Shown here piece after piece: positions 1-64,000 of a stretch of DNA of 64,000 nucleotides. Position 1 is the first letter of the stretch; every line of letters begins with the position of its first letter. The DNA is from Entomortierella parvispora E1425 (Eukaryota > Fungi > Mortierellomycota). The stretch is from positions 496,001 to 560,000 of the forward strand of contig BQFW01000010.1 in assembly GCA_020891255.1 (NCBI GenBank), read 5' to 3'. Made by a program: the position numbers and the translations under genes. The notes beneath the pieces are model-generated. The model worked only from the letters and a program-made list of their open reading frames with translations. It was not told where the DNA came from and searched no databases.

Positions 1-322
1 GAGTTGAAAATTCGTGGTTATTTCTCTACCTGCCTTCGAATGGATGTTCACTTACGAGTGTTGAGGATGAGAGCCTTCTTTGCCGTCTTGACATCATGAA
101 GATTAGGCATATTGTCAGGGTCGAAGCTGGATGCGTGGACGATGATGACCCTGGACTCATCATACTTGGCCCTGTCCAGTGTAAATCTGCAGGTATAAGG
201 CAGGCCACAGTAATTGACGACCTTGCCCTCCTCGATTCTCACATGGAACCATTCCGTCCACCAGAGAAGAGGGTATTCCTTTGCCTCCTGTCGTTCTTGC
301 AAAGCGTTACTCATCTGGCAGT
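1..322 (-). CDS. Probable GT10 alpha-1,3-fucosyltransferase, internal exon. The gene runs off the window and its 5' exons are unresolved.
   Basis: YPLLWWTEWF...YCGLPYTCRFTLDRAKYDESRVIIVHASSFDPDNMP...ALILNT resembles the GT10 N-terminal domain. It is followed by a GTAAGT donor where the ESP motif is expected next. Confidence 0.55.
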
Positions 323-931
323 TGACAGTAATGATGGTGAAAAAAAGGAGAGCAGAGAAAAAAGGAAACCAGGGAAATTTTATTCCGCCCTCTCTTTCTT
401 CACCTCGCCCTCGCCCTCTTCCCAATGAACTCGCTTGAAAGAATGGTGCTTTGACGATTAGGGCAAGTAGTAAATGCTGAAGAGTCATCCATTGCCACAG
501 ACAAGCCAACTTCACCCATGCTAACCTGCTCTTGAAGGCAATGAAAGGTCATCGATGGGACAAGGGGCGCTGACAAAAAGCTCTGAAAGTGGGGTTAGAC
601 GATGGCCACAGCGCTTGCATGCGGCACAGGAACAAAGTGAGAAAAAAGCGCGCACCGCCAGTGTCTTGGACTGGCCGTTTCAGGGGTGTTGTCATTGCGA
701 GGGTTTTTTTTGTGCTCGCTCAACATGTGACCATTCGCATCTCTCCATTTCTCCATTTCTCTGCTGCATCACCCATAGGTAAATTCGTTGCCTCTCTAAT
801 TTTTATGTAACTATGGAGATGAATGACTATTCATGTTCTTACGTTTTGTCATCTTTGCGCAACACCATTAGCCTAAACTGCCATATTTCGCGGCCGTTTC
901 AGTATCATTACCGTTTTTGCAAGAGGGCATC

Positions 932-3900
932 ATGGATCTCGATATAGAATCTGCCATCGGGTGTCTCCAGCAGCAACAGTCGATCAGTCTCGACACTCGG
1001 GCTGTCTATATCCAGTTGCTGTCAAAACCAAACCTACGGTCGTCAGATGATACTCTGATCGCGCTGCAGGATCGAGCGAACAACTTTCTTCAGAGCAAGA
1101 GGGAAGTCCTTCTCATCCTTGGAGACTCTGGCGCTGGCAAGTCGACATTTGGCATGCGTTTGGAGCACAAACTATGGAAGGAATACAACCCTGGTGGATC
1201 CATCCCTCTCTTCATCGATCTGAAAACAATCGACAGTCTCGAAAAAGATCTGATACTGCAACACTTGGAGGACGAAGGATATTTCTCGGATCAACAACTT
1301 GAATATCTACGACAATATCGGGAATTCATTTTGATCTGTGATGGGTACGATGAGTGCCATCGATGGTTCAACCTCCACACCAAAAATCAATTCAACAAAC
1401 CCCGACAGTGGAAGGCCAAACTTATCATCAACTGTCGCACTCAGTATATCGGACCAAATTATCGCAACTACTTTGAACCAGAAGTGAAAACCACAGGAAA
1501 TGAGAACTTTTCCCACACTTCCGACCTCTTTGAGGAAGCTGTAATTGTGCCCTTCAAGGTCACTCAGATCAAGGAGTATGTTGAGACATTCACCCGAGTA
1601 CGCGGTGCTCCAGAATATAGCAGCGACGAGCCAAGATGGACTACGGAGCAGTACATGGCGAGCCTCGAAAGCATTCGACACTTGATGGAGCTAGCCCAGA
1701 ATCCATTTATGCTCAAGATGATTCTGGATGTTCTGCCAAAGATTGCCAAGACCACCACCAAGATGACGCGAGTCGAACTTTACGACAAGTTTGTGGATCT
1801 GCATTTTGAATCTGAGCAACAACGACTGTCGAGACAACACTCGGGTGGCTCGATGGATATCGGCACGCTTTCAGCGTTCACCTCATTCCAGAACAGCGAA
1901 CTCATCGGTCCGGGACTTGACTTTTCCAAGCGACTGTCGCGATGCATATTCAAAGAGCAGGGGGGGGATCAACTCTGTAGCTTACTCTGTCCAGAACGAC
2001 ATTGGATCATGGAAAGAAATTTTTTTTGGTTCTGATGCTCGAGCCAAGTTATTGCGAGAGTCAGCGCAACTGGTCTGCCGAGAGAATATGCAAGATTCAC
2101 GCCAACTGGTTCGCTACATGTTTCGGCCTTCTCGCAAGCGAAACTCGTATGAGTTCATCCATCGGTCGATCCTAGAGTATTTCTACTCATGCCTGATTTT
2201 TGATCCAAGAGGCAACACATCTTTTCTTGATCTCAGGAGTTTCCTGAAATCATCTGGGAATCAGGAGCCCATTATCGAACATCCTCTTTCTGAGACAGAC
2301 ATTGTCCCTGAGCCATCCATCATTCATTTTCTTGCCGAGCGAGCACAGCAGAATGACAGTTTCATGGGCCAGCTCCTGGATATTGTACATATGTCGAAAT
2401 TAGAGAAGACTGTGCGCCAGGCAGCCTCCAATTCCATTACAGTTTTGGTTCGATCAGGAGTCCGTTTCAATGGCACGGACTTTCAAGGAATTCGGATCTC
2501 GGGAGCGGACCTTTCTCACGGGCAATTCGATTCAGCACAACTTCAAAAAGCTGATATGACTGGCGTTCGTCTCAAAAGGACGTGGCTGCGACAAGCGGAT
2601 CTCAGTGAGGCAACTCTAGCTAATGTACGGTTTGGAGAATCTCCTTACTGTAATATTCCGGGGCTGTCTTCTGTGGCAATCACACCTGATGGGAATACCC
2701 TCGTAGTAGGACTAAATACTGGCGATGTACAGGTGTATGATACTCTCGACTTTCAACTCCGCTTTGCTTTTCAAGGACACACTACATACCCAGGAAGATT
2801 TCAGTCAAGTTATAAGCGTGGCTATTTCCAACAACACCTCGCATGTGGCGTCAGGTGGCCATGATCGGACAGTTCGCGTTTGGAGTCTGCAGGCAGGAGA
2901 GGATCGTGTTTTCCGAGGACATTCACGTGCAGTCACCATCATTGCTTTTGCGCCTGATGGAAAACGCGTCGCTTCCGTGGGTGATAGCGGAGCCGCTCGG
3001 ATCTGGGATATTGACTCTGGATCATGTGTCCACGTATTGAATACGACTTTCGAATATCTCACTACCATCGCTTGGTCTCCATGTGGACGTCATATCGCAG
3101 TCGGGGGGAAGGCTGGATTTGGAGCAGTGATGATATGGAATAATGAAACTGGCAAGTGCTCGCAAACTCTGCCGTCTGAAAGGGTGAGCTGCATCGCTTA
3201 CTCTCATCAAGGCAAACTTCTCGTCGCCGAGGGTAACGGCAATATCTACATCTGGGACTCGACATCAGAAAATACTGACGCCGAACCCACCAAGATAAAA
3301 GTTACCAACAAAGTCTTAAGTGCAGCCTTTTCCCAAGACGAACGGATGATAGCCGTAGCCTCGTACGATGATGGATCTATACAACTTTGGGATATAGAGT
3401 CGGGATCACATATCTCTAGTCTGAATGGCCACTCGAGTTCTGTCGTTGGCATGGTGTTTACGAAGAATCAAGAACTAGTCTCTGCTAGCCCAGATGGCTT
3501 TGCGCGAGTCTGGCAGTTGGAAGATGAACTTGACCTGAAGAAGAGCACTTTCAACACCGGTGGCCATGACAAGCGAGGTCATGAATCTACCCTTTTCTGT
3601 GTCGTCTATAGCCCGAGTGGTGACTCTATTTTGTCTGCTGCAATGGATGACTGGATTTTAAAGTGGAGCGCAGAAACAGGAGACTACGAAAGAGTCATTG
3701 GGCTCTCTGGTTGGAAAATGATAGCATTGTCACCAGATGGTCAAGAACTGGTAGCGACAGATCGCCTCTTGCGAATATATCATTTTGGCGAGACTTTCGA
3801 GCCAGGGACCCGCCATTTCGGCAAATCGTCAGCGGTAGCATATTCTCCTTGTGGCCATTGGATGGTCTCAGGAAATGGACAAGGGATGATACAATTATGG

Positions 3901-4650
3901 GATCTCTGGTCGAAGGAAGAGGACGTAGAATATCTGAAAGTACATACAGATCGTATTGTCCAGATCAGATTTTCGCAGGATAGTCGCCGTCTTGCTTTCT
4001 TGTGCTCTCACAAGACAATTCTAATCTGGGACATGGAATCCATCAAATTCTGGGACGTGGAAAGCGTCAAAAACAGGAGGGAAGTTGAACTTTCTGGATC
4101 CTGCATTTCATTTTCACCCTGTGGAAATATGCTTGTTGTTGCAGACGACCACCTTGTGCATATTTGGAGCTTGCAAGACGAGAAAGGCACGCTTGGCGGG
4201 TTAGAGCTTGAATCAAATGTTCGTTTTATTGAGTGGTCACCCCGCGGCGAATGGATTGCAGCGTGCTGTGAAGATAAAGCGGTGCGACTCTGGAGGATCT
4301 CAAACGAAGGATCTGATATTGCGAAAGCCGACATGTTTATCGTTCAGGACTTTCTTGGACCGGTGAACTGTCTAGCCTGGAGTCCTAAGGACCCACTTGA
4401 GTTTGCAGTTGGCTGCTGGGATGGCTCTGTGAGTACTTGGAGAATTACAGACGCGGAAAGCGGGTTCCTTGTTCAGTTAATCTGGGATTCCTCAGCTAGT
4501 CGACTGGTAGCCTCTGGGGCTAGGATAGATAATGTGAAAGGCCTGTCAGCGATGCAGAAGAATCTGTTGATGCAACGAGGCGCAGTAGATGGATCGATTG
4601 CCAGCTGTAAAGTCATCAAAAAGGAGCACCCTGACGTCTTAATAACATAA
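932..4650 (+). pseudogene. NLR-like NACHT-pentapeptide-WD40 protein with two apparent frameshifts and no N-terminal effector domain
   Basis: Walker A GDSGAGKST, Walker B LICDGYDE, pentapeptide repeats (ADLSHGQFDSAQLQKADMTG) and many WD40 repeats. These lie in three consecutive ORFs in different frames, with breaks at the G-run 1960-1967 and at 2784-2802. Confidence 0.85.
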
Positions 4651-4697
4651 TAATATTTTGCTTTGGGGTTGTTAATAAAATTCAGCTTTTTAATACT

Positions 4698-6889
4698 TCA
4701 GGACGACTCGGCTGCCCGAACAAGTTTATAGTTGCTCTTTCCAGATCGCAGAACACAAACAGCACCATCGATCCAATCCTGGTCCAAGAGCTTGTAAGAG
4801 GCATCCGTAACCTTGACGTTGTTGATGTAGAATCCTCCAGCTTTCACTAGTTTCTTTGCCTCAGCTACGATATTGTAAAGGAAAGAAAGTCAGTTTTCAT
4901 GTTGATGCCAGTGAAAAGCATGGATTCCTTGAAGTAGCTTTACATTTTGATGAGCAAAGTCCAGATTCCAAGGCAAGGCGATCTACGCTCATTTCAGCGA
5001 CAATCGCTTTGCTAAGTTGAACCATCCTCGAGTCGTGTTCAAAGGCATTCACGAGCTCCTGGCCCTTGACACTGTCCAGTGACGCTCCAAAAAGAACATG
5101 TGTCGCCAACAAGGCCTTAGGAACTGCCTCAGCTGTTATGATTTTGATATAAAAAAAAAATAAAAAAAAGAGAGAAAGGAAGCAAAGTCAGTATGCCGGG
5201 ATAACAGAATGCCTGCCAATGGGCCAAGTGACAAATGATCAATTACCTCCATGCACGAGCTCTGTTGTCTCCTTAGCCAATGCATGTTGGGCGTGACGCT
5301 TCTCGGGTTCGGCCTATTCACAAACATCACAAAATAAGTATTGGCCGCAGCTTTAAAAATCGACTCCTGCACATTCAGCCTTTTACCTCATGTTGAACCA
5401 TGATATCCTTAATTTCGTCCGAGGTCAAAAGGGTGAAGTATTGAAGGTATCTCCCAACGTCCGCGTCCGCAGTCTTAACAAAGAACTATTCCGGAAATGG
5501 AGAAAATAGTGGAAGGATTAGCGGACGTGCAGCGGTGACAGGAAACAGAGTCGAGATAAAATTTCAATATTGGTCTGGGTTATACCTGGTAAAAATCAAA
5601 GAGGCTTGTCATTTTTTCATCGAGCCAGACCGCATTTCCTGCACTCTTTCCAAACTTCTCTCCAGTGGCAGTCGTCAACAATGGGATGGTCAAACCGTAG
5701 GCATGCAATGGCTGTGACTGTGTCGACTTTCCATCCCTGATGATGACCTGCTCCTCGTTTGTTTTCCGTTTCTTGTGAATCAAGTCAATTCCCGCCGTGA
5801 TGTTTCCCCACTGATCACTGCCGCCAAGCTAGTTCATATGATTTGGACAAATATTAGTTGGTTCCAAAATACAACCCCTAGCGCCATCTTACACACCGGT
5901 ATGCATGCCATGTGTATCTACCTGAATACGACATCCATCCTCATGGTACAAGTGCCAGAAGTCGTACGCCTGGAGTAGCTGGTACGAGAATTCTGTAAAA
6001 CTGATTCCTTGTGGACTCTCCAACCGTGATTTGACGCTGTCCCTGGCGATCATGGTCCCGACACGAGCATAGCGTCCAATATCACCAAGAAATTCCAAGG
6101 CAGAGAGTTTCCCGAACCAAGTCTTATTGTTGACGACCTTCACTCTGCCGCCCAGAGAGGAAGACGAAGAAGAGGGTGTTGATCCTTCCTGACCTTGAAT
6201 TACGTAACCACGGCTCTGTGCGTATGCTCGTCCACGTTGGAAGAATCGTTGAAATTGAGCATCGATCCCAGCTACGTTCTGCGCCAAAGTCTCGGCGGAC
6301 ATGGGTTGCCGCTCTATGCTCTTTCCTGATGGATCGCCGATCGATCCAGTCGCTCCACCGACCTAGAAGATTGACTTTGATTTTAGCATCTCTCTCACCG
6401 TAGGATATACTTCACACAACGATAGTGGTTCCCAATCCTTGAATCATACCAACCCGATGGTGGTGTGGCCCTTGATGTGAAAGTGAAGAAGACCAAGCAG
6501 CGTAACCAAGTTTCCCAGATGTAAACTACTGGCTGTTGGATCAACGCCACAGTAGATCGCTGTTGGTCCTGCTGCGACGTGATCCACAAGCTCAGGACTA
6601 AAATCAAAAGACAACCCCCGAAAATTAGGAACAGATCCCTTTCTCACTATGAAGTCCCAGTACTTCGTAGAAAGCATGGGTGCATGACTGCTTGTTTGCC
6701 GTACCTGGTCATGGCTGCAACGAGTCCACGCTGTTGCATTTCCAGGACGGGATTAGTATTCAGCTTTTGCTGCTGGCCAGGCAATGTGGAGGCCCAGCGC
6801 ATGGAGAGAGCATGACTGCGACGTGGAGCAAATGAGAGAGAGGAGCAAGACCTGGTGATGCCAGTTAATGGACGCATGGTCGAATGCAT
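4698..6889 (-). CDS. MSY1: Mitochondrial tyrosyl-tRNA ligase, multi-exon. The start could be 6877, 6889 or 7060.
   Basis: [15 protein letters not shown] (HIGH motif), [29 protein letters not shown] (KMSKS motif) and C-terminal S4-like [11 protein letters not shown] ending at TGA 4698-4700. Confidence 0.92.
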
Positions 6890-7201
6890 GGAATGTAGAG
6901 GGCTAGGTCGGTAAGTTTCCTCTGAGGAGCAGGACCAGAACCAAGAACACGGCCGGGACACCGTCTTTCCTTCCTGCACGCGCCGGGCTCCGAAGCAAGG
7001 CAGCGCCACTATTATCGACTGGCGCAAGCCACCACAAAAAATCGCAGTCTTAAAGGCCATCTCGCGTGTTTTGATTTTTTTTTTCTCTTCTCTCTTCTCT
7101 CTCTTCAACAACACCCTTCCGCACTTCCCCATTCACAAGGTACCATGTCTTTTTGCTTTTTCCTTTTTCCTTTTCCTTCTCGGAAGATTATTTCTTTTTT
7201 G

Positions 7202-7281
7202 TTTAAATGATGAAACAAATTTTACAGACCTGTTCCGAGAGACTCGTGCGGATAACCACTTATTGCCTTTTTTCTGACACA
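7202..7281 (+). ncRNA. C/D-box snoRNA copy 1, snR56/SNORD25-like
   Basis: C box ATGATGA 7207-7213, D' CCGA 7235-7238, D CTGA 7274-7277. The guide TTACAGACCTGTT pairs with conserved SSU rRNA AACAGGUCUGUGA. Confidence 0.75.
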
Positions 7282-7510
7282 AAAAAAAAAAAACTTTCGA
7301 GAGGGAGACTTGCTATACACGTTTCGATCAATTGTATCCTTGACATTTGCTAACGATAGTTTTGTTTTGTCTTGCAGTGTTTTTAGATTCATCTTCTATC
7401 ACCCACCACCAACCATACCCTCAACAAGAAAGTGGTCGATCTACTCAAAAGGTAAACTTCACATCCATCTTTCTCCATCCATCCCCTTCGTGCTCGTGCT
7501 GGTTGGCTTT

Positions 7511-7590
7511 TTCAAATGATGAAGCAAATTTTACAGACCTGTTCCGAGAGACTCGTGCGGACAACCACTTATTGCCTTTTTTCTGACACC
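7511..7590 (+). ncRNA. C/D-box snoRNA copy 2, a near-identical paralog
   Basis: C box 7516-7522, D box 7583-7586 and the same guide. The flanks GGTTGG and CCAACC can pair. Confidence 0.75.
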
Positions 7591-7876
7591 AAATCCAACC
7601 AAACTCGCCAAAAGAAGATCCTTTCACATCCTTTTGAATTCTCTTTTTTGACGTGCTTTCTAACGATCGATGTTTTTCTTCTGTATCGTGTAGGTAAAGT
7701 GCACATGATGATTCAAGTCGGACATAAAACTGAAGAATATAATAAAAAAACGATTCCACCGTACATCATTCTCATTCTCAAATCACATGTTGTCGATGGC
7801 TCACATGCTCGATCATCAGATTTGGAATCTAGAAAAGATCAATTTTTTTTTTTTTTTTTTTTTATTTTTATTTTTG

Positions 7877-10132
7877 TTACCCATGATGAAAACTGTAATC
7901 CTCTTCACAACAATCCGTCAACTCGAATCTGAAATCCAGATCGGGTCTCGATTCTTGGAACCACCCACCCAATTCCCTGTCCAAAATCGTGTTCGCCTTT
8001 TGGCGACGGACTACCACCTTCTTTAGTACGCTTCTCTTTGACGTCCCGTCATCTTCAGCAAGAGCTAACGGCATCCAGGACTTCATGTCCTCGACCTTGA
8101 TCGGGATAGGATAGCAGGTTGTGAACACTACCTCCTCCAGCCGACTCAGTCCCCCGAGGGCCTCATATTCACGCCCTGCTTCCAACATCAGCCCTTCCTT
8201 AATACACAGATGCTTTAGATTTTGAAGATTCTCCAAGAATCCAAACGTCTCCTTGGAACGCCTGGGTGGCTCTGACAGGTTTCGCCAAGGTTGGCGCGCG
8301 AATCGAACTACCAGTCGTTCCAGCCCACTGCATGCCCAGCGTTTCCGCTCGACCTTCTGTCCTTCCTGCAGAGGGGGCGCCTGAGACGAAGAAGACTCGG
8401 TCGCACCAGTAGGAGCAATTGAAGGCGAAGGTGTGGGTGTGGCAGTGACCCCAGAAGAAAGCTCTTGCTGGTTATTCATCTGATCCACGTAGAGTGTCGT
8501 ATTATAGGCGTAAAACTCCTTGAGGTGAGGCGTCCAGCAGAGGTAGTCGTGAAGGGCTTGACTGACTTTTTCGGAAGAGCACACGTTCATGATACACAGG
8601 CTGGTCAAGAACTTGGCTGGTGCAAGACGTGCCTCAGAAGCCAGGGAACCGGACCAGGTGGAAGAGGAAGGTTCACTGGACCAGTCTGCGCTCGACATCG
8701 CATGGATCTGAGTCGCTTTGATGGCGTCCATTGTAACCTTTGTGCAATCCCAGGCAGGGATCCCAATCGACTCCAATCGAGGAAACGCGCACAGCGTCTC
8801 TCGGAGTGAATCCAAATGGAAACCCCCTTGCTGCTGCCCAACATGCATCCGTTCAAGTCTCGGCCACGATCTTGCCAAAGAACAAATGATACTCAGCTGT
8901 TCAGCATCAACAGTCGCCGCAGTGCCAGGAATGGTGGTGGATATAAAGACGGTGCCCGTCGATGAAGTTGACACGAGACCTGTCCCTGCGGGTGGAGACT
9001 GTTGCTGAAGTAGGGGCGGTCGTTGTTTCCAAAGCGCTCCTGGTGTGCACAAGGATTGAAACTCTGTCACGTTCGGACACCGATCCGCGATTTGTTGCAG
9101 CTCTTCGCGACTTATTTTCAAGTACTGAATCTTGAGGGATCGAAGCTTTCTGTGAATTTTCTGACTGCTACTGCAAGCCTTGTCTTGTGCATCGTTGGTA
9201 TCAACAACAAGTCGACTGTCAATAAAATGGCCGTGAGAATGGATGACGAGCTCTTCTAGTCGCAGCGCAGAATCTAAGATCAAGTGGATATCAACGGCCG
9301 AGTTGACCAAGGGGTGAATCTCGAGTCGAGTCAAAGTGGGTATCTTGAATGCAACAAATGTGGGAATCGGCGCTCTGTCTGCACCCTGTCCATTCGCGAT
9401 AGTCGAAGACGTTGATGCGGCCGAGGAAAGAAGATCAAAATGACCTTTCAACATCAATTGGCGCAGTTGGATCGCTCGAACGGGTACAGTATCGTCCGAT
9501 CCTTGGTCGCTTTGGCCTTCAGGTAGACTGTCCAGCCCCAAATTGTTTTGGCGTTGGACCCGGGACGGCGTGATGCGAGAGTTGCGTGGATGGAGGTCAT
9601 TCCTTGTCTCTGCTGTGAAATCGGCCTCTGCCACCCGCATCGAGCTTTCTTGCTTAGGCAACTGTGAAGAGAGATCAGCACCCTTGCCCAAGATCAGCAG
9701 CCTCAAAAGGGAGGACGAGTCCACGTTGCTAGTCCGTCCTTGAGAATGGAACATGCAATCCAAGGATCGAATACGGTACGCGTTCTTGAACAACAAGGAT
9801 TCTTTGGATAGGACAACTCCAAGAACACTCTCACTCTCTGGGAGAGGCTCCCCTGGTTCAGTTGCCATCGTATTGTCCCAATGGACTCTGCGCCAGACCA
9901 ACGCTTGACCTGTTCGATACCACTGACGCGCGACTTGGAGCGAGATCAAGAGCTCAGGTCTCGGCAGCTGCTCTTGGATAAGGAACACGATTTCTGGTAT
10001 CCGCATGGCCTTGAAGGTCCAAAGCATTGCGGCAGAGACGGGCTCAGAGGAGTTTCGTATCCGCATACTGGAGGGTTCACAGAACCCTGTTTTCTGTGAC
10101 GGCTCTTTGCGTTGGTTTCGTATAGAGTGCAT
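7877..10132 (-). CDS. F-box-like / RNI-like LRR protein, single exon
   Basis: Long ORF with F-box-like MRIPEIVFLIQEQLPRPELLISLQVARQWY and LRR-type motifs (LEELVI, WACSGLERL, LKHLCI). The likely start is ATG 10132. Confidence 0.7.
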   Translation of the reverse strand: MHSIRNQRKEPSQKTGFCEPSSMRIRNSSEPVSAAMLWTFKAMRIPEIVFLIQEQLPRPELLISLQVARQWYRTGQALVWRRVHWDNTMATEPGEPLPESESVLGVVLSKESLLFKNAYRIRSLDCMFHSQGRTSNVDSSSLLRLLILGKGADLSSQLPKQESSMRVAEADFTAETRNDLHPRNSRITPSRVQRQNNLGLDSLPEGQSDQGSDDTVPVRAIQLRQLMLKGHFDLLSSAASTSSTIANGQGADRAPIPTFVAFKIPTLTRLEIHPLVNSAVDIHLILDSALRLEELVIHSHGHFIDSRLVVDTNDAQDKACSSSQKIHRKLRSLKIQYLKISREELQQIADRCPNVTEFQSLCTPGALWKQRPPLLQQQSPPAGTGLVSTSSTGTVFISTTIPGTAATVDAEQLSIICSLARSWPRLERMHVGQQQGGFHLDSLRETLCAFPRLESIGIPAWDCTKVTMDAIKATQIHAMSSADWSSEPSSSTWSGSLASEARLAPAKFLTSLCIMNVCSSEKVSQALHDYLCWTPHLKEFYAYNTTLYVDQMNNQQELSSGVTATPTPSPSIAPTGATESSSSQAPPLQEGQKVERKRWACSGLERLVVRFARQPWRNLSEPPRRSKETFGFLENLQNLKHLCIKEGLMLEAGREYEALGGLSRLEEVVFTTCYPIPIKVEDMKSWMPLALAEDDGTSKRSVLKKVVVRRQKANTILDRELGGWFQESRPDLDFRFELTDCCEEDYSFHHG

Positions 10133-11366
10133 GGGTGAAAGTGTGCTGTGAAGGAGGATGAGGGACAAGCGAAGGATGGGAAAAGGCAATGAAGAGATGA
10201 CGGGTTGAAGGAATGCGAAGAGGATGAGGGGAAGAAAGAAGGAAAGAGGGAAAGAGGGAAAACGAGAGGAGGAGCATACCGACAGTTTGCTGCTTGGCTC
10301 CTGGCACGCTTGGATGCCTGCCCTGTTTTGCGTGTTTGTGTGTTTGTCCTTGACCCAACCAACCAGCAACCACAAACAAACGCCCTTTCTCGCACCATTT
10401 GCTCTCCCACTTGCACCCACTCACACAAAGAGAAATTATCGAGATTATCGACGCACAAGCACGCGAAAGACATCTTTCTTTTGGCCCTGAGGCTGTGGAT
10501 TGGTCAAGCTGCCCTGGACATGAGCTGTGCATTGCCCTTTTTTTATCGTTTGATGTTGCCCCACCTTCCCCTCACTCTTTCTCTCTGCCTCTCACTCTCC
10601 CTTCTTCGCTCTATTGAGCGCTTTTTTCTTTCTTTCTTCTTGTCCCTTCTCTTCTTTCCTGTTCCTCCCCATTCATGCACTACTTGTTGGTTCCTTCTTC
10701 CATTTCCTCTTTTTCATGGCGTGCTCGAGCCCCAGTTCCACAGCGGACATAGACAGGCTTGATCGTCAAAAACAACGCGTTTCTCTCTTTTTTTTTGTAT
10801 TTCCCTCTTTACTTTTGGTGTCTTCTCCGTGCAAGCTCCTTCATTTCGTCAATTCCCTCTCTTGACGCACTCAACTCCACATTCCCTGAGGCATTTTCGC
10901 TTAACGATCATGATCGGCAGCTTCCAGCTGGGTAACATCTGCGTCATTTTTTTTTTTTTTTTTTTTTTTTTTTGGCTCTGAATTTTTGGCAATGCCGCAG
11001 ACGCGTTAATTTTGTTGCCAGGGACAGCACAAGCGAAACCATACCGTGAGCCATTTGCAGTAAAAGGATATTTATTGTATTTTGTTGCTTCATGGCAATG
11101 CTTTTTAACACACAAAAAAGTAGTGAGAAAATGATAAAGATGAGGGGGATGCTGGTTTGTTTTTTCTTTCTGTGAAAGAAAGGGGGAGCGAACGGTAAGG
11201 CATTACAAAACACGCAATAATGGGAGCGAGCGAAAAGTGAACAGGAAGTGAAATGCAGAAGAGACAATGACAAAGGAGGGAGGTAGAGAAGGGAAAAAAA
11301 TGACAAAACATGAACAGAGAAAAAGAAAGAGGTATGCAGGATAAAAGGAGATTGTTGTTTTCTCCT

Positions 11367-13563
11367 TTACCTCCAGTCGGTCTTTCCGTTGCCACGCTTG
11401 TTTGAGAACAAATGTTTTGGCATCTTGGTCTGCACAGCTCTGTCGGACTCTCCTCTCTTGGCAAACAAGTTGGGCGTACGCTGGGCAAGCTTGCGAACCT
11501 TCTCGGACTCCATCTTTTGCTTGACGTTGCGAACACCAGACATGGTACGGTCGCGAACAACGCTGGACTCGGGGCGAGCCATCGAGGCAGTGCGGGCAAT
11601 GCTCTCGCCACGGGACTCGGAGCGAGCACGCTTGACACCTCGGCTGCGGGCACGGGCCTCTGTGGAATCCAAACCCATCTTCTCCAAGTGCTCCGACATT
11701 GCCGAAACATTGCGCTTGATCGCTGTGCTGGGAAGAGTGGGGCGGTTCTTGGTGGTCTTCAGACGAGCAGTGATACGGGTAAGACGGTTGTGCTCGGTGA
11801 TGGCGTTGGCAGTAGCCTCGAGAGCCTCATCCTCAGAGTCCATCTCCTCCTCCTCAGACTTGTAGAAGCCCTCGGCCTCAAGCCTTTCCTCCTCGCGCTC
11901 AAGCTCATCCAACTGCTCCTGAATATCGGAGTCGATAAAGTCGGCAACGTTCTTGCCCTCCCAGATCTCGGGGATGACATCGTACTTCCACTCGGGGTTC
12001 TCCAACAAATATCTCTTCTTGAGATCCACGTTGAAGACGCCAGCTCCACCATTCTGAGCCTCGATATCGCGCTCCAATTGGATACGGTTGGGATCCTTGG
12101 GGTCGTACTTGGGCTTGTTCTCGGCAGAAGCGGGTATGTGGGGAAGACGAGGGTTGTCGTCACGGGGCTTGGGTGTGGTAAGATGGATCTTGTTGAGAAT
12201 GTCGTTAATCTTGTGACCCTTCATCTTGGCATCCACACGAGACTGCAAGAGACGGTCGCAGGCAGTCTGCTTGACGTTCATGACTCCCTCATCAGTGTAG
12301 CAAGACATTCCCAGCATCTCAATGTTGTCGTTGTCCACGATGCTATCCAAAAGAGCACGGTCCTCAGCGCTGATGTCCTCAATCTTCATGGCATCGATCT
12401 TGTTGATAACAAGGATAACGGGCTTGTTGGCAAACAAAGGCTTGATGCTGTGGAAGAGAGCAACCTAGAGAAATAAAACAACGTAAAGTGTATGAGTGTC
12501 GGCAGTTAAAGAGTGACTAACGAAATCCAAGCTGCGCCTCAAATGTCAACGTTCTTACCTGCTCCTTGATGCTGTATCCGCAGCGCTCAGACAAATCGAT
12601 AAAGTACAAGACAGCGCAACGCAAATGGGCCAAGGCGGTGATAGACTGCATCTCGATGGTGTTACGGTTCTCAAGAGGGTGGTCCAAGATACCGGGGGTA
12701 TCGATCACCTGCCAGCGCAGGTACTTGTAATCCATATGTCCAACGAACAAAGACTTGGTGGTGAAAGCATAGGGCTGGACATCGACATCAGCACGGGTGA
12801 TCTTGTTCATGAACGAAGACTTTCCGACGTTGGGGTATCCGCAGACGAGCAGAGTACGAGTGTTGGGGTCGATCGAGGGGAGACGAGCCAAATGCTGACG
12901 GACCTGTTCCAAGTAGGCGAGCGAATCCTTTTGGCGACGCATGATGGTAGCCATTCTTCCGAGGGCAGCCTTCTTAAGCTGCTTACAACGGTAGAGGGAG
13001 TCACCAAACTTGAGGAGACGGACATAATCCTTTCCGACCTGGTCAATCAAGTGGCGAGCAGTGTTCATCTGACCCAAAGCCAACTTGTAATGGTCCTTGT
13101 CGTAAAGGACGTTCATCAAGTCGGCGTAGAAGGGGTGAATATCCTAAATCGTCCCAAAGATATTTCAATTAGGTCAACAGGCAAAATAGAGAGTGAGTTG
13201 TTCAACTAAATGGCTGAAGGCACTTACATCCAACTTGGGGAACTTGTCCAAAATCTCCTTCAACTTAAGATCGAAGTTCTCCTGGGTGAACTTGACCTTG
13301 CGCATGTAGAAGTTACGGATACGACTGATGGCAAAGTTGGCATGGATAACCTACAAGAGAAAAATAACCATACAGAGTCAGCTCTTAGGTCCTACTAGGT
13401 GCTTGCTAGCGTCCAAAACGGAGACAAGAGCAATAACAGAAGATAGCGAAGACGAGCATACAGTGGGGGTCTTGCGCTGAGTCTTGGAGAGGATGATGTC
13501 CAAGAAGTCATTGCCAGTGGGCACTGGAGCAATCTGCTTGAAGTTGTAGATGGAAGTGGTCAT
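11367..13563 (-). CDS. NOG1: Nucleolar GTP-binding protein 1, 4 exons
   Basis: [48 protein letters not shown] and C-terminal [18 protein letters not shown]. Confidence 0.97.
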
Positions 13564-14047
13564 GGCGTCCTTTTATTCCTGGGGTGAAGTTGGGTACGAT
13601 GGTAGTCCTGACTCCTGTTTGTGAGAAACAGTCGGGAGGGTATCAAAGAAGGGAGGGAGGGGGGGAAGGAGGGGGAAAGAGGCAAGGAGGAGGAGGAGAG
13701 GATGTCCGGATGGGTCGAATGAAAGGAAGGAAATGCAGTCAAAGGCGTCTTGGACTCTCTGTTACTGGAAGCGTTCGGTTGGTTGGTCGAGCCTGTTGTC
13801 GAGGAGGAAAAAAAAAAAAAAAAAAAAATCGGTGGCTTAGTGACCTGTTGTTGTGGTGATTTTCAAGTGGGACTGCCCTGGGGTTTTTTTGCCACCAAAA
13901 TTTTGGATATCTGTCACCGAGTTCCAATCATCGTACTTACAGCGCCTCTATTATTTTTTTGCTCAATGCACCTTCTGCATTCAACAAGAGAACAAGCATT
14001 TTGATTACTTTGCATCAACCCCTCTTCGTCCTTGTACTATATTCAAA

Positions 14048-16010
14048 ATGGAGTCTGTAGGTCAACCTTGCATCCCCTTCTTCGCCATCACGATCTCATT
14101 TCCCTACGTCGCTTTCTATCTCCTCTTCATTCGCTGACAGTGGCGTCCTTTTACTCAAAAGCGGACTGATCGTCTACCACATGAAAGCCTCGAAGCAAAG
14201 CATTGACTGTTAGCCTCCACCTTTTGCAAACTTCTCTAGGTCGTTATTGGAATCAACTTTGGAAGCACTAACAGCTCCATCGCCGTCTTGGCCCCCAATG
14301 GACACTTCAACGTCATTGCCAACGCCGATGGTGAGCGTATGATCCCCTCCGTCGTCGGTTTCTCCGGCGATGAGGAGTTCTCTGGTACTCAGGCTCTCCA
14401 GCAGGCTGTCAGGAACCCCAAGAACACCCTCTTGAACTTCCGTAACTTGATCGGCAAGAAGTATGTGTCAAATTGATCTACTACAAGGACAGTTTTTATA
14501 TTACTGGGGGCTTTAATCGGGTTCAATTGATCTCGATTGAGCTCGGTAAAAAAATGCAGTCAGGAACGCGAGTGCTGATCGTTTGCTTGGTATCTGTTTT
14601 CATGATAGGTTCGAGGAGGTCAAGGTCTCCTCTGACGTTGCTCACCCCGATATGGTCAACAAGGACGGTCTCCCCGCCTACAAGGTCAACTTCAAGGAGC
14701 AGGAGCATATCTACACTGTCCCCGAGGTTGTCACCAAGCAGTTCAAGCACATTCTCGAGGAGGCTGAGGGTTACCTTGGATCCAAGGTCACCGGCGCTGT
14801 TCTCGCTGTCCCCACCTACTTCACTGAGGTCCAGCGTGAGGCTGTTGCCAAGGCTGCTGCCGCTGCTGGGATCAACGTCTTGCAGATCATTCAGGAGCCC
14901 GTTGCTGCCGCTTTGGCGTACAACTTTGGCCAGAACGTTGTCAAGGGCGATGCTCAGGATAAGACCGCTTTGGTTCTCGACATGGGCGCTTCCTCTTTCG
15001 ATGTAACCGTTCTCTCTTCCCGCAGCGGAATCTACACCATCTTGGAGACTGCTCACGATGAGACTCTGGGAGGTTCCTCGTTCGATGACCAGATTGTTGA
15101 GTTTGTTGCTGCCGAGTTCAAGAAGAAGACCAAAATTGATATCGCCAACAACAAGAAGGCTCTTTTGAAGATCAAGTCTGCTGCTGAGATCACCAAGAAG
15201 CAGCTTTCCCGCTCTGTCTCCGCCCCTTGCTCTGTCGAGTCTGTTGCCGAAGGTATGGATTACCACGGTTCCGTGCCCCGTCTTCGCTTCGAATTGATGT
15301 CCTCCAAGTTGTTCAGCAAGTGCAACCAGTTGATCGAGCACATCTTGGAGAAGGCCAACTTGACTGCTGGAGCTATTGACGAGATCTTGTTGGTTGGAGG
15401 TGCTACCCGCATGCCCAAGTTCCAGTCCCGTCTCCGTGACATCTTCCCTGAGACCACCATGCGCTTGGATCAGGAGACCGATGAGGCCATCACTGTCGGA
15501 TGCGCCGCCCAGGCTTCGTTGATCGCTGGTTTCGAGCAGGAGGACATCGCTGCCTCGACCAAGGAGAACATTACCGTTACCCCCCACACCGTTAAGCCCA
15601 TTGGTGTTGCCGGTCCCAACGGCGAGTTCTTCACCATCATTGCCGATCACACCCCTCTCCCTGCCAAGCGCGTCTTTGAGTTCGGTCAGGCCGCTGAGGG
15701 TCAGCAGGAGGTTTACTTTGCCCTCTACGAGGGTGAGCAGGATGCCCCTGCTCCCAAGAAGGAAAAGGTCGAGAAGGTCGATGTTGGTTCCGATGATGAG
15801 GAGGAGGAGGAAGAGGAGGAGCTCCCCGCCAAGCCCACCTACCACAAGACCACCCTTTTGGCTGAAGTTGTCCTCAAGGAGTTGCCCGCTGGTGCCAAGG
15901 CTGGTGAGCTCAAGATTGAGGCTACCGTCCAGGTCGATGCTTCTAACAAGGTCACCGTCACCTTGCGCGAGAAGAAGAGCGGAAAGCAGGTCCGCGCCGA
16001 GAGTGCTTAG
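14048..16010 (+). CDS. SSZ1: Ribosome-associated Hsp70, Ssz1-like, 3 exons
   Basis: MES|VVIGINFGSTNSSIA, IANADGERMIPS, LDMGASSFDV and LLVGGATRMPK, with a truncated C-terminal lid as in Ssz1/HSPA14. Confidence 0.85.
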
Positions 16011-16117
16011 AAAATGAACAGCGAAGGATAATTAAAAATCGAGTCAAGCAAAATGGTTTCCCAATACCCTTTTGAGCGATATGATATAGAGCCATTGAAG
16101 GAGAATAATAAAATATG

Positions 16118-16147
<30 letters not shown>
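16118..16147 (+). repeat. (CAT)n microsatellite
   Basis: About 10 CAT units seen directly. Confidence 0.95.
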
Positions 16148-16148
<1 letters not shown>

Positions 16149-16244
16149 GTCTTGAGCTCATCGCAGTTGTTTGCAGTTTAAGGAGTGTCTATTTCTTTAT
16201 TGCTTTGAAACAAAGAACATTGAAAGTATGTACAAATTGCAGTA

Positions 16245-16685
16245 TTACAATCCACGCTGGGAAGACTTGTAACCGGCGTTGGCAGCAGCGTTGTGGGCTG
16301 CGTCGGAGGCCTGTTTGGCGGCATTGGAGGCCTGATTCGTGGCGTTCTGAGCCGCGTTGTTGGCATTGTTGTTGAACTGATTCAAGTCCGAGAAAGCATT
16401 GTTGGCGGTAGACTGAGTCTGCTGGCCAGGGTAGGTGGAGCCCGAGTTGTACTGGGAAGATTGAGCATGAGTGTTGCCAGAGGCATCATTGGCATGGGTG
16501 GAAGCTTGAGTATGAGCCTGGGCAACGGCCTCGTTGAGCTGCTCTTGAGCCTTGTGTCCGAGGACCTTGGCTTGCTCCAAGGCCTCTTGACCCTTGGCCA
16601 TGGCAACGTTGATGTAGCCCTTGAGGGTCTCGGTCAAGGATCCGTCGGCACCAGAGGAACCAGCTGGGTGAGCGTTGTTGTTCAT
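16245..16685 (-). CDS. Small A/Q/N-rich hydrophilic protein (LEA-like), 146 aa
   Basis: Codon-biased ORF MNNNAHPAG...LKGYINVAMAKGQEALEQAKVLG...NAAQNATNQASNAAKQASDAAHNAA. Confidence 0.6.
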   Translation of the reverse strand: MNNNAHPAGSSGADGSLTETLKGYINVAMAKGQEALEQAKVLGHKAQEQLNEAVAQAHTQASTHANDASGNTHAQSSQYNSGSTYPGQQTQSTANNAFSDLNQFNNNANNAAQNATNQASNAAKQASDAAHNAAANAGYKSSQRGL

Positions 16686-18155
16686 GATGAAAATGTGAGG
16701 AAATGGGAGCGATAAGTTGAAGTGTTGAGGTGTCAAGTGTGAAGAGAAAGAAGAGGAATCAAGATCAGGATTTTATTGCCCCATGCAAGGACGTCTAGAG
16801 AAGAATTTTTCTCGTTTCTGTCGTCTACTTTGTGTAGATCGAGTCATTGCTCTCGTAGTCAAAGACTTTTTGGCGAATCATTCTTTGACGCCTATGCATC
16901 GTCTTTCGTGTCGCGTCTGCCAGTTTTTTTACGATTGATCGACAGGACGAGAGTCAGGGTCAATCAGACACCAGTGAGTGCCCCGGCCCAAGCGGAGACT
17001 CCTTCCAATCACTTGTTCGGGCAAGATTGTTCCAACAGAACGATTGGCAGTGTGTCACAGGGGTGCAAGAAGAGAAGGAAAAAAAACAGTGTCTCAAAAA
17101 GAAGACGGAAGGCTGTCAGGTGGCGGCAGATCTTTTTTTTTTTTTTTTTTTTTTTTTTTTGGCGGGATGAAGCGCGTGTTGCAGTGAAGTGGAAGTCTCG
17201 GGGGATTTCAACCAGCAAGCACGTCTTTATGCAAATAGAGAGCGAGACCCACTGCTGAGACGCGTAATTGCACGCCGCATTGTATTCTGGGAGTTGTGGC
17301 TGCTCAATACAAAAAAAAAAAAATTATTTGAGCGGAAAAAAACATAAAAAAAAACCGTCTTGTTCGTTGTGGGGTCTCATTAGGCTCATGAAGTGCATGA
17401 GTGTGGGAAAACCGCCGATGCGTCGCGTAGTGTAATGCGGGGTGAGGACGATGACCATGCAGGAGTGAGGATGACTACCAAAGAAGGATGTACGCATGGG
17501 ATTGAGGGTATGATCTTTGCGGAGAGAGGGGAATGAGATTCGCTTTTGGGTCTGGTGACATTGCGTCTGCGTAATCGGCCGTGGTGTGTTTTTTCTGCTG
17601 GTTTCTTTTTTCGGTCACCTCTCGACTTTTTCTCCATCATTCACCAGCCAATTCTGATCTCTCCTCCTTCCCTCCGCTTCATCACATCCCTTCATCCCGA
17701 CCTCCCTCCCGCCCCCATCTTTTCTCCACACCATCTGCGCACAAGCAAAAAACTCTGAAAAAGCCATCAGACAGAAAAGTGGCCCAACCATAACGAAAAA
17801 AAGAGACCGCCAGCCTCGAGCGAATAAGAACCTCTACTCGTTTGTTTGGTTGCTTGTTTGATCCACCAACCACAGTGCTGCTCCTCCGTCCATCCTTCCT
17901 TGCCGCCTTTGCCTCGCCAACCAACGGACACACGCTCCTCCACACCTTTGACCACTCGCTGTGCGTCCTTGCATGTCCAGCAGGACTCCATCATTGTCAC
18001 ACACACACACACCTTATCCTAAACCCTCTCCTCGCGTGCGTCGGGTCCCTTTTTTCAATCCTATTCCCATCCAACCCTGGTCAATCGACAGCGCATCAAC
18101 TCCTACTCGCTTGTAACCGTTGGATATCGTAACGGAATCAAAACAACAGAAGACC

Positions 18156-19304
18156 ATGGAAGAACATCACCATCACCAGCAGCAGCATCACTCGCAGCAC
18201 CATCCATATCAGACTAGCCTTGTCTATGGTCAACATGGACAGCCTGCTGTAAGGATAGTGGCCGCCGTCTTAGTCAAACTTTTTTTTGATATATTTGTCT
18301 CTTTCATGCATGACATCGTTTCTAACGAACATATTGCTTACATCATATAGCACGATGATCATGGAAGATATCAAGGCTACCAGCAATCATTTGCCCCCTT
18401 GGTAAGCGCTGCGGCATCCTTGGTTTGGAGTAACCGGGCCACTCTTGGATCCTTTTCAGCTCCAAGAACTTGTCAGGTGTTTTGCTACTCCATGTTTTTT
18501 TGACTCTATTCTTTGGACTCTCTATTCCTTTTAGCCCCCCGGTATGATGCCTCCCCAGAGCCCTTCAGGATCATCACCAACCTCGACTCATTCGCAACTT
18601 CAGTACGACCATCAGGGTGGAAAAGACCCAAATGGAGGGCAAGGAGGTCCTCAGGCGCCCGCAGGATATGCCCAAGAGATGAATGGCCATGGTGAGATTC
18701 AGCAGAATATGGGTGGCGGTCCAGGAGTCGTTGGTATGGACCCCTCTGGTTTGCCACCTCAGACTGGACCTGCGGATGAGGAGCCTCTCTACGTCAACGC
18801 CAAGCAGGTATGGAGCATCCGCTATTTTCTAAGCCACCGCGTCAAGTCATCAACGGGAACAGCTCTAACGAAGGTGTTTGGACAACGAACGTGTGTTCTC
18901 ATATTTTGATAGTATCACCGAATTCTCAAAAGACGCGCCGCCCGCGCCAAACTGGAAGAGATGAATCGCATGGCAAAGATTCGCAAGGTTCGAACTTGTT
19001 CCGAAAGTTCTGGCTTCATTTTGTGCGCCATCAACTAACATCTACATCTTCTGGTCAATTGATATTGTGTCGCGATATAGCCTTATCTTCATGAATCTAG
19101 ACATAAGCATGCAATGCGCCGGCCTAGAGGTCCCGGCGGTCGGTTTTTGACTTCTCAAGAGATCGCAGAGATGGATCGAATTCAAGCTGCCTTTGAGGCC
19201 CAGGGAGGTGTTGGTTTGATCGGAGGCGATCTTCATCTTGCCCATCACCAACACACTCCTCAGCAACAGCAGCAGTTTATTCAACAGCAAGTGATGCTTC
19301 AAAG

Positions 19305-19345
<41 letters not shown>

Positions 19346-19830
19346 CTCAAGCAGGGCAGAGCGCGCTCAACTTGAACATCCCCAATCACTCCGAGACACC
19401 AGTTCCCATGCCGCTTCAGCATCAACACCAGCCTCAGCAGCAACAGCAGCAGCAGCAGTACCAACCAGGATTCCAAATGGGACATCCTTCCGTCATGCAG
19501 CAGCATCATCAACAGCAACAAAACATGTACAGCAACAACACCAATCAGCAGCAGCAATTACACCAGCAGTCATCGTCTCTACCACTATATGATGCTGAGA
19601 TTAAGACTGAGCCTTTGACAAAGACAGAGAACGCATCTTCCGCTCTCAAGAATGGCTCAGATGTCGCAACCTCATCTCCAGCAGTGGGCACAAACACATC
19701 GTCCAGTTCCACCGCTCCTGCAGCGACTGCCTCTAACACGTCTGGTACCGTAAACGAGCAAAGTGGGGCAAAGAAAGCCGATGATGGGTCAGGAGGCGAT
19801 CAAGGGCCTGGAAACACGCCTCCAATCTAG
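18156..19830 (+). CDS. HAP2: CCAAT-binding factor subunit Hap2/NF-YA, multi-exon
   Basis: EEPLYVNAKQ|YHRILKRRAARAKLEE and PYLHESRHKHAMRRPRGPGGRFLT, followed by a poly-Q region. Confidence 0.93.
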
Positions 19831-20019
19831 TCTGACATCTACCCTTCAACATCTTACACCCTAATCAGTATCTGGACTCGTGTTTTATTTTTATTTTTTT
19901 ATTTCACAGCTGAGGGTGGAGAGGAGGACTTTGTAAGTCGCCGATCGTGTGGGATAACATTTCATTCGCTATACTCTTAGACCTGGTTCATGATCTGCAT
20001 TTTTTTGTTTTTCTTTCTC

Positions 20020-20839
20020 TCAACATATGAATAAATCTTTTTTCCACAGTCTGCGAGTGTTTCTATGTAGCGTTAGGGGTATAAGCAAAGCATACTTTAT
20101 TCTTTCTTTTCCTTGTCCTTGGTCTCGTCTGAGCTCACCAGTACACTTCCCAGAACAATCAAACTCGCGCCAAACCACCACTGCATGGCCAATGGCTCCG
20201 AAAACAGAACGTATCCAAGCACAGCCTATGAAAGTCGCGTGGAAAAGGAAAAAAAAAAAATGACATCAAGTTTAGACAAATTGTCGATCGATCCGTCATC
20301 AAACACGCTCTGGTTCACTCACAGTTAAGCAAAAGTTGGCAGCACTGTTGATGACTGTCACTGTAGCCGAGGAGTTGGAACGGTTCAGTGCCTTTGTGAA
20401 CAGTGTCCACATTGCTGCGTTGCAGATAAAAATCAGACCAAAGCACGCCGATCGAACAGCAACAACAACCTGGACACAGAAATAACAAATGGGAGAGCCA
20501 AAATTGTTAGAGTTGGGTGGTGGTCGAACAAAGCACCATAGTGTGAGTTCAGGTTGCAGCGGCTTCATTGCATACCGGACTCGTCTCACCCTCCTTGGCA
20601 ACAAAAAGAGACGTGCAGTATGGGGTTGTGGGAGCGATGACGGTGTTGCATGCATGATGCAAAAAGTCGACCGTCCTGGCGTCCAGTGTGAGCTTGGCAA
20701 AGACGGAAGCCAGGGCGGCAAATGTACCAGCCAAGATGGCTGCAGGGATGGCGGCAGACGATGAGCTCTTTGCGGTGCTCGCTGGGGGAGTATGCACGGC
20801 GGTGCCTGCAGCGGTCTGCTTTTTAGAAGTCTTTCCCAT
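20020..20839 (-). CDS. TMEM42-like small membrane protein. The 3' end is approximate.
   Basis: AILAGTFAALASVFAKL, CFGLIFICNAAMWTLFTKAL...TVINSAANFCLT|AVLGYVLFSEPLAMQWWFGASLIVLGSVLV. Confidence 0.7.
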
Positions 20840-21186
20840 GGTTAGAAGTTGAGTAAAGTGATGGAGAGAAAAGTGGTGGCAATGGAGGCCTCTTCTGGCC
20901 CAATTTTGTCGACGTCACTTTTTTTTTTTTATTTGTCGAAGGGGGCGCGTCTTTTAGCCCAGAGATCACTTCCTTCACTCGCATTGGTCACTCCTGAGCA
21001 GAATCTTTCTTTTTCTTGCCTTTCGTCCTCAATTCGTCGTTTTACCTCAGAGGAACTCCATCCATCAAGCAGCTCTCCTCAGGAAATCTAGGGATTGCAC
21101 GATCTAGTTTACCAGTCGCCAATCAGAATCCATCTCAGGCCCTCCACGCGTTTTGCATTGATTAGGACCTCGATCTAATCAACATA

Positions 21187-23023
21187 ATGTCTGGATTCTC
21201 ATTCGGTGCCCCTGCTGCATCGACAGCTGGAACTGGACTATTTGGAGCACCAGCAGCATCTACAGCCGGCAGTAGTCTCTTTGGCCAGCCCACAGCGTCA
21301 GCAGCCGGGGGACTCTTTGGCGCAAAAACTACAGCACCTGCCACAGGAGGTCTCTTTGGCGCGGCGCCAGCACAGTCGGCAGCTCCAGCAGCAGGAGGGT
21401 TATTTGGTGCTGCTCCCTCTGCCGCACCAGCAGCTGGAGGGTTCTTTGGGTCTACGCCAGCATCTTCAGGAGGAGGACTCTTTGGTGCCGCTCAATCGAC
21501 AGCACCTACAACCGGTGGTCTATTTGGATCTGCGCCTGCTGCAGGAGGCTTTGGGGCCTCAACATTTGGCGCAAAGCCTGCGACTTCGACTGGATTCGGT
21601 GGATTTGGAGCGTCGACAGCAGCTCCAGCAGCTGGAAGTTTGTTTGGATCAGCACCAAAGCCTTTTGGACAAAGTACAGGGTTCGGTGCCTCAGTAGCTG
21701 CCCCTGCAGCGCCAACTCTCCCCAGTTTTGCATCATCCCTTGCCTCAGGACAGAGACAGCAATACGTTCTGGGTAGGATTTGAAGCATATAGAGTGGGTC
21801 CTTGGATGACCGAGATTCTTCTTGGCGGCTAACCAGGTGTTCCTTTTTATCAGGCAATGTCAAGCCACAGATTCCAGTGTGGCAAAACCTTTTATACATC
21901 AAGAATTCTTGGGACCCCACTCATCCAAACTGCCAGTTCAAGGTGAGTTATCGACCTGCGGAGAACCTGCGAGATTTTTTTACAGGAGCTAGTGCAGTCG
22001 TCGCGGTAGTATCTACCATTATCATTGCTAACACGCTTTGTCGCTCCTCATGAATCAGCACTTTTTTTATAACTTTGTACATCCTGATGACGTTGGAAAA
22101 TACGGGCCACCTCCCAATGTGGACCCTTACGAATGGAAGCAAGCGCTTATGGAATGCCCTGACAGAGAATGGTACGTTGAAATGAGATCACGTTGAGCTC
22201 AAACTTTACACTGAATGTTTTTTACTAATGCCAATATTTTCAAAATAGTATGGTCCCCGCGCTGGCCGTTGGGTTTGAGGATTTGAAGAAGCGCATGGAG
22301 AGTCAGAACGATATGACCGAAATGCAGAGGATAAAGCTGGACGAAATCGAAGTCAAGATGGGAGAAATCATGCAGTTCCACTTGCTTCAAACGGCAAGCA
22401 AGGTCAGGGAGTTTAAGCGAAAACACATTCAACTGGCGCAGCGTGTGCTCACGGTATGTGTTTGGCTATTTAGGAGCAGGAACCATAATGGACCACGCGG
22501 TATAAATCGAGGGTTGTTTTCAGGATGCTCATCGTTTTACACCATCTTTCGAATTCTAGTTGATGAAGCGTGTTCAGATTTTGCGAAACAGAGGTGTACC
22601 CCTCAGGGCGGACGAAGAGATGCTTCGTGTACGACTGGAAAATGCTTTGGAGCAGCTCAAGAACCCAGCTCACTTCAGAGGCAAAATCACAGAATTGTGG
22701 GCACAGATCCAAATTCTCAAGGACTCAAAGCGGTTGCATCCTTCGGGAAACTACGAAGTTTCGGATGAAGCTCAGCTTGAGGTCATTGGCAAGGTAAGAA
22801 GTCAAAGCAACTACTCAACAACTATGGCGAGAGGTTAGAGCCAGGGTGGATTTGAAATATGCCATGCAGAGCCCTATTCTGATCTCCAATATTTGCACTC
22901 TAGGTTTTGCAAGATCAACAATCGGGACTGCAGCACATCACGGCTGTACTTCAGCAGGATATGCAAGACGTGGAGTTGTTGCAGCGGAAACTCGAGGAGA
23001 TCGGATCGGGGGCCAAGTCATAA
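21187..23023 (+). CDS. NUP57: GLFG nucleoporin Nup57/Nup54, multi-exon
   Basis: N-terminal GLFG repeats, then IKNSWDPTHPNCQFK, MVPALAVGFEDLKKR and a coiled-coil C-terminus. Confidence 0.85.
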
Positions 23024-23717
23024 AGACAGATCCCGAGAAATGACATGTGGAATATCTAGACACTGCCATCGACGTTGTAGAACCCTTGACTCGAGCTAAA
23101 CAAGGGCAAGGTCCTGTCATGACAATGGACCCATACCCGCACCACATCCGACCGGTCACCGACAAAAAAATAAAATAAAAATAAGGCATTCAAAATCACG
23201 ACCAGCAAATATGGTGGCGTTTTTTTTTTTTTTTTGTTCCTTGTTCCTTGCATTGTTGCTTGCATGAAGCTCAATCCTTCCTTGTCTTGTCCCCGCCTTC
23301 ATCTTTGTTCAACAACCACGCGTTCACTTCCATCTCACGCGTTCATTCGAGTGTACCCTCAACCCTAGTCTTCATTTGCCGTGCACTGTAGGTGTCATTC
23401 TTCATTTTAAACAAACTACCACCAATCCAGCCCTGTTGCATCTCTCAAGACATGCAGCAATGCAATTGACCGAGGGTACTTTGGACAGTACAATGAGGGG
23501 ACAGTGACAGACAGGCTATATTTCATGTAGAAGAAGTACCTGTAGAAAAACGCTGTGGTATCTTGTTGTCTGTTGGCAGTGTCTTCCCTAGCGGCTTTAA
23601 AAGGGTGGCTTTCTTCCATCACCTTTTCGTGTGTTCCCTCTTCTTCCTTCGCCAGTCAAAATATCACGGCCATCAACCACACTTTCCGCATCTTTCTTCC
23701 TGTCCTTCTTCTCTACA

Positions 23718-26706
23718 ATGCAGAGCCTGGCTGCGAGCAGGTGGAAAAAAACCAACGATGGCGGGCTTGTTGGAGAAGCAGGTTTCCCGTCGACTATAAG
23801 CGATGCATCCAGTGCTTTCTCCTCCCCACTCAGAACAGACTGTTCGTAAGGATGCCTGTTGTCTATTCTCTACTCCTCTTCCTTCGCCTTTTGAAACGAT
23901 TGCCTCAGCCTTTCTTTCTGACTTGCGTTCTCTCGTGCTGAATATATAGTCTCTACAAGGAGTCGTCCCTGGTCTCCACTGATCAAGAACCGCTCTTCCG
24001 ACTTCCAGCCCGGACTCTAGTTACCATCAAGACGCCAACAGGCCGTCAAATATCAACTGACGACATCAAAGGGGTGACTCTCGCCAATTCTTTCTTGGAC
24101 TCAAAGCAAGCATCCTTGCATCACCTTGTTGGCGACACAACCCGCCAAACAGATTGTGCTTTATCGAGCGATAAACTTCAGGTCTGTGCTCCAGATCAAG
24201 AGTTGCCTGTCGATACCGACTTTCCTATAACAAACTCCACAGGTCCCCTCTTGAATTCTCAAGTCCCAGAAAACCCGCCTACTCCGCGGAAACAAACACT
24301 GCAAAGCTCTTTGTTGCCCGACATGTCGGAAATGATGCAGCGCCAGATCTCAAGGACGGACATTGCCGCCAACAATCCGTGGCAAAGTCTTGTCAAAGAG
24401 TTTGATCCTGATAACTCCATGGGGGATGGGCGAAGTTACGTAGGAAAAGCAAGTCATCTCTTGGATAGGCCAGCGGCGTCGCGAGGCGGTCGAGGTGGCT
24501 ACAGTGGCTACAGTGGACCTACCCGGGAACAGTCAAAAGCTAGCCCGGCAGTATCGCCTCAACGGCCTCGTCCACCTCCCTCTTTCCAGGCGCAGAGACA
24601 GGCGCAGCTTGCTCCACGAGGCCCACCATCATTGTAAGGACTACTCAGAACCACCGCTTCCGCGTCCTTTTAATACAGTCCAGCTAACAACTTCTGTTTT
24701 ATTATTTTGTCTCTAGTCGCCCCCAGTCCAAGAACAGGTGGTCTGGACAATCACTCGCGACTGCAAACTCTTTACCGCCTGGATTCTTTGCGACTGCAAA
24801 ACCAAGAGGCCCAGTCACCGGTCCAGCTTCAGAACCTCTTACTCCTGATCGTCAAACTCCAGTTCGACCCCGACCGCCTCCAGCGACCCAGACTTCTCCA
24901 AGTAGAGTCTTCAAAGGACCTTCTCAGGCGGGACCTCCTCAAACTCTACCCACACCTACACCTTCTTCCAGAGGCCCACATGAAGTCAAGCAGGCCCAAA
25001 CCTCCGCATCGACATTGCCCTTAGGTCCTGTACAGGTGCAACAGGACCAACCTCCTACTGCACGCTCGCCGGAGCTATCCACTCCTGCCGCGGGCCGCCT
25101 TCCTCTAGAGCTGAAGAGGTCGTCTTCCACATTTACGTGGGGAGCTGGATCCGTCGCCACAAACAAAGCTCGTCTCAGATCAGAAAGCCTGATCGACCTA
25201 ACGGAGGATGAGACCATGACCATCTACTCCACTGGATCTGAACAGGAGCCACTTGCAAGACCGTCTATTAGCAGGCAGGGATTTTCAAATGACATCAGGA
25301 ACCGCGTCAGTAACAGTCACAATGAATTGCCCTCTGGTGACCCCGTTGTCTTCCAGTACCCTCTAGCTGATGGTCACTGGGCCACGCTGGCTCTCTATGT
25401 CGACAGGGATGCGCGGTCTGCGCAATCGAGATTCTCTGATATTCGAACCCGGCAGATGTCGGACATCAAGAAAAAGTCACCCGAAGATGTTGGCAAGATT
25501 GTGGCCCGGGTCATTCAGGAAACTGTGGATGAGGACAAGTAGCTTTTTTTGACCTCGTTCATCAAACGTGACCTTCTTGACTAGCTATAAAGCACACCAA
25601 CTCCTCATGTAGTACATGGTTCTCACAACCGCCAAGATGGAATATATCTGCTGTCAATGGGTGTCAATGCCTCTTTACATTGAAATTATTCAACTGTGGC
25701 CCAGTCTCTCTTTCTGGATGGAGAGAGTGTCACCACGTTTTTGAACTTGCGTTCTTGAGATCTTTGATGTCTTGGCGCGGCTCTAAGGTCGCTCTGGAAC
25801 TTTTGCTTTCTTGCGTTGTAATCATTACAATCCTTGGCTTTTTTCACAACCGGCCTTTGGGCTTCCAACGACCCCTAAAATTTCGAAGCAAAAAGATCAA
25901 CTCATGGGTACTGACACAAGCGACTAAGTCTCTGAGGACGATGGCCTTGACGGCATCGAGGACGCCAACTTTGCCTGAAACTACGACAGCCATAATGACG
26001 AGGAGCCGCTGTCCTGATATTTGCGAATAGAGAGCGGGAAGAACAAGGACAAAGCGCCCAATAAATCCAACAAACAATCGTCGTCTTCAGGTACACCCGT
26101 TGGCGAAAAGCTCGTGGAAATTGACATTGAGATTCAGATCGCTGAGGAGGGGGAAGAAGATGAACCACCGAAGCACACCAGATCCAGGGTTCACCAAGTT
26201 GAGGTAAGCAAAGGCAAAGCGCGGGCTCTTGCCAAACCAACTGGTGAGCGGCGGCTGAAGGATCAATTTGGTAGTCTCCGAACTGCCGATTCGTGCCAGA
26301 TCCAAACGTCGCCAGGTTGAGGTCAGTACAGACGAAGCACCCGCTCTTGCCAAAAACCCCGGTGAACTGCCAGTATATCAACTGACAGCCCCCGCTGACG
26401 GCTGTTTGGGCGAGGACAAGGGCAAAGACAAGGCGCCGGTGCTGCCATTCCCCTTCGCTTCTCCATTTGAGCCATCTCTCCAATCAAGTTTCACCTTCAA
26501 TGTCGTCAAGACTGCGAATGTGGGCAATGACAACTGGCTGTTCCATCCTCGTCTCCTGTTGAGTATCCCTACCAGCTCCAGCAACATGCGGCTCATACTG
26601 GTCCACCTGCAGGTACGATGCAATCCTTGAATCTGACCAGTGTGCCTCTCCTGCACAAATTTAAGATGTCCATTATCAACGAACCCTCCCAGTGGGACGC
26701 GCGTAA
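23718..26706 (+). pseudogene. Multi-exon Pro/Ser-rich gene with a possible Ulp1-like (C48) protease segment and a degenerate 3' part
   Basis: The first four exons splice in frame (about 23718-23847, 23950-24632, 24717-25538, from about 25612). They include YPLADGHWATLALYVD and FNCGPVSL. The downstream acidic frame is interrupted by TGA codons near 25977 and 26016. Confidence 0.4.
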
Positions 26707-26719
26707 CGGTTCTTTGGAG

Positions 26720-28499
26720 GCCGATTCCTAACCTCTTTTTTTTTTTTTTTTTTTTTTCCTCGCCTTTGCGCCTTTTACCTTTGACTGTCCATTAATACTA
26801 CCTACCCTACTACCCTCTATGCAATTCCTTCCATTCCTTCTGCTCTAGGTCCTCGTAGTCCAACTCTGCACTTCAGGGACAAACGATAAACCCATGAAGA
26901 ACCAAGATACCTTTTCAGTCCCCAACAAATGTACTGCAAAGACTCTAGGCACAGAACTCTCACTCGTCCCCAGAAAAACCATACACACAATTTAGCGATC
27001 AGTTGTGACTAGTTGCTCCCAGTTTTTCAACTAGCAGCAACTGGTTGCTTGCGGCACCTTCTGCGGGTGGACAGGCCGTTCCCCCACCAGTCTCGGCTAG
27101 TAGCAACTAGTTTCTTCCCAGCTTGCGAACAGGGCGCGACTGGTTGTTCTGTGAACGAGGAAGAAAATAAATCTGTGAGCAATCGAGCAGTTCGACTGGT
27201 CGTGACTAGTTTGTACTCAGCGCGACAACCGGTTGCACCCGGTTCATGCTGACTGGTGTTCAACCAGTGATATGACTCGTGTTTTATCTAGTTTTCTTCA
27301 TGTGTTTTTATATTTTTTATTCGACAGACACAATAACAACATTCAAAGATGGCGAGCATCCTCACATCTCCTCCATAACACAAATCACTACTAGAATTAA
27401 AAATGGAAGTCTCGATTCCATAGTGCATGTATGTGCACATGTGGGTGAGTGCGTGTGAGCGAGTGTGTACGTGTATGTGGGCTTAAAGTCTAGTTGTTGT
27501 TGGCCAAAAAGCACTTAATGCTCGAGATGCCCCCAACGTCTGGAACAGGGAGCCACCCATAGCCGGTGTCGGCAAGTTGGGCACTACGTCCGATGCAGTC
27601 CTCGTGCTCGAATACATAGCAGGTGTACTTGTTCCATTGATTAGCGTAATCGGTTGATCGGTCATTGAACCAGTTGGGAAATTTGGTGCAACTCAAGTTG
27701 ACGACGTGACTCCAAACGCCGCCGCTGTCGTCGTGGAAATGGACATAATTGTCGGCTTTGGCAGTGGCCATAGCAACGAGCAAAAGAATACAGGCCCTGG
27801 AAGAGATCATTGTCCACTATCTAGAGGATTAGAGTGTGGGACACTGAGTGTTAGGGTGAAGTTGATCAATTCTGTATAGCCATTGCAAGTCTGTTCGTCA
27901 AAAAAAAAAAGTGGGGGGGGGGGGGGAATATGGCCTTACAAGAGTGATCTGGGGTGTAGGATTTGTGAGATACGTTTATCTTGAAGCTGCTCTTGCTTGA
28001 GGGTGCAGAAGACAATAGGAGGCAGGGATGAAGAGACGAAGTGTGGAAGGTACTTGACGAGGATCAATTTCTATGGGGGGAAATCGCCTATTTATACGTG
28101 TTGGTTAGTGTGGAGGATTACAGTGGCAGTGGGGTTTTCCAAAGAATTAAGAAGTACAGAAATTCTCCTACATTGTGAAGAGAAAGGCCAGGGCGAGGGT
28201 GCGGTGCAATCGACTCGCAAATTCCCGTCACTTTCCATTGGGTTCAATTTCGACACGTATCTCCGTTTGCTAATTTCGACACGTATCTGAGAATCAAGTT
28301 ACACAAAATCCAAAGAAAGGAAAGAGTGACAACGCGCAGGGAAACATTCGCCCAGGAAACTGGGAAGAAGAGCACACAGCACAGCAGTCGCCTGGCTTGA
28401 CCCCTTTTCTGGTGCCCTTTTGTTTATCTTCTAGTAGGTTTCGCGCACTGCACCAATGGTTTGATCCTTATCTGTCATAAACAGTCGCCTTGCCATCTT
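26720..28499. repeat. Diverged copy A of the secreted-protein repeat unit, an inverted homolog of about 31280-33700
   Basis: Shared blocks such as gccgattcct, ccttttacctttgactgtcc and gtttcgcgcactgcaccaatggt occur in reverse complement at 33700-31280. Confidence 0.85.
27490..27810 (-). CDS. Small secreted Cys-rich protein, beta/gamma-crystallin-like (paralog 1)
   Basis: Signal-like N-terminus, then CTKFPNWFNDRST and CYVFEHEDCIG, with 4 Cys. A TATAAATA lies upstream on the minus strand at 28089-28096. Confidence 0.7.
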   Translation of the reverse strand: MISSRACILLLVAMATAKADNYVHFHDDSGGVWSHVVNLSCTKFPNWFNDRSTDYANQWNKYTCYVFEHEDCIGRSAQLADTGYGWLPVPDVGGISSIKCFLANNN

Positions 28500-28552
28500 A
28501 ACCGGCCGCAACTGGTTGTTCTGTGAGCAATCGAGCAGTTTGACTGGTCGTG

Positions 28553-30250
28553 ACTAGTTTTGCACTCAGTTTGACGACTGGTTGCCAACCGGTTTGTGCT
28601 TACAAGTCGTTTTACTAGTTGTCTGATACAAAAACTGTTGTTTGTTGGTCCATTTGTTTTTATTTTTTTTTATGTTTTTGACAGACACAATAATAACAAC
28701 ATTCAAATGGTGGCGAGCATCTCCACAGAACAAATCACTACAGGAATTAAAATGGGAAGTCTCGTTTCCAAAGTGTATGAATGTGCGTGTATGTTGTGAG
28801 TGTATGTGTGTGCGTGTGTGCGTGCGTTTGTGGGTTTGAAGTCTAGTTCACGAAAAAGCACTCAATGGCCGAGATGCCGCCAACGTCTGGAACAGGCTTA
28901 AACTGACCGTTGGTGATGTTAATCTGGGCAATACGTCCAGAGCAGTCGCTGTGCTCGAATACCACGCAGGTGTAGGTTGAGGTAATCGAGTATTCCGTTG
29001 ACTGGTCATTGAGCCAATCAGGAACTGAAGCGCAGCTCGAGCCAGCACTGACATGCCAAATTATACCGTTGCCGTTTTTCAAATAGACAGCACCATCACC
29101 CCTGTTGCCATAGGGAATGGCGCTAACGTTGTCAGGAATGGGGACAGCGTTGTCAGGGATGGGAACAGCGTTGTCAGGAATGACAGCAGCTTTGGCGGTG
29201 GCCGCGGCAACGAGAAAAAGGACGCAGGACTTGAAAGAGACCATATTCAACTATTCAGAGTACTAATTCAGAGGGTAAGAGTGTAGGAGAGTGAACATCA
29301 GGGTGGGGTTTGATCAATTCTGTATATACAGTCATTGCTACTCCTTTTGTGAAATTATAAAAAAAACCTCGCCTTACAAGGGTGATCTGGTATAGGATTT
29401 GTGAAGTGTGTTTATCTTGAGGCGGCTCTTGCTTGAGGGTGCAGAAGACAGGAGGGGGCAGGAATGTAGAGACGAAGTGTGAAAGGTACTTGGTGAGGAT
29501 CAATCTCTCTGTGGGGGGCAATCGTCTATTTAAACGTTTTCGTTGGTGTGGAGGATTGCAGCGGCAGCACAACTTGAATGGTTAACTTGTGCTTTTCAAA
29601 AGTCGATGCAAAATCACTGGACGATGCAAGATCAGTGTTCATAACATGGACCCAGGTCTAAGATACCCGGTACGAGACTAAACCAGGGACGGCGGTTGAG
29701 ACACTTGCGACTCATTGCTCTTGTGTTCGTGTGAGGTCGCGCCGAGGAAGACAGAATTCCCTCAGCTTTGTGATCCATTGAATTACGTGGGACGATGACG
29801 TGAAAGGAGCAAGCCTGTGGGCGAGGGGGGCGGGGGCAATCTTCAAGATACGTTATTCCCACAAAGCGGATGTTGGGTCTGAACTGACGACCGTATGAGG
29901 CGTTGGATTCGCGGCATCCTAGGAGCATGGGCTGTATGTGGTCATTTTTGTGTAGCCTGATTCCCATTTCCCACTGGAAAACAGAAAAAAAAATTGTTTT
30001 CTAGAAGTTGCAGGACATGCGGCCAGCTACTACTTCTGACTCTTGTGAATTGAGAGCTTGAGTGCAGCCTATCGGTGAACATGATGTCAATATACAATGA
30101 AGAGTCCAAACGACAGCCCAAACGACAGCCCAGAGTTCGCTGCTACGAAAAATAAAAAAGACTGGCCGTTCTGGAAAGAAATGCCAGGGCGAGGGCGAAG
30201 GCGCAGTGCAGTGCAGTCGACTCGTAAATTCCCGTCGCTTTTCACAGGGT
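28553..30250. repeat. Left arm of an approximately 1.7-kb near-perfect inverted repeat
   Basis: Reverse complement of 31558-33266. ORF coordinates mirror exactly (sum 61808). Confidence 0.95.
28843..29250 (-). CDS. Small secreted Cys-rich protein, beta/gamma-crystallin-like (paralog 2)
   Basis: Signal peptide, IPDN repeats, CASVPDWLNDQST and CVVFEHSDCSG. Confidence 0.75.
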   Translation of the reverse strand: MNMVSFKSCVLFLVAAATAKAAVIPDNAVPIPDNAVPIPDNVSAIPYGNRGDGAVYLKNGNGIIWHVSAGSSCASVPDWLNDQSTEYSITSTYTCVVFEHSDCSGRIAQINITNGQFKPVPDVGGISAIECFFVN

Positions 30251-31557
30251 CTTCACTCTCTCTCGGAGTTCCTCTGCGACTTCTGCCGATGCAACATTAT
30301 CGATAAATGGACAGAAACCTTTCTGGATTCTATTGATTGCTCGTTTAACCCACAGTTAAGATTTCATTAACCATGCTTTTTGCTCCCTGAACAAGTGGTG
30401 AAAGTTAGCGACATGAAGACCGTTTGCCTAACCTGAGAATTAGGTGGTCAAGTTTAGCTGGTGAAGGATGGCGAGTCCGACCAATTTAACTGCCTAAGAA
30501 AAATAATTAGCCTGTTACTTTCACTAGCCGAAACAATGCCAGACAAAGCGGCAACTGGCAGACCAGCGGAACAATTCAACTTCATTCTGTCTTTGAGAAT
30601 CTGCACTGGTGGAAGTGAAAATGGTCAGTTATGGACGCTAAGGCACTCATTTGACTACAAGTCAAGTAATGGTCTTACGAGGATCTGTTGAGATTCCGTG
30701 AGGGAGATTGTTTTTGTGGTAGCTCTTGAGAGAGTGTAGTGTTTGCGGTGGATCTTGTAGTTGGAGAGGAACTTTGAGGTGGGAAAGTGAAGGAAGGAGG
30801 AATTTGTTTATTGTTGTCTGCGGATCACGAATGTCTAAGATGAACCGAGTACTTACTGTACACAAAAGATGGCATCAGATAATTGAAGTTGCCCTGAATC
30901 GAATCCAAGGTATCCTTTCGCAGCCGCGTCTATTTTTCAAAGTGGACCTCTTCAGTTCAATGAAAGGCCCTACGTGGCCTTGTGTAGCCCACTGCAAAAA
31001 AAAAAAAAAAAGCTCTCAGTCGCACAAACGTTTGGGGCTGCGAAACGGATACCTTCTCGATGGCTCTGATATGCAAATGTTCTCGCAATATCAAGCACCC
31101 TTGGCTGCCCTGCTTCAAGAGCCGCGCTCCGATGCAGTGCCCCCACGGCAGACTCTCAATGCTACAGGTTTGGTCGTAAACCTGTAACTGTAACTTGATG
31201 TTCATTCAGCTTGGACAAGGTGACGATACACGTTTTGACGTGAGGACCATATTCTAGCCCTAACAGCACGTCAAACTAGATGGCAAGGCGACTGCTTATG
31301 ACAGGTAAGGATCACACCATTGGTGCAGTGCGCGAAACCCACTAGAAGACAAACAAAACAGCATCGGGTAAACGGCCAAAAACGGTCAAGCCGGACGACT
31401 GCTGTGCTGTGTGCTCTTCTTTCCAACTTCCAGGGAATTGCGAATCGCCCACGGTTGGATGTTTTCCTGGCGCGTTGTCACTAATCTTTCCTTTCTTCGG
31501 ATTCTGTGTAACTGGATTCTCGCTGAACACACGAAGAGGAGATACACGTCGAAATTT

Positions 31558-33266
31558 ACCCTGTGAAAAGCGACGGGAATTTGCGAGTCGACTGCACTGC
31601 ACTGCACCTTCGCCCTCGCCCTGGCATTTCTTTCCAGAACGGCCAGTCTTTTTTATTTTTCGTAGCAGCGAACTCTGGGCTGTCGTTTGGGCTGTCGTTT
31701 GGACTCTTCATTGTATATTGACATCATGTTCACCGATAGGCTGCACTCAAGCTCTCAATTCACAAGAGTCAGAAGTAGTAGCTGGCCGCATGTCCTGCAA
31801 CTTCTAGAAAACAATTTTTTTTTCTGTTTTCCAGTGGGAAATGGGAATCAGGCTACACAAAAATGACCACATACAGCCCATGCTCCTAGGATGCCGCGAA
31901 TCCAACGCCTCATACGGTCGTCAGTTCAGACCCAACATCCGCTTTGTGGGAATAACGTATCTTGAAGATTGCCCCCGCCCCCCTCGCCCACAGGCTTGCT
32001 CCTTTCACGTCATCGTCCCACGTAATTCAATGGATCACAAAGCTGAGGGAATTCTGTCTTCCTCGGCGCGACCTCACACGAACACAAGAGCAATGAGTCG
32101 CAAGTGTCTCAACCGCCGTCCCTGGTTTAGTCTCGTACCGGGTATCTTAGACCTGGGTCCATGTTATGAACACTGATCTTGCATCGTCCAGTGATTTTGC
32201 ATCGACTTTTGAAAAGCACAAGTTAACCATTCAAGTTGTGCTGCCGCTGCAATCCTCCACACCAACGAAAACGTTTAAATAGACGATTGCCCCCCACAGA
32301 GAGATTGATCCTCACCAAGTACCTTTCACACTTCGTCTCTACATTCCTGCCCCCTCCTGTCTTCTGCACCCTCAAGCAAGAGCCGCCTCAAGATAAACAC
32401 ACTTCACAAATCCTATACCAGATCACCCTTGTAAGGCGAGGTTTTTTTTATAATTTCACAAAAGGAGTAGCAATGACTGTATATACAGAATTGATCAAAC
32501 CCCACCCTGATGTTCACTCTCCTACACTCTTACCCTCTGAATTAGTACTCTGAATAGTTGAATATGGTCTCTTTCAAGTCCTGCGTCCTTTTTCTCGTTG
32601 CCGCGGCCACCGCCAAAGCTGCTGTCATTCCTGACAACGCTGTTCCCATCCCTGACAACGCTGTCCCCATTCCTGACAACGTTAGCGCCATTCCCTATGG
32701 CAACAGGGGTGATGGTGCTGTCTATTTGAAAAACGGCAACGGTATAATTTGGCATGTCAGTGCTGGCTCGAGCTGCGCTTCAGTTCCTGATTGGCTCAAT
32801 GACCAGTCAACGGAATACTCGATTACCTCAACCTACACCTGCGTGGTATTCGAGCACAGCGACTGCTCTGGACGTATTGCCCAGATTAACATCACCAACG
32901 GTCAGTTTAAGCCTGTTCCAGACGTTGGCGGCATCTCGGCCATTGAGTGCTTTTTTGTGAACTAGACCTCAAGCCCACAAACGCACGCACACACGCACGC
33001 ACACACACTCACAACATACACGCACATTCATACACTTTGGAAACGAGACTTCCCATTTTAATTCCTGTAGTGATTTGTTCTGTGGAGATGCTCGCCACCA
33101 TTTGAATGTTGTTATTATTGTGTCTGTCAAAATAATAAAAAAAATAAAAATAAAAATGAAAACAAATGGACCAACAAACAACAGTCTTTGTATCAGACAA
33201 CTAGTAGAACGAGTTGTCAGCACAAACCGGTTGGCAACCAGTCGTCAAACTGAGTGCAAAACTAGT
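31558..33266. repeat. Right arm of the approximately 1.7-kb inverted repeat
   Basis: Reverse complement of 28553-30250 with few mismatches, mostly toward the ends. Confidence 0.95.
32558..32965 (+). CDS. Small secreted Cys-rich protein (paralog 3, same protein sequence as paralog 2)
   Basis: The 135-aa translation is identical to 28843..29250. Confidence 0.75.
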   Translation: MNMVSFKSCVLFLVAAATAKAAVIPDNAVPIPDNAVPIPDNVSAIPYGNRGDGAVYLKNGNGIIWHVSAGSSCASVPDWLNDQSTEYSITSTYTCVVFEHSDCSGRIAQINITNGQFKPVPDVGGISAIECFFVN

Positions 33267-33326
33267 TGCGACCGGTTGGCAAGCTGGGAAGAAACTAGTA
33301 GCGACCGGTTGGCAAGCTGGGAAGAA
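33261..33326 (+). repeat. 33-bp tandem repeat, two copies
   Basis: actagt(t/a)gcgaccggttggcaagctgggaagaa occurs twice. Confidence 0.9.
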
Positions 33327-34094
33327 ACTAGCTGCTTCTAGCCGAGACTGGTGGGCAAAAACTGCACAAGGTGTCGCAGGCAACCAGTTGCTGCTAGTTT
33401 GAAAAACTGGTCACAGGTGGTCGCAACTGGTCGCCAAATGGTGCGTACGGTTTTTCCGGGGACGAGAGAGATATGTGCCTAGGGTATTTGCGATACCTTT
33501 TTGTGGGCGACTGAAAGGGTATCTTGGTTCTTCTTGAGTTTGTCGTTTGTCTCTGCAGTGCAGAGTTGGATTACGAGGATCAAGAACAGAAAGATTGGAA
33601 TGGATCGCTTAGTGGGTAGTATTAAAGGACAGTCAAAGGTAAAAGGCACAAAGGCGAAGAAATAAAGGAAAATGAGGCGAGGAATCGGCTTTTGAGCAGG
33701 ACATGATCAGTTGACTGCAACATGGCGAAAGGAAAACGAAGAAGGCCAAAGACCAATTGAGGAGAAGCGAGGTAGATTTGAAAGATGAAGTTTATTATTT
33801 ACAATGCGGACATGACGCCATGTCCACGTTTTTTTTTATCTTTCGTTCGTTCTTTGTTTCTTTGTGTCGCATTATTTCTCTTGTTTCATAACAGGTCGTT
33901 GGGTTTGCATGGTATTTTCGTTTCTGTCGTTTTGTTGTTCGTTACATGATAGCAGGATGCGGATTGCATGCTGCATCTTTTTGTTGTTGTTTTTTTTTTG
34001 TGTTGTTTTGTTTCGTAGACTATCGTTACAGGCATTGTCGAGTTTGTCGTTGTCGAGATTGTCGTTACGGGAAAAGACTGACGTTGAAGGCCAG

Positions 34095-37000
34095 TTATGA
34101 CTGAATGTTGAGTCCACCAGCCTTCTCAGCTCCGAGGGTCTTTTCTTCCATTCGCATCAATTCAGCCACGAATCCAATGTTGGGGCACATGCATGGCCGT
34201 TGGGTGAGAACATGCTTGTATGCCTTGTTCAAAGGCCAATGCAGCTGTGTGATTAAGTACGCGATCGTAGCGGTCACGGAGCGGGATTTTCCCGCCTTGC
34301 AATGGACATAGATGGGCGAATCCTTGGAGGCTGCTATAAGGTGAATTAACAACAAGAGGCTGGGTTAGTTTCATAGCCGTAGTAGCAATGTAGCACAGCA
34401 AAAAAAAAAAAAAAAAAAAAAAAGACTGACAATAAAACACATACCAATAATGTCAACTGCTTGAGAGAGGCCAGCAGAGACATCTGCCTCAATGTGATCA
34501 TAGACACCGACTTTGTGGTACTGGAACTTGGACTGTTGATGCGACGACACCAAAAGATCCTCACACTCTGTGGCCATGTTCAGGATCCTCTTGACGCCCA
34601 ATCGCTCAAGAGTCTGGACCTGGTCGGCATTCACAATTTCAGGTCCAAGGTAGAGAAACCCGGGCAGGATACAGGAAATCTCCTGTTCGCCATCATCAAA
34701 GTTCTCCTCGTCCAGTGGGGCGTCCTGTTGCTTATGACCGTGAAGGGAGTCCGAGGACGAGTAGGTGCTCATAGAGCGATCCCTCTGAACTCGGCCCTGC
34801 TGAAGCTCCTGAGCAGTATACTCTGAAGAAGGATAGTGCTGTGAAATCGAAGTCGAATGTTTGAACATTCGATTGTTGTACTCTTGGTAAAAGTCTTGAC
34901 TGATTTGACTACTGTTGAAGCTGTTGAGAGATGGGTGATGAAACTCATCTTCGTCTTCCTCACGGACGCTAACAGTTGAAGAGTTGATTCCATGTACCGA
35001 ATTCAAGGTTCTGAGAGAGGAAATGGATGGCTTCGTGTTCAGAGGCAACATCGAAACCATACCTCCAGCAGGAGTTACAGTCGACAGAGGGAACTGAGCA
35101 CTGCCGTTGATCGAATTGGAGTCGGCAGACCAACAGCTGCTTGCTGTATGCTCTGTTGAGGCAGAATGAGCAATTTCCATCGAATGGTTGCTGACAGTCG
35201 ACATGGCAGGAGAAAGGGCAGGAGTTGCAACAGATATCGAAGACGAAGCAGAAGTAGAAGGCACGGTCAGCCAGCTGCCGCCTTTTTGCTGAGAATGATG
35301 CTGCTGCTGTTGCCGTTGAAGGTTAAGCTGCGTGTTGACGGCAGGGATGGTCAGAGGCTTCAGGTTGACGGTCTGCGATCGGTTCAAGCCAGCAGGACGC
35401 TGAAGGGATTTCGTGTTGAGTGAAAACAAGCTCTCACGACGTGCCGGTGTCCTCTGCTTGGGAACAAAGGCCACTGAGGTGTTGATCGCCAAGAGCGATG
35501 GCTTCCTGCCGATGCCTGAGGGTTGCTGTTGCTGGTCCTTGGCAGTCGTCATCTCTACATCCTGGTCGCTATTTTGGGTCGATATAGGCCCCAGGCTGGG
35601 AGACGACGAAGGAGAGGCAGTCAAAGTCGAGGAAAGCATTCCTGGACGAACAAGGAACTTCTCGCCCGCATCCCAAGCGTGGAAGGCGTCAAAGCCACCC
35701 TCGATATACCAGACACGAATAGCAGCACCTCCGAAGCAGCCCTGACCACAGCCCCGCTCCAGAACATTCAAAAGCGTCCATGCAGCAGTCGCAGATCGAC
35801 CGTACTCTTCGGACCCTGCGCGCATGTCCTGATCCAGAACAATGACATCATGACGTTCCTCCGTTGGTGCGCCCCGCCAGCTGTCAAGGATCTGATGGTA
35901 CAGATCCTTGTCGGAAGGCATCGTTATAAAGGACTCGAGTGCAAAGGAAGAGATGGGTCCTCCGCGTCTGTAACGCCTCATCAACAATGTCGGCAAATTA
36001 ATATTGATCGACTGCATGATAGAGACTGGGTAAAATTCTGGGTGGGGCCGCAGATCCAGGATCAAGGGGCGGTGCCGTGAGCCAGCACTGACACCAGCTC
36101 CTTGATTGGCTTGCTGAAGCATATTGGCGAGCTTAGCCGCAGACATGGCTGAGGCTGGAAAAGGCGTCGTCTCTGATTCTTCCGGAGAGGAGATCTTGCC
36201 CTGTACGCCGCTGCTGAGGTATGACATCGAAGAAGGGGAAGATGAGAGCGAGCTCGATGAAGAAGTGGGCGAGCAAGAGAAAGGCGAGGATGGTGAGGAG
36301 GAGGTGACGGGCGATGTGGGCACGAAAGACATGGATGGAGGAGACAAAGTGGACACTGAGGGTGGGGAACAGGATAAAGGAAGCGATGGCCGCGATGGAG
36401 AGACGGGTGTAGCGAGAATGGTGGTCAGGGTTGGGGGTGAGAGTCGTCTTTGTGAAGGCATGTCCTGGTCTGCGTCTGCGTTTGTATCTGCTACGGTTGT
36501 TGGCGGTGCGATGGTGAGGAACAATGGTTGATGGGAGGTGTGTTCAAAGGTCGATGAACCAGCAGTCGATCCTTGGGCGAGTTGTGACTTTGTGGGGAAA
36601 GATAACGAAGAAGGCGTCGGTGGCGACAATGAAGGTGAGGAAGATGATGTTCCTGGTTGTCCTGGAGCAGAGATCATTTCTACATCCGCATCCATGGCGG
36701 AGGATGAGAGTGGCTGAGGAGAAAGGGAGGCAAGCCCCAGGATGGATCCTGATCCCGATCCTAATGCTGGCACTGGCACCGACACTGATTTCGTTGTTGT
36801 TGGTGAGGATGGTGATGATGAAGGCGGTGGCGAAGGTGTACGTGAGGAGGCCATGGCTGCAGCAGCTCTTGCTGCATTCATTGAGTTCCTTCCATAGTAG
36901 TACTTTTGCAAAGAGACGCGTTTCGAGGGCGATTTGCCGGGCGATGTGGAGTGGTGGACTGAAGCATAGGCGTCATAATGGTAAGCGGAGGGAGGGGTGA

Positions 37001-37860
37001 GCATGAAGGTGGTGGAGTGGTAGGGAGAAACGACATCGTGTGCTGAAGGGGCGCCATTGCCGCCATTCTTCTTGGCAAGGACGCCTTTGATATGACTAGA
37101 GCGAGGCCATGTCCGCCTTGGGGGCGAGAGTGAGCCCGAGGGCAGCCCTGCTGAAGAAGAGGAAGAGGAGGGTCGCTTGGCTAAGATATGACGGAGGTGG
37201 ACAGGAGATAGATGGACAAACAAGAAAGCACAGCATGTCGCGGTTAGCCATGGGGGGCAATCATCCAATGTTTTGGTGGCAACCAAAAAAAGACCAAATT
37301 GGCGGGAAAATAAGACGAGACACGGTGGAAAAATGTGCGATTGGTGCGTGGTGACTGAGTTGGAGCGAGTGTGTGTGGTTCCTATTCCTGGACAGACAGG
37401 GGACGATGTATAGATGGGATGGAGGGATTGATGGGCTGGGCTGCTATTTATATCTCCCTCTCTCGTCCCTTCTGGGGATTGTCTGTCGGTCTGTGTGTCC
37501 TTGTTCTCTCTCTGCTACTGTGGAGGAGGAAAGATGGGATGATGGTGATGGAGATGGGGATGATAGGAGGGACTCACCTTGCTGCTGCTGCTGTTGTTGA
37601 TGTTGTTGCCGCTGACTGGCATACATCTGTGTCCGTGCCAAGCGCTCGTGGTAGCAACAGTGGCTGCGTTGTGTCGTCTTTTCTTTGCTGGTTGTGGTCG
37701 AGGCCAAGGGGCGGTCGCAGGTGCATGTGTTGACGGAATGGGCACTGCAGGGTGATTCAGGTGAGGACGGGGACGAAGGGTGGTCGTCGACCGGACTTTG
37801 CTGTGACGAAGACCAGCAGCAAAGAGCATGCTGGAGCGACGTTGCCATGTTGTCAAGCAT
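34095..37860 (-). CDS. Rhodanese-domain dual-specificity (MAPK-type) phosphatase, paralog 1, 3 exons
   Basis: LILDLRPHPEF...WYIEGGFDAF (rhodanese/KIM), ISCILPGFLYLG and HCKAGKSRS. The first exon MLDNMATSLQHALCCW ends in a GTGAGT donor. Confidence 0.9.
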
Positions 37861-40800
37861 GAATGTATATAAGGAGCAAGGCGGTGTGCGCTGGTCGAAT
37901 CAATGAATGCTTGTGGTGGTGGGTATTGAAGAGAGGGCTTGAATGCAAAGGCTGTGAATGTCGTGAGTGTTGAAGAGTCAGAAGCAGTAAGGTGCAACAG
38001 AGTCAAGTCGTCAGTGTCCGTGTGTATGAGTAAAGTGTGGAGGAGGAACGAGCGAGAAGGGGAGAGTCAAGGTGGAAGACGTGCTGGAGAATGAATGAAC
38101 AGAGGAAATGACCGAGGCAAAGAATGAGGGTATCTCGTGGAGTGAATGCAGGAATGAGAGTGCGAGTGTGAATGCAAAGAAAGAGATCAGAATGAAGGAA
38201 AAAGAGTGAAGACAAGAAGGAGCTGGAGGGAAAAGGCGTAAAACAGTCTGAACGCTCTCTCCTTCCACGTCCGAGCTTGACACACCCTGGCAGCCCAACA
38301 AAGGGTCTATTCTATGTTGGATCGATTGAATGCGTTTTGTTATTGTCCTGCACTCTACTCTTTGAGGAGGGTCATGTCGAGTTGGACACCTGCAGGTCCA
38401 CTCCAGATCGACCTTTATTTTCTTGACTCAGGGAGGCAGTGCGCCCCTTCTGTCATTGTTGCTGTTGATGATGATGTTGTTCTTGTTGTTTATTTGTTTG
38501 CAAAGGGCCTTGTTGAAGGAATGAAATTGGGGGGAGAGAGACAATCTTTCCACCGTCCTGGTCTTCCAGCCATGCTATGTCATTCCATGCTTTGCTCTCT
38601 CCTCAAGAACGGAGAAAAAGGATCCTCTTTCTTCTCTCTCTCTCCTCGCTCGTCATCTTTGGAACAAAGGAGCTGATATGAACAAGCATGCATGCTCGAC
38701 ATTCCTGTCCCTTTTCTCTCTCTCTCTCTCTATCTCGAGGCAACAAGAATCTTCCCTTTCACGCCTTTGTTTTCTATCCTTTGTTCGCTGCAGTGCTCAT
38801 GGCCACCACCATGCTCATTTGAATTAAGCAGCGCCCCTTCCGCGATTTAATTGCAAGGAATGACATCCACTAGCCCAACCCCTGCTGGACTCTCAAACAG
38901 AGCAGTAGGGTTGGCGCCTAACTCTTTTGTTTTTCCTTCTCTGCTGTGAGCCAACCGCGTCCGAAATCGTAATAAGAAAAAAAAAAGGCAGGCACAAAGA
39001 GGGAATCAGGTTCAGGGCTCTCTCTTGACGACCGGCGATGATGAGTATTTGAACCCTGCCTTCCAAAGACAAACACGGCCTAGCCAAGCCAGGCTGGGCG
39101 AGAAAGAAAATGACCTTCGCAGCAGCAGAGGAGAAGGGTTGGGCAGCATGGTTGCACAAAGAACCTTATCCATTGGTAAAAATAAACATTTGCGTTTCGA
39201 CACCTCGAAAGCCCTTCACTCAATCTCATTCAACCCTGACCACTATAAAAATAGAATATTTTTTGCGCCCAGGCAGGTCCAGCTCTCCCCAGTGGCACGC
39301 TTTCGTCTCTTTGTTGTTGAATGGTGGTGATGATTCTTTGCTTCTGGACTCTTGCTTGGAGGTCTGTTCCGTCTATGTGCTGCTGAGAGTTCCCTTGAGC
39401 CATCCTCAGAGCGACTGCAATCTGACATCATCCTTGTTTTTGTCCACCAGACATGTCCTCTTTGGAACCGTTCTCACCATTGCTGTGCTAAATCGGCTTG
39501 CTTGCCACAGCAGCAGATGCGTCGCGAATTCACCACACGCGACAATTCAAGAGGCCCAACGTGTCATGTTCATAATTGTATTTACGCCCAACCATAGACA
39601 CAACGACCCAACAGCCTCTGTGCTTACTATACCATCCACACTGACTGATTCCTCTAATCTCGCTAGAAACCCTGGCTGTCTCGACCTTTGTCAAGCGAGA
39701 CGGGTGACCCGACACTGTTGGTTTTTCCATGAACTGAGTAATAAAGCTTGAGTTCCCGGATCGTTTGGGGTCTGTCTCCTATCGCCTTTTGAACTTGCGC
39801 CAGCTTGGTCTTCCGCAGACCGAGTGACTGAGAGAACGCGCTCTTTCATTATTTTTCTGTTCTTTTTTCGCTCACTTTTTTCTACAACCCCCCTGGTCTG
39901 GCGCCTGTCTTTGTCTTTGAGAGCCTCTTTTTTTTTCGAGAAACAAAGTTAATTGCTTCCCTGCTGCTGGGTTCTTTTTCTGTGTTGTCCTGAATATGTC
40001 TCTGCCGTGTGTTAAGCAAACTGAGCAGCTTTCAATTGAAACGCCCATCTCGGCCATGTTTTTCAACATGCGAGTGACAAAACAAAAACAAAAAAAAACA
40101 AAAAAGTGAACGGTCCCACTCAAAAAGGTCCGATCGGTCCCTGACCAAATGCTAACCAAAAACAGAGGTTCAAAAAGCGAAAGAGCGTTGGCGTCAGGGG
40201 TGTCAGGGTACAATTTGAGCCGTATGAATATCATCTCCTGAAGTCTCAATTGCCACCAGAGCGCGCGTTTTACCCGCCTCTGTTAGGCTACTTTTGGTGG
40301 AGTGCACAAATATGAGGGTACTGGAAGATCTACCATGCCTTGATGAAGGCTAAGCCTTGTATCGCGTTTGTGGCGGGTCTTGACAAGCTCCACTCTCTAT
40401 AGTACCTATCAGGTCCATCAAGTCTACCTTCCGCCAATTTTTGTACGGTAGTGTCCCCGGCCACTCTCCGCTTTCTATATCAAAACATTGCTATAATGGC
40501 CCCACTCCGGGAAGGGCATTCAGTCGGAGAGTTTGCACACTTGGTCGAAATTCCTGCCCACCAGAGAACTCGTCTGTCTCCTTTACTCCAGTAATCTCTA
40601 TTAATGTCTTGAAACTCTACTGAATAATTACAAGTTTCCATGGCGATGATGAGCGCATTGGAATGCGAGCAGTGAGGCTGGCTTGAGCGGTCGTGGAGAA
40701 GTCAAGCAGAAGTCAACTCCTAGACGTACGACGAGCATGATTCATGGAACATCGTAAAAAGCGAACTGAAGACGAGAAGGTCTCTTGAGGTTTATCTTAC

Positions 40801-41261
40801 AACACTAGGCCGCCCTTCAAGCTTTGGGACTTCTGGATGAGGACAGGCTCGAAAACAGGCTCGAAGAGCAGAGAGGGTGGGGCTTATTGGTGATGACTCT
40901 AATATGATCCCGGAAGCCTGTACCTCATAGTTGTAACCATCCTCCCAAACTCGAATCCTAGCTCGGTACCCGTATCGATGCTGTCCTTGCAGTCACCAAA
41001 CGGATAAAAGAACACGTCCACAGGACTCGTACTCTGCTGATGTCCGCCGGCGCTCTCCTGCACGCGCCAGCGAGGCAAAACCTGAGAAACGTGGGCAAGA
41101 GTTTTGGGGCAGTGAGCTCGCAGCAAGGCTGCTCTCCAGGCGTGCAGGCAGCTTGCATCGCACCATTGCTGCACAGCCCAGGAGAGATAAACAACAACGG
41201 AGGCTCTCTTGCCCTAATCTGAGCATCTCTCGATCCATTCCATTCCTCGCATCGTCGTTCC

Positions 41262-42320
41262 ATGCCCCATTGTGCCACCTTCTTTGACACGCCTGAGCTC
41301 GCCAGTATCGTCTCTTTACTCCTAGACAAAGCAGACTTGGCACGACTGTGCCGGACCAGCAGGTCCCTTAGGAGCATTTTCAGTCCCCTCCTCTGGCGCC
41401 ATTATACCATTAGCAATCACAATCTCTCGGGGGATGAGACACTTGCGTTGCTGGAGCATTCGCATGTCTTACGTGTACTTGAAATAATCGATCCTATTAC
41501 CTCCAATGACCCCGATATCTTGGCTCTGGCGGAAGGTCTCCACCTGGCACCTACCTCCCAATTAACCCACCTCACTCTCCGCAAAAACGAGAGCTTTTTC
41601 TCCAGTTACTCATCCATAAGCGGGGCACTCTTTCGGTCTGTGTTCTCTCTCCTGCGGTATAATCACTCGCTGAGAGAACTGAACCTGGCGACACGCCTGG
41701 TTCTCGATTCTGCAGATCAATTCCTTGAAGCGTTCCTGGCCCTGAAACAGCTCGAGTCCTTAAGAATAGAGATGATTTCCTTGTCACCTACTTTCCCTAC
41801 TGCCCTCAACATGACTGTAACCTTGATCGATCGACATCCGCGTCTAGAACACATTCTGTTTGGAGATTGGGTCGGCAGTGTGGATATTGCGGATTGGCTT
41901 CAGCTTGACTATGAGGACTCGGAGGACGAAGATCCCTTTCCAGGAAGGAATTGTATTGCCAGCGAAGAAGAAATAATGGAGGCAATTGCGAAGCGCATTG
42001 TTAAGGAAGGAACCCATCACGCCAGCGATGTCATCAAGCATCGACAAGTGAGAACGATCGAGTTACCGCCACGCCAGCAGCGTCCCTATCCGATGTCGTT
42101 TCTAAAGATCTTATTTGGAGAGGGACGCTTCCCAAACCTGAGCAAGTTGTTACTGCCGAATGCTGTATTAGCTACCATCTCACTGGAGACTCTTCGTGTA
42201 GGATGCCCAAGACTAAGAAGCATGGTCACCCATTCAATAAGGAGAGGATCTGCCCACGTGGGGATTCAACGCTTCTCTTCTGTTGTCACAGTGACGGACA
42301 AACCCGAAAGCGGCCAATAA
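41262..42320 (+). CDS. F-box-like / LRR protein
   Basis: FFDTPELASIVSLLLDKADLARLCRTSRSLRSIFSPLLWR followed by LRR-like motifs. Confidence 0.7.
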   Translation: MPHCATFFDTPELASIVSLLLDKADLARLCRTSRSLRSIFSPLLWRHYTISNHNLSGDETLALLEHSHVLRVLEIIDPITSNDPDILALAEGLHLAPTSQLTHLTLRKNESFFSSYSSISGALFRSVFSLLRYNHSLRELNLATRLVLDSADQFLEAFLALKQLESLRIEMISLSPTFPTALNMTVTLIDRHPRLEHILFGDWVGSVDIADWLQLDYEDSEDEDPFPGRNCIASEEEIMEAIAKRIVKEGTHHASDVIKHRQVRTIELPPRQQRPYPMSFLKILFGEGRFPNLSKLLLPNAVLATISLETLRVGCPRLRSMVTHSIRRGSAHVGIQRFSSVVTVTDKPESGQ

Positions 42321-42440
42321 AACGCATTGCATCTGGGGTCCTTGCGCGTGCATCAGGTGCGAGCAAAAGCAACAGCGTCACATTTTTTTTCCCCCTTTCT
42401 CTTCACTCTCTGCCTTTCCCGAACTGACTCTAACGCAACG

Positions 42441-43373
42441 ATGCAGGACAATAGCACCAAAACGAACAACGGTGACAAGGCGTCTAGTCAACTGTCTATC
42501 CGACTCTATACCCATAATATCCGCTATGCAACCTCGTATCCCTTCAAGAACGAGCTTCCGTGGGTGAAACGAGCTCCTCTCGTCATCCGCTCCATCCGTT
42601 TCCACACTCTGCACAACCCTGAAGCCCTCATCTGTCTCCAGGAGGTCCTCCACAATCAACTCCTTGACATTCTCGAAGGACTTGGACCGGAGTGGGCCCA
42701 TGTTGGTGTCGGTAGAGATGATGGAAACAAAGCTGGAGAGTACTCGCCGATTCTCTTTCGATGCTGTGTGTGGTGTGTCCAAAGCTACGAGACCATCTGG
42801 CTGTCACCAACACCAGAGACCCCCTCCAGAGGTTGGGATGCTTCCAACAAGCGAATACTGACATCCGCCCTCTTGCGCCACTGGGAGTCTGGTCAGAGTG
42901 TCTTGGCTCTGAATACGCATTTGGATGATCAAGGGACAAAGTCCAGACTCGAGAGTGCAAAGATCATCATTGCTCATATCGCGAGCCGACAGCAACAATT
43001 CCGCTCCAGTCAGCAAAAGCAGCAGGAGCAATCAGAGCAGGGGCAACAGGAACCGCTGTGCAAGCTTCCAACCTTTCTGGCTGGCGACTTTAACAGTACA
43101 CCGGATGAAGAGGCTTACCTGCTGTTGGCGACAGAGGAATCCCCGCTGCTAGATATGATGTCCACCGTGGGAAAGTCGGAGCGGTATGGGCACGAGAACA
43201 CGTTCACGGGATTTGAGAATCGGCCTGTGGATCAAAAACGGATCGATTTTTTGTTTTTGAGCAAACAGTGTTGGCACGTCCAGGGGTATGGAGTCCTGGA
43301 GACCAAGTTTGAGGATGGAGTGTACAGCAGTGACCACCGTCCAGTTGTGGGTGATGTTGCCCTCCCTCTCTAG
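42441..43373 (+). CDS. Endonuclease/exonuclease/phosphatase (EEP) family protein, intronless
   Basis: THNIRY, CLQEV, NTHLD, LAGDFN, RIDF and SDHRPV motifs. Confidence 0.9.
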   Translation: MQDNSTKTNNGDKASSQLSIRLYTHNIRYATSYPFKNELPWVKRAPLVIRSIRFHTLHNPEALICLQEVLHNQLLDILEGLGPEWAHVGVGRDDGNKAGEYSPILFRCCVWCVQSYETIWLSPTPETPSRGWDASNKRILTSALLRHWESGQSVLALNTHLDDQGTKSRLESAKIIIAHIASRQQQFRSSQQKQQEQSEQGQQEPLCKLPTFLAGDFNSTPDEEAYLLLATEESPLLDMMSTVGKSERYGHENTFTGFENRPVDQKRIDFLFLSKQCWHVQGYGVLETKFEDGVYSSDHRPVVGDVALPL

Positions 43374-43869
43374 TCGTCTCAAAACACAGCAGTGAACTTC
43401 GTCTGAAAGAACAAGAAAGAATAAAGCAAAGTCCAGTTGCACAGACCTCCCTCCTTTAGTATCGACTTTTGTGTCTCATGCAAACTTTGCCTTCGGCCAG
43501 CCTCTTCTGCGGGTGCAGGACGCGCGCCCACAGCACGAAGGTAAAATCACTGCTTCGTTGTAGAGGAGTCCACTTTATTCTGGTCTACCTGGAGACTCCT
43601 GTCCAAAAGTCGACCCTTGGACCATGTCTAGTCTTGGCACTGAACACAGAGACATAAGAGGCTTTGTACCGTCCTCTTCCCGCGCTGTTGACCTAGGCCA
43701 TTTTTTGGCAAGCAAGTCTTTTTTTTTTTTTTTTTTTTTTTTGGTATAAGATCAGCTTCTTTCCCTTTCTTCTCTCCCCATTCCCACCCTCTCTCTTCAC
43801 CAGTATACTCTATTTACTCTATTGTCACTAGCAGACTCTACAGACACAGACACAGACACATACCCACCC

Positions 43870-45459
43870 ATGGATGAGAGCAATGAACACACGAGTCTCG
43901 TTCGATCCAACGGCGCTTTGAATGGTGCCAACCAGAACTCAACGAACAACGGCTACAACACGAGAAATGGACATCATCACTGCAATAGTCACAATCAGCC
44001 GCGCACGCGTGCGGCTACTGGCGATGGATTTGTTCGGCGAGATCCGCGGACGCTGCTGACCCAGGTCCAAAGGAGCCTTGCTTTCTTTCAGGACTGGGCA
44101 GCCGACTTCCTTCATGGAAAAGAAGACTCGGCTATTGTCAGCTGGGTGCAAAGCGCTCGGGTCGCCAAAACGTTCATGATGATCATCAACGTTCTACTTG
44201 CAGTGGGTCTTTTGTTTTCGTTTGCATTTGTTTAGCTCGATGGACAGACCGCATGGTGATTCCCACACTTACGTACGATCTCGCTGATAGATCTCGGCCT
44301 TTGTGCTGATCGGTGTTGAATCGTTAGAGATGGTGCTTCGTGAACCCATCCTGGACTACTTGCTTCCTGAGAGTGAAATCACATTCTTGGCTGCTGGTCT
44401 AACGATTGTGGCCTGCGCCTTTGGGCTCGCGGTCGGTTACAATCTCTTGGTGGAAGAGGACACCCCCGGCAAGAAAGATGATGGCGACGGTCAGCAAGAC
44501 AGAGGCAACTCAGGGCAGAATGGAAGGGATCCAGAACCTCCTAGCCCACCACACCCTACCTCCCGCATGGTTGGACAAAGTAGTAACCCTGCTTTGATCG
44601 CTCAGCGAACGATAGCACGTCCGAGAATCATGTTCACAAAGGCATCAGTCAACCTCTTGCTTGGCTATGTCGTTCTTATGACTGTACTTCTTGTTGTTTT
44701 TACGATCACGATTGTTCAACGGTCGAACCACCTCTCTAAGGTATTTTTGCTACGTTTAGAGGATTTTGATAACGATCCTGTACTCACCAAACCCCTTGGT
44801 ATTACTCTTCCAACAATAAGTCGAATGATGAGATATTCAATGCATGGGGTGTAGCATTTAAGCAGCGTACTCTTATCGGCGACTTTCAGCTCCGTCACCA
44901 TTGCTGTGGATTCAACAACGTTAGAGACCGATCTTATCCTCCTTACCACCAGAATCCCGATCCTGGAGATCCTGCCAACCTTCCTTGTCCTATAAACCCC
45001 AGGTTTGAGTTTCAGGAACCTTGCAAAGACCTGCTCACCAAGGATTTTTGGCGCTGGCAAAATGGGATCCAGCATCTCTTGCTTGTTCAGCTGACCATGT
45101 TGGTAAGATTCGCAAACACTTTGTCGTCGATTGCCCATGGCAAAACCTGAGATCGGGGTGAACTGATTGCTGCATCTCCTTTGAACCTCTAGGTGTCATT
45201 ATTGTTACTAGCTATGGGACTTTCTGGGATTGGATTGTCAGAACTTAAAGAAAGGAAGCATCAGGACCTTGAGGACACAGAGGCACAGAGGCAGGGTACT
45301 AACTCAACTCCAACAGGGGCTGCAAGAAGGGAGGAATATGCCTCCGAGCGGCCACTGTTATTGGAGAACGAGTCCAGTCGCAGTGGAAACGGGTCTCTGC
45401 TGATCGATATCGCGAGTGAGCCTTCGAGGACACCTGTGGAGCAAGATACTCTGATCTGA
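43870..45459 (+). CDS. Tetraspanin-like membrane protein, multi-exon
   Basis: Four hydrophobic segments across the exons, with LRHHCCGF (CCG motif at 44902) plus further Cys in the large loop. Confidence 0.65.
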
Positions 45460-45589
45460 TGAAGATGCCGCTACGATGAGAAATAAAAACTGGGTTGCAC
45501 AGATTTGTGGTTCCAGCAGAGCTGCTCTTGCTTTCATGTATGACTTGGTTTATTCGAGTTGGCGATAGATCTGGGGTTTGCACATCTTA

Positions 45590-46780
45590 TTACATGCCAA
45601 CAGCACGCTCCCGTCGGCTGTGGTCATCTGTTGGGGCCGCATCCCATTCATCATCGTCCACAGCAGAGTCTTTCTCATCATCTGTATCATGAACACCCCC
45701 AGCTCGGCGGCGGTGCTGCTCCATTAACTTTGAACTAAAAGACAGGTCAGTTTCCTTGGGATGTGTCTCTTCAGTGTCAGTGGAAGTGGTTGCACCCTTC
45801 ATGGTAAAGATGCGCCCCTGCTTGTTATCTTCCAAGCCATCATCCCGCTCTCCAGCGCCAGTACCACCAGGAGCTATACCGCTCGATATGATTTGAGAGT
45901 CTCTTCCTTCGTGACCCTCACTGAGGTCCTTGGTCTCAGCAGCATCTGGATGTTCATAATCGCGATGGTGGACCGGAATGTTTCGGAAAGAGCCGTCATC
46001 CTTGTGCACATCCTGAGCATCCTCGGCCTCCTTGTGTGCGACCGCAATCGGATCAGCAGCTTGAACCACAAAGCGGCCGTTTCTGAATTTTGGCAGTGTG
46101 TTGCCTCCTCCTCCAGCAGGGGCGCTAGTATGGCTGGTATGTTCATCTTCTTGCTTCTTCTCTTCTTCCTTTTTATCTTTTTCCTCCTCGTGTTTCTTGC
46201 TAGAGCTCGATGTAGAAGACGCGGCCTTAAGAAACGGAGCGTGCGATCCTTCATCCAATGACCGTGGTGAACGCAGTTTGCCATAGTTATCTGCCGCCGA
46301 AAATACTTTGGGAGAGGAGGAGGAAGGCGAGGATATACCGGCCAAAGAGCCGACCTTGGTACGGTCGCCCATGATGGATCGGTGAATTCCAGAGACAGAC
46401 GGCTTAGGAGCCGAGGTTGTATGTTTGAAGGAGAGAGAGTCCGAGGTCAGGGAATGTTTGGGCATGGGCACATGGTCCTTGCAGACCAGGACCTTGACAG
46501 GCCTGCCTGTCATCCCGTCCAATTCTGCACCCTCCAAAGCTGCGACTTGAAAGTTTCGCAGTGTCAGAGATGTGTTGCAGTTGGGGGCCATACACTGAAA
46601 GAGTAATGAACGAACAAAAGATTGTTAGAGTTGATTTTTTACTTTCATTCATTGCACCTTGTTCGTAAGGTGGTCTTATACCTTGAAGCAGGGACGATGG
46701 TACCAGCTCCCCTCGACTTCCATCTTTTCATTAACATAGACAGTTTTTTTGCAATTGCCACAGGGTCGCGTTGACATCAT
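45590..46780 (-). CDS. LIM-domain protein with a charged low-complexity tail, 2 exons
   Basis: CGNCKKTVYVNEKMEVEGSWYHRPCFK|CMAPNCNTSLTLRNF...VCKDH. Confidence 0.85.
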
Positions 46781-47189
46781 CCTTGCTCCAGACGTGTAAA
46801 GTGTAAGTGGAGCTGGTCAGAATGATAGATTGTGATCAAAGTGGATAGAAGCGACAGATCTTGGAGGGTAAGGCTATTATTGTATGTATGACTGACAGGA
46901 CACAGAAAGCGGTTACTTTTTAACGTCCACTCCTGTTTTTTATACCTTCCCTCCCCTACCCCTACCCCTACCCTTCCTTTCTTTCACATTTGTCTCGGCC
47001 GCTATTCTGTTTGATCCCAGATCCCTCAAAATTATGAAAGAAAAGCTGAAATCATTCTGCCTCACCCCAAAAGCTCCAGATTTCTACAAACCGCAGTTTC
47101 TGGAATGTCGAAATTAATTGGAGATGTGCGCGCTGGGGAGTGGTGGTTAAGAGCTGGCGAATAAAGTCAATGATGGTAAGTGAAGGCTT

Positions 47190-47480
47190 TATTACAGACA
47201 ACATGTTTTTGTTGACAATACTACATTCCTCCAATTCCTGGAATGGCTGGCTTACTATCCTCCCACGAAAAGGTCTTTTCGGCAATGTGGAGGTACTTCT
47301 TAGTGTCCCAGCAGTAATAATTCTGTCCACCAGTGTAACTGTTCACGCAAATCCTTGTTGTGTGTTATCCTTACAGTGTCTGTCAGCATAAAACGGAAGC
47401 GTAAACAAAGTAAGTGGGTCGATTTGAACTCGGGCTAACAATTATAATAGGGCCAGAAAGCAATTTGATCTTAGAGTACT
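47190..47480 (-). ncRNA. Candidate Fanzor omegaRNA region
   Basis: The region lies directly 3' of the Fanzor ORF and has three consecutive hairpins at 47190-47293. The position matches known Fanzor/TnpB loci. Confidence 0.35.
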
Positions 47481-50400
47481 TACATAACTCAGACAGATAT
47501 CCGCGTCCGCTTCGGCATCTGCTTCGATGCGAGGGGAAAATTTTTGGTATCCAGGTGGTGACGCACTGGTGTCTGTTGTTGTTGGGCACGCCCAAGCGGG
47601 GGCCTGTGGGTCGAACGGCGCGATTGGGCGGCGTTCTGGTGAGAGCAGGAGCGAAAATCCTGCCAAAGCAATGTTCATCGATGCGTTCGTGTCTCTTCCT
47701 CTCTGTGTGTATCCGCGCCTGAATGCAGCACAATCTGGATTAAAACACTCGACTGCCCCATGTAGCCGGACCAGCTTGTGGATGCCTCTTCGCCACCGTC
47801 TCCCTCTTGCAAGTCGAAGCAGCTGAAAGCATAGCGGGCACGTCTGTGAAGAAAGATGTTCGTTGGTCTTGCAAACCGGAGAGGAGCACATGTGCCTCCG
47901 AGGGATTTTACTACCACCCATTTTAGCGCGACCCTTTAGACGGGAGCCTACGCCAGAACCAGCGGCGCCGTGTAAGAATAAGGGTATTACTCTGGGCTTG
48001 GTCTTCGGACAATCGGTAACGTGCTTCAGGATTAGGCGACGTTTGGAGGGGTCTTGTGGATCTGGGACAAGCTCGGGTCGGTGGTGTGTATTGCAAGAGG
48101 TGCACTGTCCGTTCTTCTCTAGCTTTTTCGTGAACGCATCTTCACCTATTTTCAGAAAAGTTTGCAATTAGTACGATGTCGTTTGTCGTTGTATCTCACA
48201 AAAAAAAAAAAAAAAAAGCAAGACTGAAGACTAAAGACTAAAGACTGAAGTTGCAAGTTGCACGACTTACCGCAAGGTTGCTTCCCGAACGCTTTCCTCT
48301 CTTCAGCAGCTGCCCTGTCATATGTGCGTTTCAGCTCGAGTTCTCCTCTTCGGCGGCTGTTCTTCATTTTTCTTGACTGTTCAAAGCCTTGAAGAGTCGT
48401 GCGAGTCCCTCTCCGGATTGTCTGGGCTTGCTCAACGTCCTGGATGCAATGCGCTTTTTTAATGGAGTTCTCGGCCAGCAGAGAATGGGCGTCCGACACG
48501 GCTCTGTTGGATGAAATCAAGCGACGTCGTTTCTCTGCCCTCTTATTCAATCCAGCATGGTGGCGTAGCTGCTGAGTGGTTGTCTGGTGCGCATCAGGGA
48601 ACTTCATACTCTCAAGTGACGGCAGTCCATCGTCCGGGTCCTTTCCATCCGCCAAGACCTCAAATCTGTTCCGAAGTTTGATGAGCGAAGCCATTGGGAC
48701 TGGGACGGTGTTAAAAAGTATGTGGGACCCTGGGTCCGTTCCCCCCGGTACAAGTTGCACTTTGCGTGCCGTTGGATCTGCATTGTTGGCGTCAATATCG
48801 CGTAGAAGTGTGCTGATATCAACGGACTCGGTCTTGTTCATACAGCCCGGTCGGCTCAATGTTGGGGTGGTCATAGTTGGAGCGTCAGGTTGCTCCCTGT
48901 CCTTCTTTTTTGACGGTGCTGACAAGGAGGATTTGCTGTATCGGTCGTAGTCGTACTTCTTCTGCCGCAACCTTTTGAGGGCAACTTTTTGCGGAATAAT
49001 TTGACGTCGTATGTCGTAGAGCTCTGGCCGATCCTTGTTCAAGCAGTCCTCGACCTCTGCGCTTTCGTCGGCCATGTGATCGTCTCCTTTGAGCTGCTGG
49101 AGTTCTGATTTGTATTTTTTAACCGATAGCTCTAGTTTTGCTGCTTGGCGATTTAGACCCTTCATGTCAATTTCGCTGTCCTTAATCGCTTCTCCCAACT
49201 CTGCCGCTCGTTCCTTGGCCGTAGACTTGTCCAACTTGGACTCTTTCAATTTCAACTGTCGGAGGTCTGCATCCGATGGTTGCCAGTTCTTGCTTGTAGC
49301 CTTTTTGCCTCCTTTCTTTTTCGTCAAGTCCGAAGGTGCGCCTAGTTTTGTTTTACGCCCCAGGATCCGTACAGTCTGGTGGTCAACAAACATCATCCTA
49401 CGATCGTTTTAAAGTTCGATAGAAAATGAGGTGCGTTAGAAAAAAATGCTCTGAAAGTACCATGCCTCTCTTCACCAGCTCTGCATCGCTTACCTGTTCG
49501 CAAACTCGAGTCCATGTGCTTTGCAAATGGAGCTTACTGTCTCCATTTTGAAGAACGCGGCAAAGATCAGAGAGGAATGATCGACTGCTAGCTCTGGTTT
49601 GGAAAGTAACTCTCCTCGCTGGCTGTGGACGTCAAAGTGTCCCTTGTCAGGACAACATAGGACTTGTGTCAATCCTATCGATCCTAAAGGAATGGCATGG
49701 ATGCTACCCGCAGACGAGATGGGAGAAATCTCTCTGGTGAAATCTTGAAATCCCATTGCTCGTAAAAGTAGATTTGCCAAGTAGACGAATGGTCCCGTTG
49801 CCATTATGTGCCGTGGAATATGGCCAGATTGATCTTTCCTCGGGGCAAATGGGCGAAGCAGGTTAACGATTCCTGCCGCGACTTTGATCTCGTCGTGCAG
49901 GAACTTGTGGCCCGTGAACAAGTAAGCGCGGAAGTCATCGTCCGTGATCACGGTCGGAAGATCCGCTTCTGACAAGTCCAGCAGTTTGCAGATGACTACT
50001 TCCAACCCCTTCACGTGCTTCGATGTAGGTTCAGCTTTTCGCGCTATCATGAGATGAATGAACGTGTTAATACTCTACTCACCGAGTACAAATACAGTGG
50101 CCACACACCATCACTGTACCTTGCTTGGCCTGTTGTTCGTTTACTGTCTCACTGACCTCCAACTCAGCAACAACTTCGTCGAAGCCATCCTCATCGTCCT
50201 GGTCGTAGAACTCGTCTGCCCCACTGCCATCTTCCTCCTGGCAGTCAATCCCATCTAACTCAAAGCCAACCTCAAATTCCTGGTCGTCGATCCCCTCTGC
50301 GTCCAAGAGATCGTGGCCTCCCTCGGTGGGAGCAGCAGCTGATTCGGCGTTGAAAGGAAGTGGTCCGTTCCCAATCAAATAGAGCAGCTTCTGGACTCTA

Positions 50401-52897
50401 GAGACACGGGAGCTTGGGGTCAAAGAGACCATGCCGTCGGAAAGCGAAGGATGTTCGACTTCCACATCGGTAGCTTCAGACTCCTGATCCCGCACGTAGA
50501 GTGTCGATCCTGACCAGTGCAGTTCACACTTGTGGATTGTGTGGTCAAGCTGATTCAGCAGGCTGCGATGCCTCCTTCTCGCCTGTTTGTGTCTGGATCT
50601 TGGTATCGACTTTCGTCGCTTGGCTTCCTTTCTCTTTTCTTCGGCCATTTTTTGCTTATACTCTCTAAACCACTTCTCACTCAAAGGGCGAAGATGGATC
50701 CTGACAAGGTATCGAACGACTGCCTTCTTGACGTGACCATAAATGTCCCCGCTCCAAATGTTTTTCATATTTGTCGCCATGGTCCGGATCATCTCGTTTT
50801 TCACCTGGCCCATCCCCTGCGGCGCTTTAGTGTAGTCGATGGTGGTGGTTGTGGTTTGCTGTACAATAGACGCCAATGTGTCCCAAGCTGGATGGACCCT
50901 TCCCTTACTGGTCTTTGCACCACCGACATCCTTGATCTCAGTATTGTCGTCTCCATCATCTTCCTGGTTATCTTCCTCCTCGTCATCTTCATCATCAGCA
51001 GGAGCAATATCCCCACTGTCCAGCTTTTGCTTTTTGGGCGGAGGCTCGGAAGCCGAGGCTGTTGAAATAAGTCTCGAAGAAAGATGTTGGATGGTTGCCT
51101 GATCAAAGAGGTTGAGGAGGTCGGAGTCGATATCGCTGTCGTGGTCTTTTGTCTTCACAAACTTTGTCATAAAAGTGCTGGAGACAATTCCTATCGATAC
51201 GACCGGGTTCTTCTCGAGAGAAAGATCCCTTATTTTAAAATCTTTCGGAAGGAACGACTTCAAATCGACGTTTTCCGACTGCGTGTGCAAAAGTCCCTGA
51301 CATGTCTATAGTTTGGTCAAGCAAAGAAATAAACCAATAAGTAACATGACGAGATAATAGAGCAAGCCGCCAGTCTCTTACCACTATTGCCGCTTTCCGG
51401 AGTGCAACTTGCACTTCGTCGATATAGTTGGAGACTCTTGTCTGCTTGTCCGTAAGTATCCTCTCAGCTTCTTTGTACATTCCTGGCCGGAGGATCTTTC
51501 CAAGGGATGCATCGCACATACGCAGCTCTTGCTCCTCGTCGGCTCCCTCCTTTGATGGTTCAGAGTTCTGAATGCTGCCTGATGAGGGGGACGATGAGGT
51601 GCTTGCTGGGGCTACAACGGATGCCTGAGTGCCATTGTGTTGGTGTTCCAGCACATAACCGTCCCAAATCTGTCGAAGTTTCTCTTCGGCAGTTTCCAAA
51701 TATACTTGTATCGATGAAAAGTCAGAGTTCTCTTCGCAGAGTCTGGCTTTAAAGGCTTGAGTCGTAACAGATCCCACGGGCTGACCAGTCTTAAGCTCCA
51801 TATCCCGCACAGCTTCCTGAACAATGTGTGGCGGAACCCGATTGCGCCCCAGTTCCCTCTTCTCTAAGGCTGGAAACTTCTGCTCCATCAACAAAGACAG
51901 GTCGGGCGGGCACGCAATCTTGCCTTTCATGGCCGTGTCGAAGGCTGTCTGTGCGGCGGCCTTCACAAGTCCTCGGAGTACGATCTCGCTAAAGTTGTTA
52001 CAATTGGCGGATTAGTAAGATGTGCTGGGTGCTCAGAGCAGTGTCTCAATATCAATTCAACGTACCATCTTTCTCTGATGCATTTCTTTCCAACCACAAC
52101 ATTGACAATGCCCTTGTCTTTGGTATGTCGAGCCCTTTTATGATCCCGGAACTTGGCGATAGGATTCAAAGATAATTCCGCGGTAGGAGAGGGTGTGGCA
52201 GTATAGACAGGTGTACACGACGCGCATGATAGAGGGGTGTAGGTTCGCACGCTTTTGAAAGCATCCACAGCCTCCAGCAGAACGATGGTCGAAGAGAAAT
52301 CGTTTCCATATTGTAATGCCATTGACCTCGTTGACAGCACTATGATGGTCAAACCAAGCTGTTGGGCGATAACGCGTAAAAGCAGGTTTGATGGTGGAAT
52401 GTCGATATTAGACTCGGGTGCAACCAGCTGGAAGGTTGCATGAACGGTTTTGTTCATCAGTGCGGCGATGTACGCGGAGAGAGTGTCGCTGGTTTCGTCA
52501 ACAACGAGGCCAAACTGCCGTTGGAAGATGTAGAGGGTTTTGTCGACGTTGTCGTTTAATGGAAAGCTGGCCCCGCCATCCCGAACAATACTCTCCGCTC
52601 GAATCTGGAGAGTTTCACTCTGCTGCTGTTCGTTCAAAAGGAGCGCGTTGGCTTTCTCCAAAAAAAGCGCGTCCGTAACGAATGAGAGTGCAACCTAATG
52701 GAGCAGCGAAATGCACAATCAGCATTGCGAAATCGGCTTTGCCATTTCATGACCTGGACTGACTTTAAGTCAAGTATTGGCAATACCTCTTCAAGGAACT
52801 CCATTTGCGTATCCCCAGAGTTCAATAATGAACCTGTCTGGCTGACTGTGTTCAAAGGGTCCAGATCAACGATCGACGACTCTTCTCCACTCTCCAT
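47442..52897 (-). CDS. Fanzor1-type RNA-guided endonuclease (TnpB/Cas12 homolog), 7 exons, about 1,634 aa
   Basis: RuvC-I GTDPG (D 48734-48736), RuvC-II TNEHLSSQTCPLC (E 47859-47861), ECFNPDC zinc finger and RuvC-III GRDTNASMNI (D 47691-47693). Exons 52897-52787, 52694-52066, 51988-51382, 51296-50120, 50043-49494, 49397-48271 and 48145-47442 all join in phase with GT-AG introns. Confidence 0.88.
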
Positions 52898-53078
52898 GCT
52901 GTGTATGTAGTAGTGCTTCTAGTAACAGTGCGTATGTGAGTGCTCCTTGTCGTGTATCTGTGTCTTTCGTTTGCGCGTTGGGCTAGGAGGAAAGAAACAG
53001 AGTTGTGCTCGTGGTCTTTTTTTTTCGTCTGAGATCAGTTTTATTGATCACATTGTGTGTCGTCACGTGGTTTCGTCT

Positions 53079-55491
53079 TTAGATGACTTCAACCATATTG
53101 CAGTCTTCCATTACGTTCGTCACACAGTTCCAGCACAATGAGCCAACTTGGTCCGTGATCGGTTGGTTCTGATCGACTCGAGTCTGGAAGAACTGGTTGA
53201 CACCACTTGCACCCCAGTCGCACTTGGTGACGGTAACCTTTTTACCTCTGCCGTTTTGGGTAATACACTGTGGGTCGTTCAGATTGTTGTTAGTGATATG
53301 ACCCAATCCCCAAAGGCCCTTGCAGGTACCGTTTCGTTGGGTGTTGGCACAGTCATCCAGCTTCTGGGCAATGGTTGTGGCATTGGTGTTACACTTGGCC
53401 AAAGCATCCTCGCATGCAGCCTTGTCGGCGTCACACTTGGCGGGATCCACGCCACCGTTCTTGCACGCATCCAAATCGGCCTGGCATTTGGTCTTGTCTC
53501 CAGTAGCCTCCGTGTTGGCGGCTTGGCACGACGCCAGACCCGCCTCACATTTGGTCCTGTCGATCACACATTTAAGGCTGTCATCCTTGCACTTGGGGAC
53601 GTCGGTCTTGTACGCGGCGTTAGCGACCATGCACTTCTCCTTGTCAGCAAGACACGAGTCTCGATCAGCTTCGCAGTTGGACTTATCGTCATCACCTGTC
53701 GAGGCGTTGCACATGTCCAAATCTGACTTGCACTTGTCGTTGACTGCATCCTTAATGGTGCCGTTGTTCTTGCAGTGAGCCAACTCAGAATCGCACACGG
53801 CCTTGTCTGCACCAGCAGAGTTGTTCTTGCACGAATTCAAGTCCTTGTCGCACTGGTCCTTCTCGGCATCGGATTTACCAAGATCTGTCTTGCACTTGGC
53901 CGTATCAGCATCATCAGCGGCTGCATCTGCTCTGCACTTGTCCCCGGTGGACTTGAGACAGGTGGCGTTGAACCTAAGTTGTTAGGTCAAAAGTTGTCAG
54001 TAAGATATTACAGGAATTCAAGTCGTGTTCGCAACCTATCCTTTGCCATTGTCAAAGATACTTACTTGCAAAGAACCAAGTCTGACTCGCAAGTGGGAGT
54101 GGTCTTCTTGCATTCATCATTTTCCTTGTCACACTTGCTCTTGTCTTCCTTGCACTTGTCAGTGTCTGCCTTGGTCTTATCACGGCCGTTGTTGCAGTTG
54201 TCCAGTTCTGTCTGGCAGCTGTCACCGCCACCAGTGCTGCCATTTGTGCACTGAGCCAGGCTCGTTTGACATTTCTTGTTGTCGGCATCGCAGGTGGCCT
54301 TGTCATCCTCGCACTTGGTCTTGGCATTGTCAATGCTGGTCGAGTTGAACCTAAAATGGTCAAGGTCGAAAGCGTTAGTAAGGCCAATTGGTTGTGGGAT
54401 GAAGCCATCTTTTGCGTACAGAGCTGTCAGGGTAAGCTTCGGTTTGAGAATAGGGGGGAAAACATACTTGCAAAGAACCAATTCGGACTCGCAGTTGGGG
54501 CGTCTGTTCTTGCACTCACTTTCCTCCTCGCACTTCTCCTTGTCCTTTTTACACTTCTCGTTATCAGCTCCAGCGGCAGTGTTGGTGTCCTTGCACTGGC
54601 CAAGATCCGTTTTGCACTTGTCATTGTTAGATCTAAGGCCGGTGTTGGTATTTTTGCACTGGTCCAAGTCTGATTTGCACTTATTGTTGTCCCTATATTG
54701 ATTAAAACAAGTATCAAACATAGCGTATTTTTTTTGGTTACCAATCATGTCGCCTCGAGTTTGCCCTTGCGATACTCAGTCATATCGTTGCCTTACCTGC
54801 ACGACTCCAATGCTGATTGACACTTCTCCTTATCATTCTTGCACTGGGCACCGCCTTGCCTGTCTTCGCAGTCCTTGATCTTCTGATTCGTGCCGTCCAG
54901 TTCTCCGGAAAGCTTGTCTTTTTCACTCTGGCATTCCTGAAGCTTGCGTCCGCAATCTCCAGCTCCATTGCAGGAGGCGAGGTTCGACTTGCAGGTTTCA
55001 GTCGTCTTGATGATTTCACCGGTGGCATCGCGAATCTCCTTTTCACGCTGCTTGCAGGCCTCCAGCTCCTTCGTGGAAGTGCCGTTCTTGCATGCCGCAA
55101 CCTCGGCCTCACTCGCTGCCAAAGCCATTTGGCATCGAGTACCACTGGCTATCCTCTCTCGTGCATCCTTCAGCCTCTGCAAGGCTGCGGCGTAGTCCGC
55201 CTCTGCATTAGTTGTGACGCCGGTAGAATGCAGCTGCAGGAGGGCAAGGGCCTCTCGCGAGTCGGCGATGGTCTGGAGCAACTTCTTGATATAGGCCTCA
55301 GTCTCGGCATCACACTTTCCTTTCGTGAGTTGATGGTGACCAGGGTGACGAGGATGAGAGTGGTGATGATGCTTTGAGGAGCACAAATTGCCAAACTCAA
55401 GGCCAGACCCCGGAGTTGAGGCGGCAGCTGGGTCTGCTGCCACGAGTGATAGATATACTATCAAGAGCAAAAACGCAAGCAATCGTCTCAT
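53079..55491 (-). CDS. Secreted Cys-heptad-repeat protein A with a shortened ricin-B-like C-terminal domain, 4 exons
   Basis: Signal peptide MRRLLAFLLLIVYLSLVAA, a coiled coil, repeats such as KCEADRDSC, and C-terminal CITQNG...TKCDW...QFFQ...SLCWNC. Exons 55491-54797, 54692-54468, 54350-54066 and 53973-53079 join in phase. Confidence 0.8.
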
Positions 55492-56620
55492 TGGAACAGA
55501 CTGGTTCTGATGGGACAATTATCTCTGATGGGGCAGGTAGGTCTTGAAGAAGCAAGGGAGTTCTGATGGATAAGGGTCGTGCCGATAGGAGAGGTTTGTT
55601 AGAGAAGCAAAAAGAGAAAAGAAGAGATAACGTTTTTATGAGGATTCATCATTTCACCCTTACCCACCCTTACCCAATGCTCGGGAGGATCTTCATTCCC
55701 TGAAGCGGAAAAAAAAAATATTAAAAAAAAAAAATCTCGGGGATGCAGGGTTCTTTGGTGTCACCCCGAATCACCCGAATCGTCGTCTTGACAAACCTAA
55801 AACGGAAAATGTTCGAGCTTCCGCCAGACGTTCATTCTTCCTCCTTGCGCCCCTTTGGTTTGTAAGGTCCTTCCGCTTTTCATGGTTGGAACCATTCTGG
55901 TGTGCGCTGCTCCCTGCATCCCATTTCCTCCTCGATTTGCGATGTTTTGGTCGACTTGATGAAAAAAAAAAAAATAAAAAAAAAAAATAAAAAAAAAAAA
56001 AAAAAAGATGTCGCCTAAAAACAGGGGCAGGAAGAGCCGTCAATGTGAGGAGAGAGGGGCAGAAAACTTGACAAGTGCTAAAGCTTCACCCTAGATTTCA
56101 CCAAGTCGAACCAAAACATCGCAAATCGAGGAGGAAATGGTATGCAGGGAGCAACACAGACCAGAATATTCTAACCATGAAAAGCGGAAGAAGCTTACAA
56201 ACCAAAGGGCTGCAAGGAGGAAGAAGGAACATCTGGCGGAAGCTCGAACATTTTCCGTTTTAGGTTTGTCAAGACGACGATTCGGGTGATTCGGGGTGAC
56301 ACCAAAGAACCCTGCATCCCCGAGATTTTTTTTTTTTAATATTTTTTTTTTCCGCTTCAGGGAATGAAGATCCTCCCGAGCATTGGGTAAGGGTGGGTAA
56401 GGGTGAAAAGATGAATCCTCATAAAAACGTTATCTCTTCTTTTCTCTTTTTGCTTCTCTAACAAACCTCTCCTATCGGCACGACCTTATCCATCAGAACT
56501 CCCTTGCTTCTTCAAGACCTACCTGCCCCATCAGAGATAATTGTCCCATCAGAACTAGTCTGCTCCAATGAGACGATTGCTTGTGTTTTTGCTGCTGATA
56601 GTATGCCTATCATTCGTGGC
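55440..56620. repeat. Quasi-palindrome (arms about 520 bp, spacer about 135 bp) forming the shared divergent upstream region
   Basis: About 55440-55962 is the reverse complement of about 56098-56620. It is near-perfect over about 55500-55826 versus 56233-56560. Confidence 0.95.
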
Positions 56621-59139
56621 AGCAGATCCTTCCGCCGCTTCCACCAAGAAATCTGGCAACCTTGAGGCTACCAATAACTCGGCTGGAAAACATCACCATG
56701 GCCACCACTCCAAGAATCGCAACTGCGAAGCAAAAATCAACAAGTATGCTCAACAGCTGCTCGCCACCATTGCCCTCTTAGAAGACGCCATGTCCCAGAT
56801 AAAGGCAGACATTGCGAATGCTTCGGCCGAAGCCCAGAGGCTGTTGGCAGCCATTGAGAAGGAGATTGCCTTGTTGATTGACCAGGCTAGCAAGATTTTG
56901 ACAGGTGCAGCCTGCCGAGAAGCCTTGGCAGCGAGTCAAGCTGCGCTTGCCAGCTGCAGGAACGGTGCTGTTGGTAGCCAAATGGAGTTGGCGGCCTACA
57001 AGCAGCGCGAGAAGGAGGCTACCGATGCTTACGATGCCGCTCTCAAGGAGGAAGAAAAGTGCAAGACTAGTCTTGAAGCCTGCCAAGGAGAGTGCGGTGG
57101 CAAATTGAAGCAATGCCAGAGTGAAAAGGATCAGATTACAAAGGACCTTGGTACTGCGAATCAGAAGCTTAATCAGTGCAGTGATAAGGCTTCCGACCCG
57201 ACCAGCGATGATCCTAATTGCAAGAAAGACAAGCAGAAGTGTCAAGCAGATCTGGATGAATGCAGGTAAGATATGAGCTGGATCGAATGCATAGATTTCA
57301 CAATTATCAATGACTTACGCCGCTTCCTGTCGTGCTGTAATGTAGAACCAAATCTACTGATTCCGACTCTGAAAAGGCCAAATGCAGCTCAGACTTGGAC
57401 GACTGCAAGAAGGGCAACTCCGCGCTGGAGGACGACAATGCCAAATGCAACAATGAATTGGATCCCTGCAAGGACGATACCGACAAGATCAACACTGACA
57501 AAGACAAGTGCGAGGCAGACAAGGCTCAATGTGAGAGTGACAGGGCCAAGTGCCATCGAGTCAGTCCCACTTGCGAGACTGATTTGGAGAAGTGCAAGTA
57601 CGTAACCCCCCCCCCTCCTCTCCCCAGGTGCAAATATGAATGGGATTAACCAAGCACCCGGACTAATGGTTCCACTTTTTGAACGTTACAGGGCTGACAA
57701 CGAGAAAGCTGAAGCCGAAAAAGATCAGTGCGAGGCCGACAATGATACTTGCAAAAACGACAAGGACAAGTGCAACACGGACTTGAACGACTGTAAGAAC
57801 GCCAAGGACAGGGGTAAAGACGACGGCAACAAGTGCAAGTCAGATTTGGACAAGTGCAAGAGCGAAACTGATAGAGACAATGCCGAGAAGGACAAGTGTG
57901 AGGCTGACAAGGTCAAGTGTGAGAGCGAGAGCGCCAAATGCAAGGCCGACGGCCCGACTTGCCAGGCTGACTTGCAGCAGTGCAAATAAGTAACCCTCCG
58001 CCCTGCTCCAACACAAGGGTACAAGTGCGACTTGAACCAAGAGACGATGACTAACACTTTCGATGATGACCAACCATAGGGACCAGAATTCTGTCACCGA
58101 GGCTGAGAATGCCAAGTGCGAAGCTGATCGAGCTGTAAAGAAGGCTGCCAGGGACAAATGCCTCAGCGATTTGGGCCAGTGCGTGGGAGACCTCAGGGGA
58201 TCTACTTCATCCACAGACAAGTGCAAGAGGGACTTGGTCGAGTACCAGGGTGCGGATATTGCCGCCGAAACGGCCAAGTGCAAAGATGACTTGGATAAGT
58301 GCAAGAAGGACAGCACCGACAAGGATGTTGAAGGCGGCAAGTGCAAGGATGAATTGGACAAGTGCAAGAGCAACCCAGTTGATTCAGACAAGACCAAGTG
58401 CGAGACTGACAGAGACGCGTGTCTAGTCGACAGGGCCAGGTGCCAAGCCGAGAACGCCCTGTTCGAGGCGGACAAGGCCAAGTGCACCGCTGATTTGGGC
58501 GAATGCGAGCCTGCCAGGGACAAGTGTCTAGCCGATTTGGGCACCTGTAAGGCTGAAGGAACGACGATTGCTGCAGACGTAACTCAGTGCAGAGCCGACT
58601 TGGATCAGTGCAGGAAAGACACCGTCACGAAAGGCATCGCAGGCGACGAGTGTGCGCATGACTTGCAGAAATGCAATGAGGATTTGGACGCGTGTAATAT
58701 CCATACCTCAGAACTGCAAGGAAACCTTACAAGCTGCCTCGATGGCCAAAGGCGCGGCGTCTGCAATTTCCTTTGGGGCGTGGGCCACATGGGCGATTTC
58801 GGCGATATGGACTATCCGTACTGCTTGGGAAGTCCACAATATGCGGGTTATCCTCTCATTGTTAGGGCATGCAGTTGGGCTGCAAGCGGAGATTACCAGT
58901 TTTGGCAACTCCAAAAGGGTGTCTCGGGACGTGTTGCCGACCAAAATGGCCAATTATGTATCAACTGTGTACAGAGCACTGTGGAAAAATGCAACATCAA
59001 GAGTCGAGATCAAGAGTTCGAAATTTCGCCAGTTCAAGGCGGACAGACATATTTCTGCAAATCAACGGGTTTGTACGCGAGGATTACATCAAATGCCATT
59101 GTTTGGCAGTTGAACCCCGAAACTGTCCGAGGAATCTAA
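56568..59139 (+). CDS. Secreted Cys-heptad-repeat protein B with a ricin-B-like C-terminal domain. The third intron donor appears defective.
   Basis: Signal peptide MRRLLVFLLLIVCLSFVAA, C-x6-C repeats and C-terminal CLGSP...RACSW...QFWQ...QLCINC. Exons are 56568-57265, 57346-57597, 57692-57985 and 58080-59139. ATAAGT at 57986 stands where GTAAGT is expected. Confidence 0.78.
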
Positions 59140-59731
59140 AGGTGTTGTCCAAATCCACATCGCCTTTTAATAAAGTCCAAATTCTTGAAAGGGTGTCAGT
59201 TCCATGCTGTTCGACTTGTGTCCTGATTTCTTGGGAGGTCGGGGACCGTCTAAAGTCGTTTTTATCAGGTCAGCTTGGTACCATCATTGTTGTTATGGCG
59301 TGTGTTGTCCCTGATTTCAGTCATGGTAATGATTGCGTGTTGCTTTCAGACGGCGGGCTGATGGCGAGGCTACTGTATGCTAACTAATTAATCGGAAGAA
59401 CAAACTGGAGCTGCAACTGATCGTGTTACAGGTTGGATTGAGGGCACAGGGACAGAATGCTCCTGCAGGAAAGTCTTAAAATAATCAATTTATTTGATAC
59501 ATGAGTCGCAAAGCAAATCCCTCGACTAGATATTTTTTGATTGGGTTCATACAAGATACACTACATTAGACGGGCGGAAGGGAAGGAAAAAAAATATATA
59601 AAAATGATCGAGAAAACATGGGTATGATATGTTCAGGGTACTAGACCGAGGAACACGAATATTGAGTTGCGAAAAAAGAAAGCTGGTGATTCTGTTTGGT
59701 TATTTTGATGTTGTTGCTGCAGTTGCTAGCC

Positions 59732-59732
59732 G

Positions 59733-59780
<48 letters not shown>
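59732..59780 (+). repeat. (GTT)n microsatellite
   Basis: About 16 GTT units seen directly. Confidence 0.95.
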
Positions 59781-59781
<1 letters not shown>

Positions 59782-59841
59782 CATAAGCTGAAAGGTCATC
59801 AAAGGATTGTGGGACTGTGTCCAAGGTCCACCAGAAAATGA

Positions 59842-62800
59842 TCAGCGAAAGGGGTGGACAGGGGATGTTTGAGTCGTCGACTGAGGCGACAAAGCTGAAG
59901 ATAACACTGGTGTGGTTGCTCCTGTGGTCGCAGATGAGGTGCTCGGATACAAAGTAGGCATCAAATTAGCAAAGCTCGTGATGCTGCTCTTGGCACTCAG
60001 TGCCTTGGGCGATAGACTGCTGCCACCCGGTAATGTCAGCGAGTGGCTATGCTGCAACGAATGACTGTGCTGGTGGCCGGGGCGGGTTGACACTCCGTCG
60101 CCATTGACAGATCCAGCAGTCGAGAGGGAAAGAATACTATTCAGCGATCCAGCTCTGGCAAGACCTCCTGATTTTTCCATTCCCAACGTCCTTTCTTCCA
60201 TCCGCATCAACTCTGTCACAAATCCAATGTTGGGGCACATGCAGGGCCGCTGAGTGAGGACATGCTGGTAGGCTTTGTTCAGAGACCAATGAAGCTCTGT
60301 GATCAGATAGGCAATCGTCGCCGTCACAGACCGAGATTTGCCTGCTTTACAATGCACATAAATGGCCGAGTCCTTTGAGGCAGCTAGAAGAATGAAGTCA
60401 AAAGAAGGAAGGTAAGTTGCCAAGGTATGGTGATAATACCAACGTTATTGAAGCCAGTAAATCATACCAATAATGTCGACCGCTTGCAACAGGCCAACTG
60501 ATACGTCTGCCTCGATATGGTCATGCACTCCAATCTTGTGGTACTCAAACTGGTCGGGACAGTTGTTCACCAATGCGTCCTCACATTCTGTAGCCATGTT
60601 CAAGATCCTTCTGACACCGAATCCCCGGAGGGTTTCCACCTGGTCTGCACTCACAATCTCGGGTCCCAAATAGAGAAATCCAGGCAAGATGCATGAAATC
60701 TCTTGCTCATTTGCGTCAAAATTCTCTTCGCCGTCCATAGTGTCGTCATCAAAATATCCCGAAGGCTGGAATTGCTGCTGGGGTTGGAATGGATGACTAG
60801 GCTGGGGGAATACAGTGTCTGCTCCAAAGTGCCCTGTGGATCTTGTGCTGTTCGCACTGCCGCTTTGATGCCTACGAAGGCCTGGCGCTGCCGTGCTAGG
60901 GTTGGCTGACCCCTTAGATCCTTCTTCATGCTCATCCTCTTCTCGGATTCCTGTGGGGGTGCCTGATCGATACAACGACGAGAGTGTTGTTGACGATGAG
61001 AAGGACTTCTTGGAGCTCAATCCAGCGGGGATCATAAACATTCCGTGCGTTGGTGGCGCGGCAAGCATGTGCGAGGGTCCGGCGTCCGAAGAGTTCTCAG
61101 AGGCTATTATGGCGGACTGGCTGGTACTTCCATGACCCAACCCGCTACCCGAGTTCACTGGCCACTCAAATTGGCTACCGGTGGTTGTTGGTTGATCCAG
61201 TGGACCTCCGGCGTTCAAGGTCGGTACTGTGAGCCAGCTTCCTTTGCTTCGCAACGGCGGTAAGGGCAAGGTATTGGCTGCTGTAGCGCCCGATCCGTCC
61301 TGGAACGGGTGAACCTCTTGGTTGGACGGGTCTGCTGCGTTGTTGATGGGCGGGATGATGGAGATGGGCTTCAAGTTCAAAGTGCTGGCTCCGGTCATGC
61401 CAACTGTCTGGGATCGTGCGAGTCCAGCAGGACGTTGGAGGGACTTTGTGTTGAGTGAAAAGAGACTTTCTCTTCTTGCTGGTCCCACCCGTGGTTGTCG
61501 AGTCGATCCGCTCAAGGATGCATTTGTTAACGAGACTGCAATATCGATTGCGTGTGCAGTTTTTGCATCCGTGTCACTGTTGTTGCTGGGCAATCTCATC
61601 GGCGCCGAGAGCGGATATACAGGATTGACATCGTGTTCGGGCTTTGGAGCAAGTGAAGATCTTTCGATAGATTCCCGATATTGGTCTTCTGGAAGGCTTC
61701 CGTGATGGGCCATGTACTTTTCGTCCACGTCCCAAGACTGGAATGCCTCAAACCCGCCATCAAGGTACCATAATCGGATCGGCCCTCCAAAGTAGTTGCC
61801 TGCACCGCGCTCAAGGACCTGAACCAGCGTCCATGCCGGGCTGGCTGACCGTCCATAGTCTTCCTGTCCTGGCGCCATGTCCTGATCAAGCACCACTACA
61901 TCGTGCAAAGCGACCTGTTCTTCCGTTGAGACCGCTTTAGCTGAATCACGCTGTTGCTTCCAGCTATCTTGAATGGCATGGTACTGGTCTTTGTCCGAGG
62001 GAATTGTGATGAACGACTCGATTGCAAAGGAGCTGATGGCTCCTCCTCTCCTGTATCGCCTGGTGAGCAAGGTCGGCAAGTTGATGTTGATCGAGTATGC
62101 AATGGAGAGAGGGTCGAATTCTGGGTGTGGTCGAAGGTCCAAGATCAAAGGTCGACTGCCTGATGTTCTTCCTTGGCTGATCAAGCTAGCTAGTCTTGCA
62201 GAGGAGATGGGCGCTGCTGGGAACGGTGTCAGCTCTGACCTCAGGGGCGACAAGATACGGACCCGGCTGCAATCCTTATCAGACATCAAAGACGTCTCTG
62301 TGGGTGAAGTAGATGGTGAGGTGTTTGCAGAGGAGGCGGTTGAATTGGAAGTTGAGGAAGACAACGAGTTTGAGGTTGACAGTGTTGTCACGGACGTGGC
62401 AGGAGAGAGGGTAGAGGAGTGCGTCAAGGAAGGCGAAATAATAGCCGCAGACGCTGGTGTTGAGGGTGACGCGAGGATGGTGCTAAGGGTGGGTGCATGT
62501 CTGGGTATTGACACAAGCGCTGTCTGGATAGGCTTGGGCACTGGGGCGAGGCTGGATCCGTCCACTCTTAAAGAGGACCCTATTGACGGCTCGATATCCA
62601 AGGGTCCGAGATCTAGCCTCGTCTCCAGTCTGCCAGCCAATGGCGGTTCTTGCGGGGTAAAAGCTGAGGTTGAAGGTAATGGGGTGGCGGGGATTTTGCC
62701 GAGAGCTCGTGGACCAGCAAAAGATCGTGGAGCCAAGGGACCAGTCGAGTCCGAGGGGATTTTGGAGAAGGATCCTGATTTGAATGGTGCTGGGGGGGTG

Positions 62801-63764
62801 ACCGTAAAGGCGTCAGCACTGGGCAAGGTAGCAGCCGTCATGGAGTTCCTTGGGTAATAGTAACTTTGCAGTGTGAACGGGCTGCTCGAGGATGGGGCCT
62901 GAGTTCCAGATCCATTGCGAGCTGTAGATGAAGGTGAGGGAGAAGGAGAGGAGGCGGTCGAGGAGGCCATGGACGAGGTCGAGGAGGTTCTCTTGGATGA
63001 AAGAAAGCCTCTGAGGTAGCCCGTCTTTGGCGGAGAGGCGGAGGGAAGACGAGGATGCGAGCGAGGTGAAGGGCAGGAGGCGGCGGAGGAGAAGGATGTC
63101 CGCGTTTCAACAGGGAGTGTTGCAGTTGCAGTTGCAGATGTTGGCACTACTGGCGCTGCTAGCAGGGAAAAGAGAGCGACGACGGTTAGTTTAGTCTATA
63201 AGCTGTTAGTCGTTTTAGTTAGCAGGGACGAGACGCCTTGCCCGATGGGGCATGGCTGGGCGTGTAGGCGAATAGAGGAGGATGTGGATGCTATTCTTAG
63301 GAAAAACAACAGGACAACGCAAAACAGCCCTCTTCGTGTCTTTGTCATTGCCATGGTTGGAGAGCAAAAAGAAAACTACATGCGCCCAATGCAAACTGGG
63401 TCGAGTTGTTACCTTCAAGGTCGTGCTGCTGTTGTTGTCTCTCGTGGACACTGCAGACGGACGGTTGCTTGTCGTTGCTGTTGTCGTTGTTGTTGCCAAT
63501 GATGCTGTCGCTGATAATGGTTGTTATTACTGCCTTTTCATTAAAGGTGCCGTTGACGCTGTTGCCGTTACCGTTGCCGCTCTTGCTGATCCTCTTCTGG
63601 TCCCTTTTATCTTCTTCTGTGTAAGAGGACTGGAGGGTATCATGGCAGGTGCAGGCGCCGGGAAAACCGACCGCTGTCTCTGGAAGTCCGGGCGATGAGG
63701 GAGGTGTTTGTGAAGAAGACCAGCAGCACAGGGCGCTGTGCAGGGACGCCACAGACTCGAGCAT
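59842..63764 (-). CDS. Rhodanese-domain dual-specificity (MAPK-type) phosphatase, paralog 2, 3 exons
   Basis: LILDLRPHPEF, WYLDGGFEAF, ISCILPGFLYLG and HCKAGKSRS. The first exon is MLESVASLHSALCCW and intron positions match paralog 1. Confidence 0.9.
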
Positions 63765-64000
63765 TGTTTGGTTCTCTGGGTTGGTTTGATTTTGGATGAA
63801 TGAAGAAAGCGGGCAAAAAGAGGCGAATCTGTTCAAGCTGAAGGTATATGTGGGTATGGTTGTGGTCGTGGTCGTGGTCGTGGTCGTGTCAAGGATTTAG
63901 CTGAGTTGGATGCAAAGAAAAGAGGAAGTGTTGGAAGAAGGACGGTGCTGGGACTGAATGAGGGAATAGAGGCTGGCTGTTTAGGGTGCAGGAGAAGGAA

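Follow-up and report, generated by a model that had tools for sequence, protein, structure and literature searches.

Gene structure of the locus

The minus strand of the window (the whole 64,000-nt stretch of DNA that was analysed) carries, from position 52897 down to 47371, a series of open reading frames that join through short canonical fungal introns into a single frame. All the frames listed in the original prediction were found on this strand, as are all the features described below. The preferred model comprises 8 exons and 7 introns, with a coding sequence of 4,881 nt for a protein of 1,626 aa. We read it, with a probability of about 0.72, as an intact gene (47371-52897) for a Fanzor1-type nuclease, taking up nearly all of a ~5.7-kb mobile element of which the source strain has about four near-identical copies.

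The first exon (52787-52897, aa 1-37), opening with the ATG at 52897, is the least certain one, with a weak donor, GTATTG, and a phase 0 junction to exon 2. The latter (52066-52694, aa 38-246) encodes a conserved N-terminal domain of unknown fold that aligns with the N-termini of related proteins (alignment A4), and intron 2 follows with donor GTACGT, branch site CTAAT and acceptor TTTAG. Exon 3 (51382-51988, aa 247-449) and exon 4 (50120-51305, aa 450-844), both covered by family alignment A3, belong to the conserved N-terminal extension; exon 4 contains a cluster of basic, NLS-like residues (aa 672-696, 50565-50639) as well as acidic tracts. The Fanzor core starts in exon 5 (49494-50043, aa 845-1027), which encodes part of WED/REC and whose boundary is kept in the metagenome relative L001. 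Exon 6 (48271-49397, aa 1028-1403) carries a coiled-coil REC insertion (~aa 1075-1190), the RuvC-I aspartate D1249 and a helical insertion. Exon 7 (47484-48145, aa 1404-1624) encodes an extra CxxC..H..C module (C1418-C1449), RuvC-II, the zinc finger, RuvC-III and an unconserved tail that overlaps three hairpins.

A seventh, terminal intron (47380-47483, 104 nt, donor GTAAGT, acceptor GACAG) is very probably present as well, leaving a last exon of 9 nt (47371-47379), ACACTGTAA, which reads Thr-Leu-stop and finishes at the right end of the element. The same layout is annotated in Entomortierella parvispora for GJJ70720.1 (P0184), which ends NY and, past the junction, AQ-stop; it is also seen in the loci L001, L020 and L033. 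Furthermore, a 25-nt block spanning the donor is identical at 23/25 positions between the window and the P0184 locus. Since the terminal intron is very probable, the end of the gene is placed at 47371, which replaces the formerly proposed end at 47442. If the intron were retained, exon 7 would cover 47442-48145 and the seven joined exons would give a stop-free frame of 4,914 nt for 1,637 aa.

All introns are frame-compatible and of GT-AG type, with fungal-type donors (GTAAGT, GTACGT, GTAAGA, GTAAGC) and branch sites CTAAC or CTAAT. The six introns originally proposed are indeed all in phase, but their count rises to seven with the terminal one. Likewise, the 4,905-nt coding sequence first put forward results when intron 3 uses another in-phase acceptor (51297), and gives way here to 4,914 or 4,881 nt, depending on the terminal intron. 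The donor of intron 4 remains ambiguous, as 50152, 50119, 50095 and 50089 are each in phase. Residues 36-1599 are colinear with GJJ70720.1 (1,626 aa, 37% identity) in an alignment that runs unbroken across the splice junctions, and introns 4, 5 and 6 occupy identical protein positions in the metagenome relatives L001 and L005. Judged from the sequence, the gene model is far beyond chance, with junctions that are not backed by transcript data.

Relationship to Fanzor and TnpB nucleases

The last ~780 aa of the protein fit published Fanzor signatures. The sequences GTDPG (aa 1247-1251), TNEHLSSQTCPLC (aa 1497-1509), ECFNPDC (aa 1536-1542) and GRDTNASMNI (aa 1553-1562) were located in the spliced product, where the motifs GTDPG, CFNPDC and GRDTNASMNI of the original prediction thus fall within aa 1247-1562. 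The codons of the presumed catalytic residues lie at 48734-48736 (RuvC-I, D1249), 47859-47861 (RuvC-II, E1499) and 47691-47693 (RuvC-III, D1555), and the zinc finger ligands are C1506, C1509, C1537 and C1542 (C4). The Fanzor motif of Bao and Jurka 2013, D-X(125,275)-[TS][TS]-X-X-C4-X(5,50)-RD (PMC3627910), is satisfied by D1249, a spacing of 252 residues, S1502-S1503-Q-T-C1506xxC1509...C1537x4C1542, 11 residues, and R1554-D1555. Yoon et al. 2023 described two further signatures, a RuvC-I DPG and an alternative glutamate six residues before CxxC (PMC10711439). Both are met, by GTD1249-P-G and by E1499-HLSSQT-C1506, respectively. Within the family alignment, the D and G of RuvC-I are conserved, with P (14 rows) or Y (18 rows) between them.

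An exhaustive search gave 335 matches to the protein at E<=1e-3; the gene is not unique but one of a family with hundreds of members. The long members (1,285-1,823 aa) occur in Mortierellomycota only and are all named "hypothetical", and the protein belongs to a Mortierellomycota-wide family of giant proteins. Family members are 25-60% identical, with the catalytic residues and all zinc ligands conserved; the catalytic D, E and D are found in 37/37, 29/30 and 29/29 rows, respectively. Public entries of the family match no Pfam family above threshold. The Pfam profile PF07282 (Cas12f1-like_TNB, zinc-ribbon/TNB) gives 17.8 bits (E 0.0039), under its 26.3-bit cut-off, and matches 3 of 15 family rows at E<=0.1, the family being too diverged for this profile. 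A profile search of the PDB is also weak (E 0.013), with the best sequence match to SpuFz1, the Fanzor1 of Spizellomyces punctatus (PDB 8GKH, 9CEU-9CEZ), over the segment from the glutamate through the zinc finger to the aspartate. Sequence profiles taken by themselves lend only weak support to the Fanzor identity.

The fold was examined on the family member P0007, 29% identical to the core of the window's protein, and not on the spliced protein itself. The AlphaFold model of P0007 (pLDDT 80.7, pTM 0.69) has SpuFz1 as its best PDB match in Foldseek (E 5e-5), the top matches being SpuFz, PpFz and GtFz. With VIA, SpuFz reaches a Z of 13.8, model residues 91-762 being superimposed on chain residues 36-633, nearly all of SpuFz1; the order over Foldseek and VIA is SpuFz, then PpFz, CasPhi, Cas12o and Cas12f. 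The predicted fold of P0007 is thus of the WED-REC-RuvC-TNB type and closest to the solved Fanzor1 structures. Sequence motifs, conserved catalytic columns and the fold of this relative collectively support the Fanzor1/TnpB-like identity originally proposed, and the structure search suggested with it points, through P0007, to SpuFz1. That the protein is catalytically competent and programmable is an inference, without biochemistry.

SpuFz1, which leads the PDB matches in sequence as well as in predicted fold, has several features in common with the giant protein: the DxG at RuvC-I, the glutamate six residues before the finger, CxNPxC as the finger's second half, and the RuvC-III RD. Its active-site residues E541 and D606 are the counterparts of E1499 and D1555 in the alignment. 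It is also multi-copy and transposon-borne. However, identity over the aligned fold is just 14-18%, and SpuFz1 has 638 aa encoded by a single continuous ORF, its 2.1-kb element having inverted repeats of 30 nt (PMC10432273), whereas the giant gene has 8 exons and a product of 1,626 aa, in line with the claim that it is well over twice the size of SpuFz1. Absent from SpuFz1 are the ~840-aa N-terminal extension, the ~100-aa coiled-coil insertion, the CCHC module and the terminal intron adjoining the right end. Prokaryotic TnpB (IS200/605, IS607) has the RuvC-zinc finger core in common with the giant protein, but is ~400 aa long and intronless, and in most cases carries its glutamate ~50 residues before the finger (PMC10711439), whereas the glutamate of the giant protein is at the Fanzor position. 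A canonical prokaryotic TnpB is excluded by this alternative glutamate, the length of 1,626 aa, the 7 spliceosomal introns and the exclusively fungal relatives.

The N-terminal extension

Tested Fanzors are compact proteins of ~450-700 aa. The locus represents a whole clade of fungal Fanzor1-type proteins that are larger by a factor of 2-3, this one being ~2.5 times the usual size, and it is the first ~840 aa, conserved within the family, that have no known homologue outside it. N-terminal profile searches recover family members only, and the exon 2 domain has no match in Pfam or the PDB. For the exon 4 part, the L001 homologue gave a helical AlphaFold model (pLDDT 65), without significant matches in the PDB. 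A weak OTU-like lead for the exon 2 domain came from Atlas.

Exons 1-4 could alternatively form a separate upstream gene, the true Fanzor being limited to exons 5-7 (~780 aa). Indeed, database members such as P0007, P0054 and P0062 have just 700-800 aa, and the start of exon 5 coincides with the start of these short members, which align from aa 838-887 of the model. However, the short entries stem from short contigs, carry a partial label or fall in 90% clusters with long members, and exon 5 itself lacks a start codon context at its 5' end. Moreover, colinearity of N-terminal region and core extends to P0184, P0023, P0056, L001 and others, and the N-terminal profiles match the giant family alone, which leaves two separate genes hardly credible. 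Within the single large protein, we propose that these ~840 aa, with their NLS-like cluster and acidic tracts, could act as an accessory module of unknown function. If so, they may show what eukaryotic RNA-guided nucleases have added to deal with chromatin or host factors.

The mobile element

The gene lies in a repeat unit (47371-53065) whose 3' right end, at 47371/47372, is sharp and whose left end, at ~53065, is approximate. In DNA run X1, word depth is 298-319 on the contigs of the gene versus 69-78 on flank contigs (~4x), which suggests that the source strain has about four copies, nearly identical to one another. The same run contains loose ends with two further flank sequences at 47370/47371, giving three right flanks altogether, and a high-depth 254-nt contig reaching ~115 nt beyond 52950. 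The copies share >99% identity and are free of stops and frameshifts; in other isolates the element is absent and only diverged fragments occur. If this reading holds, such closely matching copies within a single strain indicate recent activity of the element, which could be followed in culture.

Relatives of the element are also multi-copy with sharp ends. That of E. parvispora P0184 is 8.1 kb long, and its 9-bp TIRs and DDE_3 (Tc1/mariner-type) ORF resemble the Tc1/mariner-associated Fanzor1 elements (Bao and Jurka 2013; Fanzor1c of Jiang et al. 2023). The right end of the window's element, ...CACTG-TA, resembles ends of Tc1 type. The window's copy differs, however, in lacking a DDE ORF and any detectable inverted repeat at the left: an inverted mate of the right end, a target-site duplication and a transposase ORF were looked for within the window and none was found. 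The gene is transposon-borne and multi-copy, with the left end of the window's copy unresolved.

Between the window's copy and the short-read consensus, there are 28 coding changes with a dN/dS of ~0.63, so purifying selection among these young copies is not clear. This near-neutral ratio, the missing transposase and a huge N-terminal extension unlike anything in tested Fanzors would suit a domesticated or decaying relic, whether a host protein or the gene of a dead transposon, that retained RuvC-like motifs and lost RNA-guided nuclease action. Such a relic seems improbable, given about four highly identical copies free of stops and frameshifts and absent from other isolates, catalytic residues and every zinc ligand kept at 25-60% family identity, and relatives that are themselves multi-copy. 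We retain an intact nuclease gene as the preferred reading.

The 3' end and a possible guide RNA

Alignment A7, analysed with RNAalifold and by pair counts, shows three hairpins (47490-47569) in the final 110 nt of exon 7; they are a candidate guide-RNA (omega RNA) scaffold. Their arms lie at 47569-47566/47554-47551 (helix 1), 47532-47526/47519-47512 (helix 2) and 47504-47500/47494-47490 (helix 3, weak in the window's copy). In a set of 15 distinct rows, pairing is seen in 90.5% of cells and compensatory changes in 14/16 pairs, values matched by 0/500 shuffles. Covariance model R1 recovers the element in family loci outside its training set. The terminal intron follows, its acceptor lying 3-9 nt from the right end of the element in five lineages (9 nt in the window's copy). 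Both the three covarying hairpins and the terminal intron that follows them are new here.

All TnpB and Fanzor systems studied have a guide RNA scaffold that overlaps the ORF's 3' end, next to the right end (PMC10432273, PMC10711439). By analogy with the TnpB omega/reRNA, a guide RNA would be expected to span from the gene's 3' end to the right end, where the hairpins sit, with the difference that a spliceosomal intron separates them here from the last 9 nt of the element. We infer that the giant protein may bind RNA from the element's own 3' end, as SpuFz1 and TnpB do, the hairpins serving as scaffold and read-through into the flank as guide, without RNA data. It would then cut matching DNA, either the empty site after excision or an unoccupied allele, whose repair would restore or spread the element.

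The hairpins and the terminal intron could instead act in cis, as signals of the element or the mRNA, and not as a guide RNA. At the right end they might bind transposase or form hairpins in single-strand DNA; otherwise they might control splicing, stability or 3'-end formation. The protein might still be a nuclease, guided by RNA encoded elsewhere or unguided. Covariation supports pairing but cannot separate RNA from single-stranded DNA, the hairpins lie directly at a splice donor, the 3' end of the window's copy as a whole folds no better than shuffles (z -0.10), and Rfam gives no match. On the other hand, the hairpins occupy the exact place of the scaffold in the studied systems (PMC10432273, PMC10711439), and they are kept across lineages whose protein tails over them are unconserved. 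We consider purely cis-acting signals somewhat unlikely without dismissing them. Returning to the guide RNA, it might even be intron-split: excision of the terminal intron (47483-47380) from the RNA would join the scaffold to the last 9 nt and the read-through guide, with transposon-end sequence spliced away. Alternatively, splicing might choose between mRNA and guide RNA. Either proposal, taken jointly with the N-terminal ~840 aa as a new functional module of an RNA-guided nuclease, is more doubtful still and is offered as speculation. The hairpins, the terminal intron and the 3-9-nt last exon are found again in five lineages and, if the readings given here hold, raise the directly testable question of how a spliceosomal intron and a guide RNA share one transcript.

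A multi-exon gene with full-length relatives

Seven open segments with changing frames follow one another on the minus strand from 52897 to 47442, and neighbouring segments can be joined via short GT-AG introns with matching phases. The resulting model is composed of exon 1 (52897-52787), exon 2 (52694-52066), exon 3 (51988-51382), exon 4 (51305-50120), exon 5 (50043-49494), exon 6 (49397-48271) and exon 7 (48145-47442, with a terminal intron retained); it measures 4,914 nt and encodes 1,637 aa with zero internal stops. The intron donors are of fungal type (GTAAGT, GTACGT, GTAAGA and GTAAGC) and the branch sites read CTAAC or CTAAT. For intron 4, the donor is not uniquely defined: four in-phase sites are possible, all of them inside an unconserved acidic tract. 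Collectively, these data confirm the original prediction that separate ORFs splice through phase-compatible GT-AG introns into one frame, without any read-confirmed junction, and the four motifs that it quoted were all located in the spliced protein. Its coding length of 4,905 nt differs from that of our own model and is obtained when intron 3 is given another in-phase acceptor. Intron 6 contains, at 48188-48228, a run of 18 identical nucleotides (A on the plus strand) and then short repeats of AGACT; short-read contigs break there.

With exon 7 as query, an exhaustive search gave 335 relatives at E<=1e-3, among them annotated proteins 1,285-1,823 aa long from Mortierella, Actinomortierella, Linnemannia, Gryganskiella, Lunasporangiospora, Dissophora, Modicella and Entomortierella, all named "hypothetical protein" and without a Pfam domain. 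The closest full-length relative, GJJ70720.1 from E. parvispora (P0184; 1,626 aa), aligns with aa 36-1599 of the window model at 37% identity, unbroken across the splice junctions. A metagenome contig (L001) carries a colinear homologue spanning model aa 23-1591, and introns 4, 5 and 6 occupy identical protein positions in L001 and in a second relative locus, L005. Since both the alignments and the intron positions are shared with relatives, the long N-terminal region and the core are parts of one gene. By inference from these relatives, the source organism is most likely to be placed in Mortierellomycota. The gene model is thus supported by its homologues, at the level of sequence comparison; the available contigs are of DNA type only and the junctions are without read support.

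The C-terminal part resembles a Fanzor1-type nuclease

Sequence profiles by themselves provide weak evidence for Fanzor identity. A Pfam scan of all exon ORFs, six long relatives and the N-terminal pieces yielded only a sub-threshold match to PF07282 (Cas12f1-like_TNB), at 17.8 bits and under the cut-off. The best PDB sequence match was SpuFz1 (E 0.016), precisely over the segment that begins at the glutamate, includes the zinc finger and ends at RD, and the profile of the family core alignment gave nothing beyond E 0.013 against PDB, to 8GKH, no better than the single sequence. On the other hand, published signatures are met. The Bao-Jurka motif is present with a D to [TS][TS] spacing of 252, and the window protein carries both DPG at RuvC-I and an alternative glutamate exactly six residues ahead of CxxC, two features that Yoon et al. 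described as Fanzor hallmarks (PMC10711439). Residues E1499 and D1555 align with E541 and D606 of SpuFz1, which coordinate the catalytic metals. In a 45-row family alignment, the catalytic columns are almost fully conserved (D in 37/37, E in 29/30 and D in 29/29 rows) and hardly any variation is seen at the four zinc ligands.

Fold evidence was obtained at the family level: the protein modelled with AlphaFold, from the 45-row alignment, was not the spliced window protein but P0007, an 802-aa family member 29% identical to the window core. This model (pLDDT 80.7, pTM 0.69) gave six significant Foldseek matches in PDB, namely four SpuFz entries, PpFz and Cas12o, with GtFz and further Cas12 types ranking below them. 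A second structural aligner superimposed P0007 on SpuFz with a Z of 13.8 over nearly the full length of both proteins. The family also has elements of its own. A specific coiled-coil hairpin of ~100 aa lies in the REC region, and a second conserved zinc-type module, CxxC..H..C, is found upstream of RuvC-II at C1418-C1449 (48009-48104), with its residues kept in 25/25, 26/27, 20/26 and 25/27 family rows; this module, not seen in the alignment of SpuFz1, is a feature of the window family. These observations support the proposal of an intact Fanzor1-type nuclease, here assigned to the C-terminal ~780 aa, in that the signatures are met and a relative is predicted to adopt a SpuFz-like fold. The catalytic competence and programmability also proposed for it are an inference.

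Intron-bearing Fanzors with nuclear localisation signals and Tc1/mariner-associated Fanzors have already been described, and Fanzors have been called compact, at ~600 aa (PMC10530073, PMC3627910). No paper containing both "Fanzor" and "Mortierella" was found in the incomplete searchable part of the literature. The portion of the supplement of Saito et al. that was available lists one 677-aa Mortierella Fanzor and 0/6 accessions of the giant family, which is no proof of absence. In the same incomplete literature, we found neither this clade of giant proteins from Mortierellomycota nor its N-terminal extension described, and no mention of a terminal intron directly adjoining the right end. The importance of the window gene comes chiefly from its conserved N-terminal extension and from the architecture of its 3' end.

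A conserved N-terminal extension without assigned function

The N-terminal ~840 aa are conserved family-wide at 20-37% identity and include motifs such as HPLW and NLWxGxIY. The extension contains acidic tracts as well as a strongly basic, NLS-like stretch at aa 672-696. No function could be attached to it by sequence or structure searches. Indeed, two N-terminal profiles had no match in PDB, the N-terminal pieces had none in Pfam, and a word-indexed profile search returned family members alone, while an Atlas search gave only weak matches. The AlphaFold model of this part was of low confidence (pLDDT 65), and Foldseek found nothing for it at E<0.3. By language-model features, the exon 2 domain is nearest to giant-virus proteins, some of them with OTU domains (score 0.83-0.85). 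This weak lead to an OTU-like protease was nevertheless rejected as unsupported, given the lack of any Pfam or PDB profile signal and the absence of a conserved Cys or His in the window copy.

A young, multi-copy element

The gene resides in a repeat. In the sequencing run X1, contigs placed on 47000-52950 have a word depth of 298-319 over the gene versus 69-78 for unique flank contigs; the contig at 47050-47370 has a single-copy depth of 77.9, and a high-depth contig reaches ~53065. The repeat boundary falls at 47370/47371, the point at which two further flanks are met. The pattern points to about four copies with more than 99% identity. The window was probably assembled from this same sample, X1, which therefore does not constitute independent support. 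Between the window copy and the short-read consensus, 34 differences were listed; none creates a stop or a frameshift, and their dN/dS of ~0.63 fits the expectation for very recent copies. In sequencing runs from other isolates with this species label, only fragments less than 90% alike are present. In the runs X3, X5 and X9, over 47000-52950, the exact element is absent and pieces of the first and last exons are 77-88% similar, which means that diverged family members differ between strains. An exact look-up of the window exon 6 ORF for further copies returned no record, and a covariance model scan of the window for ORF-less "ghost" copies found none.

Related elements are multi-copy as well. 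Mortierella sp. GBAus27b has three copies, 98% identical over ~7.3 kb and with sharp ends, and the E. parvispora relative has two, 99.5% identical over 8,143 nt. The E. parvispora element, as found on BQFW01000004.1 (L009:328-8466; 8.1 kb), has at its two termini a perfect inverted repeat of 9 bp, TTATTGTGC/GCACAATAA. It also carries, upstream of its giant Fanzor gene, an unannotated ORF (1283-1858) with a DDE_3 domain of Tc1/mariner type (E 1.9e-17), whereas the window copy is only ~5.7 kb long and has no DDE ORF. No inverted mate of the window right end was found in 52898-54200 or elsewhere in the window, and in the comparison of flanking DNA with L001 the coding sequence alone aligns. The window copy belongs to a young, multi-copy element, and its own left end and means of movement are unresolved. 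Its upstream neighbour, on the minus strand at 53079-54850, is a gene for a Cys-rich protein made of diverged repeats with a 21/63-nt period, in two families (D1 and D2); the Fanzor element apparently begins ~15-45 nt from the stop codon of this gene.

A probable terminal intron and conserved hairpins at the 3' end

In E. parvispora, the boundary of the repeat coincides exactly with the stop codon annotated for P0184, whose C-terminus, NY|AQ*, takes its "AQ*" from a 9-nt last exon behind a terminal intron. The same layout is seen in the window on the minus strand, with the donor GT at 47483, the acceptor AG at 47380 and a last exon, ACACTGTAA, at 47379-47371, whose end coincides with the repeat boundary found independently from reads. 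Removal of this intron gives a window protein of 1,626 aa. A 25-nt block over the donor is identical at 23/25 positions between the window and the E. parvispora relative, although the proteins are merely 37% identical; a pattern scan of metagenome contigs for this block gave no match. With right ends set by copies with differing flanks, a common order of hairpins, GT donor, 88-135 nt, YAG, 3-9 nt and element end was found in five lineages: the window, E. parvispora, and the relative loci L001/L002/L014, L020/L024 and L033/L041.

Three hairpins lie within 110 nt upstream of the terminal-intron donor. In a six-sequence alignment, 93.8% of cells are paired and 5/7 pairs of helix 2 show compensatory changes. 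A covariance model trained on these six sequences also recovers the element, in the corresponding position, from family loci of soil metagenomes outside the training set (L013, L025, L016, L020, L017 and others). Over 15 distinct rows, 90.5% of cells are paired, 14/16 pairs have a compensatory change, and the covariation score is 0.484 versus 0.06-0.13 for slid controls; 0/500 shuffles attain the observed value on any of five measures. Fitting the 15 rows to the covariance model favours structure, but the slid controls still score far lower. Since the protein tail encoded over the hairpins is unconserved, the constraint acts on nucleic-acid structure. The folding energy of the last 280 nt of the window is not unusual relative to shuffles (z -0.10), and Rfam gave no match. 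Guide RNAs of TnpB and Fanzor are encoded at the 3' end of the gene (PMC10432273, PMC10711439) and, by analogy, the hairpins are likely to be a guide-RNA scaffold, a reading made without RNA data. For the same lack of RNA data, the role of the terminal intron is undecided: it could be part of the guide RNA, it could be excised so as to join scaffold and guide, or it could act as a switch between mRNA and guide RNA.

A distant relative in GBAus27b carries a perfect 7-bp hairpin, CCCGTGA-GCAA-TCACGGG, 13 nt from the element end (L006:9300-9345), followed by TTTCAG|CTAGTT at the right end. The last 246 nt of this element fold better than 200/200 shuffles (z -3.09).
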